A model generated the notes under the pieces. That model worked only from the letters and a program-made list of their open reading frames with translations, was not told the origin of the DNA and searched no databases. From the NCBI GenBank assembly GCA_019058295.1, contig JAHPZI010000021.1, forward strand, positions 128,001 to 192,000: a stretch of 64,000 bases of DNA. The letters run 5' to 3'. The position numbers were made by a program, and so were the translations under genes. The DNA is from Promethearchaeota archaeon. Its GTDB lineage: Archaea; Asgardarchaeota; Lokiarchaeia; Sigyniarchaeales; SOKP01. Below are positions 1 to 64,000 of the stretch, in pieces; position 1 is the first letter of the stretch, and each line of letters begins with the position of its first letter.

Positions 1-968
1 ATCCCTTTATTATCGATTAAAAAACATGAATGAAACGCCCCATTATCAGATAATTCTTGTAAGATTTCCTGAAGAATTCCTGCTTTTCCTTTTTTCTGCT
101 CCTCTTTTTCTTTAATTTTGTCTTGATCCTCTATTAACTCAGAATAAACGTTTATATTCTTTTGATAGGCAGTTTTTTCTAATTCAGCTTTTCCAATTTC
201 AAATTCTAACTTTTCCTTATCGAATTCAATTTTATTCTTCTCAAAATCATATTTATTTTTTTCTAACATCAATTGAATTTTTCTAATTTGCTTCTCTCTT
301 TCTTCGAGATCAATTTTTTTTTGTTCTAATTGCTTATTTATTTCTATAAAATGTTCTCTAGCCTCCTTTATTTTGTCACTTCGGCCTTTAAAATCAATCT
401 TAACATCTTCTAATTCTTTATTTTTTTGCTCAAATTCTTTTATTGATGTTTCAAATTCAATTCTTTTTTCTATTAATTCTTGGTTTCTATCTTCATATCT
501 CTGTATTGATTCTTCTAATTTATTATATCTATTATTATAATCGTCGATTTTCTCATTTAATTCTTTTAATTTGTTTTCGTAAAAGGTTTTTAGATTTTCT
601 TCCTCTTTGGTTAAGCTAATTTCTTTTGTTTCTAATTTTTTTTTATTTGTTTTAGAGTTTTTTGTTTCTAATTTTTTTTTATTTGTTTTAGAGTCTTTTG
701 TTTCCAATTTTTTTTTATTTGCTTTAGAGTGTTCTGTTTTTACTTTATTAGTTTCTGATGAGATTAGATTACTACTTACTTTTAGGGTTTCATCTTCTAT
801 ATTTTCCTTTATAATATCTGTATAAACCTCATCAATAACTTTTTTTACATCAGCATTAATATTTTCATCTTTAAGAAATTCTTCTTTTGTTTTAGATATA
901 TGTGATACATCATCCGTGAGACTTTTCTCATGGGCATTAATTTGTTTTTCATTATCTTTAATTGGCAT
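1..968 (-). CDS. Coiled-coil protein with a C-terminal Roadblock/LC7-like domain (partial, runs off the window start; not in ORF track)
   Basis: Manual translation from ATG at 968 (MPIKDNEKQ...) is open to position 1. Long E/K-rich heptad region, then ILQEILQELSDNGAFHSCFLIDNKG, matching the Roadblock N-terminal pattern of neighbouring genes. Confidence 0.75.
   Translation of the reverse strand, partial: MPIKDNEKQINAHEKSLTDDVSHISKTKEEFLKDENINADVKKVIDEVYTDIIKENIEDETLKVSSNLISSETNKVKTEHSKANKKKLETKDSKTNKKKLETKNSKTNKKKLETKEISLTKEEENLKTFYENKLKELNEKIDDYNNRYNKLEESIQRYEDRNQELIEKRIEFETSIKEFEQKNKELEDVKIDFKGRSDKIKEAREHFIEINKQLEQKKIDLEEREKQIRKIQLMLEKNKYDFEKNKIEFDKEKLEFEIGKAELEKTAYQKNINVYSELIEDQDKIKEKEEQKKGKAGILQEILQELSDNGAFHSCFLIDNKG
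624..730. repeat. Three tandem copies of a 36-bp coding repeat (SK[A/T]NKKKLETK[D/N/E])
   Basis: Unit beginning ttttgttt recurs at 624, 660 and 696, in frame within the minus-strand CDS. Confidence 0.9.
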
Positions 969-1020
969 TTTTAATCAAAAATTTGATATGTTATTAATTA
1001 TCCAGTATATTACTTTGACC

Positions 1021-1473
1021 TCATAATAGTGAGCCTAAACTTTCAAAGAGCTCCTCTTTAGAAGTTTCTTCTTTGAAATAGTTTTTAATCTCATCAATAA
1101 TTTTATTTGTTTCAAATTGAATTAATCCAAAATTAATCTTTTTAGAAAATATTACTTGAATAAGTACGTTTGAAAATACTCTTGTTATTAATATTGAAAA
1201 ATCTGCATCAAGGCTTTTGTCCATACCGGCATCAATCTTTATTTGTTCGAGCATTTTATTTTTATTGATTATTTCTATACCTCTTTCTGCCATTGATAAA
1301 ATACTTGCTGAGATCGCAGCAAAATTAATATTCATTTCCTCATATTGGTCGTTTTGTTCACTATTTGAAGCTATTACTAAACCATCTTCAGTAATTAAAG
1401 TTGAACTTTTAACGCCAGTATTTAAAATAAAATCATCTAAAAGATTTATTAATTTAATTCTAATATCTGACAT
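1021..1473 (-). CDS. Roadblock/LC7 (MglB-like) protein
   Basis: GVKSSTLITEDGLVIAS...FAAISASILSMAE pattern; paralogous to 3473-3925. Confidence 0.85.
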   Translation of the reverse strand: MSDIRIKLINLLDDFILNTGVKSSTLITEDGLVIASNSEQNDQYEEMNINFAAISASILSMAERGIEIINKNKMLEQIKIDAGMDKSLDADFSILITRVFSNVLIQVIFSKKINFGLIQFETNKIIDEIKNYFKEETSKEELFESLGSLL

Positions 1474-1556
1474 ATAACATCCTGTTTTTCTTTGTCAATA
1501 TTTTACTTTTTTAGCTTTAATTGTAAATAAAAAAAAAAAAATAATAATTAAATTCT

Positions 1557-1922
1557 TTAACCTAAAACCATTTTGATTTTATCCAGAGCAGCATTTATCT
1601 CGAAATCTATTAGTCCTATTTTGGCATCTGAGGGAGCTAATGCAATTAGAGCTGCTTGCGCTAATTGATGGACAACAATAAGATTATCCTTACCACTAAT
1701 TACATGTGAACTCACTTTACCTGATTTTAAAGTATCCGCAACCCTTGACCCAACTGATGTTAAAGCTGCAGTCATGGCAGCTATTCCACGCTCATCCATA
1801 TCTTTATGTAAAGCGCTTGCCATCATCTGACCTTTCAAAGATATAACTGCACTGTTTGATACTTCGGAATTCTTTTCTAAATCATATAATATGTCTTTAA
1901 TTTTTTCTGATCGAGCACTCAT
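1557..1922 (-). CDS. Roadblock/LC7 (MglB-like) protein
   Basis: SAVISLKGQMMAS...IAAMTAALTSVG...AKIGLI; GAGGT SD upstream. Confidence 0.9.
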   Translation of the reverse strand: MSARSEKIKDILYDLEKNSEVSNSAVISLKGQMMASALHKDMDERGIAAMTAALTSVGSRVADTLKSGKVSSHVISGKDNLIVVHQLAQAALIALAPSDAKIGLIDFEINAALDKIKMVLG

Positions 1923-1940
1923 TTATATTTACCTCTTTTT

Positions 1941-2066
1941 TTATTTTTTATCATAAAATTCACAAGTGTCCTTTTCCTTCGCTGTAACAAAAATTTTCTT
2001 TTTCTCACACCAGACTAATCCATCGGAATTTTCATCTCCTGCAAATTTACAATCACTTTTTGCCAC
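1941..2066 (-). CDS. 41-aa Cys-rich microprotein (MAKSDCKFAGDENSDGLVWCEKKKIFVTAKEKDTCEFYDKK); not in ORF track
   Basis: GTG start at 2066 after a GGGTGA SD that overlaps the upstream stop; TAA at 1943-1941. Fills the operon gap and aligns with the C-terminus of 4062-5525. Confidence 0.8.
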   Translation of the reverse strand: MAKSDCKFAGDENSDGLVWCEKKKIFVTAKEKDTCEFYDKK

Positions 2067-2072
2067 TTTAAC

Positions 2073-2549
2073 TCACCCCTCTAAATTTATCGTGAAAATT
2101 GTTGTATTTTCTTCTGGTTTCCACTCAGCTTTTTCAACTGATCCTGTTTTTCCGGTATTTTTTTCAATAGCACCATATAAAATAGCTACCATTGGACAGG
2201 GAGGAATATAATTGATATCATTGCCTCTAAGAACTTTTGTAATTGGTGCTAAAACACATTCTCCAAGATCAAGAACGACTTTACTATCACTAACCTCAAT
2301 AATGTTTGCTCTTTGACAAAAGCCAACTTCTTTAATCTTTTTAGTAAAATCTTCTGTAATAGATTTAACATCTGATCCTCCGACCTCTAATCCGACATCC
2401 TTCATTAAACCTTTAACACCATCTGAATGAAACATCTCTGCCATTTCATTTTGAATCAGTGGAATATTTAATCCCATTTTTAATAAGGAATTCACTGCTA
2501 CACCAAAACTAATGTTTGTAAATGTCAATAAATCTTTAAATTCTGTCAT
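2073..2549 (-). CDS. V4R/Bet3-like fold ligand- or metal-binding protein
   Basis: 158 aa; GFC...LGECVL...PPCPM Cys pattern and terminal beta strands (TTIFTINL) resemble V4R/MetOD1-type domains. Confidence 0.55.
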   Translation of the reverse strand: MTEFKDLLTFTNISFGVAVNSLLKMGLNIPLIQNEMAEMFHSDGVKGLMKDVGLEVGGSDVKSITEDFTKKIKEVGFCQRANIIEVSDSKVVLDLGECVLAPITKVLRGNDINYIPPCPMVAILYGAIEKNTGKTGSVEKAEWKPEENTTIFTINLEG

Positions 2550-2641
2550 ACTTTTTCATCTCTTTTTTTTTTTTATTATTATTTTTTTTAAAGAAAACTA
2601 TTTTTTTAGTAGATTTTTTTATGAAAAGTAAATGTTATAAG

Positions 2642-2712
2642 TTATATTTAAATCTTTTTATAAAGAAAGTTTTTGTCACTTTGTGGTTCCATATAAAAAG
2701 ATTTAAATATAA
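2642..2712. promoter_or_regulatory. Perfect 21-bp inverted repeat forming mirrored BRE-TATA promoters for divergent operons
   Basis: ttatatttaaatctttttata (2642-2662) is the exact reverse complement of tataaaaagatttaaatataa (2692-2712). Each arm reads purine-rich AAAAAGA + TTTAAATA outward. Confidence 0.7.
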
Positions 2713-2829
2713 GAAGAAAATTATATTTATGTCAGAAAAAATTATATAGAAAATGATATTTTTTTATATTTTATAAAAAGGTATCCATTTTTTAGAAAAT
2801 TATGAAGAAAAAATGAGGAGAGTTTAAAA

Positions 2830-3471
2830 ATTAGTGAAAAAAGTATAAAAATTTTCGTGACTGGATTTTTTAATTCGGGAAAAAGTACTTTAGTACATAC
2901 GATTGACGACAAAGCTATCCATGTAGAAAAGGAATTAAGCAAAACATTTAATGAAGAAAAAACAACAACTACTACTGGTTTTGATTTGGGAAGACTAGTT
3001 TGGGCTCGTCCAAACTTAAATAACGAAACTGAAGGGGTAATTATGAGTAAGACAGAGTATTTAAGAGATAAAGATGAATATTTGGGATGGCATATAAAAT
3101 ATGTCGAGTTAAAAGGCAGTCCTGGCCAAATGCAATTTTCTACTGTCCGTAAAATTCTAGCAAAGGGAAGCGACGGTGTGATCTTTTTAATTGATGGATG
3201 TGATTTAGCGAATATTGGCAATGCGTTAGTCGTTTTGGAAGAAATCAAAGCAGTTCTAGGTTCAAATATACCAATGCGAATAATTGCTAATAAATCTGAT
3301 AGGGATGACTTTCATGGATGTGAGGTTATTACAAGTATGATTGGTGAAACAGTATATGTGGGTTCTGGTAAATATAATGTAGGTATAAAAGATGCAATTA
3401 TTGAAGTACTTAAGACAATTTTATATGGTTTAGACCAAAATAAAATTTCAAAAGAGAGTGTGGTAGCTTAA
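2830..3471 (+). CDS. MglA/CvnD-like small GTPase
   Basis: G1 GFFNSGKST, G2 TTTGFDLG, G3 GSPGQ, G4 NKSD. Proposed ATT start at 2830 (SEKSIKIFVTG) after a GAGGAG SD; track start 2857 truncates strand beta1. Confidence 0.85.
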   Translation: MSEKSIKIFVTGFFNSGKSTLVHTIDDKAIHVEKELSKTFNEEKTTTTTGFDLGRLVWARPNLNNETEGVIMSKTEYLRDKDEYLGWHIKYVELKGSPGQMQFSTVRKILAKGSDGVIFLIDGCDLANIGNALVVLEEIKAVLGSNIPMRIIANKSDRDDFHGCEVITSMIGETVYVGSGKYNVGIKDAIIEVLKTILYGLDQNKISKESVVA

Positions 3472-3472
3472 A

Positions 3473-3925
3473 ATGGCTAACTTAAAAGAAAAACAAATTG
3501 TACAGATTCTGAAAGATTTTAGAGGAAGGACAAACATTCTATGTTCTATTTTACTCAATGAAGATGGTTTGATTATTGCATTAGATCAAGCTCAAATGAA
3601 CGAAGATGATGAGTATCATTTATCTTTCAGTGCAATTTGCTCTGGTATTGTTGCATTAGCAGAAAATGGTATTGAAACGATAAAAGAGGAAAATAATGTT
3701 AAAAAAATATCAATTCAAGCGGGAGAACAATTAGATAAGGAGGGATTTACAATTATTCTTCAATCGGTCACAAAAAATATTAAACTATCGATAATGTTTC
3801 CAACGTACTTGAATTTCGGTGTAATTCTTTTTGAATTAAATCAAACAATTCAAAGATTATCGGAGTATTTTTCAATTCCTGAACAAATCAAAAATCTCGA
3901 TGGTGTCAGTACATTAATGCAATAA
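3473..3925 (+). CDS. Roadblock/LC7 (MglB-like) protein
   Basis: ILCSILLNEDGLIIA...FSAICSGIVALAE; translationally coupled to the GTPase (TAA-A-ATG). Confidence 0.85.
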   Translation: MANLKEKQIVQILKDFRGRTNILCSILLNEDGLIIALDQAQMNEDDEYHLSFSAICSGIVALAENGIETIKEENNVKKISIQAGEQLDKEGFTIILQSVTKNIKLSIMFPTYLNFGVILFELNQTIQRLSEYFSIPEQIKNLDGVSTLMQ

Positions 3926-4061
3926 ATTAAAAGATTTATCACTTTAAAAAAAAGTTATTTGTAAAATTAAGGATTACAAACCAAAAGCAAATGTCTCAAG
4001 TTCAATTTATAATTGAAAATTATGAAAAAGATTTTATGAAACTCAGTAGAGAGGTTTTCTC

Positions 4062-5525
4062 GTGGTAATACGTCAATGTATCGTTAATAATATTAATGAA
4101 AAGAATATAAATAAATTTCTGATAGAGAGATTAAACCATAATAATCCTTTAGTACGAAGAAATGCTGCCTTAGAAATAGAAAATCAAGGTATCTTAATCG
4201 CAATTACTCCATTATTAAGTACATATTTTCCTGGATCTTCATATATAATTCCTCGTATAATCGGAAAAATAGGGAAGAAAAATATAAAACTCTTACTTAA
4301 AATTGCAATGAATAATTATAATGGAACGAGAATGCGGCAATATGCTATTGAAGGATTAGGAAAAATTGGAGATAAAAAGATACTAAATAATTTATACTTA
4401 CTTTTAAAGAGTGATGATGTTTATATTAGGAAAAGTTGTATATTAGCACTGGGAGACATTAGGGATAAAAATTCTGCTGGAAAGTTATTATATTTATTAG
4501 ATATAGAAGTTGATTGGATTAAACCCTATATTATTTGGTCACTTGGAAAATTAGGTGATTTAAATTGTTTAAATAAACTAATTGAAATGTTATCCATAAA
4601 AAATTTAAATTTCATCACTAAGAAAATAATTATTAAAGCATTAGGATGGATTGGAGATAAAAGAGCGGTAAAAAAGCTCATTGAACTTTTAAATGAAAAA
4701 AATTCAGGTTTAGAGGATTATATTCTATTTGCTTTGGAAAACATAGGTGATACAAAAGTATTACCAATTTTAATAAAAAATTACTTGAAACCTATATGGT
4801 TTTTAAAGGAACACAATAAATGCATAATAAATAAGTTATCTCCTCAATGGAGAAATTTATTAAACAATTATGATTTAAAAATTTACAATAGAGAAGACTT
4901 ACCTCCACATTTTTATACAAACATCAATAATGAGGATGATTGGTTTTATGGTTGTTTAAACAAATCTCATTACATCTTAAATTCTCAGAAAAAAATCATT
5001 GGTTGTTTAAATTTAATTTATTTAATAAATTATGAGAAAGTTATTCTTTTTTATATGGATACAATTGAAATAAAAGAAGAATTTCGCCGTCAAAAGATAG
5101 GAACAGAATTAGTTAATCAAGTCATTAATGAAATTAAAAAGAAATTCGAGAGATTTAATATCTTTTTGTTAGTTGCAAAATGTAAGCAATATAAATTAAA
5201 ATTTTTTAGTACATTAGGATTTATACCTATAAAATTAAGAAAAACAGGGGTAGGTGCACATTGTATCATGAGTTATCCATTTACAGAAGATTCAGAAAGA
5301 AATTGTAAAAGATTGTTTGAATATTTTTGTTGGAGAGAAGAAAAAAAGGAGATTATCTCATCAGATTGTAAATATGCGTATAATCCCAATCCAACTGGTC
5401 TATATTGGTGTAAAAAAAAAATGATTTATGTTACAGGGTTAGAAAAAAAAAAATGTCCATTCTATATTAAAGAAAAGGAAATAATTAGTGAGAAGAAATT
5501 TTTTGATTTAAAAGAGTTTTTCTGA
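4062..5525 (+). CDS. HEAT-repeat / GNAT acetyltransferase / Cys-rich domain fusion
   Basis: Repeated ALGxIGDxxA HEAT (PBS-lyase type) units; GNAT motif A IEIKEEFRRQKIGTEL and KFFSTLGF; C-terminal DCKY...WC...CPFY. Confidence 0.75.
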   Translation: MVIRQCIVNNINEKNINKFLIERLNHNNPLVRRNAALEIENQGILIAITPLLSTYFPGSSYIIPRIIGKIGKKNIKLLLKIAMNNYNGTRMRQYAIEGLGKIGDKKILNNLYLLLKSDDVYIRKSCILALGDIRDKNSAGKLLYLLDIEVDWIKPYIIWSLGKLGDLNCLNKLIEMLSIKNLNFITKKIIIKALGWIGDKRAVKKLIELLNEKNSGLEDYILFALENIGDTKVLPILIKNYLKPIWFLKEHNKCIINKLSPQWRNLLNNYDLKIYNREDLPPHFYTNINNEDDWFYGCLNKSHYILNSQKKIIGCLNLIYLINYEKVILFYMDTIEIKEEFRRQKIGTELVNQVINEIKKKFERFNIFLLVAKCKQYKLKFFSTLGFIPIKLRKTGVGAHCIMSYPFTEDSERNCKRLFEYFCWREEKKEIISSDCKYAYNPNPTGLYWCKKKMIYVTGLEKKKCPFYIKEKEIISEKKFFDLKEFF

Positions 5526-5600
5526 TAGATTTAGTTTGAAAAAAAGGGTCACTTTTGGTGGTTTAATATACTGAAGGAAGAAAGGATTAATTTTGAAAAT

Positions 5601-6254
5601 TTGGTAAATAACGTTAACATAGAATGCCCAATATGCAAGACAATGAAAGTGTTAAAAATTCCATTAAAAATTATAAATCAGAGTAAGCAACTTACTACTG
5701 TGTCTGTACCAATAGGATTAGTGTGCAAACATAATTTTCAAGCTTTCATAGATAAAAATTTTAAAGTGAGAGGATATCAAAAAGTTGATTTTCATTTTTC
5801 AAAAATGGAATTTTATGAGGGAGGCATCAACTCTACTATTTCTGACTTAGAAAATGAACAAAAAGTAGAAGAACAATTGATTCAGCTCAGTTCAAAGCCA
5901 ATATTTATTGAAATTTTAAAACTTTTAAGAACTTATGTAGATGATGAGGATATTTTAGGAAGTGCTCTCTTTACATTAGAAGGAAAGGTATTATATTCAT
6001 CCTTACCATTGATGACATTAAATAATATAATTAGAGAATTTGAAATTAGAAATCAGAAGGAATTAATTCAAGTAGAAAAACTTTTTCTGGTTTTAACTAA
6101 TAAACAGAAAATATTCTCGCAATTTCTTGAGATTAGGGGTTATTCTCTTATTATAACTTTAATTTTTTCAAAAAAAATTCAATTAGGTATGGGAGATTTA
6201 CACTTAAGGGAATTAATAAAAAAAATATTAAAAATTAATCCATGTATGAATTAA
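5601..6254 (+). CDS. Zn-binding N-terminal domain plus Roadblock/profilin-like C-terminal domain
   Basis: CPIC...VCKHNFQAFIDKNFKVRGYQKVD (shared with 40161-40700); C-terminal ILGSALFTLEGKVLYSS. Confidence 0.6.
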   Translation: MVNNVNIECPICKTMKVLKIPLKIINQSKQLTTVSVPIGLVCKHNFQAFIDKNFKVRGYQKVDFHFSKMEFYEGGINSTISDLENEQKVEEQLIQLSSKPIFIEILKLLRTYVDDEDILGSALFTLEGKVLYSSLPLMTLNNIIREFEIRNQKELIQVEKLFLVLTNKQKIFSQFLEIRGYSLIITLIFSKKIQLGMGDLHLRELIKKILKINPCMN

Positions 6255-6324
6255 TAAACGAGGGAAAGAAGATATATTAAATCAAATAGAGCTATTAAAT
6301 GGATAAAAATGAAATGATAATAAA

Positions 6325-8160
6325 ATGGAAAGCAAATTAAATCAAGAAAATCAATATTTAAAATCTATTTTTGACTCAATTTTCGATGAAATAATGATTC
6401 TTGATAGAAACTACCAAATATTAGATGTGAATAAGACATTCTGCGATAAATATAATGTTTCAAAAGAGGATGCTATAGGATCAAAATGTTATAACTTAAC
6501 ACATGGAATTAATATGGTTTGTAAACCACCTGAATGTATCTGCCCTGTAGAAAATGTTTTAAAAACAGGAGAATTCTGTGAATCAATTCATTCCCATCAT
6601 ATAGATGGAGATATAAAATATATAGAACTATTAGCTTTTCCAATTAAGGTTAATGGTGGTTCTATTGAGCAAATTGTAAAAATTGGAAGAGATATTACAG
6701 ATAAGATCAAAGCAAAAAATATATTAAAAGCTTCCGAAGATAAATTTCGAAATTTATTTGAAAAGTTACCTTTTTCAATATTCCTATTAGATTCAAATTA
6801 TAAGATCATTGAATGTAATAGCATATCAGAAATATATATGAATGAATCTAAAAATGAATTAATAGGTATGAATTTCATAAATCTTTTTTCAATCTCGAAA
6901 AAAAAGGTTAAAGAAATCAATGAGATTTTAACAAATGTCATTAAATTTGATTTAAGTGAAATTTTAGAATTGAAATTTATTAATTATAATGGGCAATTAG
7001 CTTGGGCGGAACTTTTCTTTTCATCTGTAATTCTAAGGAATGAAAAATATATCCAAATCATTTTACAAGATATTACTGAAAGAAAATTAATAGAAGATAT
7101 TATAAAGAAAGAGAACCAGAAATTAAGAGAATTAGATCAATTAAAAAAGCAATTAATGGCTCAATTATCAGAAAAATTGAAGTCTCCACTAAATAATATT
7201 TTTGATATTACTGAAATTCTTCTGAATTCCTACAGAGAACAATTGGATGATGAAATTATAGAACTTTTGGATATGATCAAAAAAGGAGGAGAAAGATCAA
7301 TTGATATGGTTGGAAAAATGCTTGAGATCTCAAAAATTGAGGCTGATAAGCTTGAACTTAACTTTCAAACAGAAAATTTATTTGAAATTATTAAGGATTC
7401 AGTGAAAGAAATTAATGATCAAATAAAAAATCAAAATATTATTCTAAATTTAAATCTTACAGAGGATTTGTACTCTGATATCGATAAAATTAGAATTAAA
7501 TATATAATTAAATACTTGTTAACAAGTATCATTAAAGCCAAATCCTTAAAAAAAGAAATAATTGTTTCATTGATTCAAAATAACCATAATGCTGAAATAT
7601 CAACTTCTTTTAGTGGTATTGGTATAAAAAAATTAAAATCTCTTTCTGAGTTGGAATTCTCAAGAGAAATCATTGATCTACATGGAGGCAATTTAATTAT
7701 TAATTCTGAAAGTAAGAAAAAGGAAACCAATATTGTAATAAAATTACCTCTAAAAAATTGGAAGGAATCTTTAATTCATATTTACATTATATATAGGTCT
7801 GGAATCCCACTATTCGATTATTCCTTTATTGAAAAGACTAAAGCTGACAATACTACTCTAATTTCAGGGAGCATTATTGGTATGATGACTCTTTTAAAGG
7901 CAATAATACATGGGAAAAAACAGATCAAAACAATTGATCATGGGGATAGGAAATTAATGTTTGAGATGAATAGCACTAATGATGTGTCTTTTATTCTATT
8001 AGTTAAAGAGGATTTACACATATTGAGAAAAAAATTGAATGATTTAATTGAAGTTTTCGATAAAAAATATAGATATTTAATCAAAAAAATAGATATGACT
8101 CATAGTATTAGTAATTTATGGGAAGAACTCCATGTACTTATTGAAAAATTTTTTGGATAA
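6325..8160 (+). CDS. PAS-PAS / degenerate histidine kinase / longin-like domain fusion
   Basis: Two PAS-PAC units (RDITD, QDITE). H-box reads LSEKLKSPL with no His; HATPase eroded. C-terminal IHIYIIYRSGIPLFDYSF...LISG...IKTIDHGDRKL. Confidence 0.7.
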   Translation: MESKLNQENQYLKSIFDSIFDEIMILDRNYQILDVNKTFCDKYNVSKEDAIGSKCYNLTHGINMVCKPPECICPVENVLKTGEFCESIHSHHIDGDIKYIELLAFPIKVNGGSIEQIVKIGRDITDKIKAKNILKASEDKFRNLFEKLPFSIFLLDSNYKIIECNSISEIYMNESKNELIGMNFINLFSISKKKVKEINEILTNVIKFDLSEILELKFINYNGQLAWAELFFSSVILRNEKYIQIILQDITERKLIEDIIKKENQKLRELDQLKKQLMAQLSEKLKSPLNNIFDITEILLNSYREQLDDEIIELLDMIKKGGERSIDMVGKMLEISKIEADKLELNFQTENLFEIIKDSVKEINDQIKNQNIILNLNLTEDLYSDIDKIRIKYIIKYLLTSIIKAKSLKKEIIVSLIQNNHNAEISTSFSGIGIKKLKSLSELEFSREIIDLHGGNLIINSESKKKETNIVIKLPLKNWKESLIHIYIIYRSGIPLFDYSFIEKTKADNTTLISGSIIGMMTLLKAIIHGKKQIKTIDHGDRKLMFEMNSTNDVSFILLVKEDLHILRKKLNDLIEVFDKKYRYLIKKIDMTHSISNLWEELHVLIEKFFG

Positions 8161-8200
8161 ATTAAAAAAAATATGTGTTATTGAGATTAAGGCAAAATAG

Positions 8201-9100
8201 GTGGTTGAAATTACTACAATAAATGGGAAAGTAAGTCATCATTATATCTGTCCTGAATGTGGTGGTAGTATCATATTAGATCAAGAGAGAGGTGAAACCG
8301 TTTGTAGTCAATGTGGGTTGATAATTAATGATAAGTTTTTTATTACTTCATATTCTGAGAAAAGGGCATTTACTCGAGAAGAAAAATCTAGAAAGTCGAG
8401 GACTGGAATATTAATTTCTCCTTTATTATCAGATTTAGGATTATGCACGTTAATTGATAAAAAGAACATTAATAATCCTGATTTAAAAAGGGCTGTGAAG
8501 AGGGATTCATATTTAACATGGAAAAAAAGGAATTTATTGATTGCATCAATAGAATTAAAAAGGCTTAGTACAAATTTAGGGATTCCTTGCCATGTAATAA
8601 GTGTGGCATTAAGGTTCTATAAAGAAATTTTTAAAAACAATTTGTTAAAAGGTAGAACCATTAAAGGGATGGTTGCTGCGTGTTTATACGCTGCGTGCCG
8701 GAATGAAAATCTACCAAGAACATTTCAAGAGATATTAAATGAATCTCCGATTAGTTGTAAGACAATTAAAAAATGTTTTAAAATAGTACTCAACTACTTC
8801 AATTTAAAATTGCCACAAGCAAACATAATCTCTTTTATTCCTAGATATACTTCGGCACTAGGTCTAAATAATGATGTTGAAAAATTCGTTATAAAAATTT
8901 TACAAAGTTATTTAAGAAAGGTATCTAATAATGGCAAAAATCCAAAAGGACTCTACGCTGGTGCAATTTACCTTGCTTCAAAACTAAAAAATTCTGGGGT
9001 GACGCAAAAGGAAATCTGTGAAGTCGTAGATACGACCGAAGTCACGCTCAGGTCTAGATACAAAGAGATTATTGAGAATATTAATTTCTTGACAATTTAG
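8201..9100 (+). CDS. tfb: Transcription initiation factor IIB paralogue
   Basis: CPECG...GETVCSQCG Zn ribbon; cyclin repeats KGRT...AACLYAACR and GKNPKG...TEVTLRSRYKE. Confidence 0.92.
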   Translation: MVEITTINGKVSHHYICPECGGSIILDQERGETVCSQCGLIINDKFFITSYSEKRAFTREEKSRKSRTGILISPLLSDLGLCTLIDKKNINNPDLKRAVKRDSYLTWKKRNLLIASIELKRLSTNLGIPCHVISVALRFYKEIFKNNLLKGRTIKGMVAACLYAACRNENLPRTFQEILNESPISCKTIKKCFKIVLNYFNLKLPQANIISFIPRYTSALGLNNDVEKFVIKILQSYLRKVSNNGKNPKGLYAGAIYLASKLKNSGVTQKEICEVVDTTEVTLRSRYKEIIENINFLTI

Positions 9101-9141
9101 ATATAATGAAATTTTAAATTAAATAAAAACTATTAGTTTAT

Positions 9142-9417
9142 TTATTTCCTTAAAGCTTTTTCATCAATTTTTCCAATCACATTTAAAGGTAAATTATCGG
9201 AAATTTCAATTATTTTAGGTAACTTGTATTTAGCTAAATTGTCTTGAGCGTATTTTAAAATATCTGCTTTTGTCTCTTCATTATTCTCGTATCCTTCTTT
9301 CAAAAGTACATAAAATTTGACAATTTCGGAGCTTGAACGATCTGGATTGGGTAATCCCTCGCATTCACAAAGCTCAATTGGAGGATGTATATTGTATACT
9401 ATTTTTTTAAGTTTCAA
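9142..9417 (-). pseudogene. Remnant C-terminal domain of an acyl-CoA synthetase (AMP-binding_C)
   Basis: HPPI...LAKYKLPKIIEISDNLPLNVIGKIDEKALR; there is no room for the large N-terminal domain. Confidence 0.7.
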
Positions 9418-9465
9418 TTTTAATAAAAGATAAGATAATAAATAAATCAGGCTGCCTTAAAAAAA

Positions 9466-9855
9466 CTATTTATTCATAGAAATCTGAGGTTTTTTTATCC
9501 TTAGTGCCTTTTCAATGTTCTCTATTAATTTTTTATTTGAAAAAGGTTTCGTTTTAAAGCACAAAACTCCAATAGAAAGTGCAATTTCCTTAATGGTAGT
9601 ATCGGCACTTGCGAATATTATTTTTGCCTCACTATTGATACTAAGAATCTCTTTTGAGGCTTCAATTCCGCTCTTAATAGGCATTCGATGGTCCATTATG
9701 ATAATATCTGGCTTTATGGGGAAATTTTTATACATTTCTACTGCTTCCTTTCCATTTTTAGCAGTGCCAATAACATCAAAGCCAGAGGCTCTCAGCAATA
9801 TCTCATATAATTGCAGTATTGCTAATTCATCCTCAACAATAAAGATAGATGCTAT
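9466..9855 (-). CDS. Single-domain response regulator (CheY-like receiver)
   Basis: IFIVEDE acidic pocket (upstream of track start 9798), PDIIIMDHRMP, FASAD, KPF. Needs an ATA start at 9855. Confidence 0.9.
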   Translation of the reverse strand: MASIFIVEDELAILQLYEILLRASGFDVIGTAKNGKEAVEMYKNFPIKPDIIIMDHRMPIKSGIEASKEILSINSEAKIIFASADTTIKEIALSIGVLCFKTKPFSNKKLIENIEKALRIKKPQISMNK

Positions 9856-9856
9856 T

Positions 9857-12800
9857 TTATATCAGCTCCGGAATTAATATAATAAAATTGCTTCCTTGTG
9901 AGGGATCTCCTTTAACTTTATCTTCTACCCAAATATCTCCATTGTATTCTGATAAAACTCTTTTTACAAGTAATAATCCCAATCCCATACCATGAGTTTT
10001 TTCCTTTCGATCAGAAATCCCTTTGAAGATATGTTCTTTCATTACATCTGGAACACCAATTCCATTATCGATGAATTCAAATTTTGCATAATTAGTACCA
10101 TTTTTAAACTCTCGAGAGATTTTTACAAAGATTTCAATTCTCTTATTCTCATTATATTTAATACCATTAAAAAGGATATTTTCAAAGACATCTAATAAGA
10201 GTTGGTTTGCGTTGACCTTAACTTCTTTGATCTGGGATTCAATAGCAATATTTATGTCTTTATTGGGGAGGCTTTTGTGAATAAAGCCCTTTGCTTCTTT
10301 TAAGATTTGAATTCCATCAACTTTTTCCAGAGGACTCACTGTTTCTGTAATTTCTGAGAGTTTTCTAATATTTGAAACGAGTTTTGATCCCCTTATTAAT
10401 TGATCATTAATAATTATCATTAATTCGTTGATCTTATTTATTTTCTCAGGTTTATTTTCCCACATTGAAAGGAGCCCTAAAGAGGATTGTATATTTTGAA
10501 GTATATTACTTATATCATGAGCAAATAAATCCTTATAGAATTCCGCTCGCTCATAAGCCTCCCGAAAATCTTCTTCGGATTTTTTTAATTTCTGTTCGGC
10601 CACCACCTCTTCTGTAATATCTCTTGCGATACATAAAATTCCTTCGGTTATTGGATACACACTTACTTCATAGTGTCCTATATGACCATTAGGAAGATTA
10701 AATGAATCCCTCACACGGTTTGGGATTCTTGAATTCATTACATCTTCGTATGTCTTAAAGAAGGGAGTTTGTTCTATACCCGGAAACACGTCAGTTATTT
10801 TATGCCCTAACAAATTATCTCTTGGCATATTAACTAATTTTTCAGCTAATTTATTAACTAAGGTGTATACCCAATCTCGATTTATCGCGTAAACTCCATC
10901 TGTTATAGATTCTAAAAGCATCTCATAGCGTTCTGACATTGTACGGTATTTTTCTTCAGATTCTTTTAAGTTTTCTTCAGCATTTTTCTGCTCAGTTATA
11001 TCTATAAATATTTCTTGAACTGCTGGTTTATTATTAAAAGTAATGAGTGAAGCATATATTTCAACAATTCGAGGAGTACCATCTTTTCGAATAATACGAA
11101 ATTGATAATTTGGTGGAACTGGTTTTCCTTTTAAACGTTCCTTATGGCGATTTAAAACGAATTCTCTATCATCTGGATGTATTAGGCTTATAACTTCTTC
11201 TTTAGACATAGACAGTAAATCATCAACGCTATATCCCAAGATATTCGATAATGCCTTATTTGCGAATATAATTTGAACTTCTTGAAGAATACATATTCCT
11301 TGTAATGATTTTTCTACCAACATTCGATATTTTTCTTCTGATTCTTTTAATTTTTGTTCCGCTTTTTTGCGCTCTGTAATGTCCCTTATAAACATGACAA
11401 CCTTATTTTCAGAAAAATATAGAAAACGACCTTCATAATAATGTATCCCATCTTTCATTTGTAGTTTATATTCAAATATCTGTTGTTCTTTTGAATTAAT
11501 TGCTTTTTTAATATGTTCTGCGCTTACTCTACCCACTTCAGGAGGTAATATTTCTATAGCTTTTTTTCCTAGGAATTCCTCTGGAGGTATGTATAATTCT
11601 TCCATTTTGCCACTATATTCTAAAATGGTGGTATCAGCAGCCACTAAGAAAAATAAATCAGGTAGCGCTTCAAAAATAGCCCTAAATTTCTTTTCAGATT
11701 CTTTTAATTTTTGTTCTGCTTTCTTTCTTTCAGTGATATCTCTCATAATAGATAAATAAGTGTTTTCGTCCTTCTCTCCAATACTATCCATATTCAATAA
11801 TGCCGTAAAAGTGCTATTATCCTTCCGCCTTAATTCAACCTCAAAATCTCGAACAAAACCTTTTTCACTTAATATTTGAAATAATTCAGAACGTTGTTCA
11901 TTAGAAACATATGTATTTTGGATACCAACCATGTTTACCTCTTCCTTGCTATAACCAGTAATCTCTTGGAGAACCGAATTCATTTTTAGTACCTTTCCAG
12001 GAGACACAACTCCAATTCCTATTGGTGATTTTTCAAATAATAACCGATATGATTCTTCTGATTCTTTCAATTTTTGTTCTGTTTTTTTGCGATCGGAAAT
12101 ATCCCTAAGAATGGCTAAATCAGCAGGCTCTCCCTTCCATTCTGTTTTCGCGGCATTTATTTCAACACATACGTTGGGTCCATCCTTTTTAAGTAAAATT
12201 GTTTCATATTTTGCGAGGGTTGGTTTACCATCAATTCTTTTCTTAAATCTTTCCATAACCTTATTAATTTCATCAGGATGCAATAAATTTTTAATATTGA
12301 GTTTGAGCAATTCATCAATACTATAACCTGTTACCTCTGAAGCTCGCTCATTTGCATAAACAATTTTGCCTTCTCCCATTCCAATGAAAATACAGTCATT
12401 AGCATTATTAGCTATATCTCTAAAATTCTTCTCAGATTCTTTTAATTTTTCTTCAGCTTTTTTCTGTTCGGTTATATCCTGGATTATGGCTTGGAAAAAA
12501 TTTTCTCCTCGTATTGTTATATTAGCAATATCAGATTTAATCCTTGCAATTTCTCCATCTTTTCTTTTAACTTCTAATTCCTGTGGTTTTATTCCACCAC
12601 CTTTAGTTATTGCTTGAAATCTTTCTTTTAATACATTGATCATACTTTCCGAATAAAAAGGTAATTGTAAGTAATTTTGACCAATTAGTTCATCTCTTGA
12701 ATAACCAAATATGGTCTCAGTACCTGAATTGCAATCAATAATATTTCCAGTGAAATCAAGCAATGCAATTGCATTTGGCGAATTTTCATATATATTTCGA

Positions 12801-13237
12801 TATTTCTCTTCTGATTCTTTTAATTTTTGTTCTGCTCTCTTGCGTTCTGTAATATTACGCCATATTGCTTGTATATATTTCTTATTGTGTATATTTATTG
12901 CCTTGGCACTTACATAAACATCTATTATTTCACCGCTTTTTGTTATTTGTTTCGTTTCAAAGAGATCAGCTCCTTCTGTTAGAACTTTGAAAAAATGTCC
13001 CTTAACTTCTTCTGGTGTTTCGATAATTTCAAAGGCTGGTATCTTAAGTTTCTTAAATTCATCACGTGTATAGCCTAAGTTTTTATATGTTACATCATTG
13101 AAATCTACTAGTTCTCCTGTCTCTGGATCGATGAGTACAATTGAGTCTGCTGCTTGTTCGAATAAAGCGCGATATTTTATTTCACTATCCCTTAATAACT
13201 CATCATCATCATTTTCTTCATTTTTAGAATCGTTCAA
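9857..13237 (-). CDS. Cytoplasmic sensor histidine kinase with seven PAS domains
   Basis: Seven DITE..KAEQKLKESE-type linkers; H-box FAHDISNIL; N-box NILFNGIKY; DNGIG; GMGLGL. Confidence 0.93.
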   Translation of the reverse strand: MNDSKNEENDDDELLRDSEIKYRALFEQAADSIVLIDPETGELVDFNDVTYKNLGYTRDEFKKLKIPAFEIIETPEEVKGHFFKVLTEGADLFETKQITKSGEIIDVYVSAKAINIHNKKYIQAIWRNITERKRAEQKLKESEEKYRNIYENSPNAIALLDFTGNIIDCNSGTETIFGYSRDELIGQNYLQLPFYSESMINVLKERFQAITKGGGIKPQELEVKRKDGEIARIKSDIANITIRGENFFQAIIQDITEQKKAEEKLKESEKNFRDIANNANDCIFIGMGEGKIVYANERASEVTGYSIDELLKLNIKNLLHPDEINKVMERFKKRIDGKPTLAKYETILLKKDGPNVCVEINAAKTEWKGEPADLAILRDISDRKKTEQKLKESEESYRLLFEKSPIGIGVVSPGKVLKMNSVLQEITGYSKEEVNMVGIQNTYVSNEQRSELFQILSEKGFVRDFEVELRRKDNSTFTALLNMDSIGEKDENTYLSIMRDITERKKAEQKLKESEKKFRAIFEALPDLFFLVAADTTILEYSGKMEELYIPPEEFLGKKAIEILPPEVGRVSAEHIKKAINSKEQQIFEYKLQMKDGIHYYEGRFLYFSENKVVMFIRDITERKKAEQKLKESEEKYRMLVEKSLQGICILQEVQIIFANKALSNILGYSVDDLLSMSKEEVISLIHPDDREFVLNRHKERLKGKPVPPNYQFRIIRKDGTPRIVEIYASLITFNNKPAVQEIFIDITEQKNAEENLKESEEKYRTMSERYEMLLESITDGVYAINRDWVYTLVNKLAEKLVNMPRDNLLGHKITDVFPGIEQTPFFKTYEDVMNSRIPNRVRDSFNLPNGHIGHYEVSVYPITEGILCIARDITEEVVAEQKLKKSEEDFREAYERAEFYKDLFAHDISNILQNIQSSLGLLSMWENKPEKINKINELMIIINDQLIRGSKLVSNIRKLSEITETVSPLEKVDGIQILKEAKGFIHKSLPNKDINIAIESQIKEVKVNANQLLLDVFENILFNGIKYNENKRIEIFVKISREFKNGTNYAKFEFIDNGIGVPDVMKEHIFKGISDRKEKTHGMGLGLLLVKRVLSEYNGDIWVEDKVKGDPSQGSNFIILIPELI

Positions 13238-13366
13238 ATTTATTCCCTTTTTTTCATAATTTTATTTTTTTTAATATTATTTATTCTCCTTAAATCTTAT
13301 TTCATCTCGAAAATTTATACTTTTGTTTTAACAAAAATAAGAAACTTAAATAGAGGAGATTTCAAA

Positions 13367-13490
13367 ATGAAAAAAAAAAAGAAAATATACCATCATCACA
13401 GTTATTCTCATTATTTTAATTATCCCAATTCTTATTGGAATATACAAAGAATATCTGTTTGTAAGAGCTTTATTTTTTGGTATAAATTAA
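13367..13490 (+). pseudogene. Small single-TM protein interrupted by a one-base shift in an A11 tract
   Basis: GGAG SD + ATG + A11. Removing one A gives MKKKRKYTIITVILIILIIPILIGIYKEYLFVRALFFGIN*, ending just before the convergent lysZ stop. Confidence 0.45.
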
Positions 13491-13492
13491 AA

Positions 13493-14302
13493 TTAAACAG
13501 TTATAGTTGTGCAATTATCATTATTAAGAGCTTTGATAATTGGATTCTCTCGTAGACCAGAAGCGATAATTACTTGCTTAATTCCTTCACTGGCAGATTT
13601 TAGGGCGACAACAACCTTGGTTTTCATACCTCCAGTTACATTTTCAAGGATTAATTCAGAGTTTTGCCTATTTATATGATTAATAAGGTTCTTATTTTTA
13701 TCTAATACTCCATCTACATCAGTTAAAAGGATTAGTTTATCTGCTTTAGTCGCTACTGCGATTGCATCAGACATTCTATCACTATCACCACCAACAATCT
13801 CATTATCTTCGCTGATAGCAACAGAAGCTATAACTGGGATATAATTTTTCTCCCAGAGAATTTCGATTAATCTGGTATTCACTTTAGTTGGTTTCCCCGT
13901 GTAATTATCCTTAAGCTTTCTTTTACCATTCAAAATAACCATTGCTTTTTTAAATCTTTCAGCTATTATTAGACCCCCATCTACTCCCGATATACCAACA
14001 GCCGGGAGATCCTTAGCAAGCATTTCTTTTACAAGGCGTTTATTATTTAGGCCCGCAACCACCATAATATAAATATCTCTGGTTTCCTCGTCTACATAAC
14101 GAGCTTTGTAACCTTTCGTAGAGTGAGTAAAAATCTGGGGTTTACCCATCTTTTCAGCCACAGCTGTAATTACATCAGCTCCAGCATGACATAAAATTAA
14201 TTTCTTGTTTTCAGCATGTAGTTTTACTAAATCTGAGATCAGAAAATCTAGGTTTTCCTTTACTAAATCTCCTCCCACTTTAATAACAATCTTTTCTGAC
14301 AT
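13493..14302 (-). CDS. lysZ: [LysW]-aminoadipate/glutamate kinase (ArgB/LysZ family)
   Basis: KIVIKVGG, RYVDEET..IYIMVVAGLNNK, GISGVDGG, LTDVDGV, GGMKTKV. Confidence 0.8.
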   Translation of the reverse strand: MSEKIVIKVGGDLVKENLDFLISDLVKLHAENKKLILCHAGADVITAVAEKMGKPQIFTHSTKGYKARYVDEETRDIYIMVVAGLNNKRLVKEMLAKDLPAVGISGVDGGLIIAERFKKAMVILNGKRKLKDNYTGKPTKVNTRLIEILWEKNYIPVIASVAISEDNEIVGGDSDRMSDAIAVATKADKLILLTDVDGVLDKNKNLINHINRQNSELILENVTGGMKTKVVVALKSASEGIKQVIIASGLRENPIIKALNNDNCTTITV

Positions 14303-14323
14303 CTTTCTTAACTTCCTTTTCTA

Positions 14324-15472
14324 TTATTCTAAATTGCTAACAGCACATTCCACAATTCCACGAGCTACTTTACCTTCGCTAAATACATGTGTTAGATCCC
14401 CAAAATCAATGGTAGCATTAGCTTCACTCGCAAAAAGATTTGCCTTGCTAGTTCCATCAATAAGCAACTCTTTTATTTCATGATAGATCTCTAATTTCAT
14501 ATACCTATCCATATCTGAATGGAATTTTTTATCTTTGGCTTCAAAATCTACTTTAAATCGTTTTTTCATGTGAGTCAATTTGAATTCTTCCGAACTTTTT
14601 AGTTGGTTTCCAAGATCTCTTATATTATTTCTTAGATCTATATCATCGGAATTAACTAATATATCAATGCCTAAAAGTATGCCCCGATCTTTAACCCCAT
14701 CCAGTTTAGTAGCACCGTCTAACACAGACTGGCACATTTTAAATGAGAAAGTTTTTATTCTATCGGAGATTTCGAATTTAACTGAAGGGTTACCTTGAGA
14801 GGTGTTTGCCACGATACATTCCTTCATTGGTATTCTAAATAATGCGGCAAAGATTTCTAAAGGTGAACCTTTCTTTTTACCAACGACGACTCTAATATCA
14901 GCAATATGAGACTTATATTGTTGAACATATAACCCCCATGGATTTGCAAGGATTCTCTCATCTTTAAATAAATATTCATCTAATTCTTCCCGGTTTTTAA
15001 GAAATGTAACCCTCCAGCCTCGACCCCCCCCAGTTGGTTTAATTACAACGGGATATTCAAACTGGCTTTCAATTGTATCTACAATTGATTTTCTAATCTC
15101 TCTAACTTTCAATCTTGGATGATTTGTGATAGGAATCCAGATTGTTGGTGTTGACTGAATCCCCGCTGCTTCAAAGCATGCAGTAGTCAGTGTCTTATTA
15201 TCGCAAATATTTGTAACGGAGGGATTATTAAATAATTCATACCCATTGAGAGTTAACATTGGCTGAATATAATTAACTTGAGACATTAAGCCTATTCGGT
15301 TAATAATGACTGAGTCTTTTTTATAGCTCTTTATAGGATTCAGCAAAGACCAACCCTTATCTTCCACAGAAAATATTTGATGTGAGTATCCTAAATCCTC
15401 TGAGGCTTGTTGAATTCTTTTAATTTCTAACCAATCGCTTCTATATCCCGATAATATTATTATATCCGGCAT
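14324..15472 (-). CDS. RimK/LysX-family ATP-grasp ligase
   Basis: CDNK, YPVVIKPTGGGRG, YVQQY...DIRV, GIDIL, EAN. ATG at 15472 preferred to GTG at 15520; adjacent to lysZ. Confidence 0.75.
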   Translation of the reverse strand: MPDIIILSGYRSDWLEIKRIQQASEDLGYSHQIFSVEDKGWSLLNPIKSYKKDSVIINRIGLMSQVNYIQPMLTLNGYELFNNPSVTNICDNKTLTTACFEAAGIQSTPTIWIPITNHPRLKVREIRKSIVDTIESQFEYPVVIKPTGGGRGWRVTFLKNREELDEYLFKDERILANPWGLYVQQYKSHIADIRVVVGKKKGSPLEIFAALFRIPMKECIVANTSQGNPSVKFEISDRIKTFSFKMCQSVLDGATKLDGVKDRGILLGIDILVNSDDIDLRNNIRDLGNQLKSSEEFKLTHMKKRFKVDFEAKDKKFHSDMDRYMKLEIYHEIKELLIDGTSKANLFASEANATIDFGDLTHVFSEGKVARGIVECAVSNLE

Positions 15473-15673
15473 TTTAGATGTCTTAATTTTTACTTCAGTT
15501 GTACTTATATAAATTGACACTTACTAAAGAAATTTATGCAATTAAGAAATGAATCCTCATCGAATGTCAAAATTGAAAAATTTCTTAGAATTATAAATAT
15601 TAAAATTTCTAACAACTTTTTTAAAATTCAAGCAATTAAGTAGAGAAAAAAATTATTATGAGGTTTAAATAAT

Positions 15674-15949
15674 ATGGAAGTAATAGAATGGGTGTTTATC
15701 ATCTTATCGTTTATTGCTTTTTATTTTTTCATTGGTAAAAAAGCAAGCAAACCCAGTTTTAGGATAATAGGTTTTATTTTATCAGTCATTATTGCAATTC
15801 TTATCACAATTTTTAGTTTTTCCATTGGAGTTTTGAGCCTTGCTTTTATCAACCTTTGTTATGTATTCTTAAATGGATATGGAATATTTAACTGCTTTAA
15901 AGAAATAAAATCAAATCGCCAAAATTTTGAAAAACAGGAAATCAAATAA
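15674..15949 (+). CDS. Small membrane protein (about 3 TM)
   Basis: Hydrophobic 91-aa ORF with a GAGGT SD. Confidence 0.6.
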   Translation: MEVIEWVFIILSFIAFYFFIGKKASKPSFRIIGFILSVIIAILITIFSFSIGVLSLAFINLCYVFLNGYGIFNCFKEIKSNRQNFEKQEIK

Positions 15950-16142
15950 GTAAAACGTAATTTATCATTTATCATTAAATAACAACCTTTATTTAATGAA
16001 TAAAGGTATAATCTTTTTTTTAAATCATAATCATCATATTTAAAAATAGAATTTTCTGTATAAAGTTAGAAAATTAATTTTTATAAAAATTAGAAAAAAT
16101 AATTGGATTCCCACTAAGCTAATAAAAAAATTCTCTAAAACT

Positions 16143-16916
16143 ATGTCTATAAAGAATTTGGAACAGATTCTTGAAAATGAATTAAATAAAATATATAAAA
16201 GAATTCTTGCTAAAAAAACCGTTAGGATTTGTATATATACTTTTTTTATTATATTTTACCCGGGAATTGTTTTGGCAATTACAATCGCAGATGTATATGG
16301 TCCAGAAGGATATAATATATTTAATAATTATATTAGTGATCTGGGCTCAATTAGATATACTCCTGCTCCATTTATTTTAGATGTTTTATTAATAAGTACC
16401 TCAATATTATTAATTCCTATTTTTCTTTATTTAGAACAAATTATTGTTTCAGGCCCTAATCTTAGTAAAAGATTTTTGAATACTTCAATTTTTATAAAAA
16501 TTTTAGCTAGAATTGGTAAGATCTCCTTTATATTAGGCTCTATTGGGTTGCTGGGTGCTGGTATTTTTAATGAAGACTTTTCACCATTTAATATACACAT
16601 TATTACAGCAATATTTTTTTTTGGAGGTTATTTTATTGGTGCTTTTTCTACTGGATTAATAATTTTATTAAAAAAAGTAATAATCCCAAAAGCGATAGGT
16701 TATATTATGGTATTTAATTCAAGTGGAATTTTTATTTTATATGCATTTATAAAGGTAACATTTATTACCTATTATTTTATTGAATGGTGTCTATTCTTAA
16801 GCATACTTATATGGTTTGTTCCAATTACAATCATAATATTAAGATATCAAGATAAAAGTATTAAAAAAAATTCATTAACAAATAGGGAAAAGAAAAAAAA
16901 TTTCGAATGCAAATAA
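16143..16916 (+). CDS. DUF998-like multi-pass membrane protein
   Basis: YNIFNNYISDLG motif, GIFNED..H, about 6 TM. Confidence 0.65.
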   Translation: MSIKNLEQILENELNKIYKRILAKKTVRICIYTFFIIFYPGIVLAITIADVYGPEGYNIFNNYISDLGSIRYTPAPFILDVLLISTSILLIPIFLYLEQIIVSGPNLSKRFLNTSIFIKILARIGKISFILGSIGLLGAGIFNEDFSPFNIHIITAIFFFGGYFIGAFSTGLIILLKKVIIPKAIGYIMVFNSSGIFILYAFIKVTFITYYFIEWCLFLSILIWFVPITIIILRYQDKSIKKNSLTNREKKKNFECK

Positions 16917-16955
16917 TCTATAAAATAGGAAAATATTACAATTCGATTTCGCAAA

Positions 16956-17960
16956 TTAAGATTTTATGAATGAGTTGATTATCTTACTGTGATTATAACT
17001 ACTTCCTATCTTATTTAATGAGGCTCCATTTAGCTGCTGATAAGTTATATTATTTATTTTCATTAACTCATTAATCCTTTTTCTTAAAGTACCTTCAGTA
17101 ATTAGAGCAGCTTCAGATAAATCTTTTTGCAAACTAGTATCTCCATTTATTTTTGAAGATATATAAAGTGCTGCTGCGGTGAATCCTTTTGGATCCTTTC
17201 CTAAAAGTTTAAATTGGTTTTTTTTACTATTTTTTAATATTTTTAAAGCAACATTTCTAGTTTTCATTGATAAGTTTAGATCCTCTTGAATTCTGTCAAT
17301 ATATAGTTCAGGTTCAATGTGCTTAAGTTTAATATCCAAAATGGGAAAAACATTTATATATATAATTTTAAGACTCCTATAGAGATCTTTCTTTGATAGT
17401 TCTGAATCTTGGATAATTTCTTCCAAAAAGATTGGAAGTTCATACAACCGAATTGCACTATATACTGAAGCAGATAATAAACTTAAGATACTTCTCCCTT
17501 TAGTTAATTTTAATTTTAATGCCTGCAGATATATTTTTAAAGCTTCACTTGAAACAAAGCTAGGAAATTTCAATTGGTTTTGTAAACGGTAGAGTATTGG
17601 TAAAGCAATATTTAGATTTCTTTCATATCCATTAATTAAATCCCTATTAATTTTAGCTAATCTTTCATATTTCAGTTTATTTTTAGGTCTTAAATAATTT
17701 CCTAATGCATCTTTATAAGAGGTTAATAGGGTTCTGGGTCCAATTCGGCTATATACACGTTCATTTATTTGTCGATTTTTTTTTTCTTCTTGAGTATGGG
17801 CTCTTATCCCAGAAAGATCTATTATTCTTGAAAAAGTTGTTCCACAATTTGTGCATGTATAGTATCCTTCAGTACTAATAATATTTGGAGCTTCACAGCA
17901 ATTTTCATTCAATTCATCAGAAAAATCTAAATAATTCAATCTAACAGTATTAACAAGCAT
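16956..17960 (-). CDS. tfb: Divergent transcription initiation factor IIB paralogue
   Basis: CC...YTCTNCG Zn ribbon; KGRS...SASVY; GKDPKGFTAAALY; TEGTLRKR. Confidence 0.85.
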   Translation of the reverse strand: MLVNTVRLNYLDFSDELNENCCEAPNIISTEGYYTCTNCGTTFSRIIDLSGIRAHTQEEKKNRQINERVYSRIGPRTLLTSYKDALGNYLRPKNKLKYERLAKINRDLINGYERNLNIALPILYRLQNQLKFPSFVSSEALKIYLQALKLKLTKGRSILSLLSASVYSAIRLYELPIFLEEIIQDSELSKKDLYRSLKIIYINVFPILDIKLKHIEPELYIDRIQEDLNLSMKTRNVALKILKNSKKNQFKLLGKDPKGFTAAALYISSKINGDTSLQKDLSEAALITEGTLRKRINELMKINNITYQQLNGASLNKIGSSYNHSKIINSFIKS

Positions 17961-17965
17961 TATTC

Positions 17966-18475
17966 TTAAAAATCACCATAAATTTTTTTAGTATTAGAAG
18001 TGCAGATACACCCTCTAAATTTTAAATCCACCGGAAGTATTAAATCATTCAAGATATCTAAAACTATTTCCATTGATACAAAATGAATTATTGGATTAGT
18101 CCTAAAATGATAATTTACAATCATATCAAGCTCTTGGATTTTAGAACCAGCAATTAATATTTGAAAATTTCTCAATCCACTTAATCTGAAGGCATAGATC
18201 ATATGAGGACATCCTTTAATTATTTCAGTTATTTTGTTTGGATATTTTGTTTGAATATTTACATTTGCGAAATAAATATTTGACTTTTTTAAGTTTAATC
18301 CTGCTTGGTAATCTAATATACCAATATCTACTAATTTTTTGATTCTTATTCCTACAGTAGGTTGACTTCTATGGACTTTTTCTGCAATTTCATTGTGAGT
18401 AATATTTGGATCACTCTGAATAATGGTTACTATCATTTGATCAATATCATCAATTTTCATACTTTTATTTAGCAT
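17966..18475 (-). CDS. Lrp/AsnC-family transcriptional regulator
   Basis: IDDIDQMIV...ITHNEIAEKVHRSQPTVGIRIKKL HTH plus RAM domain. Confidence 0.88.
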   Translation of the reverse strand: MLNKSMKIDDIDQMIVTIIQSDPNITHNEIAEKVHRSQPTVGIRIKKLVDIGILDYQAGLNLKKSNIYFANVNIQTKYPNKITEIIKGCPHMIYAFRLSGLRNFQILIAGSKIQELDMIVNYHFRTNPIIHFVSMEIVLDILNDLILPVDLKFRGCICTSNTKKIYGDF

Positions 18476-18505
18476 TCTTTTCTCCTTATAAATGGTTAAT
18501 AAATT

Positions 18506-18697
18506 CTACTTTTCTGAAAGAGAAGCTATATAAATACTATTTGAGAGCTTAAATCGTTCGATTGCCGTGTCCTTTTCCCTTTTTTTAATATTATCAAGAG
18601 GGGTTTTTATGATAAATTCGATATCTTCTAAATAATAGTCGATAAAGTACCTTTTCTTTGTTTTATCAAATTCAATATAGCTTTTCATTAATTTCAT
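18506..18697 (-). CDS. Hypothetical protein
   Basis: 63-aa ORF at the head of the lrp-tfb unit. Confidence 0.35.
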   Translation of the reverse strand: MKLMKSYIEFDKTKKRYFIDYYLEDIEFIIKTPLDNIKKREKDTAIERFKLSNSIYIASLSEK

Positions 18698-18737
18698 ATT
18701 TGTTTAAAATTTTTTTTGAGTGTTATTAATAAATTAT

Positions 18738-18783
18738 AATATTACAATATTTAAATATTGCGATTATAAAATATTACAATATT
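18738..18783. promoter_or_regulatory. Candidate operator (palindrome plus direct repeat) between divergent regulators
   Basis: Palindrome caatatttaaatattg at 18745-18760; aatattacaatatt repeated at 18738 and 18770. Confidence 0.35.
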
Positions 18784-18908
18784 GAAAAATTATAAATATT
18801 CAAATTTATATTTAAATAATAGATATTCTGATTATTCATTAAGGAAGAAACTATTATCGTGTTAATTGATCTAATTTAATTATATAAACATACTATAAGT
18901 CTTTAAGA

Positions 18909-19244
18909 ATGAATGAATTAACTAAAGCTACATCAGAGTTTTTAAAAGCATTAAGTGATCCAATTAAATTAGAAATTATTAAATATTTAAAAAATGGTGA
19001 AAAATCAGCTAAAGACATTGAAAATATACTAAAGATTAGTCAATCATATACATCTCAACAATTAAAACAATTAGAGAGAGCAGAGATAATTTTACATAAA
19101 AGAGAAGATGGTATAAAAATGTATTTCATTAAAAACACCAATATTTATCGTGTTATCTCAACAATTAATTCATATATAATTGAACAACATAAAAAGAAAT
19201 TTCAAAAGTTAATAGATTCTGATAATATTGAGAAATTAAAATAA
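18909..19244 (+). CDS. ArsR/SmtB-family transcriptional regulator
   Basis: FLKALSDPIKLEII...SQSYTSQQLKQL...REDG..MY. Confidence 0.88.
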   Translation: MNELTKATSEFLKALSDPIKLEIIKYLKNGEKSAKDIENILKISQSYTSQQLKQLERAEIILHKREDGIKMYFIKNTNIYRVISTINSYIIEQHKKKFQKLIDSDNIEKLK

Positions 19245-19281
19245 TAAAAAAACCTTAAATCCCCTATTTTTCATATCAATT

Positions 19282-19824
19282 ATGTCGAAAAACATTAGAC
19301 GCCCCTTTAGAAAAATTTTAGTGTTAGGTCTTGACAATAGTGGTAAAACATCAGTAGTGCTTAATTTTATTGGGAAAATTAATTTAACTAATTTTATCAC
19401 TCCAAAAGCAACGGAAAAAGTGAATATTGTTAACTTTGAAAAGGATAATTTTAAATTTGAAATATTGGATTTTGGAGGAAAAGAAGTTTATAGAAATGAA
19501 TTTCTAAAAAAATTTAATGAATATATTACAGATACAAAAGAAATTTTTTATGTAATTGATATTCAGGATTATGAAAGGTATGATCTCGCATTGAATTTTT
19601 TAAAAGAAATAATAAAAAGGTTAAACTCAATTAATTATGAGATAGAATTTACGTTTTTTCTTCATAAATTCGATAATGATATATTTAACCTCACCCCCAA
19701 TATAAATGATGAGCTAATTGATGACTTAGTAGAGAAAATAAAAAATATCGTACCTTCTGACGAATTTAATGAAATTTATAAAAGTACAATATATACTGTT
19801 TTAGATAAAATTCATGTATATTAA
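19282..19824 (+). CDS. Arf/Rag-like small GTPase
   Basis: GLDNSGKTS, DFGGKE, YVID, HKFD. Confidence 0.85.
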   Translation: MSKNIRRPFRKILVLGLDNSGKTSVVLNFIGKINLTNFITPKATEKVNIVNFEKDNFKFEILDFGGKEVYRNEFLKKFNEYITDTKEIFYVIDIQDYERYDLALNFLKEIIKRLNSINYEIEFTFFLHKFDNDIFNLTPNINDELIDDLVEKIKNIVPSDEFNEIYKSTIYTVLDKIHVY

Positions 19825-19944
19825 TTTATTTGCTTTATTTTTTTTAATTTTTCTATATTTTTTAACCAATATCTTTAAAAACAATTACTTTTAGTTTAAT
19901 AATGTTAATCAGCGTAATCAAATAATAAAAAAAGATCATATAAG

Positions 19945-21222
19945 ATGTCCCAAAGCCAATCAAACCGTAGAGAAATTAAATTTTTTGATCAAAACAGATT
20001 ATTTAATCATATAAAAAGATTTAGTTTTCCTCGATTAGCAGGAACTAATGGAGAACAAAAAGCTGTTAATCTAACTATTCAGTCCTTTAAAGAGCTGGGA
20101 TTTAAAGAAAATCAAATTATAGAAGAAAATTTTAGATTTTCTACTTTTTATTCTGTCATTCTTATTAAGATAATTATAGTAATGAATATAATTATGATTT
20201 CGCTTTTATTCCTAATAAAATATATTTATCCTTTTCTTATTTTTATAACATCAATATTATTGCTTATTATTTTTTTTTCAGTAATAAAAGTCTTTAAACA
20301 TCCTGAATTAAGGGGTTTCTGGGAAAGGCATTTTGGAAAAATAATTTCTGCCACTAATGTGTATACAAAAGTTCCTGCTATTAATTCATTTAAAGTAGAT
20401 CCTGGTGATATTATCATTTCAGCACATTTAGACTCTAAATCTCAATCATTCAAAACTATTTGGAGAGTAATTTTATTTAGGACGTGGTTATTTAGTGAGA
20501 TTTTACTAATTTTATCTTATATAGCTCTAATAATTGATTTACATAGTGATTTTGAATCATTTATTATAGGAATTCTTACATTTGAAGTAGTGATAGTGGT
20601 TTCAACAGCTTTAGTGATCTCTTCAAATTTTATTTTGTTATTTCTGAATTTAACAAATAAATCATCTGGGGCTTTAGATAATGCTAGTGGAATGGCGATT
20701 GTCTTTGAATTGAGCCGGTACTTTATTGAGAATCCTCTGAATAACTTTACTTTATGGTTCTGTCAATTTTCTGCAGAAGAAATAGGGACGATGGGATCAA
20801 GGAATTTTGTTGATACACATGAATCATATTTTAAAAAGGGTCAAACCTTTCAAATTAATTTTGATATGGTCTCGGCTTCAGATAACAAACGAAATATATT
20901 AGAATTCATCAAATCATATGGTATTTTTCCTCGTAAAAAGATTTCACCTATTCTCCATAAATATATTCAAGAGTCTTCAGAATTGGAAAATATTAATGTT
21001 GATAAGTTTCATGTTTCGGTTGGAGCCCATACTGATTCGATTCCATTTCATCTGAGAAAATTTGACTCGGTTGATTTTACAACCCGAGCTGCAGCAAAAT
21101 ATACTCATAGCACAGAGGATACCCCTGATAAAGTAGATCCTTTAATATTATCTCAGGCAACTAGAATTGCCCGAAGAGTGATATTACTACTTGATAATGA
21201 ATTTAATTTTCAAAAGATTTAA
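19945..21222 (+). CDS. M28-family metallopeptidase with inserted TM helices
   Basis: SAHLDS, GALDNASG, AEEIG, NFDMV, HSTEDT; about 4 hydrophobic helices inserted. Confidence 0.85.
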   Translation: MSQSQSNRREIKFFDQNRLFNHIKRFSFPRLAGTNGEQKAVNLTIQSFKELGFKENQIIEENFRFSTFYSVILIKIIIVMNIIMISLLFLIKYIYPFLIFITSILLLIIFFSVIKVFKHPELRGFWERHFGKIISATNVYTKVPAINSFKVDPGDIIISAHLDSKSQSFKTIWRVILFRTWLFSEILLILSYIALIIDLHSDFESFIIGILTFEVVIVVSTALVISSNFILLFLNLTNKSSGALDNASGMAIVFELSRYFIENPLNNFTLWFCQFSAEEIGTMGSRNFVDTHESYFKKGQTFQINFDMVSASDNKRNILEFIKSYGIFPRKKISPILHKYIQESSELENINVDKFHVSVGAHTDSIPFHLRKFDSVDFTTRAAAKYTHSTEDTPDKVDPLILSQATRIARRVILLLDNEFNFQKI

Positions 21223-21269
21223 TCTTTTTTATCAAAACATATATTTTAAATAATTAATAATTTTGCGAG

Positions 21270-21584
21270 ATGGAAAATAATAAAATGAAGAAAGATATTG
21301 AAAATTTGGTTTTAAATTGGTGTGAGAATGATTTATCAGATAGAATTAATAAAGAAATTAAAAAAGGATTTACTGTTTTAGATGCTATTGATAAAGCTTT
21401 CGAAGAATATAACCTTGAAGACGAAATTATATTAAAATATGAACTTGCTGTTGAAAAGAAAAATAATAATAATTCTAAAAATTTAGATTTGACATATAAT
21501 CAAATTAAGAATTTTAAAGAAAAAATAAAAAAAAGAATTTATAATAAATATATAAATCAAATAGATAAAAATTCGAAAAAATAA
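21270..21584 (+). CDS. Hypothetical protein
   Basis: 104-aa ORF in codirectional context. Confidence 0.5.
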   Translation: MENNKMKKDIENLVLNWCENDLSDRINKEIKKGFTVLDAIDKAFEEYNLEDEIILKYELAVEKKNNNNSKNLDLTYNQIKNFKEKIKKRIYNKYINQIDKNSKK

Positions 21585-21601
21585 TTCTCAAAAACCATAT
21601 T

Positions 21602-24052
21602 TTATATTTTACTTCTTTTATCCAAAATTTTATTGACAAAGACTTTAATGAAATCTGTAATCAAAAAAGCAATAATAGCGTAAATCCAAACAAACAATGC
21701 TAACATCCAACCCATTGCGGGAAGTAAAATTCCATATACAGTGATCAATGTAGCAATAATTTGGGTAGCAACCACTGCTATAAACAAAATTTTTGCTGGT
21801 CTTTTAGTCCAAAAATGCCCTTTTGTTCTTACAACAAAAACAGTTAAATGCCCTGCTACGGATAATTTAAGATATATGAGGGATTGAATAGTTATTTGAT
21901 CTACATGAAAAACCTGTAATCCGATATATAATACGCCAAATGATGAAAATACTCCTATTATCCCCAAAATAGATGCCATAGTTAATACTCTCCTCATATC
22001 CCAAGCTTCAGGACTTTTATTATACTCTACATTGTCATATGCTATAGTCATAATTGCCGCATCATTTAAAATTGCTAATAATACTATCATTAACGCAGTT
22101 ATGGGATAAAATTGAAAAATGATAATAGCTAAAGTTATAAAGATTAAAATTCGTATTGTTTCAGCAATTCGATATGTTGAATAATTTAGCATACGTTGAA
22201 AGATTTTGCGACTTTCTATTGTAGCATCAATTATAACCGAAAGACCAGGTTTTGTAAGAGTAATGTCTGCCGCAGATTTAGCTGCATCAGTAGCATTAGA
22301 TACAGCTATACCTACATCTGCCTTTTTCAGGGCTGGAGCATCATTAACACCATCTCCTGTCATCCCTACTATATGTCCTCTATCTTGAAGTAGTTCTACT
22401 ATATGATATTTGTGTTCTGGAAAAACTTCAGCAAAACCATCAGCGTTTTCAACAAGTTCTATTGTATCTTCATCAGATTTATCCATAATGGACGAAGAGG
22501 GTACTATATTCGTACCTAAATTTACTGTTTTTGCTATTTCTTTAGCAATAGAACTATGATCACCTGTTAACATTTTAACATTTAATCCCATTGCCATAGC
22601 AGTTTTTATTGTTTCTGCTGAATCATCTCGAGGAGGATCATAAAGTGCGATCAGACCAATAAATATCCATGAATCTTCATTATTTTTTGTTTTAGCTACT
22701 CCAAGAGCTCTGTAACCCTTTTCTGCAAATTCATCAACATACTCATTTACTTTATTACTTAAATCTTGTTTATTTGAGGATAATGATAATATTATCTGAG
22801 GGGCTCCTTTAGCAACTTTAAATTTTTTACCATCTTTATCTTTTACTTCGGCCTCTGTACGTTTAATAACTGGGTCAAATGGAGTAAAATTTGCTATAGT
22901 ATACCCATTAATTATTTTTTCAAATCCTTCAATCATTTTTGCTTTATCAATTATCGTATTATCAATTGCATCTTCGTCTTCTTCTCTTGAGGCAAGTGTT
23001 CCATATATTAAGATATCATTACTACTAAAATCATTAAATGAAATCACATTTCCAACTGATAAATCATTTTTAGTTATAGTACCAGTCTTATCAGAACATA
23101 ATATATCAACTCCTGCAAGTTCTTCAATAGCAACTAATTTACTAACAATAGCTTCTTTTTTTGTTAAAGCTACTGCTCCAATTGCCATCGTGACGGATAA
23201 AACAGCAGGTAATGCCACCGGTATTGATGCAACTGTCAGAACTAAAGCAAATTCAAATGTACTGAGAAGATCTGTATTTCGTAAAATTGACACGAGAAAG
23301 ATTATACCTACAAGAATAGCAGCAAAAACCATTAAAAAATTTCCAATTTTCATAACAGCTTTTTGAAAATGAGATCGATTTTTAGCTTCTTCTACAAGTT
23401 TAGTTGTTTTACCGAAATATGTATTCATTCCTGTTGTAACAACTAACCCATCCATTTCACCTTGTTTAACTATGGCTCCAGAATAGCCAATATCAGAAAC
23501 CTTTTTTTCAACAGGTAATGATTCTCCTGTTAATGCAGATTGATCTACTAACAAATAATCTCCTTTAGTTAATTTAACATCAGCAGGAATTATATCTCCT
23601 AATCTAACTCGTATTATATCTCCAGGTACTAAGTCTCTTGCCTCTAATGTTTTCCATTTACCATCACGTTTTACTTTAGCTTTTAAGGCTAAATTTTGTT
23701 TTAAAAGCTCAATTGCATTATCTGCTTTATGTTCTTCCCAAAATCTGACAATTGCGTTTAAGAGTAATAGTGCTAAAATAATCCAAAAATCTGCCCAATG
23801 AGCAATTACTGCTGAAAGGATTACTGCAATTTCAATCATCCATGGAATTGGTCCCCAAAAATTACTTAGAAATTTTATTATTGGGCTAACTTTTTTTTCA
23901 GTTATTTCATTATATCCATATTTCTCATATCTTTTTTCTACTTCAGAATTAGAGAGTCCGCTATCGTTTGATGATAGAATTTTGTATAACTCGTCAATAT
24001 TTGTGTTTTCTAATTCTTCACTTGTAATTGATTCTTGATTCATAAAATCCAC
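21602..24052 (-). CDS. P-type H+-exporting ATPase (type IIIA)
   Basis: DKTGT phosphorylation site, LTGES, IPVALPAV, KGAPQ, GDGVNDAPALK, AILND; FWGPIPWMIE typical of P3A. Confidence 0.93.
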   Translation of the reverse strand: MDFMNQESITSEELENTNIDELYKILSSNDSGLSNSEVEKRYEKYGYNEITEKKVSPIIKFLSNFWGPIPWMIEIAVILSAVIAHWADFWIILALLLLNAIVRFWEEHKADNAIELLKQNLALKAKVKRDGKWKTLEARDLVPGDIIRVRLGDIIPADVKLTKGDYLLVDQSALTGESLPVEKKVSDIGYSGAIVKQGEMDGLVVTTGMNTYFGKTTKLVEEAKNRSHFQKAVMKIGNFLMVFAAILVGIIFLVSILRNTDLLSTFEFALVLTVASIPVALPAVLSVTMAIGAVALTKKEAIVSKLVAIEELAGVDILCSDKTGTITKNDLSVGNVISFNDFSSNDILIYGTLASREEDEDAIDNTIIDKAKMIEGFEKIINGYTIANFTPFDPVIKRTEAEVKDKDGKKFKVAKGAPQIILSLSSNKQDLSNKVNEYVDEFAEKGYRALGVAKTKNNEDSWIFIGLIALYDPPRDDSAETIKTAMAMGLNVKMLTGDHSSIAKEIAKTVNLGTNIVPSSSIMDKSDEDTIELVENADGFAEVFPEHKYHIVELLQDRGHIVGMTGDGVNDAPALKKADVGIAVSNATDAAKSAADITLTKPGLSVIIDATIESRKIFQRMLNYSTYRIAETIRILIFITLAIIIFQFYPITALMIVLLAILNDAAIMTIAYDNVEYNKSPEAWDMRRVLTMASILGIIGVFSSFGVLYIGLQVFHVDQITIQSLIYLKLSVAGHLTVFVVRTKGHFWTKRPAKILFIAVVATQIIATLITVYGILLPAMGWMLALFVWIYAIIAFLITDFIKVFVNKILDKRSKI

Positions 24053-24413
24053 TTTTTCTTTTATTTAAAGAAATTCAAATTTATAGTAAATTTCTCATGC
24101 ATCTTTGTTTTCAGATTAATTTAAACAAATGGTTTAAATTTTATAAAAAAAAATACAGTTTTACATGTCGAAATTATAAATTTTTATCTATCTCATTTGA
24201 TTTCTAAGCTTTCATTATAATGTCATAATAATAGAACTATATTTACCATATAAAACGATTTAACAAATTTCTCTTAATTATCATATATTAAGTAGAAATC
24301 TAGATTTTATTAACCTTAATTTTAAATATAAAACAAGGTGATTTATTGTAAAAATAATTAAATCAGAAATATTGTTCAAAATAATCTTTATTATAATATA
24401 AATAGGTGCTATA

Positions 24414-26510
24414 ATGAATCAAACAATAAATTTAAGCGTGATAGCTATTAATCCTCAAAATTTATTTTGGTTTTTCCTTGTAATCACTATAATTCTCTCT
24501 ATTTTTGGTATTGGCTACATTTTTTGGATTATTCATAAACTGAAGCAATTAGATAATGGAACAGAAGAAATGATAAAGATTCACAATTTAATTAAATTGG
24601 GATCAAATGCTTATTTAAAGAGACAATTTAAAACGATAAGTATCGTTTTAAGTATTTTAACTATCATCCTTTTTTTTATAAGTCTTCCATTAGCAATTTC
24701 CTTTATGATTGGTGCCATAACATCGCTAATTGCTAGCTATATTAGTATGATCGCATCAACAATGTCAAATGTAAAGGTCACTCAAGCATGTAAAACCGAT
24801 ATTAAACAAGCTCTAAAAATTGGTTTTAATGCCGGAATGATCATAGGAGTTTCTGTAATTTCAATATCATTATTAGGGATCTCGATATTATATATTATAT
24901 TTAACTACTCCGTTGAGAATATATTAGGATTTGCCTTCGGGGCTTCTTTTTCTGCATTATTTGCTCAATTAGGTGGAGGAATCTTTACTAAAGGTGCAGA
25001 TATTGGGGCAGATTTAGTTGGAAAATTAGAGCATGGATTAGCTGAAGATGATATTAGAAATCCAGCTGCCATCGCTGATAATGTTGGAGATAATGTAGGG
25101 GATTGTGCTGGAAGAGGGGCAGATCTTTATGAATCCTCTTCAGCAAACAATATTGGAGCGATGATAATTGGTGTTACTCTGACTTTAATTACTAATAATC
25201 CATTATTTATTATTTTCTCTTTAATCACAAGAGCATTAGGAAATATTGCTAGTATAATTGGAGGTCATTTTGCCAAAATGAAAAATACAGATAAAAGTCC
25301 AATTAAAGCTTTTGCCAGAGGATTATCCATTACTGCATTGATGAGTATATTATTCTTTTTTATTTTAACATGGGTCAGTTTTGGAACTGGATGGTGGCTT
25401 TTATTTTTATGTGGAATTTTAGGGATACTCTTAGGGATTTCAACCTATTTCCTTGTTGATTATTATACCTCCTCAAGATATGGACCAGTAAAAAACGTTA
25501 TAAAAAATTCAGAAACTGGAGCTGCGACAAACGTCATTAGTGGGTTTTCTTTAGGTCTTGAATCTCCTGCTATTCCAGTTTTTTCATTTATTTTAGGTAT
25601 ATTAATTAGTTTCTCTTTAGGCAAAATATATGGAATTATCCATCATATAGATCCATTTTTAGGCGGAGTTTTTGGAATAACAATTGCAACTTTGGGATTA
25701 TTATCTATTACAACAATTATTCTCGCTTTTGATGGATTTGGCCCTGTATCCGATAATGCTGCAGGGATCGCTGAAATGGCACATCTCGGAGAGGATGTTA
25801 GATTTAATTTAGATCGTTTAGATGCTGTTGGAAATACTACAAAAGCACTTGCAAAGGGATTTGGGATAACATGTGCGGCGTTATCTGCCATAATATTATT
25901 TGAGGCATATTTAGAGGAAATTAGAGCTACTGATGTAAATATATATCATCCGATTATTATGTGTTCTTTATTGCTAGGAGCCGTTATTCCATTTCTATTT
26001 TCTTCCTTAGCAATTCGAGCAACAGGAAAAGCGGCATATGGAATGATAAAAGAGATCCAAAGACAATTTAAAGAAAATCCAGGAATCTTAGAAGGTAATT
26101 CACTTCCAGATTATGAGAATTGTATTGATATAGGAACTAAAGTTGCTTTAAAACAGATGATCTTTCCAGCACTACTTCCCACCCTAACACCAATCTTCTT
26201 AGGTTTTTTATTCGGTCCAATTGCAGTTGCTGCTTTTTTGATATCTGGTACAATCTCAGGAATCATATTAGGATTTGTCTTGAATACAGGAGGGGGGGCA
26301 TTGGATAATGCCAAAAAAGCTATAGAAAGTGGTTTATTAGGTGGAAAAGGTTCTGAGGCCCATTCTGCATCGGTAGTAGGAGATACGTTTGGTGACCCCT
26401 TGAAAGATACAGCTGGCCCCTCACTTCATATTTTAGTTAAAGTCTTAAATACTGTTTCAATCGCTTTTGCTCCGATTTTTATTGCTTTCGGAGCACTTAT
26501 AATTTTATAA
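24414..26510 (+). CDS. hppA: Membrane-bound H+-translocating pyrophosphatase (K+-independent signature)
   Basis: GGGIFTKGADIGADLVGK, DNVGDNVGD, GNTTKA (Lys signature), GDTFGDPLKDTAGP. Confidence 0.93.
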   Translation: MNQTINLSVIAINPQNLFWFFLVITIILSIFGIGYIFWIIHKLKQLDNGTEEMIKIHNLIKLGSNAYLKRQFKTISIVLSILTIILFFISLPLAISFMIGAITSLIASYISMIASTMSNVKVTQACKTDIKQALKIGFNAGMIIGVSVISISLLGISILYIIFNYSVENILGFAFGASFSALFAQLGGGIFTKGADIGADLVGKLEHGLAEDDIRNPAAIADNVGDNVGDCAGRGADLYESSSANNIGAMIIGVTLTLITNNPLFIIFSLITRALGNIASIIGGHFAKMKNTDKSPIKAFARGLSITALMSILFFFILTWVSFGTGWWLLFLCGILGILLGISTYFLVDYYTSSRYGPVKNVIKNSETGAATNVISGFSLGLESPAIPVFSFILGILISFSLGKIYGIIHHIDPFLGGVFGITIATLGLLSITTIILAFDGFGPVSDNAAGIAEMAHLGEDVRFNLDRLDAVGNTTKALAKGFGITCAALSAIILFEAYLEEIRATDVNIYHPIIMCSLLLGAVIPFLFSSLAIRATGKAAYGMIKEIQRQFKENPGILEGNSLPDYENCIDIGTKVALKQMIFPALLPTLTPIFLGFLFGPIAVAAFLISGTISGIILGFVLNTGGGALDNAKKAIESGLLGGKGSEAHSASVVGDTFGDPLKDTAGPSLHILVKVLNTVSIAFAPIFIAFGALIIL

Positions 26511-26631
26511 ATCTCTTTTTTATTATTTTTATTTAACTATTCTAATAGATTAAGATTTAAAACCTTAATAGAGTATCAAAATTAGTTTTATATGTGAGTT
26601 TAGCTAAAATAAAATAAAATAAAAAAACCCA

Positions 26632-27096
26632 TTAACGAACAATTAAAACATCACATGATGCGTGTTCTAATGCTTTCTCAGCAACTGATCCCATAAGAAA
26701 CTCTTTTAATTTTGAATGTTCACCTTTATATCCTAATACAACAAGGTCAAATCCTTCTTCCTCTACAACTTTTTTAAGATATTCTGCAGGGTTTTCATCT
26801 TTTATTAATCTAGTTTCTACTTTAGCCATAGAAGAGCCAAAAATTTCTCGAGCATTATTTAATATAGTTTTTCCTTCTTCAATTTTTGTTCTTTCAATAT
26901 CTGAAGAACTCATTGCTGGGTAATGACTTGCTGTTGGCATTATGGAGAGTACTGGTACATTCTCAAAAAACTTATGCTTAATTGCATGGAAAATGACGAC
27001 CTTTCTTGGCCATTTTTCTTCAATTTCTCTAATTTTTATAACTGCTCGCATAGAATCTTCAGATCCATCAACACCAATCAAAATTTTCTTATAAAT
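26632..27096 (-). CDS. Universal stress protein (UspA family)
   Basis: YKKILIGVDGS, DLVVLG, MGSVAEK...CDVLIVR. Proposed ATT start at 27096 after an AGGTGA SD. Confidence 0.9.
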   Translation of the reverse strand: MYKKILIGVDGSEDSMRAVIKIREIEEKWPRKVVIFHAIKHKFFENVPVLSIMPTASHYPAMSSSDIERTKIEEGKTILNNAREIFGSSMAKVETRLIKDENPAEYLKKVVEEEGFDLVVLGYKGEHSKLKEFLMGSVAEKALEHASCDVLIVR

Positions 27097-27326
27097 TATA
27101 TATCACCTTATAAATTTTTAATTATTATCAATCCAAACTACTATCAAATAAGTAGACTTAAAAAGGTAATATTAAAGTTTTATAAATTATTTAGAAGAAC
27201 CTCTTTCTAAGATTAATCAGTATAGTAGCTTAACTTTAACATTCTTAACCCGTATTCTTAATAAGTTAAAACTACAATGAAGATTGACTATAGGATTATA
27301 ATCAAAATCCTCATGGAGGTTGATAT

Positions 27327-27503
27327 ATGTCAAAAGAAAAAAAGCTTATCTTTTGTTATTATTGTGGGAATCTAATAAAAGAATATGATGATGAAAAAAC
27401 TAAAATATGTCCATATTGCGGAATAGAATTACATTATACTGATAAAAAAATTAAGAGAAATAAAGCACATAAAACCCTCAATTCAGAAGTATTGGATTTT
27501 TAG
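27327..27503 (+). CDS. 58-aa zinc-ribbon protein; not in ORF track
   Basis: GGAGGT SD; MSKEKKLIFCYYCG...ICPYCGIEL...DF*. Confidence 0.75.
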   Translation: MSKEKKLIFCYYCGNLIKEYDDEKTKICPYCGIELHYTDKKIKRNKAHKTLNSEVLDF

Positions 27504-27528
27504 TCCTATTCTAATAACGCATAGAAGG

Positions 27529-28464
27529 TTAATCAAAAGGAATGAATTTATTCATTTCTTCAATGAATTTATTCATATCTTCAGCCCTTCTTAAAATTTC
27601 AATAAAAATTCTTTTTAACATAATGTAAGTATCGGACAAAAAACGAACAAATGATTTATTGGATGATTGAAATCCGGAAACATCAGTTAAGCCAATTCTA
27701 TTATCTTTTTTATCATCAGTTTTTAAAGCCATTAGGACTTCCGAGTCATCAATTATCGAATACCTTAGAGGTGCATTTACTATCGCCCCATCAATAAAAC
27801 AATTTTCAACAAATTTATCTAAAATCTGTTTATTCGGATCTATCACATTTTTTTTGAAAAAAGATCGAAATCTATTATTTTCTTTCTTTTGAATATCATA
27901 AAATGAACCTCCATATAATATTCGTATTTCTAATGAGGGTTTTTTAGTAAAAATCTTATTTAAATAGTCTTTTAAAATAATCTCCTCATTTTTAATTAAA
28001 AATCCACAGATTATTATTACTTTTTTCTCAGCATGTTCAAGTAAATATTCTAAACGCGAAAAATAAACATCTATTCTATTGAAAAAGCTAAATGGAATTG
28101 TATCGCGCAATGGATATTTTGGTTCAATATGAGGTAAAGAGTATAAATCATCTATCATTTTTTCTCCTGCTTTTTCTAAAATCATCGTTTTATCAGAAAT
28201 CATTTTTTCAATGGCGTATTTCGGATCATATACTTCAATGACCATAGGTCGATATCCAATTATATGTATCAATTTATATTCTTCTAATTTTTTAATAGCC
28301 TCATAAACTTTAGGTTTTGAATATTTTGACATCTGAACTAAATCAGATACATTAATTTTATTATATTTTTGAGGGGAAACTTTTGTTAATTGAATTAACT
28401 GCTTATAAATATTTTTTTCAGTATCTTTAAATTTAAAAACTTCAAAAGGATCAATTTCTATCAT
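27529..28464 (-). CDS. TrmB-family transcriptional regulator
   Basis: TEKNIY..L...SDLVQMSKYSKPKVYEAIKKL..RP; PLD-like effector domain (AEKKVII...IIDDSEV). Confidence 0.8.
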   Translation of the reverse strand: MIEIDPFEVFKFKDTEKNIYKQLIQLTKVSPQKYNKINVSDLVQMSKYSKPKVYEAIKKLEEYKLIHIIGYRPMVIEVYDPKYAIEKMISDKTMILEKAGEKMIDDLYSLPHIEPKYPLRDTIPFSFFNRIDVYFSRLEYLLEHAEKKVIIICGFLIKNEEIILKDYLNKIFTKKPSLEIRILYGGSFYDIQKKENNRFRSFFKKNVIDPNKQILDKFVENCFIDGAIVNAPLRYSIIDDSEVLMALKTDDKKDNRIGLTDVSGFQSSNKSFVRFLSDTYIMLKRIFIEILRRAEDMNKFIEEMNKFIPFD

Positions 28465-28825
28465 TTTCTAGTTTGAAAAAATTTGTAGTTAATATTATTA
28501 ATTTCAAATTTGTTGTTAATAAATTTAATTATAATTTCTATTTATTTAATTTGGGCATTTTTAAATAATTTCAAAAAATAAATATTTCAATATTTTTTAG
28601 ATTTTTTTTTGTAAAATATTCAAGAATTTTACCCAAACTTCCCTATCATAAAATTCTGAAATATATATAAAAAGATTTATCCCTTAAATAGACAAAAACT
28701 TTAAAAACTCAGTTAAGGATTATATTATTAAGTGAAAAATTTCAATTTTTCATATAAAAATTATAAATAATTATAGTTTTTTAATTCAAGGTTATAAGAA
28801 AATAAAATATGTAATTAGGTGAAAT

Positions 28826-30088
28826 ATGAAATATCTTGAAAAATTATTAAAAGATTTTCAAAATATACCTCAAAACATCATTCTCCACGCCGATATCCTA
28901 AGAAGGGGTATTAAACTGAACGATGATTTGAAAAGAGCGGGTAAAGAATCGTGTCAAACAGGAATCGCTACAAAACTTCAATATCATATCCTGAACCAAA
29001 AAGATTTGCCACCCAGCCAGTTCCATTTCACGTCAGATGAGACAACAGTGGATATAAAAATAGATAAAAACAGCCCCTATGAGATAAAAGAGCTTAGTAG
29101 TAAAGAATACCATCTTTGCGCCGGGGACAGGGATTTCGGCAGGGTTAGATTTACAAAGCGTCCTAAATACGCAGATAAAAACACATCGGATGGACAGGAA
29201 TGCCAGTTTCTCTTAATGCAGAGAGGTTCATTCTGCCTTCTTGTGAGCCCTCTTGACTTTTGCGCATATCTTAAAAAAGGTGATGCATGTCAATATTGTA
29301 TCCTATCCCCAGCAATGGATATTGCAATACAGCGAGAAATAATGAAACCGATACCTGATCATAAGATCATTGCTGAAGCTGTTGAGATTGCTTGTAAAGA
29401 GGATGTTAAGCTCAGGGACTTGAAACTCTCCGGCGGAGCACTTTATAACACCAAAAAGGAGGCAGAATACTATAAAAGTTGCCTTTCGGCGATTCTTGAG
29501 CGTATTGATCCACCTGAGGAGATTACAATCTTCTCACAGGCATTTGATAAGGAAGATCAGATGGATTTAAAAGAGATGGGGGCAACGAATGTAATCTTTA
29601 ATTTGGAGGTCTGGGATGAACAACTCTGGCCTAAGCTTCTTCCAGGTAAGGCAAAAGCAATTGGGCGTGAAGAATGGATTAACCGACTTAAAGATGCGGT
29701 GGAGATCTTCGGAAGGGGGCATGTAAGTTGTAGCTTTGTAGCGGGATTTGAGTGCGCTCCTAAGCAAGGTTTCTTAACACAAGAAGATTCATTTAATGCA
29801 TATTTAACTGCATTTGAATTTCTTCTTAAGAGGGATATAGTGCCATCGTTTACCATTTGGACGCCTTACCCTTTAGTTGGTGGATTTAAAGAAAAGGATC
29901 CCCCCGACACTGAATGGTATCTCCGGTTAGGAGTAAAACACCATGAAATGTTGGAAAAGTATGATATGTACAAATCTTTGGGATTCCCTCATTATGGAGT
30001 AGATCCCCCAACACTTGGTCTATACTGTTATTATTGCTTTAGTATGCAGTTTCTACGTGATTTTCCAAGGTTAATTGATCGTGATTAA
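28826..30088 (+). CDS. Radical SAM protein with a CX8CX2C motif
   Basis: CAYLKKGDACQYC, LSGG, FNLEVWD, PGK, AVEIFGRG. Confidence 0.8.
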   Translation: MKYLEKLLKDFQNIPQNIILHADILRRGIKLNDDLKRAGKESCQTGIATKLQYHILNQKDLPPSQFHFTSDETTVDIKIDKNSPYEIKELSSKEYHLCAGDRDFGRVRFTKRPKYADKNTSDGQECQFLLMQRGSFCLLVSPLDFCAYLKKGDACQYCILSPAMDIAIQREIMKPIPDHKIIAEAVEIACKEDVKLRDLKLSGGALYNTKKEAEYYKSCLSAILERIDPPEEITIFSQAFDKEDQMDLKEMGATNVIFNLEVWDEQLWPKLLPGKAKAIGREEWINRLKDAVEIFGRGHVSCSFVAGFECAPKQGFLTQEDSFNAYLTAFEFLLKRDIVPSFTIWTPYPLVGGFKEKDPPDTEWYLRLGVKHHEMLEKYDMYKSLGFPHYGVDPPTLGLYCYYCFSMQFLRDFPRLIDRD

Positions 30089-30203
30089 AAATGATTTTTG
30101 AAAAAAGAAGGTAAATTAAAATTTACCATCTAAAACTATATCTAAAGTTATAAATTATCATAAATTTATAGAGAAAATATTAAATCTTAAAAAGTAATAT
30201 ATA

Positions 30204-30662
30204 ATGTCTTCGAAAAATGAGAAAGCACTACAATTAAGAAATGAGACCATAGCCGCAAATGTGGGTAGATTGTTTCAAATGTTAGTTGATATATATGGTG
30301 TATCAGAGCTTCATAATTTAGAAAAGATTGTTAAAAAGCGAGAAGGACAAGTAGTAAATCTTGATTTTAAACCATTAAATACCACTGTTTCCTTTGTCTT
30401 ATCTAAATCTCGCCTTTCTCCACATTTAGGAAAATCTGATAAAGCCGCTGCGACTGTGATTTTAAATATGAAAAAAGAAGACTTAATCCCTTCATTTATA
30501 GATTTTATCAAAACCAAGGATAATTTTTTCGGTTTTCTAAAAAATATTTTTAAATATTATATTCCAGGAAAAATTAAAGTAAAAGGTTCCTTAGGTGCTG
30601 GAATTACTTTATGGAAATTACTTTTCATCGGAAAGCATTCAATGTATAAGAAAAAAACGTAG
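30204..30662 (+). CDS. SCP2 (sterol carrier protein 2)-like lipid-binding protein
   Basis: AAATVILN...GKIKVKGSLG motif typical of the SCP2 C-terminus. Confidence 0.55.
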   Translation: MSSKNEKALQLRNETIAANVGRLFQMLVDIYGVSELHNLEKIVKKREGQVVNLDFKPLNTTVSFVLSKSRLSPHLGKSDKAAATVILNMKKEDLIPSFIDFIKTKDNFFGFLKNIFKYYIPGKIKVKGSLGAGITLWKLLFIGKHSMYKKKT

Positions 30663-30670
30663 CAAACGAG

Positions 30671-31819
30671 ATGGTATTAATGAGTTTTGAAAGTTTCATA
30701 AAAGTAAATAAAACTATTTCTAATTCTTATGTAGAGGAATGGAAAAAGCAAGGAAAAAAAATTGTAGGATATTACTGTTCTTATATTCCAGAGGAGATTT
30801 TAGTTTCAGGAGGAATTTTACCATTTAGAATGAGATCGGTCGAAGCGGAAGGAACTTCTCGAGCAGATACTATTTTAAGTCGTTTTAATTGCTCGTTTGT
30901 TCGAGCATCCCTAGATTTAGCGATGCAAGGTAAATATAACTTTCTTGATGGATTAGTGGTTATGAATTCTTGCGACCACGCTCGAAGGATGTATGATATT
31001 TGGAAATATAAAATAATTGGAAAGTTGGAGGGAATTGAGGAGAATTTTGGATTATTTTTTATTTCTTTACCACATATTATTACAGAAAGAGGATATAATT
31101 GGTTATTAGAGGAATTCACATTTTTTAAAGAAAATTTAGAAAAAACCTATAATATAACGATTTCCGAAGAAAATCTAAAAACTGCAATTAAAACTTTGAA
31201 TGAAAACAGAAAACTTCTAAAGGAAATTCATAAATTTCGAATTCTAGATAAACCAAAACTTAATGGAGTTGAAGCTCTTAAATTAAATATCGCAACTACC
31301 GCTACTCCAAAAGAAATTTCAAACCAAGTATTAAGTTCTTATTTGCAGTCTCTAAAGGATCGAGAAGGCATATCAGATTATAGAGCAAGATTATTGATTA
31401 CAGGAAGTCTAATTGATGATCCTACTTTTTTAAAAATTATTGAAGATGTTGGCGGTCTTGTGGTCTCAGATTTATTATGCTTTGGTGTTAGAAATTTTTG
31501 GGACTTAACTCCTGAAACAGGAGATCCTTTAGAATCAATTACCAAACGTTATTATGAGAAAATCTCTTGTCCAAGAATGATGGATGATCATGACAGGCGA
31601 TTTAAATTCCTACAAGAGTTAATAAAAGAAGCGAAAGTAGATGGAGTAATCGGAACAAGAATCGAGTTTTGCGATTTAAATGGATGTGAATGCATGCTAT
31701 ATGAACATGAATTGGAAGATTTAAACATTCCCATGTTAAGTTTAGATAGAGATTATTTTGTTGGTGATAAAGGAAGATTTAAAACTCGATTCGAAGCTTT
31801 TATCGAACAAATTGAATAA
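30671..31819 (+). CDS. 2-hydroxyacyl-CoA dehydratase / benzoyl-CoA reductase family subunit (HgdB/BzdN-like)
   Basis: WKKQGKKIVGYYCSYIPEEI, CSFVR, NSCD, VDGVI..FCD, TRFEAFIE. Confidence 0.88.
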   Translation: MVLMSFESFIKVNKTISNSYVEEWKKQGKKIVGYYCSYIPEEILVSGGILPFRMRSVEAEGTSRADTILSRFNCSFVRASLDLAMQGKYNFLDGLVVMNSCDHARRMYDIWKYKIIGKLEGIEENFGLFFISLPHIITERGYNWLLEEFTFFKENLEKTYNITISEENLKTAIKTLNENRKLLKEIHKFRILDKPKLNGVEALKLNIATTATPKEISNQVLSSYLQSLKDREGISDYRARLLITGSLIDDPTFLKIIEDVGGLVVSDLLCFGVRNFWDLTPETGDPLESITKRYYEKISCPRMMDDHDRRFKFLQELIKEAKVDGVIGTRIEFCDLNGCECMLYEHELEDLNIPMLSLDRDYFVGDKGRFKTRFEAFIEQIE

Positions 31820-31836
31820 AAAAAAAGGTTAATTAT

Positions 31837-33144
31837 ATGAGTAGCCATAAAATTATTCCGTATGAAATATTATATGAAGCAATATGTACCACAAAGGACC
31901 TTGTTGAAGGTGGCCCCGCTAAAGATGAACTTTTAGTGTTAAAATCATTTTTGAAACACATGAAAACCGTTATTAAAAGATATCTAGATAATGCAGATTC
32001 AGGGTTACCTGTAATAGGACATCATTTTGCATGGCCAACAGAAATATTTTATTGCTTCGATTTTGTCCCCGTTGTATTTGAAGGAATTCCATACATACTG
32101 AGTGCATTATTACCCGAAGGTTCTGAAAGGTTCTATGATATCGCAGATAGCTTTGGTCATCCTTATCATTCTTGTACCTCTCAAAAAGGAACTTTGGGCA
32201 TGGTCTTGGACGGTTTATTTGAATTTGATGTAATATCAACGCCAACGAGTCCATGTGATAATACTTTTGCAACTTATCCTGTTATAAAACAATTATATGA
32301 TAAAATCAAAAAGCAAAAAACACCATTTATAATTGCTGATATGCCATATTATCGTGATGATCGCTCTTATAATTACTACGGAAAAGAATTAAATAGAGTA
32401 GTTTCAGAAATAGGTCAAATTATCGGTCAAGAACCTGATTATGAGAAGTTAAGAAAAGCTATTGATGTAAATAATAAAGCAATTGAAATTATTGCAGAAA
32501 TAAACGAATTTAAAAAACTTACACCATGTCCAATTGAATCCATGTTTTGTCCTTTAATGACTGCAGTTTTGGCATTCATCCCAGGCCAACCTGAAAGAAT
32601 AGGTTTTTTTAAAGATGTATTAGAAATCGCAAAAAAGCGAGCTAATAAAGGTGAGAGAGCACATGAAGGAGAAGAAAAAATACGAACCGTCTGGCCATAT
32701 ATGTCTATCTTTTTTGACATTGGATTCTGTGAATGGTTGGATCGGGAAATTGGAGCGACAATACTATTAGATATATTCAATTATTTATTTTTTGATGTTA
32801 TTGATACCTCAAAAAGCGAAGAACATATTTTTAAAGGATTAGCAAAACAATCGATGAATTATCCTATGGTAAGACAATCCGCAACTTTTTGTGATGACCT
32901 TATCACAGATTTTATCTATTTATCAAAAGAATATAAAGCAGATTGTGCAATCTTCACAGCTCACTTAGGTTGTAAACAAAGCGTTAGCGTTATCCAATTA
33001 TTAAGAGAGGCATTCCGAGATGAGATTGGAATCCCAATGCTTTCAATTGATCTTGATATAGGAGATGCCCGATTTACTTCTATAGCAACTGTAAAAAGAG
33101 AAATAGAAAATTTTACTAAAATTCATGATTTTTCGAAAAAATAA
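31837..33144 (+). CDS. 2-hydroxyacyl-CoA dehydratase / benzoyl-CoA reductase family subunit (HgdA/BzdO-like)
   Basis: SCTSQKG, PCD, HLGCK, GIPMLSIDLDIGDARF. Confidence 0.85.
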   Translation: MSSHKIIPYEILYEAICTTKDLVEGGPAKDELLVLKSFLKHMKTVIKRYLDNADSGLPVIGHHFAWPTEIFYCFDFVPVVFEGIPYILSALLPEGSERFYDIADSFGHPYHSCTSQKGTLGMVLDGLFEFDVISTPTSPCDNTFATYPVIKQLYDKIKKQKTPFIIADMPYYRDDRSYNYYGKELNRVVSEIGQIIGQEPDYEKLRKAIDVNNKAIEIIAEINEFKKLTPCPIESMFCPLMTAVLAFIPGQPERIGFFKDVLEIAKKRANKGERAHEGEEKIRTVWPYMSIFFDIGFCEWLDREIGATILLDIFNYLFFDVIDTSKSEEHIFKGLAKQSMNYPMVRQSATFCDDLITDFIYLSKEYKADCAIFTAHLGCKQSVSVIQLLREAFRDEIGIPMLSIDLDIGDARFTSIATVKREIENFTKIHDFSKK

Positions 33145-33221
33145 TGTTCAATCTTTAATCTTTTATTATTAATTAATCACATAATCGTTTATAGAATCAT
33201 TAGCATCAGTGGGATTTCGAT

Positions 33222-34022
33222 TTGAAGGATTATAATTTTTATATTGGGGTGGATGCGGGAGCATCTTTTTGTAAAGCAATTGCTTTAAATTCGAAGAATA
33301 ACGAAATTAAAGCAAATTCAATCACTTTTGTCCTTGGAAATCCTGAAAAAGCAGCAAATAAGTGTTTAGATGAAATAGGAAAGAAATTAAATGTGAAATT
33401 AAAAATTTTAAAAAAAAATGTAATTACTACAGGACAAAATGGGGATAAGATTAGAATTGGACAAAATAAATCCGAAATAATATGCATTGGGAGAGGAGCC
33501 TATGCACTCGATCCTAATATAAGAATTATGGTGGATGTTGGGAGCTTTAGCATGAAAGTATTAAAAATAGATGAATCTGGAATAATCAAAGATTATCTTA
33601 TGAACAATAAATGCGCTGCAGGATCAGGAGTCCTATTAGAACTCGTTGCTGAAGGCTTAGAAATGAGAATTGACGAATTAAATAATAAAGCATTTCAAGC
33701 AAAAAAGCCAATTCAGATTTCAAGCCAATGTAGCATTTTTGCTGAATCTGAGGTAATTTCTTATAAGAATGAAGGAGCAAATATTCCTGATTTAGTTGCA
33801 GGGGTGTGTAATTCTGTAGCAGGTAGAATTTATCCCTTAATTCGGATGATTGATAAAGAAACAAATAAAGTAGCTTTTAGTGGAGGGGTCGCTAAAAACA
33901 AATATATAGCTGAAAATCTTGAGGAACGATTAGGATTTAAATTGGTCAAATTATCACTTGAACCAGAATATATAGCTGCATATGGAGCTGCAATTATAGC
34001 AAAAGAGGGAGGGGGAACATAA
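33222..34022 (+). CDS. CoA-substrate-specific enzyme activase, variant subunit (HgdC/BzdP-like)
   Basis: GVDAG, NNKCAAGSG, CSIFAESEVI, SGGVAKN; ATP-site motifs divergent (TGQNG, DVGSFS). Confidence 0.85.
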   Translation: MKDYNFYIGVDAGASFCKAIALNSKNNEIKANSITFVLGNPEKAANKCLDEIGKKLNVKLKILKKNVITTGQNGDKIRIGQNKSEIICIGRGAYALDPNIRIMVDVGSFSMKVLKIDESGIIKDYLMNNKCAAGSGVLLELVAEGLEMRIDELNNKAFQAKKPIQISSQCSIFAESEVISYKNEGANIPDLVAGVCNSVAGRIYPLIRMIDKETNKVAFSGGVAKNKYIAENLEERLGFKLVKLSLEPEYIAAYGAAIIAKEGGGT

Positions 34023-34023
34023 A

Positions 34024-34806
34024 ATAGTATTTGCGGGAATTGATATAGGGTCTCTCACAGGTAAAGCATTATTGTTAGAAGATAGTGAGATCCGTGGATT
34101 TAAAATAATTAGGGTAAAAAAAACTCCCGTTGAAACTGCTGAAAGTGTTTTTGAAATGGTTTTATCCGAGACGGGGATAAATAGGGATAATGTAAAATTT
34201 GTGGTTAGTACAGGTTACGGGAGAGATAATATTCCCTTTTCTAATAAAAGTATGACAGAAATCACATGCCATGGGTTAGGTGCCCATTTTCTAATACCAA
34301 GCATTCGGACGATAATTGATATAGGGGGTCAGGATTGTAAAGTAATCGCCGTAGATCGAACGGGTAAATTAGTTGAATTTGCAATGAATGAGAAATGCTC
34401 CGCAGGCACGGGAAGATATCTCGAAATAATGGCCAATTTACTCCATATTTCACTCGATGATCTTGGGACTTTATCATTGAAGAGTAAAACTCCTGTTCAA
34501 TTGAAAAGTACTTGTAGTATTTATGCTCAAGCCGAGGTATTGCAATGTATCAATTCTGGATTTAAGAAGTCTAATATAGCTGCGGGAATTAATAAAGCTA
34601 TGGCTGAGCGCGTTTATTCCATGTCAAAAAAAGTTAAGATGAGACCAGATGTGGTTATTTCTGGAGGTGTAGCTAAAAATGCTGGTGTTGTCGGTTATCT
34701 GGAAGAAATGATAGGAATCGAATTCTTAAAATTACCAATTGATCCTCAAATTATTGGTGCTCTTGGAGCTGCTGTAATTGCTCAAGAGAGGTATAAAAGA
34801 AAGTGA
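34024..34806 (+). CDS. CoA-substrate-specific enzyme activase (HgdC/BzdQ-like)
   Basis: GIDIGS (upstream of track start), TGYGR, EITCH, DIGGQD, NEKCSAGTG. Needs an ATA start at 34024. Confidence 0.9.
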   Translation: MVFAGIDIGSLTGKALLLEDSEIRGFKIIRVKKTPVETAESVFEMVLSETGINRDNVKFVVSTGYGRDNIPFSNKSMTEITCHGLGAHFLIPSIRTIIDIGGQDCKVIAVDRTGKLVEFAMNEKCSAGTGRYLEIMANLLHISLDDLGTLSLKSKTPVQLKSTCSIYAQAEVLQCINSGFKKSNIAAGINKAMAERVYSMSKKVKMRPDVVISGGVAKNAGVVGYLEEMIGIEFLKLPIDPQIIGALGAAVIAQERYKRK

Positions 34807-34952
34807 AAAATAACTTATAGAAATTACATGGTTAATTTTTTTTTTCTTATAAAATAAAGACATAATATTTTTTAAAAAACTGTAACTAAATAGCAATAGT
34901 TAATATTTAGGAATCTTAGTGTTAGTCTGATTTAGATTCTTTATAAATATAA

Positions 34953-37223
<2,271 letters not shown>

Positions 37224-37410
37224 TGGTTTAATAGGCTCCCTGGTATCAGCAGCATCCCCAGACTTGGTAATATTGATATAAATAAAACTACAGGCGTATA
37301 GAAAAAAAAGTAGATAATTCCATTTTAAAATTACATTTTTTTTTATTAACTAGGAAGAAAATATAAATTGTAAGCAATTCAATTTATTAGGAACACTAAA
37401 GTAGTGAAAT

Positions 37411-37905
37411 ATTATATATCAATCCGAGAAAAACTCTGATCTCCCAGAAGAAGGATCTAGTAACTCTGAACTAGAAAATAATGAGCCTGAAAATTTAAAT
37501 AAGGAGGATGAGAAAGAGCGCAATAAATATGTCAGAGGATTATATTTTACTGGGGGTATCATTTGTTTAAGTTTAGGAATTATAGGAATACTTTTACCTA
37601 TTTTACCTACTACCCCTTTTCTTTTACTTGCCGCAGGATGCTTTTCTAGAAGTTCTAAAAGATTTTATAATTGGTTATTAAACAACAGGATTCTTGGCTC
37701 ATATATTAGAAACTTTAGAGAAGGAAAAGGAATGCCTATAAAAGTTAAAATTTTTACAATTTCTATGTTATGGATAACAATTCTTTTAACATCGTTCATT
37801 TTTATTCAAATTATATGGATTAGATATGTACTAATCATCATTGCTATTGCTGTGACAATTCATATTATTTTAATTCGCCCAAAAAAAAAAAAGAGTAAAA
37901 GTTAG
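37411..37905 (+). CDS. YbaN/DUF454-family membrane protein; not in ORF track
   Basis: LGIIGILLPILPTTPFLLLAAGCFSRSSKRFYNWLL..LGSYI. In-frame stops at 37402/37405 and no ATG/GTG/TTG before the domain; ATT at 37411 or ATA at 37414. Confidence 0.8.
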   Translation: MIYQSEKNSDLPEEGSSNSELENNEPENLNKEDEKERNKYVRGLYFTGGIICLSLGIIGILLPILPTTPFLLLAAGCFSRSSKRFYNWLLNNRILGSYIRNFREGKGMPIKVKIFTISMLWITILLTSFIFIQIIWIRYVLIIIAIAVTIHIILIRPKKKKSKS

Positions 37906-38092
37906 ATTAAAATCTTAATTAAAAGTAAAAATTCTTAAAAAAAGAAATTCTTATTTTACTCTTTTTTCTTATAAAGTTTATTTTTAAGAAATAATTTATC
38001 GTAATACTAGTGTTTAAAAATTTGTAGCCTATTTATATCATCGGAGTGAATTTGTAATAAAATTGATTTATATTTAAAAATGGATATTTTTT

Positions 38093-38713
38093 ATGGATAA
38101 TAGAAAAAATAGCGAAGGTGATATTTTAAATCAAGCCTTCGAATTAATGGGAAAAGGTACTGATTTAGCAAAAGTAAAAGAATACGATGAGGCATTAAGA
38201 TTATATAATGAAGCTGTAGAATTACTAAGAGAAATTAATTGGGTTGACCAAATTCAAACAATCCAAAAAACAATTGATCAGTTGGAAATAGAAAGAATAC
38301 ATCATAATCAAGCTTTAGAAAAACAAAAAGCTCGTGATGAAAAACAACGCAAATTAAAAGCTGAAGAGGCAATCTTAGAAGAGAAACAAGCTAAAGAAGA
38401 AAAAGAAAGAATAGAAAGTGAAAGAGCAAGGAAAATAGAGAAGTCTGAAAAAGAGAAGGATTTTAAACAGCAAATTGTTGATATGGAGGAATATACTGAT
38501 AAAATGATAAGAGAATACGAATCTCAGATTAAGAAAGGAAATTTTAACTCAGATCCTCCATACGAAAAAGTAATTAGAATATATTTGAATATGAGAAGTT
38601 TGTTAACAGAAAAAGGTTGGAAGGCCCAAATTGATAACGTTAATGAACAAATTAAATTTTTCATAGAGAAAATAGAAAAAGATAAAAAATTACGAGAAAT
38701 TTATTCGGCATAA
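38093..38713 (+). CDS. Helical (TPR/MIT-like) coiled-coil protein
   Basis: YDEALRLYNEAVELL; two W..Q repeats (NWVDQI, GWKAQI) flanking an E/K-rich coil. Confidence 0.6.
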   Translation: MDNRKNSEGDILNQAFELMGKGTDLAKVKEYDEALRLYNEAVELLREINWVDQIQTIQKTIDQLEIERIHHNQALEKQKARDEKQRKLKAEEAILEEKQAKEEKERIESERARKIEKSEKEKDFKQQIVDMEEYTDKMIREYESQIKKGNFNSDPPYEKVIRIYLNMRSLLTEKGWKAQIDNVNEQIKFFIEKIEKDKKLREIYSA

Positions 38714-38736
38714 AATAAATAATTGGTAATTAATCT

Positions 38737-40065
38737 TCACTCATCTTCAATTTCATCTTTACCTTTCAGCATTTTTTGTATGGAATCTTGCCATTTATCA
38801 CCTAATTTTTTTATACCATCCCCTAATTTTTTTCCCATTGCTTGAATCCCTAACTCAAAAGGAGATGGGCCATTTTCTGGTCTTTTAAATAAACTTCCAA
38901 TATATTTAATCACTTGCGTAAGTGTGAATTTGTCAATCATAAATTCTTTGAACCTTTTAGACATTTTAAACACAAGACAAGCAATTAGAGTTATCATAAA
39001 AGAAGTAATTAAGAAAATTCTATGATATAAATCACTTATCTTCAAGTTAGGGGTAATTTTAGTTAAAATAGGCAGATCTGTGATGAAAAATGAATCTAAA
39101 TAAACCATATGATATCCAACGGCAATGCCAAGAATAATCAAAACCACTCCTTTTTCTCCAAATGCTTTTTTAATTCTATCTGTAAAATAAAGTCTAGATT
39201 GAAACCTAACCTCTAGTCGCTCAGGCGATTCAGGCGATTCTGAGATTCTCATTGTTAAAATTTGAACAATATATAATACTCCTATTAAGAGCATAAAAAT
39301 TTCAAAAACTAATGAAACAACAGATTCGCTCGTAAGGGTAATACTCATATATAAATGATAAGTCATAAACATGTTAAAAAATCCAATTGCAGTTGCAAAA
39401 TTTACAATTCCTGGATTTGATTCAACTCTTTTGGGTGCCCTCCAAATCAGTATAAGTACAATCAATGCATTTATTATCCCAAAAATTCCAAAAATCACAC
39501 TAAGCAAATCCATTTGAAAAATGATATAAATGTAAAATACTATGGAGATGTAAATGATTATTTTTACTATAAATCCGAAAAAAATATGAGTTTTTGGCAT
39601 TCCAAGCGTCATAACCTTTTTAGGAAATGAAGTAAAAAAATATAATATTAAAAAGAACATACTAATTGATAAAATTAGTATCCAACACATAAGATATATC
39701 AGTTTTGCAAATTGGAAAAATAGGTGGTTATAATCCCATTTGAAATAGAAAAAAGCGAAAATAAAGAGAGTAATGACTATAAATGAAAATATATAATATA
39801 ACCATAATTTTTTAATCCTTCCAATTAAAATTCCAGATGATACAATACCAAAAGAAAGAAATAATTCTAAAATCAGCATAAAGCGAATAAATTCCAGAGA
39901 AATTAAAAATTTAAAGTGATAAAGTAGCGCAAGAATTGTATTAGCTGTCATAATGATTAAAATTATTAGAGCAAATGGCAGATATTGCTTTTGTGTTAAC
40001 TTCTTAATTCCCCCAAATATCCGGTTTTTTAAAAACCAATATAGAGTTCTCTCTAAATATGACAT
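38737..40065 (-). CDS. Multi-pass membrane protein of unknown function
   Basis: About 10 hydrophobic segments, 442 aa. Confidence 0.7.
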   Translation of the reverse strand: MSYLERTLYWFLKNRIFGGIKKLTQKQYLPFALIILIIMTANTILALLYHFKFLISLEFIRFMLILELFLSFGIVSSGILIGRIKKLWLYYIFSFIVITLFIFAFFYFKWDYNHLFFQFAKLIYLMCWILILSISMFFLILYFFTSFPKKVMTLGMPKTHIFFGFIVKIIIYISIVFYIYIIFQMDLLSVIFGIFGIINALIVLILIWRAPKRVESNPGIVNFATAIGFFNMFMTYHLYMSITLTSESVVSLVFEIFMLLIGVLYIVQILTMRISESPESPERLEVRFQSRLYFTDRIKKAFGEKGVVLIILGIAVGYHMVYLDSFFITDLPILTKITPNLKISDLYHRIFLITSFMITLIACLVFKMSKRFKEFMIDKFTLTQVIKYIGSLFKRPENGPSPFELGIQAMGKKLGDGIKKLGDKWQDSIQKMLKGKDEIEDE

Positions 40066-40160
40066 AATTGAATTAAGGAAAAATTAGTTTAAAATTATTA
40101 GATATCAATAATTTACGACTTTTTAACTTTGTTTTTAAAAATATAAATAGTGATTTATTT

Positions 40161-40700
40161 ATGTTGAAAGATTCGTATGCAAATTCAGATATAAGTGAAA
40201 TTGATATTTCACATGAAGTTAAGATTGTAAATGTTATATGTCCTCTTTGTAAATCCAAAAAAGAAATTACTGTTCCAGTAACAATTATCAACCAAACAGG
40301 TCTAACAACAGTATCTATACCTAAAGATTTAGTTTGCAGCCATCATTTTCAAGTTTTCATTGATAAGCAATTTAAGGTTCGGGGTTATCAAAAAGTAGAC
40401 CTTGATTTGGCTCTTAATAAAAATAAGGAGTCTAATATTGATAATTTCAATAAAAAAGATGACGAGCTTTTCGAAAATCTAATTCTAGAAGGCAATTACC
40501 TTGAATATAATCCAAAGAAGGTAAAAAAGATACATATAAATAGTGAACCTGAAAAAATTGTATCCAATGAGGAAAAGGTAATGACTCTTAAAGAAATATA
40601 CGAAGAATTTTGGGAATTCATAGATGATGATAATCCTGAATTTAAAGAGTATATCATAAAAGATAAAAAGAGAAGACAAGGAGTAAAAAGAAGGAATTAA
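40161..40700 (+). CDS. Zn-binding domain protein, paralogue of 5601-6254
   Basis: CPLC...VCSHHFQVFIDKQFKVRGYQKVD. Confidence 0.7.
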   Translation: MLKDSYANSDISEIDISHEVKIVNVICPLCKSKKEITVPVTIINQTGLTTVSIPKDLVCSHHFQVFIDKQFKVRGYQKVDLDLALNKNKESNIDNFNKKDDELFENLILEGNYLEYNPKKVKKIHINSEPEKIVSNEEKVMTLKEIYEEFWEFIDDDNPEFKEYIIKDKKRRQGVKRRN

Positions 40701-40901
40701 AAAAAATTACTATTGATTGGAAATAACCTGGCTATAGCCATCCCAAAAACATCTAATCATATCAAAATAAATCTCTAAATTTCCATTCTATACATTCAAG
40801 ATATATCTGAATTTTATTTTAAAAAATTAATATGAAAAGTTGTATTATAATACAAAATAAGAGTTTACAATGCGGAATATTTACTTTTTATAGCATTATT
40901 T

Positions 40902-42068
40902 ATGTATTTAAGCGGTCTAATAAGGAAAGAATTTAGTAGAATTAAAGCCGATAAAAGAACGTTAATTTTAATATTTACAATCCCAGTCATATTAATCGTG
41001 ATATTCGGTCTAACTAGTGGAGGAGGCCCCACTGAATTCTATAACGCTGCAATTATTTCTCGTGATAAAATACCATACGAAACTCCTGAATTCCCTGTCG
41101 AATCAAATTCTACCCTTAATTATGACGATATATTTATTGATGTTGTGGAGGATGATTGTTCAGCATGGGGCCTTATTGAATCGTACTCATGTGATAATGA
41201 GGAAGAGTATGATGATGCATTTGAAGAGTGCTTTGAGCTCCTAAGGAATGAAATCATAGATGTATTTATTATTTTAGAGGAAGATTTCTCTGAAACAATA
41301 GAGAACGAAACTGATACAACTCTTACTTATTACATCGATGGATCAGATTTAGAGGCGGTTGATGCAATTGATGTGGCGATTCAGGAACCGATTGGTTTGT
41401 TTAAAATTAAGGCGCGAAAGACGGCTAATTTTGTAATAATGGTTCCTTATCTGGAGTATGAAGTTCCTTTTTGGGAGACTCAGGTACTCAACTATGCCCT
41501 ATCCATAGTTTTATCAATGCTTATTCTAGGATTGTTAATGAATCTTACTTCTTTATCAATTGTGTCTGAAGGACCGCTCCCACGTATGATGCTTACTCCA
41601 ACAGCAAAAAAAGAAATAATCTTAAGTAAACTGATTGCAAATTCTATAATAATGTTATTACAGGTAACAATTATATTTGCTATGTCAGCGATATTTGGGA
41701 TGTTTTCTTTAGGATCATTGTTTAGTCTCTATTTGATTTTAATTGCAATAGGTTTTTGTGGGATTTGCATTGGATTATTCATTTCCTCAATAAGTAAGAC
41801 GGAACAACAAGCAAACCAAATTTATATAATGCTTTTTATCGCTTTATTGATGTTTTCAGGCTCATTCTTAAGAATGGATACATTACCACTCGCAATGCAA
41901 GTCATAATCAATGCGTTGCCATTAAGTCATGCCGTTCCATTAATAAATGAAGTTACTAAAAAAGGCTTACCTATTGATTTATTCCACTTTTTTAGTTTAA
42001 ATTTGATTTCTTTGGGGTTCATAATAGGAGCATATATTGCGTATAGATTTAAAAAAGTGGAGGTCTGA
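40902..42068 (+). CDS. ABC-2 type exporter permease
   Basis: IRKEFSRIKADKR, acidic ectodomain, LTPT...ILSK, FSG, PLSHA. Confidence 0.88.
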   Translation: MYLSGLIRKEFSRIKADKRTLILIFTIPVILIVIFGLTSGGGPTEFYNAAIISRDKIPYETPEFPVESNSTLNYDDIFIDVVEDDCSAWGLIESYSCDNEEEYDDAFEECFELLRNEIIDVFIILEEDFSETIENETDTTLTYYIDGSDLEAVDAIDVAIQEPIGLFKIKARKTANFVIMVPYLEYEVPFWETQVLNYALSIVLSMLILGLLMNLTSLSIVSEGPLPRMMLTPTAKKEIILSKLIANSIIMLLQVTIIFAMSAIFGMFSLGSLFSLYLILIAIGFCGICIGLFISSISKTEQQANQIYIMLFIALLMFSGSFLRMDTLPLAMQVIINALPLSHAVPLINEVTKKGLPIDLFHFFSLNLISLGFIIGAYIAYRFKKVEV

Positions 42069-42074
42069 TAAATA

Positions 42075-43307
42075 TTGGATGAGAATAATCATAATACGAG
42101 TAGCATCGACACGTATGAAGGTGGTTTTTTAAAATTAAAAATTCGATTATTTCGATTGGTAAAACAGATAAAAAAAGAATTCCAGCTTTTAAAAACCGAT
42201 AAAGTAAATCTATTTATTGCCCTCGCACTACCACCACTAATAATATGGATGTTCGCTTCCATGTCTTCTGCTGGTGCCTCAGAGATCATTCCAGTTAAAT
42301 GTACTGTTGTTAGCTACGATTCCGAAGTATATGTCAATCAAGATAACTATACTATTACAACTTTTTGGGATAATTTTACTGAAAGATATTTAGACGCGGT
42401 CGAAAAATCTAAATATTTGGACCTTGTTGATTTCTACGATGCAAGTGAAGAAAAATATGCTATGGAAACGGCAAGAGATGATTTACGTGATAGTAAAATT
42501 GGAATTATAATTGAGATTCCTGTAGAGTTCTCAGAGTTTTTATCTACAGGTTTACCTGGTATAATCGAATGTATACCAGATTCCTCAGAAATATTCTATA
42601 TTCAAGAAAAACTCAATGCCGTTGAGGATTCAATTGATCTTTTTGTGGAAGATAACAATTTAGACCCTCAATTCGTCCGTATGGAATACGACGAGTACTC
42701 AGTGCCATCTGATTATAATTTCAGATTCAATTATAGCATGATTATATTATTTTCATTTATGATTTTTGGTATTAGCACTGTACTTACTATTTTAGTAGTT
42801 GTACAAGAAAAACCTATACCTCGTCTTTTGCTAACCCCAGCTAAAAAACATGAAATTCTCTTGTCCAAATATATTACATATTTAATTATTTTAGCGCTCC
42901 AAGTATTTCTAATTCTTTCAACTGCACTTCTTAATGGTCTCTATGTGGCTGGCTCGTTGTTTGATATATTTTTAGCCTTATTCATTTTAGGCTTAACGGG
43001 CGTCTCTTTAGGAATGTTTATCAGCACTGTTAGCAAAACTAAGACAGAAGCTAATCAATTATTCTTCGCCGCGTTCATTGTCATTGTCCTTTTGAGTGGG
43101 ATTTTTGTTCCCATAGAATCTATGCCTGAATATTTACAAATAGTGGCGTTTATCTTACCATTATCTCATGGAAAACCAATGATAAATGGAATCTTATCAA
43201 AAGGGAAATCAGTCTTTTGCTTCGACTTTTTTGCTTTGCTTATTTTAAGTATTGCATTTATATTACTTTCATTTTTGGTAATTAAAAGAAAAAGATATGA
43301 GGTGTAA
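42075..43307 (+). CDS. ABC-2 type exporter permease
   Basis: IKKEFQLLKTDK, LLTP...ILLSK, LSGIFVPIESMP, PLSHG. Confidence 0.88.
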   Translation: MDENNHNTSSIDTYEGGFLKLKIRLFRLVKQIKKEFQLLKTDKVNLFIALALPPLIIWMFASMSSAGASEIIPVKCTVVSYDSEVYVNQDNYTITTFWDNFTERYLDAVEKSKYLDLVDFYDASEEKYAMETARDDLRDSKIGIIIEIPVEFSEFLSTGLPGIIECIPDSSEIFYIQEKLNAVEDSIDLFVEDNNLDPQFVRMEYDEYSVPSDYNFRFNYSMIILFSFMIFGISTVLTILVVVQEKPIPRLLLTPAKKHEILLSKYITYLIILALQVFLILSTALLNGLYVAGSLFDIFLALFILGLTGVSLGMFISTVSKTKTEANQLFFAAFIVIVLLSGIFVPIESMPEYLQIVAFILPLSHGKPMINGILSKGKSVFCFDFFALLILSIAFILLSFLVIKRKRYEV

Positions 43308-44333
43308 ATGATCGAAAAATCTGCTGAAATAATGGTAAATGTTGAAAATTTAAATGTTAAATTCGGAGACAAACAAGTTGTTCATAATGTATCTTTTCAA
43401 GTGAAATCCGGAGAAATAATCGGTTTATTTGGTATCAGCGGTGCTGGTAAAACAACAATTATACGAGTACTTACGTGCCAGCTCAATAAAAAGAACTGGA
43501 ATGGTAACGTAAAAGTCACGGATTTAAATCCCGCACAAAGTAAAAATCATCCGAAAATCTTAAGCAATATTGGATATGTTCCTCAACTTGAAGGACTCAA
43601 TCTTTACTATGAGTTGTCACCTATGACGAATGTAGAAATATTTGCATCAACATATGGATTGAAAAAAAAAAATGCGAAAGAAATAGCAAAAGAACTATTT
43701 TCGATACTTGACATTCCAGAAGATACTTGGAAAAAACGGCTAAAAAAATTAAGCGGAGGAGAAAAAAAGAGAGTTTCCGTAGCGATTGGTTTAATCCATC
43801 AGCCTAAAATTCTATTTCTTGACGAGCCTACGACTGGTGTTGATGCCGCAAAAAGATATGAAGTTCTTTCATATTTAAAAAAGTTAAATCGAAAATTAGG
43901 GACGACAATGTTTCTTATTACACACGATATGGAGGCAGCTTTAATATGTGATAAAAGCGCGATTTTGAGAGATGGAAAATTATTAGAATTCGATTCTAAT
44001 GATAATCTCATAGCATCACTCCCGAGTGGTGGCTTATTAACTAGATTAACTATTGAAGATCTTACTGAGAATAAAATAAAAATTATTAAAAATTTTACAC
44101 CCGTACAAAAAACTATACGTGTAGGAAATGAAATAATTGAAGTGTTTATTGAGGATTTTGAAGAAAACCTTCAAAAATTAATTGAATATACGATAAAAAA
44201 CAATTTAAAAGTTACGTCCATGAGTAAGGATAATGCTACTTTTAGAAGGTATTTCCAGATTAGAATCCAAGAAGAAGAGGAGAAAGAAAGGACATTAAGA
44301 GAAAGCGTACAGATAATGGAAGGTGAGGCATAA
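43308..44333 (+). CDS. ABC transporter ATP-binding protein
   Basis: GISGAGKTT, GYVPQ, LSGGE, LFLDEPTTG, ITH. Confidence 0.93.
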   Translation: MIEKSAEIMVNVENLNVKFGDKQVVHNVSFQVKSGEIIGLFGISGAGKTTIIRVLTCQLNKKNWNGNVKVTDLNPAQSKNHPKILSNIGYVPQLEGLNLYYELSPMTNVEIFASTYGLKKKNAKEIAKELFSILDIPEDTWKKRLKKLSGGEKKRVSVAIGLIHQPKILFLDEPTTGVDAAKRYEVLSYLKKLNRKLGTTMFLITHDMEAALICDKSAILRDGKLLEFDSNDNLIASLPSGGLLTRLTIEDLTENKIKIIKNFTPVQKTIRVGNEIIEVFIEDFEENLQKLIEYTIKNNLKVTSMSKDNATFRRYFQIRIQEEEEKERTLRESVQIMEGEA

Positions 44334-47300
44334 TAGAGAATAAAGCAAAACGAAAATTAAAAATATTATTATTATTATCAGCATTATTCGCTTTACAAAT
44401 TACCATTTTAGCTGTAATAAACTATCCTTGGATAAAATATTATGATGATGATGAACTTCAAGATTTGAAAGAAGATATGATGGAATTTTCATATTCACAC
44501 AAAAATTCTGATTCTGATCTTTTTATTGAACCTGAAATCGACGCAAACTTCCGTGCAATTGATTCAATTGATTTTTCTCAGGTTAATCCATATTTAACCG
44601 ATTTAATTTCTCCTAGGTCAATTAGTTATATTAAGGATTATGATGAGTTCTTTTTTGATTATTTATTTGAAAAACAGAACAATAATGGTTCATTTTCTGA
44701 TATTGGTGGGTTAGGCAACATGTTTTCAACTTATGAGGTAATAGAAATTATAGATTTATTAAATCCTACTTATTTTTATTTAAAATCCGATGAAATTGGG
44801 AAAATTTTAACTTATATCCAAAATTGTCTTGTAGAGAATGGATGGGGTTTTAAATATAATGAATACGCCCCTTTACCCGATATTATATCTACATATTGTG
44901 CAATTCATATGGCTAATATATTTAACGCCAAATCCATTCTTAGTAATCCAAATATTACTAATTATGTAGAACTAAGCACTTGGGCTGGTGAACCTGTTGA
45001 GCAATTGTATTATAGAATTAAAGCTTATTTAGAATTAGGGCAAAAATTCAATCAATTTCAAAATGATACTATTGCAAATTATCTTAAGAGTCTTAGAAAC
45101 ATCGATGGTGGATACTCTAACGTTGGAGGAGCCAACGTTCAATCTACTTTTTATGCATTATCATCAATGTATAGTTTAAATATTATGCCAGATGAAGCTA
45201 ATGAAACACTTCAGTTTGTCCTTAATTGTGGGAAGTTAGATGGAGGTTTTGGATCAGATCCTTATTTGAACAGTAGTTCAGATTTTACATCTGGATGGGC
45301 TGCCATGAAATCAATAGATTTACTCAAAGATAAGGTTAATTTACCAGGTGTGAATATCGAAACCTATATTCAAAATTATTATAACTGGTTATACACCCAT
45401 CAAGCAAAGAACGGATTATTTGGGCAAACTTCACTTGAAGCAAATTATTTAGGAGCATTATCGATATATCTCGTCGAGCCTGATAATTTTACTGATTATG
45501 TTGATATAGATAATATGTGGGACTATGTTGAAGATTGTTATAATAAAGGAGATGGAGGGTTTAGCTCTCAACCTGGTGGAAGTACAAGTTTATTAGCAAC
45601 TTATCATGCAATTAATCTTTATGAAATATTACTTATTTATTCAGATATTTCTCTTCCTGATAGAAAAGATATCATTGATTATTTAGTTGATCTTCAAGAT
45701 GATGATGGAGGATTTGAATTAGGGATTGATATAAATGAAATTATGTCACTTTTTGGACCATTAAGTCAAATGTTTACAGATCTAATTGAACCAGATGCAC
45801 CAACTATTGAAAGTACATATTGGGGTGTAGTATCGCTAAAAATTTTAGATGCTTTGGATAAGATAGATGAGGAAAATTTAATTCATTGGATTTCAGCAGC
45901 CCAAAGCGCTGATGGGGGTTTTCCAATAGTTTTAGGGTTTCATAGCGACACTATTTCAACTTATTTTGGATTAAAAACTTTAAAAATTTTAAAAATAGAA
46001 CCTATGTCAACAATTGCGGCAATAGAATTTTTGAAAAAAGCCCAAGATGAAGATGGAAGCTTTGTTCCGATCCCTGTAATCTCAGATCTTTTTGAGTTTC
46101 CATCGACATTTTTCGTATCATATTTCGCAGCAATGGGACTATACGAATATGATTTTCAACCAGAAAATATTGAAGATTTAATTGATTGGTACGAAGATTG
46201 TCTCAGTTCTAACACAGGAGGAATTGGAGACTTTCCTATGTTTGGTGGAGATTTAAGAAATACTCCATATGGTATAATGCTCATTGAAGAATTAAGTTAT
46301 GACCAAAGTTTTAACCCAAAACCTTGGAACGATTTAATTACTTCAATCTTTATTATAGAAATTTTAATATTACTTTTATTTGGCATGCTAAAGATTATTT
46401 CCTTATTAAATGTAACAGTTTCCAAAAAATTGAAAGAAAGATTTGGAGTCGGTGAAAAATATAATATATCATATTTGGAAAAGTTCCCAGCCATTTTATG
46501 CGATAGTGTAAATATTTTTGCTGGTAGAAAGTTAATAGTTGAGTCTGTGTCGATGAAATTAAAGCATGGAGAAATTTTAGGAGTCTTAGGAGAGAGTGGT
46601 GCTGGTAAGTCAACATTTGTAAAATCACTTTTAGGAATGCGAAAATATAATGGAAAAATTCAGATTTATGGTATGAATGTCAAGAAGAAACATAAGAAGA
46701 TGCGACCAATTTATGGTTATGTCCCCCAAGATCTTGGTAAAATTTACCTAAATTTCACGACTTTGCAAAATATAATGTATTTCGGAAAGCAATACGATAT
46801 GACAGAGAAATTGATTATGCAAAAAACAAAGCGGATATTAACCGCTTTAGAAATTGAAGATAAAATGCATGAAAAGGTTAAAAATTTATCTGGTGGTCAA
46901 AAAAGACGTGTATCCATTGCTATGGCATTAATTCATGATCCTATTATCATTTGGATGGATGAACCGACTAGTGGATTGGATCCAGTTGTGAGGGAAAATC
47001 TTTGGCTAGCATTGACTAAAATTAATGAACAATTTAATTCAACCTTAATAGTTGTAACTCATTATCCTGAAGAATCTCAATTTTGCCACCGCGTTGCCAT
47101 ATTTGGGAGAATGAGAGGGATGATAGATTATGGCCGTCCTAAAGATTTATTAGCTCAATTACCAGGTAAAGGAAGAACTGTAGACTTATATTTTAATGAG
47201 GTAAATGAAAATGCGATTGAAAGGCTCGAATCCATTGAAGGTATTGATAAAGCTCTTGAAAATAAAGCGGGAACTGATTTTTCTTTACTTTCCGATTTGA

Positions 47301-47431
47301 ATATAAACTCGATAGAAGAAAAAATTAAATTAAATTTTGGTAATGATTCTATTAAAGATATAAATCAGAACGATACAAAGATGGAACAATATTTTAGATA
47401 TAAAGCGATGGAGGTTCCAAAATTAGAATGA
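44330..47431 (+). CDS. Signal anchor - prenyltransferase/squalene-cyclase-like repeat ectodomain - TM - ABC ATPase fusion
   Basis: Frame extends upstream of 44465 to ATA 44330/44333, adding KRKLKILLLLSALFALQITILAVI. About 9 QxxDGGF..STYxA repeats, one TM, then GESGAGKS, LSGGQ, WMDEPT. Confidence 0.8.
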   Translation: MIENKAKRKLKILLLLSALFALQITILAVINYPWIKYYDDDELQDLKEDMMEFSYSHKNSDSDLFIEPEIDANFRAIDSIDFSQVNPYLTDLISPRSISYIKDYDEFFFDYLFEKQNNNGSFSDIGGLGNMFSTYEVIEIIDLLNPTYFYLKSDEIGKILTYIQNCLVENGWGFKYNEYAPLPDIISTYCAIHMANIFNAKSILSNPNITNYVELSTWAGEPVEQLYYRIKAYLELGQKFNQFQNDTIANYLKSLRNIDGGYSNVGGANVQSTFYALSSMYSLNIMPDEANETLQFVLNCGKLDGGFGSDPYLNSSSDFTSGWAAMKSIDLLKDKVNLPGVNIETYIQNYYNWLYTHQAKNGLFGQTSLEANYLGALSIYLVEPDNFTDYVDIDNMWDYVEDCYNKGDGGFSSQPGGSTSLLATYHAINLYEILLIYSDISLPDRKDIIDYLVDLQDDDGGFELGIDINEIMSLFGPLSQMFTDLIEPDAPTIESTYWGVVSLKILDALDKIDEENLIHWISAAQSADGGFPIVLGFHSDTISTYFGLKTLKILKIEPMSTIAAIEFLKKAQDEDGSFVPIPVISDLFEFPSTFFVSYFAAMGLYEYDFQPENIEDLIDWYEDCLSSNTGGIGDFPMFGGDLRNTPYGIMLIEELSYDQSFNPKPWNDLITSIFIIEILILLLFGMLKIISLLNVTVSKKLKERFGVGEKYNISYLEKFPAILCDSVNIFAGRKLIVESVSMKLKHGEILGVLGESGAGKSTFVKSLLGMRKYNGKIQIYGMNVKKKHKKMRPIYGYVPQDLGKIYLNFTTLQNIMYFGKQYDMTEKLIMQKTKRILTALEIEDKMHEKVKNLSGGQKRRVSIAMALIHDPIIIWMDEPTSGLDPVVRENLWLALTKINEQFNSTLIVVTHYPEESQFCHRVAIFGRMRGMIDYGRPKDLLAQLPGKGRTVDLYFNEVNENAIERLESIEGIDKALENKAGTDFSLLSDLNINSIEEKIKLNFGNDSIKDINQNDTKMEQYFRYKAMEVPKLE

Positions 47432-49179
47432 GTCTTACTCGAGTGCCACAATTAGAGGTTCTAAGATTAAAAATTGTTGATGCAATTCGATTTTCGGAAA
47501 AATATTGGATGATTTATAGAGAAAGAACCTTTGGAATTGCTACTATTTTAGATTTAATTTATAAAAGATTATATATTGAAATCTTATTTTTCACCAATGA
47601 GGATGTAAAGAAACGCGGTGTTCCCCTCATAAAAATATATACCCCAACAGAGACTGAATTTGATTTTATTGAAATTATAGTGGATCCAGATATTGATAAA
47701 GATGGACTTGTTAGCCCTAAAAAAATAATAGAAAGAGTTAATAAGCTGATTAAAAAAGAGTTAGAATATCATTTAAACATATTGGATAATGAAATTCAAT
47801 TAATTGATGAGCATTTTGAAAACAGTCCAGTTTATGGGAATCCTTACTTCAGAAAGATAAGAATTTATCTTCCGGATCTAATTATTAAATTCAAGATTAA
47901 TTTAGAAAAATACCCTCTTGAACCAAAATTAATGGAAAAAAATCAAATTATAATTGAAAAATATATAAAAACATATATAGATCGTTTTAAAGAGATATTA
48001 AGAGAGAAAATTACAGGTGTAGGCAGGCAAAAAGTAAAAAAGATGAAATCCTTTATGGAAGATCTTTCTATAAACACAGATGTAATTAAAGGTTGGGATG
48101 CTGAGAACCCGCCTCATGTCTTCCAAATAATTAGATCATTATTTAACTTAAAGGAGGGTACACAGAGTCTCGTACTTAATAATATATCTTCTGGAGACGA
48201 TATTAAAGATATAATATTTAGGATTCATAGAGGTCAATCAATTGGAATCTTTTACGATTTAGAATCATCAAGTGAATTGAGATCAACTTCACCAATCATG
48301 AAATTATTTAATATGATAGCGGGATCTCAATTAATAGATTCAGGAGATATCAAATTATTTGGAAAACATATACAGTTGGCTACGAATGATGAGTTGAAAA
48401 AAATTGTTATAACTTCGCATTTAATTGATGAGAGAATATTAAATATGTCTATTAAGAAAGCAGTACAGTACAATATTAAAATAAAACCAAAATGGAAAAT
48501 CAGAAAGAGAGCTTTTAGCACTAAAGTAAAATATGCTGGAATTTTTAGTAAAATTGACGAGATTATATCGTTGCCTCCAAAATACAAGACTAAAAAGAGC
48601 TTTATAAACTCCGCATTAGAAGTAACAGGACTATTAAACAGAAAAAAAGAAAAAGTGTCTAAACTTTCTAATATAGATCGTTTATTATTATCAATCTCAA
48701 GAGAACTTCTAAAATCACCTGATATAATTATGTTCTCTGTACCTCCACGCAAGTTAGAACGGATTCAAGGTGAAAATTTTAACGATTTTATGAATAAAAT
48801 AAAAAAGAAGTTTCACGTTATCTTAATAATTCATGGTCGTAAAAATATTGTTTCAAACTGCGATAAAATCCTTATGGTTTCTGGAAAAATTGCTGAACTT
48901 GGCACTGTCAATGATTTTATTTCTAAGATTCCCAATTTTGGTGAAATCATCACGATTGAATTAAATAACCCTGATATTGACGCATTGAAAAAAATGCTAG
49001 AAATTAAATCAGCAACCTTTATTACAGAACGTGTTAACGAAAAATACAAAATCTTTTCAAGAAAGAATCCAGATCAATTGATAATTAAATTAATGGAAAT
49101 CGTTGGCCCGTATATTTATAATTATAAAAAATATAAAGCATCAATGCTTGAATATTTAGAATTTTTTAATTTAAATTAA
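47428..49179 (+). CDS. RWD/UBC-like domain(s) fused to an inactive ABC ATPase
   Basis: NEIQLIDEHF...FKINLEKYPLEP...WDAENPPHV. ABC fold with no Walker A, signature LSNID and Walker B IIMFSV. Confidence 0.6.
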   Translation: MSLTRVPQLEVLRLKIVDAIRFSEKYWMIYRERTFGIATILDLIYKRLYIEILFFTNEDVKKRGVPLIKIYTPTETEFDFIEIIVDPDIDKDGLVSPKKIIERVNKLIKKELEYHLNILDNEIQLIDEHFENSPVYGNPYFRKIRIYLPDLIIKFKINLEKYPLEPKLMEKNQIIIEKYIKTYIDRFKEILREKITGVGRQKVKKMKSFMEDLSINTDVIKGWDAENPPHVFQIIRSLFNLKEGTQSLVLNNISSGDDIKDIIFRIHRGQSIGIFYDLESSSELRSTSPIMKLFNMIAGSQLIDSGDIKLFGKHIQLATNDELKKIVITSHLIDERILNMSIKKAVQYNIKIKPKWKIRKRAFSTKVKYAGIFSKIDEIISLPPKYKTKKSFINSALEVTGLLNRKKEKVSKLSNIDRLLLSISRELLKSPDIIMFSVPPRKLERIQGENFNDFMNKIKKKFHVILIIHGRKNIVSNCDKILMVSGKIAELGTVNDFISKIPNFGEIITIELNNPDIDALKKMLEIKSATFITERVNEKYKIFSRKNPDQLIIKLMEIVGPYIYNYKKYKASMLEYLEFFNLN

Positions 49180-49191
49180 ACATAAAAAAAT

Positions 49192-50016
49192 GTGAGTAAA
49201 AAAATGATAAAAAGTTTTTACATAATGAAACAAAATGGATTGTTGATATATTCAAAGAATTACACGAAAGAAGACTTTGAAGATAATATCATGATTGGTT
49301 TTTTTGCTTCAATCGCAAATTTTAGCAGAGAGGCCTTACGGAGTGTGATAAAATATATCGATTTGGGTCAAGATAATAAATTAATATTAGCTGAACAACA
49401 AGATGAAAAATTAGTGGCTGCAGCAATAGTTAATTCTTCAGACGATAATGACCTTATTACTAAAGTTCTTAATAACATCATGCACGAAATTATCATTATG
49501 TTTTCACCAGATTATGAATCTGACAAAATAGATATAAACGAAATGGAAAAAATAATAGATGGAAATATAAAAAATAAAACTAGCTTATCTACAATAAAAA
49601 GACTTGTTCTCTCGTGGATTATTTTAGTACCTATTACCATCTTAATTGCCATCTTAAATCTAATGGCAACTTCGTATTATTTTCAATACATTTTTTTTGA
49701 AGAGCGCACATATTCTCAAGAAGAATTAATTACTGAAGTAATTCCTGAAGTAATGGTTATATCAATGGTAATTGTAGTAATTGTTTTTGTACTTCCAAAT
49801 CTTATCTCCGGCTATATTACTTTAAATCGGAATTTAGCATTTTTAAATTCGGGGTTATATCTTGTAGTAATACTCATTGCCTATTTATATTCAGTAGATC
49901 CGCTATTTTTCTTTGTTATTCTTTTCTATTTACCTGCTGCTATTTTCACATCAAATGTTTTTGCATATATTGGTTTTAGATTAGGAATTAAAAAAAAAAT
50001 TGTAAAAAAAAAATAA
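49192..50016 (+). CDS. Longin-like domain fused to about 4 TM helices
   Basis: IKSFYIMKQNGLLIYSKNY...IMIGFFASIANFSRE...IKYIDLG; hydrophobic C-terminal half. Confidence 0.65.
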   Translation: MSKKMIKSFYIMKQNGLLIYSKNYTKEDFEDNIMIGFFASIANFSREALRSVIKYIDLGQDNKLILAEQQDEKLVAAAIVNSSDDNDLITKVLNNIMHEIIIMFSPDYESDKIDINEMEKIIDGNIKNKTSLSTIKRLVLSWIILVPITILIAILNLMATSYYFQYIFFEERTYSQEELITEVIPEVMVISMVIVVIVFVLPNLISGYITLNRNLAFLNSGLYLVVILIAYLYSVDPLFFFVILFYLPAAIFTSNVFAYIGFRLGIKKKIVKKK

Positions 50017-50033
50017 GGCAAAAAAAAAAGAAT

Positions 50034-51398
50034 TTACTTTTCTTCTGATACTTTTACAAATTTAAGGACCAATAGTCCCAGTAGCATAATAATCCCCATA
50101 GCAAGTAAACCTAAACCCCACGCGTATTTACCAATCACATCAGCACTCAGTAAAATAGCTCCAAAAATTATAGGCCCTAAGGATGCCGATGCCTTTCCAC
50201 TTATGCTTGTAAAGCCAAAATACTCCCCAAATTTTTCTTTAGGTGAGATCCTTGTCACCATGATTCTGTTTGCGGTCCAAGTGCCCCCAAGTGCGGGTCC
50301 AGCGACGACCCCCATTATAATACTAAGCATGAAAGGATAATTTAAGCCAATATCGATATAACGAAAGGCAAAAATTAAATAAATACCTAATATCAGAGAG
50401 ATTGCCCATAAAAAGCATACTAAATAAAAGCAAATTTTTGGACCATGTTTTTCTCCAAACTTTCCAACGAAATAAGTAAAGATTACAGCTGAAAATGTTG
50501 CTATTATTATGAAAAGCACACCAAATATATCAGAAGCTTTACCTCCTGTTCCAATAATAAGACCATCAGTTATAAGAGGCATCATAAAGATAACTAAAGT
50601 CTGTGCGATATTACCAATTAAAAAATACGCAAATATATAGATGACCATTGGTTTATGTTGTTTTATATCCTTAAGTGTGGCTTTTAATTGTCTGAAGGAA
50701 TCACCAATTCTTTTACCAACGGGAGGAATTTGTCCTGTTTTTTGTTTTTCACGAACTATGAAAAATGGAATCATCAGAACGAGAAAAAGAACCATGGGTA
50801 AAACAAATGTTATCCAATAACCAGCGTAACCGTATGAAAGATCTCCTTGAGTTGGATCACTTACGACATCACCCCACATAATCATTAATGGTAGCAGAAC
50901 AATTAAAGAGATAATAGTACCAAAATATCCCCATGCAATCCCAAACCCAGAGACTTTTCCTATATCTTCTTTTTTAGCAATAAAAGGAATCATGGCATCG
51001 TAGAAAATCAGACTTAATTGATAAGAAACATTCGCAAGGACGTAAAAGATTAGTACAACGATTAGACTATGGAAAAAACCGAGTAGACTCGCAAAAAGAA
51101 TGCAAAGTCCGCCCAAACTTATAACATACGGTTTCCGTTTCCCACTTTGATCACCAAAGGCGCCAACGATAGGAACTGTAATCGCTAATCCTGCTTGCAT
51201 AAGACCTTGAACAAGCCCAAAAATAAAGCTTGCTTGACCATAAGTTATTCCATCTTCCAGCTGAGCAATGACCATTATATATCGAAAAATGATTAAGCTT
51301 ACAATTACCATTGAATAAATCGTATTTGCCAAATCATACATAGCCCAGAAAAATACATTTTTTTTATCAGTTTTAGTTTCTACTTCCACTTCATTCAT
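50034..51398 (-). CDS. MFS transporter (UMF1/Atg22/BtlA-like)
   Basis: WAMYDLANTIYS, GAFGDQSGKRK, YDAMIP, GKVSGFG.AWGY.G, GEYFGF. Confidence 0.88.
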   Translation of the reverse strand: MNEVEVETKTDKKNVFFWAMYDLANTIYSMVIVSLIIFRYIMVIAQLEDGITYGQASFIFGLVQGLMQAGLAITVPIVGAFGDQSGKRKPYVISLGGLCILFASLLGFFHSLIVVLIFYVLANVSYQLSLIFYDAMIPFIAKKEDIGKVSGFGIAWGYFGTIISLIVLLPLMIMWGDVVSDPTQGDLSYGYAGYWITFVLPMVLFLVLMIPFFIVREKQKTGQIPPVGKRIGDSFRQLKATLKDIKQHKPMVIYIFAYFLIGNIAQTLVIFMMPLITDGLIIGTGGKASDIFGVLFIIIATFSAVIFTYFVGKFGEKHGPKICFYLVCFLWAISLILGIYLIFAFRYIDIGLNYPFMLSIIMGVVAGPALGGTWTANRIMVTRISPKEKFGEYFGFTSISGKASASLGPIIFGAILLSADVIGKYAWGLGLLAMGIIMLLGLLVLKFVKVSEEK

Positions 51399-51502
51399 AT
51401 TGAATCATCTTACGGTATTTCTAATTTAAAAATATGGTTTAATTTATTTAAAGATGATAATAAAAAAAAGAAATTAAATAATGAGAAAACTATAATTATT
51501 TA

Positions 51503-52654
51503 ATGGAGTATAATCTAAGAGATTTTTTTCTTCCACCATTATTCATATCGTTGGGGCTTGGTTATCAAATTTTCATATATTTTTTATATCAATATTATAA
51601 GGCTAAAAAAGAGAAATTAGAATTTACTGAAATTTTACTAGCTTATGGATTAATATTTGGATTAACTCTAACAGGATTTTTCATTCGTATAATAAATCTT
51701 TATTATACAAGAGAAATTAATATTGAAATCTTTCATTTCTTAACGAAAATAACTTTTCTTATCCTTTATTCAGCTTTAATGTTGTTTTTCATTATAATAT
51801 CAACCAAATCCTTCCAAAAAATCATAAACTCAATTTTTACAAAAATTTTAGCAATTTTATTAATTATACCAATGATTACAGTCTTTTTATTTCAACCTGA
51901 AAACCTTTTATTTGGTCTCATTTCTGGAATAACTCTCGGGATATCATATTCATATATCTTTTATTTTCATACTAGACTGATTAAAATTTCTACAGGTGAT
52001 ATAAAAAAAAGATTAAACCTCATACTTTTAGGATTAACATTATGTGCGATACAACATTTTATTGGAGGATATTTCCCCAGTTATGTATTATTTAAAGGTT
52101 ATAGTGAGCACCTTCAATTAATTTCTGCTCCAATATTTGTTTGTGGATTAATTATTGTTTTTTTAGGCGTTTTTAGATTTCCCGCCTTTCTTGAATTTGG
52201 ATGGAAAGAATCTCTACTATATGTTTTTATTATAAATCAAAGTAATTTAAAAGTAATTTACACATTTGATTTCAAAGAAATCATAAATCAACGTGGAAAA
52301 CCAATAAATAAACTTTCGGATATCAATGAAATTAAGCAGTTTTTTTCAAGCGGGATTATTGGAATCAATAAGATTATATCAGGTATAACAAACTCAAAAT
52401 CTGAATTTATTGAATCAATTAGACAAAAAGATTTCATAATTCTTTTGAATCGTGGAGATGAGCCTCAATCTTATATAATTTATTGTATATTAGTTAGTAA
52501 AGATATGAACAGCCTTAGATATTTTTTAAAAACAATTAAAAAGGAATTTGAACAGATCTATAAAAATATACTCATTAATATGAATGATCTAGAAGGCAAA
52601 GAAGAAAAAATATTCTCAAATTTTGATGCGATTATGAAAAAATTAATTGAATAA
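51503..52654 (+). CDS. Seven-TM membrane protein with a C-terminal longin-like domain
   Basis: Seven hydrophobic helices, then WKESLLYVFII...FFSSGIIGINKIISGI...IESIRQKDFIILL...LKTIKKEFEQIY. Confidence 0.7.
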   Translation: MEYNLRDFFLPPLFISLGLGYQIFIYFLYQYYKAKKEKLEFTEILLAYGLIFGLTLTGFFIRIINLYYTREINIEIFHFLTKITFLILYSALMLFFIIISTKSFQKIINSIFTKILAILLIIPMITVFLFQPENLLFGLISGITLGISYSYIFYFHTRLIKISTGDIKKRLNLILLGLTLCAIQHFIGGYFPSYVLFKGYSEHLQLISAPIFVCGLIIVFLGVFRFPAFLEFGWKESLLYVFIINQSNLKVIYTFDFKEIINQRGKPINKLSDINEIKQFFSSGIIGINKIISGITNSKSEFIESIRQKDFIILLNRGDEPQSYIIYCILVSKDMNSLRYFLKTIKKEFEQIYKNILINMNDLEGKEEKIFSNFDAIMKKLIE

Positions 52655-52663
52655 GAAAAATTT

Positions 52664-53752
52664 ATGGGTATTAAATTGATTTTAAATGAATTCCCTATAA
52701 AAGGACCCTTAAAAGAACCATTATTAGTATTAGAATCATTAATAGTTTTTTCTTTTATAGAACTGGCAGTTATATTTTGGATGAGAATTAGAAAAAGTGA
52801 ATTAAAAAAATCACTGGAAAAAGGATATATCTGGTTATTTCTTGGTTATTCTCTTTTGAGGTTTTTTACAATAGTTGGGGATTATTATGTTGATGGTTTT
52901 CATTTTAGAACTTTATTTTTAAATGTAGGCTATTTAATTCAAATGGCATTTTTAATTAATTTTGTAAGAATTATGGAAAATTACAAAGTTTTTATTAGAA
53001 AATACTTATTTACTAAGATTTGTTTGGTTTTAATTTTTATTTATTTCATAGTTTTATTCATTGATAGTAATTATGTGATCTTTTTTTTAATTTCATTTTG
53101 GATATTTTTTTTAGTATTCTTTATAATTTATTTGAAGGATTTAGGATCAAAATTTAATAATAAAATAGATTTAAGAAGTTTTAAACTAAATTTGCTTAAA
53201 TTTTATATAGGAATGATTTTAATAGTTGTAGGATCTGCTACAACTATGGACTTTGTGATCGAGATTTTTGGATTTGGTATCCGCCTTATAGGAAATATCC
53301 TTCAACTAATTGGGGTAATTTTTATTTCATTTTTCTTTTTTTCTATTCCTTCTTATAGTGAATATGATTGGCAAGATAAAATTATTAGCGTTTTTATAAT
53401 GCATAAATCTGGTCTTTTTATCTATAAAAAGTCTTTTAGAGAAAAAGCCTCTCCAATTGATGAATCAGTCATTACAGGTGCATTGACAACTATAGAAATG
53501 ATGTTAGAAAAAGTAAGCCACATTGATAGTATTTCTATAATTAAAAAGAAAGAAAAAATTCTAATTTTTCAACCAGGGAGATTTATTTATGGGGTTTTAA
53601 TATGTGAGGAAGAGTTAGAATCCCTTAAAATTTTATTGAGTAAATTTATTAGTAAAATTGAAACAATTTATTCTAATGTTCTTGAGGATTGGGATAGAAA
53701 TTTAAATGTTTTTACGCCAATTGAAGGCATCGCGAAGGAAATTTTTTATTAA
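52664..53752 (+). CDS. Seven-TM membrane protein with a C-terminal longin-like domain
   Basis: Seven hydrophobic helices, then WQDKIISVFIMHKSGLFIYKKSF...VITGALTTIEMML...IIKKKEKILIF. Confidence 0.72.
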   Translation: MGIKLILNEFPIKGPLKEPLLVLESLIVFSFIELAVIFWMRIRKSELKKSLEKGYIWLFLGYSLLRFFTIVGDYYVDGFHFRTLFLNVGYLIQMAFLINFVRIMENYKVFIRKYLFTKICLVLIFIYFIVLFIDSNYVIFFLISFWIFFLVFFIIYLKDLGSKFNNKIDLRSFKLNLLKFYIGMILIVVGSATTMDFVIEIFGFGIRLIGNILQLIGVIFISFFFFSIPSYSEYDWQDKIISVFIMHKSGLFIYKKSFREKASPIDESVITGALTTIEMMLEKVSHIDSISIIKKKEKILIFQPGRFIYGVLICEEELESLKILLSKFISKIETIYSNVLEDWDRNLNVFTPIEGIAKEIFY

Positions 53753-53914
53753 TAGCAAAATTTTCAATCAGAAATATTATTTCAGTTATAAGAATTATGG
53801 ACTTTAAAATATGGTTAATAAAAACAAGTATTACTTATCAATAAATATTAAATTTTTAAATAAAAATCAATATTAGAAATATGAGTACAATTTAAGAGTT
53901 CTTGGAGGATAACT

Positions 53915-54454
53915 ATTTCATCGGATTATTCTTTTAAAATCTGTATATTTGGAGATACGGGAGTTGGGAAAACCTCTTTAATTTCTAGATATCTAGGTGA
54001 ACAGTTCGAAAAAGATATTGGAAAAGATATGGAAAGATCAATGGGAGTGGATATTAATCATAAAAATATAGTAGTAGATGATATAAAGGTTTCATTGCAG
54101 ATATGGGATTTAGTAGGTGAGGAACGATTTAGAACTATGTTACCTTTTTATTTACGTGGATCATCTGGTGGTATTTTCATGTATGACACTACTCGGGAGG
54201 AAAGTTTGAACAAGATAGATGAATTGCTTAATATATTTAAGGAAAGTAATGCTGGAATGCAGGTTCCAATTATAATGGTTGGAGGAAAATCAGATCTTCA
54301 GGAAATGAGAACTGTTTCTATTAAAAAAGCGGATAGTATCTCAAAATCCCATGATTTTTATGATTATATTGAATGCTCTTCTAAAACGGGGGAAAATGTT
54401 GAGTTCTTATTCAATACACTAACTAGACTAATTTTAAAGAAGATTGGTTTGTAA
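53915..54454 (+). CDS. Rab-like small GTPase
   Basis: FKICIFGDTGVGKTS (upstream of track start 54029), LQIWDLVGEERF, GGKSDL, ECSSKTGENV. ATT start at 53915 after a GGAGG SD. Confidence 0.9.
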   Translation: MSSDYSFKICIFGDTGVGKTSLISRYLGEQFEKDIGKDMERSMGVDINHKNIVVDDIKVSLQIWDLVGEERFRTMLPFYLRGSSGGIFMYDTTREESLNKIDELLNIFKESNAGMQVPIIMVGGKSDLQEMRTVSIKKADSISKSHDFYDYIECSSKTGENVEFLFNTLTRLILKKIGL

Positions 54455-54670
54455 AATTTAAAATTAGCAATAAATTTATCTAAGTTTGAATAATATTTTT
54501 GTCTTTTAGGTTAATTATTTTTAAAAATTGAACAATAATTTTATAAAAAAAAGTCTTCTTTTTTATGAAAAGCTTTTAAGAAAAATTAAAATTCAGTATT
54601 TAATTTACCAAGATAATAAAAATTTTATTATAATTCATAAAAAACAAATAAAATATAGGTATGAATAATT

Positions 54671-56155
54671 ATGTCGTATAAGGCACCCGATGAGAAAGAT
54701 TTAGAAGCAATGATTGGGATTGTGGGAAAGAATTATGCCACCAACAATAAAGCAATCACCGCTTCTTATCTGGCTAAATCGGTAATGGGTCTAGAAAGTC
54801 AAATCCCAGATATTGTAGTACGACCAAAATACACGGAAGAAATACGCAAAATATTAATCTATTGTACAGCAGAAAAAATCGCAGTAAGTCCTATTTCTGG
54901 AGGACTCTCTGGTGGGTTCGCGTGCCCAACAATTAAACCAGCAGGCGTTGTATTAGATTTAGGTAGAATGGATAGAATAATAGAAATCGATGAGGCGAAT
55001 CGATACGCAATCATTGAGCCTGGTGTCACTAATGGAGGTCTATGGGCTTATATGGAGAAATATCATCCTGATTGGGCTCCTCCTATAGCTGATGGTGCTC
55101 CTCCCGCTGCAACTGTAATGGGTGATGCTATTGATAGAGGATTCTCGCTTTATACATCAAGTGTAGGACCTCAAGGAGATAATTTTATGTGTGGAGAAGT
55201 CGTATTTCCTAACGGAGATGTTGTAAGAACAGGTTCTTGGGCGCTTCCTTTTGCAAAACCTTTCTACAAATTTGGTATCGGTCCAGACATGTGGTCGTTT
55301 TTAATGGGAAGCCAAGGATCTTTAGGTGTAGTAACTAAAGCTGCTGTTAAGATTTATCCTCACCCTAAGCATAAAACGGTTGTAGCATGGGGAATGTCTA
55401 ATCCATACGATATGCAAGATTTAACTCTCGAGGTAGGACACCAAGAATTCGGAATCAGCCATAACACCGTAATGGTCCAAGGTGGGAATTATCCACTCGT
55501 CATGGCACGCTGGCCAAAAGATAAAGTTCCACATGAATACGCTGCCTTCCAAAAGATGGGGATTCCAGAATGGTGGATGAATTGGGAATGCTGGGCTCAA
55601 ACTCAAGAGGAATTGGATTACGTTGTCAAACGGATAAATTCGATGGCAGAAGATTTCAAAAAGAATCGTGCTAAGGATGGGGCTGCTATGAAACCTTGGG
55701 AATTGCATCCTAAACAAATAGCCAGTAGGATGAAAAAGCCAAATAAAATCGCAGTACCTTATAGTTTTTGGGACGCAGGTTTCTTATTTATTACTTGGTA
55801 TACTCCTTGGAATGAATGTGCTGAATTTGCTGAGATGTATAATGCAGAAATGGAGAAACGCGATATTCCTCCAGTAATGTGGATTGCGAGCATTGAACGA
55901 TGTAGACAAGCAATTTGTATGCCAATTATTTGTTTCGATTCTACTAAAGATGAAGATTTTGAAAAAGTACAAGATCTAAACGCTGTGACAACTGAATATT
56001 CATTGAAGAGAGGATGGCTTAATTACAGGCCTGATCCATTTATCCACATTCAAGCGTATTACCAAGCAGGTATGTATTGGAAATATTTAAGAGCGTTTAA
56101 AAAGTTAGTAGATCCTAATATGATAATGCATCCAGGAAGACTTGCTCTTCCATAA
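54671..56155 (+). CDS. FAD-binding oxidoreductase (GlcD/VAO-PCMH family)
   Basis: PDIVVRP, LDLGRMDRIIEID, IEPGVT, GSQGSLGVVTK, DPNMIMHPG. Confidence 0.88.
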   Translation: MSYKAPDEKDLEAMIGIVGKNYATNNKAITASYLAKSVMGLESQIPDIVVRPKYTEEIRKILIYCTAEKIAVSPISGGLSGGFACPTIKPAGVVLDLGRMDRIIEIDEANRYAIIEPGVTNGGLWAYMEKYHPDWAPPIADGAPPAATVMGDAIDRGFSLYTSSVGPQGDNFMCGEVVFPNGDVVRTGSWALPFAKPFYKFGIGPDMWSFLMGSQGSLGVVTKAAVKIYPHPKHKTVVAWGMSNPYDMQDLTLEVGHQEFGISHNTVMVQGGNYPLVMARWPKDKVPHEYAAFQKMGIPEWWMNWECWAQTQEELDYVVKRINSMAEDFKKNRAKDGAAMKPWELHPKQIASRMKKPNKIAVPYSFWDAGFLFITWYTPWNECAEFAEMYNAEMEKRDIPPVMWIASIERCRQAICMPIICFDSTKDEDFEKVQDLNAVTTEYSLKRGWLNYRPDPFIHIQAYYQAGMYWKYLRAFKKLVDPNMIMHPGRLALP

Positions 56156-56173
56156 AAAAAGAGGTGAAAAAAA

Positions 56174-57562
56174 ATGGCTAAAACTGGAATGGATAGATTA
56201 AATGAATTAAAAAAAGAGATATTTAAATGTATACACTGTAAAGCATGCAGATTTGCTTATTCTGGAGAACCTAGTAGAAAAGGTATTGGTGAACATAAAG
56301 GTAAACAAGGTACTGTATTATATGAAGGGATGGTAGATTCCTGTCCTGCGGGTATAGAATATGGATGGGAAGCTTTTTGGAATGCAGGGAAAATCTGGAT
56401 TGCTCGCTCAATTTTATCTGGCGATTTAGAATTTTCTGAAGAAGTAAGAGATGTGATTTTACCATGTATCACATGCGGTCAATGTTCTGCGCAATGTGAA
56501 AATAAGATCCCTACAGTAGATATAATTGAATCCTTACGGGCTGCTTGTGTAGAATCAGGAGTTCCTTTAATAGAGAAGCACGCTTTAGTAGATAGACTAG
56601 TGAAAGAAAGAAACAATCCTTATGGTGGTCAAGCAGCTGAACGCTTTAAATGGGCTAAAGATGCGGGCCTAGGTAAGTTTGTTAATAATAAAGACGCAAA
56701 AATTGCATATTACGTCGGTTGTACCGCAAGTTATAGACAAGTAGAAGTCGCTATCGCAACAGCAAAACTATTTGAACAACTAGGGATGAATTTTACATTA
56801 GTAGAAGATGAGGTTTGCTGTGGAAGCCCATTCTTTAGAATTGGTGAAGTTAATACAGCTCAAGAATTAATGAAAAAGAACCTTGAAGCTTTTAAAAATG
56901 TCAAAAAAGTATATTTCTCTTGTGCAGGTTGTTATAGGACCTTTACAATTGATTATCCTAAATGGATGGCTGAAGGAGAAAAGCTTCCCTTCACAACGCA
57001 ACATGCCTTTGAGTTAGTTGCTAAATTAATTCAAGATGGGAAGATTAAATTCAAACCAAATGCTGATCTTAAGGGTAAAGTGGTAACTTATCATGATCCA
57101 TGCCACACAGGAAGACATTTCGCCGTAGATATGGAACAAGAAATGATTAAAGAATCTAAAAATCTTATGTTCGACAGCAGGAAAATTAAACAAAGAATCG
57201 ATGAATGGTTTGAAATCCCGAGAATTATTCTCAAACAACTTGAAAAAGATGTCGGAATCGTATTTAAAGAGATGTATCGTATTAAACTTAACTCAATGTG
57301 TTGTGGAGCCGGTGGAGGAGTACGGGCAGGATATCCCGATTTCTCAATAAGGACTGCAAGTCTAAGATGTGACGAAGCTAATGCGGTAGGTGCCGATATC
57401 TTAACAACCGAATGCCCCTTTTGCTGGAGAAATTTGACAGACGCAAATGAACTTTACAATCATGGTATGACGGTAATGGGCGTACTTCAAATGATAACTG
57501 AATATGATCTTTTAGATATTCAGCAAAAACCAACTGAAGCAGATTTATTAGGTAAGAAATAG
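56174..57562 (+). CDS. Fe-S oxidoreductase with CCG domains (GlcF/HdrD-like)
   Basis: CIHCKAC...CP, CITCGQC..C, YVGC, CCG, YHDPCH, CCGAGGG, CPFC. Confidence 0.9.
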   Translation: MAKTGMDRLNELKKEIFKCIHCKACRFAYSGEPSRKGIGEHKGKQGTVLYEGMVDSCPAGIEYGWEAFWNAGKIWIARSILSGDLEFSEEVRDVILPCITCGQCSAQCENKIPTVDIIESLRAACVESGVPLIEKHALVDRLVKERNNPYGGQAAERFKWAKDAGLGKFVNNKDAKIAYYVGCTASYRQVEVAIATAKLFEQLGMNFTLVEDEVCCGSPFFRIGEVNTAQELMKKNLEAFKNVKKVYFSCAGCYRTFTIDYPKWMAEGEKLPFTTQHAFELVAKLIQDGKIKFKPNADLKGKVVTYHDPCHTGRHFAVDMEQEMIKESKNLMFDSRKIKQRIDEWFEIPRIILKQLEKDVGIVFKEMYRIKLNSMCCGAGGGVRAGYPDFSIRTASLRCDEANAVGADILTTECPFCWRNLTDANELYNHGMTVMGVLQMITEYDLLDIQQKPTEADLLGKK

Positions 57563-57565
57563 TAT

Positions 57566-57615
57566 ACGAGCCTTTTGCTCGTTAAATTTTATTTTATTTT
57601 TTTTTATATCTTTTT
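57566..57615 (+). terminator. Hairpin plus T-tract terminator between convergent genes
   Basis: acgagc-ctttt-gctcgt stem-loop followed by a long T-rich run. Confidence 0.55.
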
Positions 57616-57632
57616 TTAGAAATTTAAAGGTC

Positions 57633-58817
57633 TTATTTTAAAAAGTCTTCAAGGAGATTGTAGACTGTTTCCAAAATTTTTAAATCCGGTAAAAATGTAA
57701 GCCTTATATGGTCTTTACCATAAGTGCCAAAACCAGATCCATAGACGCCACAGATTCCTGTTTTTCTAACTAGATCTATAACAAATTCCTTATCATTCTT
57801 CCATTGAGTGTATTCATTGAAATCTATTTTCGGAAATAAATAAAAAGCTCCTTCTGGTTTTATGCATGAGATGCCTTCGATTTGTCGTAGTCTCTTATAG
57901 GAATAATCACGTCTTTCTTTTAATTTCTTGACCATATCTTCAGTATGAGTGTCTGGTTTTTTTAATGCTTCTATAGCTGCGAATTGTGCTAGAGAATTTG
58001 CGCATAATCTTGCTCGTGCCATCTTTTCTAAGCCTTCTTTCAACTCATTAAGTTTTCCTTCAGGGTCGTGATAATAAAGATAACCAATTCTCCATCCAGT
58101 AGCAAGATGAGCTTTTGAAAAGCCATTCATTCCTATAATAGGAACATCTTTACTAAGGGATGCGGGACATGTATATTCTTTCTCATAGATAATCTGATCG
58201 TATATTTCATCTGATACAATTGGTAAGTCAAATTCTCCGGCAATATCTATTATTTCTTTTATCTTTTTACTGCTATAAACTACTCCAGTTGGATTATTTG
58301 GGGAGGCTAATAAGATAGCTTGGGTTTTATCCGTTATTTTCTTTCTTAAATCATCGATATTAGGGTCCCAATCGTTACTTTCGTCAAGTTCATATTCAAC
58401 GGGGATACCGTCAAAAAACTTAGCATAATTAATATAAACTGGATATGATGGTCCAGGAATTAATATTTCTTTATTTTTCTCAATTAAACCTGCAAAAACG
58501 AAAAATATCCCCTCAGTGACACCAGAAGTAATTAATACATCATCAGCTGTAATTGTTATATTGTTTTTATGATTTTCAAATTTGCTAATTTCTTCGCGAA
58601 GCGCGTATACGCCCAAAGAATCAACATAAAAATTTTGGCCCTTAAATGTTGCACTGGCTAAAGCTTGTGAAATATAATTAGGGGTCTTAAAATCGTATTT
58701 TACAGGATCCCCGATATTTAGGTGGTAAACTTTTCTGCCACTCTTTGCAACTTCATTAGCAACAACGGCAACATCCCTTATCGCATATTCTAAATCGGTA
58801 ATTCTCCTTGAAACCAT
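57633..58817 (-). CDS. PLP-dependent class I/II aminotransferase (AlaA/AspC-like)
   Basis: YAIRD, LNIGDP, PNNPTG, SDEIY, NGFSK...GWRIG, GAFY. Confidence 0.92.
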   Translation of the reverse strand: MVSRRITDLEYAIRDVAVVANEVAKSGRKVYHLNIGDPVKYDFKTPNYISQALASATFKGQNFYVDSLGVYALREEISKFENHKNNITITADDVLITSGVTEGIFFVFAGLIEKNKEILIPGPSYPVYINYAKFFDGIPVEYELDESNDWDPNIDDLRKKITDKTQAILLASPNNPTGVVYSSKKIKEIIDIAGEFDLPIVSDEIYDQIIYEKEYTCPASLSKDVPIIGMNGFSKAHLATGWRIGYLYYHDPEGKLNELKEGLEKMARARLCANSLAQFAAIEALKKPDTHTEDMVKKLKERRDYSYKRLRQIEGISCIKPEGAFYLFPKIDFNEYTQWKNDKEFVIDLVRKTGICGVYGSGFGTYGKDHIRLTFLPDLKILETVYNLLEDFLK

Positions 58818-59026
58818 TTAAATTCACTGGAGGAATATAAAAAATTATAACAATCTGAAATTATTACTTTATTTTAATAATTGTTATTTTGCAGTAAAGT
58901 AATTGGTATTAAAATAATGTTATTATTTACATAAGATTAAGTGGGGGAAACATAAAAATAAAAGACCGTATCATCATTAATATTTAGAAGAATTTTAATA
59001 AAATTTTTCCGAGGTTTTTTAGATAA

Positions 59027-62000
59027 GTGATAAAAGAGAGTTTTATTTTTAAGGAAGACTTGGTTGAAGGGAAATCATTATATCCTTATGTCACGATATT
59101 TAAGAAGGAACCGTTTAAATCCTTTTTTTCAGTGAAAAGGAGAGAGATTGGACGATTTTATATTAGTAATTATGATGAGGTCATAAAATATTATCAATTT
59201 TTTAAGAAAAAGATACTAAATGAAAGAATTTTTAACATCGAAAATGTTTACTATTTCCTCTTATTAAGAAAGTATTTGAAAGAGGATAAGAAAGAAAATA
59301 AGAAAGAATTATATGATTATATTAAAAAATGTATATTTACAAAAGGGAATGATAAATTAGGATTTAAATTTTCTCCCTATTCAGATCAAAAAGAACCGGA
59401 TATTTGGTCCACTTATTTTGCTTTAGCAAGCATGAAATTATTAGGAGTTTTGAAGGAATTTCTTGCTTCAAAGGGACAAAAACATGTCGCCCGAGAAATT
59501 AAAAACTTTGTCCTCCCTCACAATAAAGGTGATAGATTCTTACACTGTTTTGATGAAAATTGCGAAATTTGCAAAAAGACATCCTCTGCAAGAACACTAT
59601 ATTTCGCATTGGAGATTTTAAGGCTTTTAGGAATAGATACAAGATTAAGTAAAGACTCGTTTCGCTCCCATTTAACTGATAAAAAGCGAGATCCATCGTT
59701 GGTTTTCAAGTTGTTATGTTTTAAGCTTTTGGATCTTGATTCTAATGTTAATGATAAAGCTCTTCAATATCTTCATCAATTTCAAAAAGAAAATGGCGGT
59801 TTTAGTTTTAAAAAAATAGATGGAAGAATAAATACAACATTTTGGGTAGTTTATGCTCTCGATATATATTCTTGGTTAATAGATTATAATCCTATTGCAA
59901 TCTATTCTTTTATAAACTCTAAACTAAATGAAATATTAAGGGAGGATTCTCATCGAAACTTTATTAAAATGATGGAACTCTCCAAATTGATTATATTATT
60001 ATCAATAATTTGGAAAAAATTCATTTCCGAAATTGAAAGAGTTATATTCAAGAAACTAGAACAAGATAAATATATTGATTTTAATCAAATTCAAGCTCCC
60101 TTAGGCTTAACTCATGGAATTAATGAGGTTATTTCTTATATCAATCACAATTATACGTTTAATTTGAAATTACAAGATAATACTAAAGAATTTCTCAATT
60201 TTACTCGTAATCTTACTCAGGGCCAAAGGATGATAGTTGAAGATTTTTATGAGCAACTTAGCAACAATAGAGACGTTTCTCTTTCTAAAATCATGAAAAA
60301 ATATAAAGTTTCTAACGCTTTTGAACATCTAAAATTAAAGGAAGACATTTTTCCTTTAATAAATAAAATGATAGAGAAGAATTTTTTTAAAGGTAAAATT
60401 ACAAAAAAAGGCATCCGTAAAAAATATTACTTTCATCTCGACGTATTATTAAAAAAAATAATTATTTCTGACACTAATATAATTTTGGCTCAACTACTTA
60501 ATGAAAAAGAGAAATTGAAGGAAATTAAAAACAATATTTTTAACATGATTTTAAAATTGAAGAATGTATCCTCTCAAATAAAAGAAGAAATCGAATCTTA
60601 TTTAATTCTAAATGAAATTGATCTCGCTAAAGAAAGGTTAAAATACATTATAAGAGACGCTTTAATGGAAGCCGATTTCTTAAACGAAAATATTGAAAAT
60701 TCATTTAATGAAGATTTATATTATACTAATATTCAAACTGTTTTTAATTCAGAGATAACCCGCTGGAACGAATTATATTCCATTTTAAGTAAAGAACTGA
60801 AGGCCACAGAATTGTTTCTGTTGAAGAAAATTACAGAAAAGGAAGATATAAGAAAGTTTAATAATACAATTGAGAATTTAGAAAATAAAATTTTCATATT
60901 TAAAGAATCAATCAATAGAAATATAGATGAATTTAGAAATAATTTAAGAGAAGTCAGTGAAAAATATTCAGATACAGAATTATCTGTTGTTATTCAAGAT
61001 TTTGAAAAGATTAGAATGAATGTAAGCGAATTTGATAAAAAATTTTATGAAATTTCTCAAAAAATAATCACAGAAGAACCTGAGATTATACAAAATCGAA
61101 AGAAAATAATAAATCAGTGGATTGAAATAAAGAAGGAATTAGATGACATCTTTAACTATTATTCTAATGGCTTTACCTTCTTCAAAGAGAATGAGACAAA
61201 AATTAATGATCTGAAAAATACAATTATTCAAGATATTGAACTTATAAGTGAAAAAACCAAGCTTAAAACAAAAGAAAGTCAATTTAAAGAAGCATTTGAT
61301 TTTATTAAAAAGGAAGCAGATAATTTATTAAAAACTAAAACAAGTGAAATTAAAGAGCTCCAAAAGATCATTAATAAAGCAATAATACCTAAACAGAGAT
61401 TATATTTGTTATATAAAGAATTACATAATAGGCTAGAGGATTTAGAGGAAAATCTACTTACAGAAATAGGACAACATGTTAAATCCCTAAAAAATAAAGT
61501 TGTAGAAGAAAGAAATAGAACAAAAATAGAGGATTTTGATAATTTTGTTTCACAAGAGATCTTTAATTTCAAAGAGATCTTCAATAATTATAAAAAAAAC
61601 ATAGGTCAGTTAAGTGATAAAGGAGTTAAAGATATAATTAATGGATTTAATGATATTCAAAATAAGTTTAATGATGTAGATCGATTATATTTAAAAAAAT
61701 TAAAAAAATGTAATGAATTAATTGAAAATTTTAACGAAAAATCCAATTTGACCATTATTCAATGGGATAATTTTAAAAAATATTTTAATCACGAAATAGA
61801 TATCTTAAAAGAAGAATACATCAATGAGATTATTACACGAAAAATTAATTCTATCTCAAACGAGAGAAAAACGAATACAATAAAAGTTATCGAATTAAAA
61901 AAGGAACTTGGCTTAAAATGTAATGATCTAATGTCTAGGATAAAAGAGATGATTGAGATTTCTAAATTAAATGCAAAACTTTATGATGCCGAAAAATGTG

Positions 62001-63469
62001 TTTTATTATATACAGATCATTATTATAAAAACAAGGAATTAAAGAATTATATTGACAATAAATTATTAAAATTAGTACGAGAGAGAATAGGGAAAATACT
62101 TGCCTTGTATGACTCCAGCATAAGAAAAAGAACATTAAGCGTAAATATATTAGAACTTCAAAATCGAATTAACGAGTTGAATTTTGAAGAAATTGTTCGA
62201 GAGCAATTTAAGCAAAAAGTCACGGAACTCCAAATCGATCAAACGCGAATGGAATTTATTGAGACTAAAAACTATTTTGAAGGTGTTTTAGAAAATAACA
62301 TATTTGCAATAAATAAAATAAGAAGCAACCTTGAATTGTTTATTAATAAGCAAAATTTTATAACACAGGAATTTAATGATTTGGAAACAGAGTTGAAGGC
62401 ACAAAATTCAAAGATTTTCAAAGATATTGAGAAATCACATGGAGAATCGTATATTAAAATTAAGGAAAGCTTTGAAAATGAATGGAGAAAACTAGGAAAT
62501 AAATTTGATCAAACTCAGCAAAGAATTGAAGAAGACTTAAAATCATCGTTAAGCAATATTAACGATTCAAATAAAATGGGACTTGAACTTAGTGAATATT
62601 TTGTTAAGAAAAAAAGTGAGTTTTTAAAAGATTATAAAGATAAAAAAGAAAAAATTAGCACCGAAATAATTATTTTAAAAGATGAGGCTTTCCTTGGAAA
62701 ATTACTCAACTTCATTAACGAACGAAAGGTGCGTATAAGCCAAATGCTAGGAACACTCCAAATTAGAGTTGAAGAGGACATAGATGCACGAGAATTTAAG
62801 AGGGCCTCCTATAAGATAAATAAACGAGCAGACAATATCTATAAACATATAAAATTAATTAAAAAGAATATAAAGAATTTAACGAAAGAATTTAATAAAT
62901 ATTCCAAAGATTTTGAAACAAAAAGCAAATATATTTTAAAAGACTTTGAGAGGTTTCTCATCGAATATTATGAAGCTTTAACTGAAAAAATTAAAAGTTT
63001 AGAGCAATTAATAATTAAATCATATATATCAATGGCCATAAAAGCTGTGACTAATGAGTTTCTCACGCTTAGTTTTTTAGCCAATGAGCTCAAAATAAAA
63101 AAGCATAATCTGCAAGAACATTTGATTTTCCTAATAAGCAGTGGCGAGTTAAAAGGCAAATATGATCCGCGCTTGGGATTATATTATGAAAATCCTGATG
63201 TTTTAGATAAATTAGATGAGGACGAGTTAGAAGTTTTTAAGAAAATGAATTTCCGAGTTTATATGTTTTGGAAACGATTTAAAAGCTTTACTAGTTTATA
63301 CGGTCCAATTATTGGTTTTTTTGCGTCTTTATTAGCAATAACTTATTATATTTTTATATTTTCTGGTGGGAATCCCGTCACCTTTGCAATTCCTATTTTG
63401 TTTGTCTTAGTAATCGTTTTTTATTTCTTTTTCAAAAGGGGCAAAGAAGAAAAAGTTAAGCTTGAATGA
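59027..63469 (+). CDS. 1480-aa prenyltransferase-like repeat / winged-helix (PCI-like) / coiled-coil protein with a C-terminal TM pair
   Basis: PDIWSTYFALA, FQKENGGF; long heptad region; LSFLANELKI...LISSGELKGKYD; two terminal TM helices. Confidence 0.7.
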   Translation: MIKESFIFKEDLVEGKSLYPYVTIFKKEPFKSFFSVKRREIGRFYISNYDEVIKYYQFFKKKILNERIFNIENVYYFLLLRKYLKEDKKENKKELYDYIKKCIFTKGNDKLGFKFSPYSDQKEPDIWSTYFALASMKLLGVLKEFLASKGQKHVAREIKNFVLPHNKGDRFLHCFDENCEICKKTSSARTLYFALEILRLLGIDTRLSKDSFRSHLTDKKRDPSLVFKLLCFKLLDLDSNVNDKALQYLHQFQKENGGFSFKKIDGRINTTFWVVYALDIYSWLIDYNPIAIYSFINSKLNEILREDSHRNFIKMMELSKLIILLSIIWKKFISEIERVIFKKLEQDKYIDFNQIQAPLGLTHGINEVISYINHNYTFNLKLQDNTKEFLNFTRNLTQGQRMIVEDFYEQLSNNRDVSLSKIMKKYKVSNAFEHLKLKEDIFPLINKMIEKNFFKGKITKKGIRKKYYFHLDVLLKKIIISDTNIILAQLLNEKEKLKEIKNNIFNMILKLKNVSSQIKEEIESYLILNEIDLAKERLKYIIRDALMEADFLNENIENSFNEDLYYTNIQTVFNSEITRWNELYSILSKELKATELFLLKKITEKEDIRKFNNTIENLENKIFIFKESINRNIDEFRNNLREVSEKYSDTELSVVIQDFEKIRMNVSEFDKKFYEISQKIITEEPEIIQNRKKIINQWIEIKKELDDIFNYYSNGFTFFKENETKINDLKNTIIQDIELISEKTKLKTKESQFKEAFDFIKKEADNLLKTKTSEIKELQKIINKAIIPKQRLYLLYKELHNRLEDLEENLLTEIGQHVKSLKNKVVEERNRTKIEDFDNFVSQEIFNFKEIFNNYKKNIGQLSDKGVKDIINGFNDIQNKFNDVDRLYLKKLKKCNELIENFNEKSNLTIIQWDNFKKYFNHEIDILKEEYINEIITRKINSISNERKTNTIKVIELKKELGLKCNDLMSRIKEMIEISKLNAKLYDAEKCVLLYTDHYYKNKELKNYIDNKLLKLVRERIGKILALYDSSIRKRTLSVNILELQNRINELNFEEIVREQFKQKVTELQIDQTRMEFIETKNYFEGVLENNIFAINKIRSNLELFINKQNFITQEFNDLETELKAQNSKIFKDIEKSHGESYIKIKESFENEWRKLGNKFDQTQQRIEEDLKSSLSNINDSNKMGLELSEYFVKKKSEFLKDYKDKKEKISTEIIILKDEAFLGKLLNFINERKVRISQMLGTLQIRVEEDIDAREFKRASYKINKRADNIYKHIKLIKKNIKNLTKEFNKYSKDFETKSKYILKDFERFLIEYYEALTEKIKSLEQLIIKSYISMAIKAVTNEFLTLSFLANELKIKKHNLQEHLIFLISSGELKGKYDPRLGLYYENPDVLDKLDEDELEVFKKMNFRVYMFWKRFKSFTSLYGPIIGFFASLLAITYYIFIFSGGNPVTFAIPILFVLVIVFYFFFKRGKEEKVKLE

Positions 63470-63470
63470 A

Positions 63471-64000
63471 TCAATCGTAATCTTTAATAAATTGAATATA
63501 TTTAGGATGTTTCTTCAAATATCCTAAATGACAGGCTTGATTTAAGTGAGTATGAAATTTATTATCTTGTATATCTTCCTCTCGAGCGAGATCTTGGAAC
63601 TCTGAAAATTTCATTTTGCCATTTTCACTTAATTTAGCAATATTAATTAAAGTCTTAATATTCCTATTTAAATAACATTTTCTTTCTCTTGAAGTTAGTG
63701 TTTTTTTCCCTTTTAACTTTAAAATGTTTTTTCTTAATTTTGACTCATCTATTCTAATCAAATCTGCAACGAAGGATAATCCATAATTTTTAAGTTTCTT
63801 ATATTCTGAACTTTTTGCAAAGTTATCAATCTCTATAATAATTTCTTCAATTGAACGATCTGCCAAGACTTCTTTTTCCTTTTCTCGGCGTTCTTTAAAA
63901 TTGTTGATAATATCTAACTCTGAATAATTACTAACCTTAGGAGAAAACTTGATTTTTTCTCGCTTTAAGTTTTTATTTAATTCTAATTGTGTAGGTTGCA
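63471..64000 (-). CDS. Hypothetical protein (partial, runs off the window end; winged-helix-like C-terminus)
   Basis: Frame is open from the window end through track start 63866; ends FHTHLNQACHLGYLKK. Confidence 0.6.
   Translation of the reverse strand, partial: QPTQLELNKNLKREKIKFSPKVSNYSELDIINNFKERREKEKEVLADRSIEEIIIEIDNFAKSSEYKKLKNYGLSFVADLIRIDESKLRKNILKLKGKKTLTSRERKCYLNRNIKTLINIAKLSENGKMKFSEFQDLAREEDIQDNKFHTHLNQACHLGYLKKHPKYIQFIKDYD

Follow-up and report, generated by a model that had tools for sequence, protein, structure and literature searches.

An Asgard ABC-2 gene module in which a prenyltransferase-like double toroid is joined through the membrane to an ABC ATPase

ABC ATPases are, by the textbook, motors that are either soluble or fused to their permeases. 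Among described systems, the closest to the locus that we report are the ABCA and ABCH exporters, the DrrAB-type pumps and NosDFY, which share with it an outer domain between TM1 and TM2 of the ABC-2 permeases and an ATPase followed by a C-terminal regulatory-type domain. ABCA (through its giant outer domains) and NosDFY (through NosD) likewise set a large extracytoplasmic module beside the pump. A further resemblance is to the type VII machines (MacB, LolCDE, FtsEX, BceAB), in which an extracytoplasmic domain, with a TM helix on either side, is also in mechanical coupling with an ATPase in the cytoplasm; they act at the outer face and move no cargo through the membrane.

The locus lies in a 64,000-nt stretch of DNA (“the window”) from an Asgard archaeon and departs from both groups. 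Unlike in ABCA, ABCH and NosDFY, its outer module is neither fused to a permease nor a separate protein, being joined to an ATPase by a TM hairpin of its own; it also differs from them in having a double toroid of prenyltransferase type and in the company of a dead ATPase, a longin-like TM protein and a zinc-ribbon protein. Type VII systems have a 4-TM FtsX-type permease and other outer folds, whereas here we find two TM helices, a C-terminal ATPase fusion and separate ABC-2 permeases, and no module protein matched an FtsX family in Pfam. A motor subunit that is linked across the membrane to a surface domain of 625 residues, and conserved across many Asgard lineages, is a design without description in the literature that we searched. 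The preliminary description of this DNA, made from the letters alone, knew of no system with this architecture, and our full-text search agrees with it. We tentatively read the locus as an Asgard-specific type V (ABC-2) exporter or extractor of lipid type, with six and often seven genes, that hands isoprenoid-type cargo to tethered toroids, a reading that we rate as somewhat short of an even chance.

The window carries six tightly coupled plus-strand genes at 40902-50016 according to the ORF analysis (Table 1). Genes 1 and 2 are separated by 6 nt and genes 2 and 3 by 0 nt, the gene 3/4 and gene 4/5 junctions are 4-nt overlaps, and the gap from gene 5 to gene 6 is 12 nt to a GTG or 24 nt to the ATG at 49204. 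The six-gene operon with two permeases that had been proposed is thus borne out, with gaps of 0-24 nt or 4-nt overlaps throughout. A promoter and terminator scan of the locus, by a method ill-suited to archaea, gave results at chance level.

Table 1 Features of the module, with positions in the window
Feature	Position	Strand	Remark
Seventh linked gene (P0289, 179 aa)	40161..40700	+	co-oriented homologues at Asgard loci
ABC-2 permease 1 (gene 1, 388 aa)	40902..42068	+	PF12698 (ABC2_membrane_3) E 7e-27
ABC-2 permease 2 (gene 2, 410 aa)	42075..43307	+	PF12698 E 6e-26
Soluble ABC ATPase (gene 3, 341 aa)	43308..44333	+	PF00005 (ABC_tran) E 1e-26
Toroid-ATPase fusion (gene 4, 1033 aa)	44330..47431	+	start ATA 44330 or 44333
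Gene 4 TM1, residues 9-33, predicted signal anchor	44354..44428	+	hydropathy; model helix 4-31
Gene 4 ectodomain, residues 36-662, ~625 aa	44435..46315	+	two tandem prenyltransferase-beta-like alpha/alpha toroid modules
Gene 4 TM2, residues 665-699	46322..46426	+	hydropathy; model helix 663-704
Gene 4 ABC ATPase domain + DrrA-type C-terminal domain, residues 716-1033, predicted cytoplasmic	46475..47428	+	
Pseudo-ATPase (gene 5, 583 aa)	47428..49179	+	ABC fold + C-terminal domain at residues 243-583
Putative longin-like domain + 4-TM protein (gene 6, 270 aa from ATG)	49204..50016	+	ORF opens at GTG 49192

The first two genes are paralogues that match PF12698, PF01061 and PF12679 above the cut-offs, and they are predicted to supply a heterodimeric membrane domain. 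By hydropathy, permease 1 consists of TM1, an outside acidic loop of ~150 aa with a charge of -30 and five further TM helices, and its nearest solved relative is the insect lipid exporter ABCH-9C (E 7e-14); the corresponding loop of permease 2 has a charge of -24. The soluble ATPase has an accessory domain at its C-terminus and retains every ATPase motif (GISGAGKTT, LSGGEKKR, FLDEPTTGVD, ITHD). Its gene is free of introns in the window, and in nine relatives it carries an insertion of 31-34 nt between the LDEPTT and GVD codons, predicted to be a bulge-helix-bulge mini-intron. Within this genome, the paralogue closest to the ATPase domain of gene 4 is gene 3 (31% identity, E 7e-43). In the gene 4 domain, the motifs GESGAGKST, LSGGQKRR, DEPTSGLD and THY are invariant across 50 orthologues, so that the intact ABC ATPase claimed for the fusion, with Walker A, Walker B and signature, withstands scrutiny. 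Both ATPases are predicted to be catalytically competent. A DrrA/NatA-type C-terminal domain follows the gene 4 ATPase, and in fold and profile searches the two together resemble the TM_1403, NosF and ABCA NBD-R modules.

Gene 4 has an unusual start. Its ORF begins one codon past the TGA at 44324-44326 and the first 45 residues hold no ATG, GTG or TTG; the length of 1033 aa therefore holds only if translation begins at one of the two ATA codons. Orthologues that start with ATG share the N-terminus (MIENKTKRKL... as against IIENKAKRKL... here), and the ATA is kept across lineages, so we attribute the missing canonical start to a conserved ATA/ATT start. A programmed frameshift fusing genes 3 and 4 was considered in view of the 4-nt overlap and the lack of a start codon, but it is less likely, since at the very position of the ATA in some orthologues several others have an ATG.

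Read from the ATA, as the preliminary description had advised for topology prediction, the protein regains TM1 and has one TM helix between barrel and ATPase. A basic patch (KAKRKLK) stands just before TM1 and gives an N-terminus of net +4, and the 627 residues between TM1 and TM2 have a net charge of -66. The AlphaFold2 model (mean pLDDT 87.8) places helices at 4-31 and 663-704 around an all-helical region at 40-660. An ATP-using domain must be cytoplasmic, and a cytoplasmic barrel is ruled out because a single TM helix divides it from that domain. The two TM segments, the positive-inside pattern, the charge of the ectodomain and the model helices thus point, as had been proposed, to an extracellular ectodomain and a cytoplasmic ATPase.

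The gene 4 protein matches Pfam Prenyltrans at E 1e-38 over four stretches, in addition to ABC_tran at E 3.5e-27. Its ectodomain, with ~11 QNxDGGF/STY repeats, is an alpha/alpha toroid built of PFTB repeats and is internally duplicated (99.1% probability). The closest solved relatives are the eukaryotic protein prenyltransferase beta subunits, the family profile reaching RabGGTase beta at E 1e-23, and the prenyltransferase/terpene-cyclase-type fold suggested earlier therefore stands. In contrast to those beta subunits (RabGGTase/GGTase-III, GGTase-I, FTase), the ectodomain is predicted to be extracellular and is tandem-duplicated and tethered to an ATPase; for these reasons, and because the module encodes no alpha subunit for it and its Zn ligands are not conserved, we do not class it among the prenyltransferases. 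Class II terpene cyclases (squalene-hopene cyclase, with its beta-gamma didomain) belong to the same superfamily and also have two alpha/alpha toroids per chain. Some gene 4 orthologues reach SQHop_cyclase Pfam models and the profile matches solved cyclase-like domains at E 2e-5, but this similarity is far weaker than that to prenyltransferase beta, and squalene cyclases are monotopic enzymes of the cytoplasmic face. Next in sequence similarity to the ectodomain (E 1e-56 or weaker) come large secreted multi-toroid proteins from metagenomes, of the “prenyltransferase/squalene oxidase repeat” kind, which have 6-8 repeat matches and share Pfam repeats with the ectodomain; the nine that we examined have no ABC ATPase domain. 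The nearest published mention is of the existence of archaeal prenyltransferase-beta-like proteins (PMC4915359).

Every known catalytic motif of the superfamily appears to be missing, and the ectodomain is predicted to be non-enzymatic. The DxDD general-acid motif occurs in only 2 of 30 orthologues, at differing columns, and DDxxD in 3 of 30 ectodomain sequences. The CGEQ thioester of the alpha-macroglobulin/complement TED is found in none of 30 (the PF07678 match is weak, E 0.054). For the Zn site (Asp-x-Cys...His), DxC is present in 6 of 30 sequences and His57 is the sole His kept at >=90%; opposite the Asp/Cys ligands of RabGGTase, the aligned repeat has Thr/Glu, in an alignment made at the level of repeats and not by superposition of residues. 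The conserved module contains no gene for a PPTA-repeat alpha subunit, with which beta subunits pair in the cytosol. Superfamily membership suggests that the toroids may bind isoprenoids; alpha/alpha toroids also bind glycans and peptides.

Three accessory proteins accompany the core: the dead ATPase, the longin-like 4-TM protein and usually the zinc-ribbon-like protein. Gene 5 has lost Walker A, Walker B and the signature family-wide, which upholds its earlier classification as a pseudo-ATPase. The preliminary description had labelled its N-terminal region RWD-like, a label that we keep as tentative; the predicted secondary-structure order of residues 1-240 fits the alpha-beta4-alpha sandwich of the RWD/UBC/UEV fold twice, with a near-invariant YPxxP loop (162-166) and a W223..PP motif. 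This N-terminal region had no match in Pfam (31 members), PDB profile or atlas feature searches; whole-model fold searches sampled residues 243-583 only, where matches to the ATPase domain made up the results.

For gene 6, the ATG is the more likely start, as most of its 42 homologues begin MIK.... Its C-terminal half contains four hydrophobic segments and ends in a K-rich C-terminus. Neither a Pfam family nor a direct PDB profile match was found. The N-domain aligns with a soluble paralogue (hhalign 94%, E 1e-7), which over the same region matches Sybindin at E 3e-4 (21.3 bits, against a Pfam cut-off of 25), and this transitive, sub-threshold link weakly suggests a longin-like domain. Of the longin-4TM protein of the preliminary description, the four TM helices are thus upheld by hydropathy, and the longin part depends on the Sybindin link. 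No relationship of gene 6 to the neighbouring 7TM protein at 51503-52654 was seen (0.3%).

The module usually includes a seventh gene beyond the six noted earlier. P0289 is small and cytoplasmic; a zinc-ribbon-like domain (CPxC...CxHH) stands at its N-terminus, its acidic C-terminal helix is conserved, and no Pfam family matched it. A co-oriented homologue is linked at 35-37 of the roughly 64 Asgard loci, placed either before permease 1 (85-280 nt upstream) or after the longin-4TM gene (130-270 nt downstream). This linked gene, the cross-lineage ATA start and the predicted bulge-helix-bulge mini-intron in nine relatives are new here.

The fusion is present in about 70 independent Asgard assemblies or loci, and full-length homologues of gene 4 number more than 120, all of them from Asgard archaea; no fusion from outside this group was among the homologues found. 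Conservation of the operon across Asgard genomes, which had been named as a check, is seen at 43 of the 47 loci with enough flank, where the six genes are collinear. Within the window's family, the ectodomain and the dead ATPase occur together in 34/34 genomes and are both missing in ~31. The fusion is found in about half of the species of this family and sporadically elsewhere; the system is an accessory module and not a general Asgard feature.

The encoded parts are thus two paralogous permeases with acidic outer loops and two ATPases, one soluble and one tethered by the TM1/TM2 hairpin. In the exporter reading that we tentatively prefer, the soluble and tethered ATPases would form a motor heterodimer on the permease pair, and the hairpin would position the double toroid above the outer loops of the permeases. 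ATP hydrolysis would then drive the extraction or flipping of an isoprenoid-type lipid or lipid-linked molecule, for which an archaeal membrane lipid, a polyprenyl- or dolichyl-phosphate-linked glycan or a similar hydrophobic molecule are candidates. The toroid cavities would receive this cargo as acceptor or chaperone, in a role comparable to the one that giant outer domains play in ABCA exporters and NosD plays in NosDFY, while the dead ATPase, longin-TM and zinc-ribbon proteins may control the activity or location of the machine from the cytoplasm. The ATPases could also pair differently, the tethered one with the dead ATPase and the soluble one as a homodimer. Against this reading, we know of no outer membrane in Asgard archaea and of no lipid acceptor outside the cell to which an exported lipid could go, and the patchy distribution disfavours a role in core lipid homeostasis.

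A different division of labour, rather unlikely in our judgement, is one in which no cargo passes through gene 4: the ATP cycle would push TM2 so that the toroids work on a surface substrate or, in a receptor version, a ligand on the toroids would gate the ATPase and hence the exporter. The tethered ATPase might then be paired with the dead ATPase, and there are parallels in FtsEX, LolCDE and MacB. The TM-ectodomain-TM-ATPase layout does align the outer domain mechanically with the ATPase, and Glu677, which lies inside TM2 and is nearly invariant among orthologues, suggests an intramembrane partner; but the permeases are of ABC-2/type V and not of the 4-TM FtsX type, and both live ATPases are fully canonical, as for a working pump. 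The dead ATPase and three cytoplasmic adaptor-like proteins, always or often present, fit regulation better than plain pumping, whereas the lack of any surface enzyme or partner encoded in the conserved module counts against this reading. An importer is decidedly improbable. Here the toroids would catch a scarce hydrophobic nutrient or cofactor for uptake by the permeases, much as in OpuA and GlnPQ, yet importers carry such tethered binding domains on the permease rather than on the ATPase, the nearest solved relatives in our case are exporters, and the ABC-2/type V folds characterised so far are, to our knowledge, exporters, flippases or extractors. What the importer would explain is the large outward-facing binding-type domain tethered to a transporter, together with a patchy accessory distribution typical of nutrient-uptake systems.

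We give very little credence to the idea that the ectodomain works outside the cell as a prenyltransferase or terpene cyclase that modifies lipids or surface proteins, with the ATPase powering or regulating it. The homology to protein prenyltransferase beta subunits is clear (and weaker to squalene cyclases), but the Zn-ligand triad, DxDD, DDxxD and thioester motif are all unconserved, the Thr/Glu substitution and the missing alpha-subunit-like gene point the same way, and prenyl diphosphate donors are cytoplasmic. That an assembly or gene-calling error joined a secreted repeat protein to an ATPase gene has next to no chance of being right. The missing canonical start in the window and the many N-terminally truncated database entries might suggest it; however, the start is explained by ATA/ATT, the model is confident over the whole length, and dozens of independent assemblies have gene 4 as one unbroken ORF of 1024-1100 codons, which removes the concern, raised in the preliminary description, that the fusion is an assembly artefact.

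No archaea are more closely related to eukaryotes than the Asgard group. Should the toroids bind isoprenoid lipids, the module would be this group's first candidate for a machine that moves archaeal lipids or lipid-linked glycans out of the membrane; if true, this would bear on the way in which Asgard cells form protrusions, surface layers and vesicles. Since the closest solved relatives of the ectodomain are eukaryotic beta subunits, its family matters for the origin of that fold. The dead ATPase, longin-like and zinc-ribbon proteins belong to three uncharacterised families with a fixed genomic partner and are therefore experimentally approachable. A bolder version, which we consider improbable, has the module originate within Asgard archaea as a regulated machine for lipid export or membrane remodelling. 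A split transporter resembling ABCA, with an extracellular double toroid that takes up isoprenoid lipids, would be switched in the cytoplasm by a dead ATPase with E2-variant-like domains and by a membrane-anchored longin domain. If true, it would connect an ABC lipid pump, in archaea, with the longin/GTPase and ubiquitin-like adaptor toolkits that serve membrane traffic in eukaryotes.

Among the flanking genes, an MIT-like gene, a 442-aa ORF, an MFS gene and two 7TM genes were rejected as members of the module, being kept only in the closest relative, to which the conservation of the neighbouring 7TM and GTPase genes is also limited. FAD_binding_4, CCG/Fer4 and CoA-ligase-like genes, which are missing from this window, recur as neighbours in 16-29 loci, and we read them as shared synteny among relatives.

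Our analysis shows that the six-gene module is real and accessory and, within the searches made, confined to Asgard archaea, as follows from counts of homologues, collinearity and co-occurrence. The preliminary description had taken it for a tightly coupled operon, which agrees with six + strand ORFs separated by 0-24 nt or overlapping by 4 nt; a convergent MFS gene lies downstream. In Pfam, genes 1 and 2 are ABC-2 permeases (PF12698, E 7e-27 and 6e-26) and gene 3 an ABC ATPase (PF00005, E 1e-26), while gene 4 carries Prenyltrans repeats (PF00432, E 1e-38, in four stretches) followed by ABC_tran (E 3.5e-27); genes 5 and 6 were assigned no Pfam family. The source assembly measures 3.2 Mb and is 79% complete, G+C is ~30%, and among public sequences the locus is closest to that of a Promethearchaeota (Loki-type Asgard) MAG, at 92-97% protein identity. 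Upstream, at window 38093-38713, a 206-aa protein conserved in the closest relative only gives a sub-threshold N-terminal MIT-domain and TPR match (E 2e-5).

With > 120 full-length homologues of ~1000-1090 aa, the fusion protein (gene 4) is excluded as an assembly artefact, the doubt raised beforehand. All named homologues are from Asgard archaea (Promethearchaeota/Lokiarchaeia, Hermod-, Hod- and Thorarchaeota). When each prokaryotic species was scanned through a single genome, ~70 Asgard loci emerged, with one Helarchaeota variant whose fusion ectodomain is 28% identical and, outside Asgard, only repeat-level matches of 24-27%. Conservation as an operon had been left to be checked: of the 47 loci with sufficient flanking sequence, 43 keep all six genes in collinear order, and the upstream trio is kept in 48/52 loci and the downstream pair in 59/61. 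The exceptions comprise insertions, three loci where no permease lies within reach, and the Helarchaeota locus (L087), where a dead-ATPase-like gene lies upstream on the opposite strand and neither the longin-4TM gene nor the gene 5 N-terminal region was found. A few lineages (L037, L039, L044, L025) have an insertion of 1.7-2.5 kb that sets gene 5 apart from gene 4; the one in the Hermodarchaeota locus L025 (5869-8367) holds cupin, PadR regulator and hydrolase genes. Across 301 genomes of the phylum, the ectodomain was matched in 47 at E <= 1e-10, ~38 of them strongly (E <= 1e-34), and 34 of the strong matches fall in the window's own family (68 sampled genomes). The dead ATPase (gene 5) is present in all 34 of these, and ~31 genomes of the family, several of them 100% complete, have neither.

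We also searched the ectodomain profile against 1.84 billion representative proteins, among which the full-length fusion family is sharply set apart. Matches that cover the profile from end to end in a single stretch extend to ~E 1e-96; shorter one-stretch matches, probably fragments, come next, down to ~E 1e-60; and multi-repeat matches begin at E 1e-56, with no ATPase domain in the nine examined. A full-text literature search found no description of such a system, in keeping with the initial statement that no system of this architecture was known. Public annotation calls the fusion "prenyltransferase/squalene oxidase repeat-containing" or "ATP-binding cassette domain-containing", and one paper mentions archaeal prenyltransferase-beta-like proteins of unknown role (PMC4915359).

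Coordinates of the module and of related features in the window and in compared loci
Feature	Position	Strand	Remark
Six ORFs	window 40902-50016	+	gaps 6 nt, 0 nt, two 4-nt overlaps, then 12-24 nt
Fusion gene start site	window 44327-44335	+	equivalent site compared in 64 related loci
Zinc-ribbon-like protein gene, 179 aa	window 40161-40700	+	co-oriented homologue at 35-37 loci
Helarchaeota variant	L087, 1901-8350		order ATPase, fusion, permease 1, permease 2
Gene 3 insertion	L024:7380-7401; same site in L028, L029, L038, L050, L064, L074, L085, L088		orthologues of window 43308-44333
Soluble two-domain paralogues of gene 6 N-domain	L102:1138-1941; L104:1501-2250	-; +	same genome

The gene 4 ORF begins one codon past a TGA (44324-44326), and its first ATG, GTG or TTG occurs only at residue 46. 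In the leading 45 residues a basic patch precedes a hydrophobic helix (IIENKAKRKLK-ILLLLSALFALQITILAVINYPW). Because ATG-started orthologues keep the same N-terminus (MIENKTKRKLRI..., MESKTKRKLKF..., MDRKTKRKLKF...), we place the predicted start codon at ATA 44330 or 44333, overlapping the gene 3 stop. Canonical starts (ATG, GTG, TTG) are likewise missing between the upstream stop and TM1 in 28/64 orthologous loci, where the fusion ORF typically begins with ATA or ATT directly at the preceding gene's stop; many database entries of the fusion are truncated inside TM1 as a result of such starts. On the ATA-extended protein, hydropathy places TM segments at 9-33 and 665-699. Net charge is +4 at the N-terminus, -66 over the 627 intervening residues, +3 in the stretch past TM2 and +7 in the ATPase part. 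In an AlphaFold2 model built on 50 aligned sequences (mean pLDDT 87.8), helices 4-31 and 663-704 bracket an all-helical region, 40-660; the ABC fold and then the C-terminal domain come next. An ABC ATPase has to be on the cytoplasmic side, and since a single helix lies between it and the repeats, the repeat domain is outside the cell, the topology originally proposed.

The proposed prenyltransferase/squalene-cyclase-like character of the repeats also held, more strongly on its prenyltransferase side: the ectodomain family profile matches RabGGTase beta at E 1e-23, and its matches to squalene-cyclase-like domains are no better than E 2e-5. In an exhaustive structural comparison of the gene 4 model, protein prenyltransferase beta subunits rank level with the ABC matches. 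We read the ectodomain as two tandem toroid modules, since its halves (40-345 and 346-662) align with 99.1% probability (E 6e-19) and it holds ~24 predicted helices and ~11 QNxDGGF/STY repeats. Other very large prenyltransferase-type repeat proteins (1360-1470 aa) occur in Asgard genomes (L010:18679-19204; G169, G235), the one in locus L010 sitting 5 kb downstream of the operon. Two metagenomic multi-toroid proteins (P0311, P0313) pass the cut-off of the model for the N-terminal domain of Ribophorin II (E 1.5e-6), whereas the window 44330-47431 protein reaches only E 0.043; these matches hint that the toroids and this lumenal domain of an OST subunit share one repeat superfamily.

Walker A, signature, Walker B and H-loop are all kept in gene 3 and in the gene 4 C-terminus. 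The two share a DrrA-type C-terminal domain, and within this genome no paralogue is closer to the gene 4 ATPase than gene 3. Residues 1-240 of gene 5 are predicted to form two alpha-beta4-alpha modules with near-invariant YPxxP and W..PP motifs, a pattern compatible with UBC/RWD/UEV folds; sequence searches with this region gave no UBC/RWD/UEV match. Gene 6, whose orthologues mostly begin at the ATG equivalent to 49204, encodes a soluble domain of ~130 aa, predicted to be cytoplasmic because four hydrophobic segments and a K-rich tail follow. A profile search (E 5e-8) and hhalign (94%) relate this domain to the N-domain of a soluble paralogue, built of two domains, that the genome encodes at another locus. 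The same region of the paralogue reaches the longin-fold family Sybindin (E 3e-4, under the Pfam cut-off) and its C-half weakly matches Roadblock/LC7, which marks it as a putative longin-plus-roadblock type protein and makes a longin-like gene 6 N-domain plausible. The zinc-ribbon-like protein, with no Pfam family, has an invariant N-domain pattern (CPxC...LTTxSIxKGxxCxHHFQxFxDxxFxxRGYQKVD) and a conserved acidic C-terminal helix. Its homologues lie just upstream of permease 1 in some lineages and just downstream of gene 6 in others, and a linkage maintained at alternative sites speaks for a functional connection to the operon.

As for function, the permeases, live ATPases, tethered toroid and accessories together make a split type V transporter that resembles ABCA. 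A pair of permeases with outer loops would stand beside two live ATPases with regulatory C-domains, with the double toroid tethered outside and three cytoplasmic accessories in attendance. Among 30 ectodomain sequences the superfamily's catalytic signatures are not conserved (DxDD 2/30, DDxxD 3/30, CGEQ 0/30, DxC 6/30), a single His is conserved at >=90%, and the repeat aligned to the Asp/Cys ligands of RabGGTase has Thr/Glu instead. To judge from these sequences the ectodomain is most likely a binding module, and a surface enzyme seems very improbable. We tentatively favor an exporter or extractor whose cargo, an isoprenoid-type lipid or lipid-linked molecule, would be delivered to the toroids. 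We consider unlikely the main alternative, in which the module is a mechanotransmission or receptor device whose ATPase cycle and toroids communicate via TM2; an uptake system is weaker than either, and improbable.

The soluble ATPase gene is interrupted in nine orthologous loci, the window's closest relative among them, by 31, 32 or 34 nt between the LDEPTT and GVD codons; the window's own copy is uninterrupted. The insertion has stop codons and shifts the frame; with any of the three lengths, exact excision brings the gene back into frame. All nine fold as a canonical archaeal bulge-helix-bulge, with a 3-bp exon-exon helix, an inner helix of 4-10 bp and two 3-nt bulges cut after the second nucleotide of each. 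The 4-bp central helix pairs at 4/4 positions in seven loci and 3/4 in two, with compensatory changes (UACC/GGUA, AACU/AGUU, GACU/AGUU, AACU/GGUU). The insertion is a probable mini-intron of tRNA type that interrupts a protein-coding gene.
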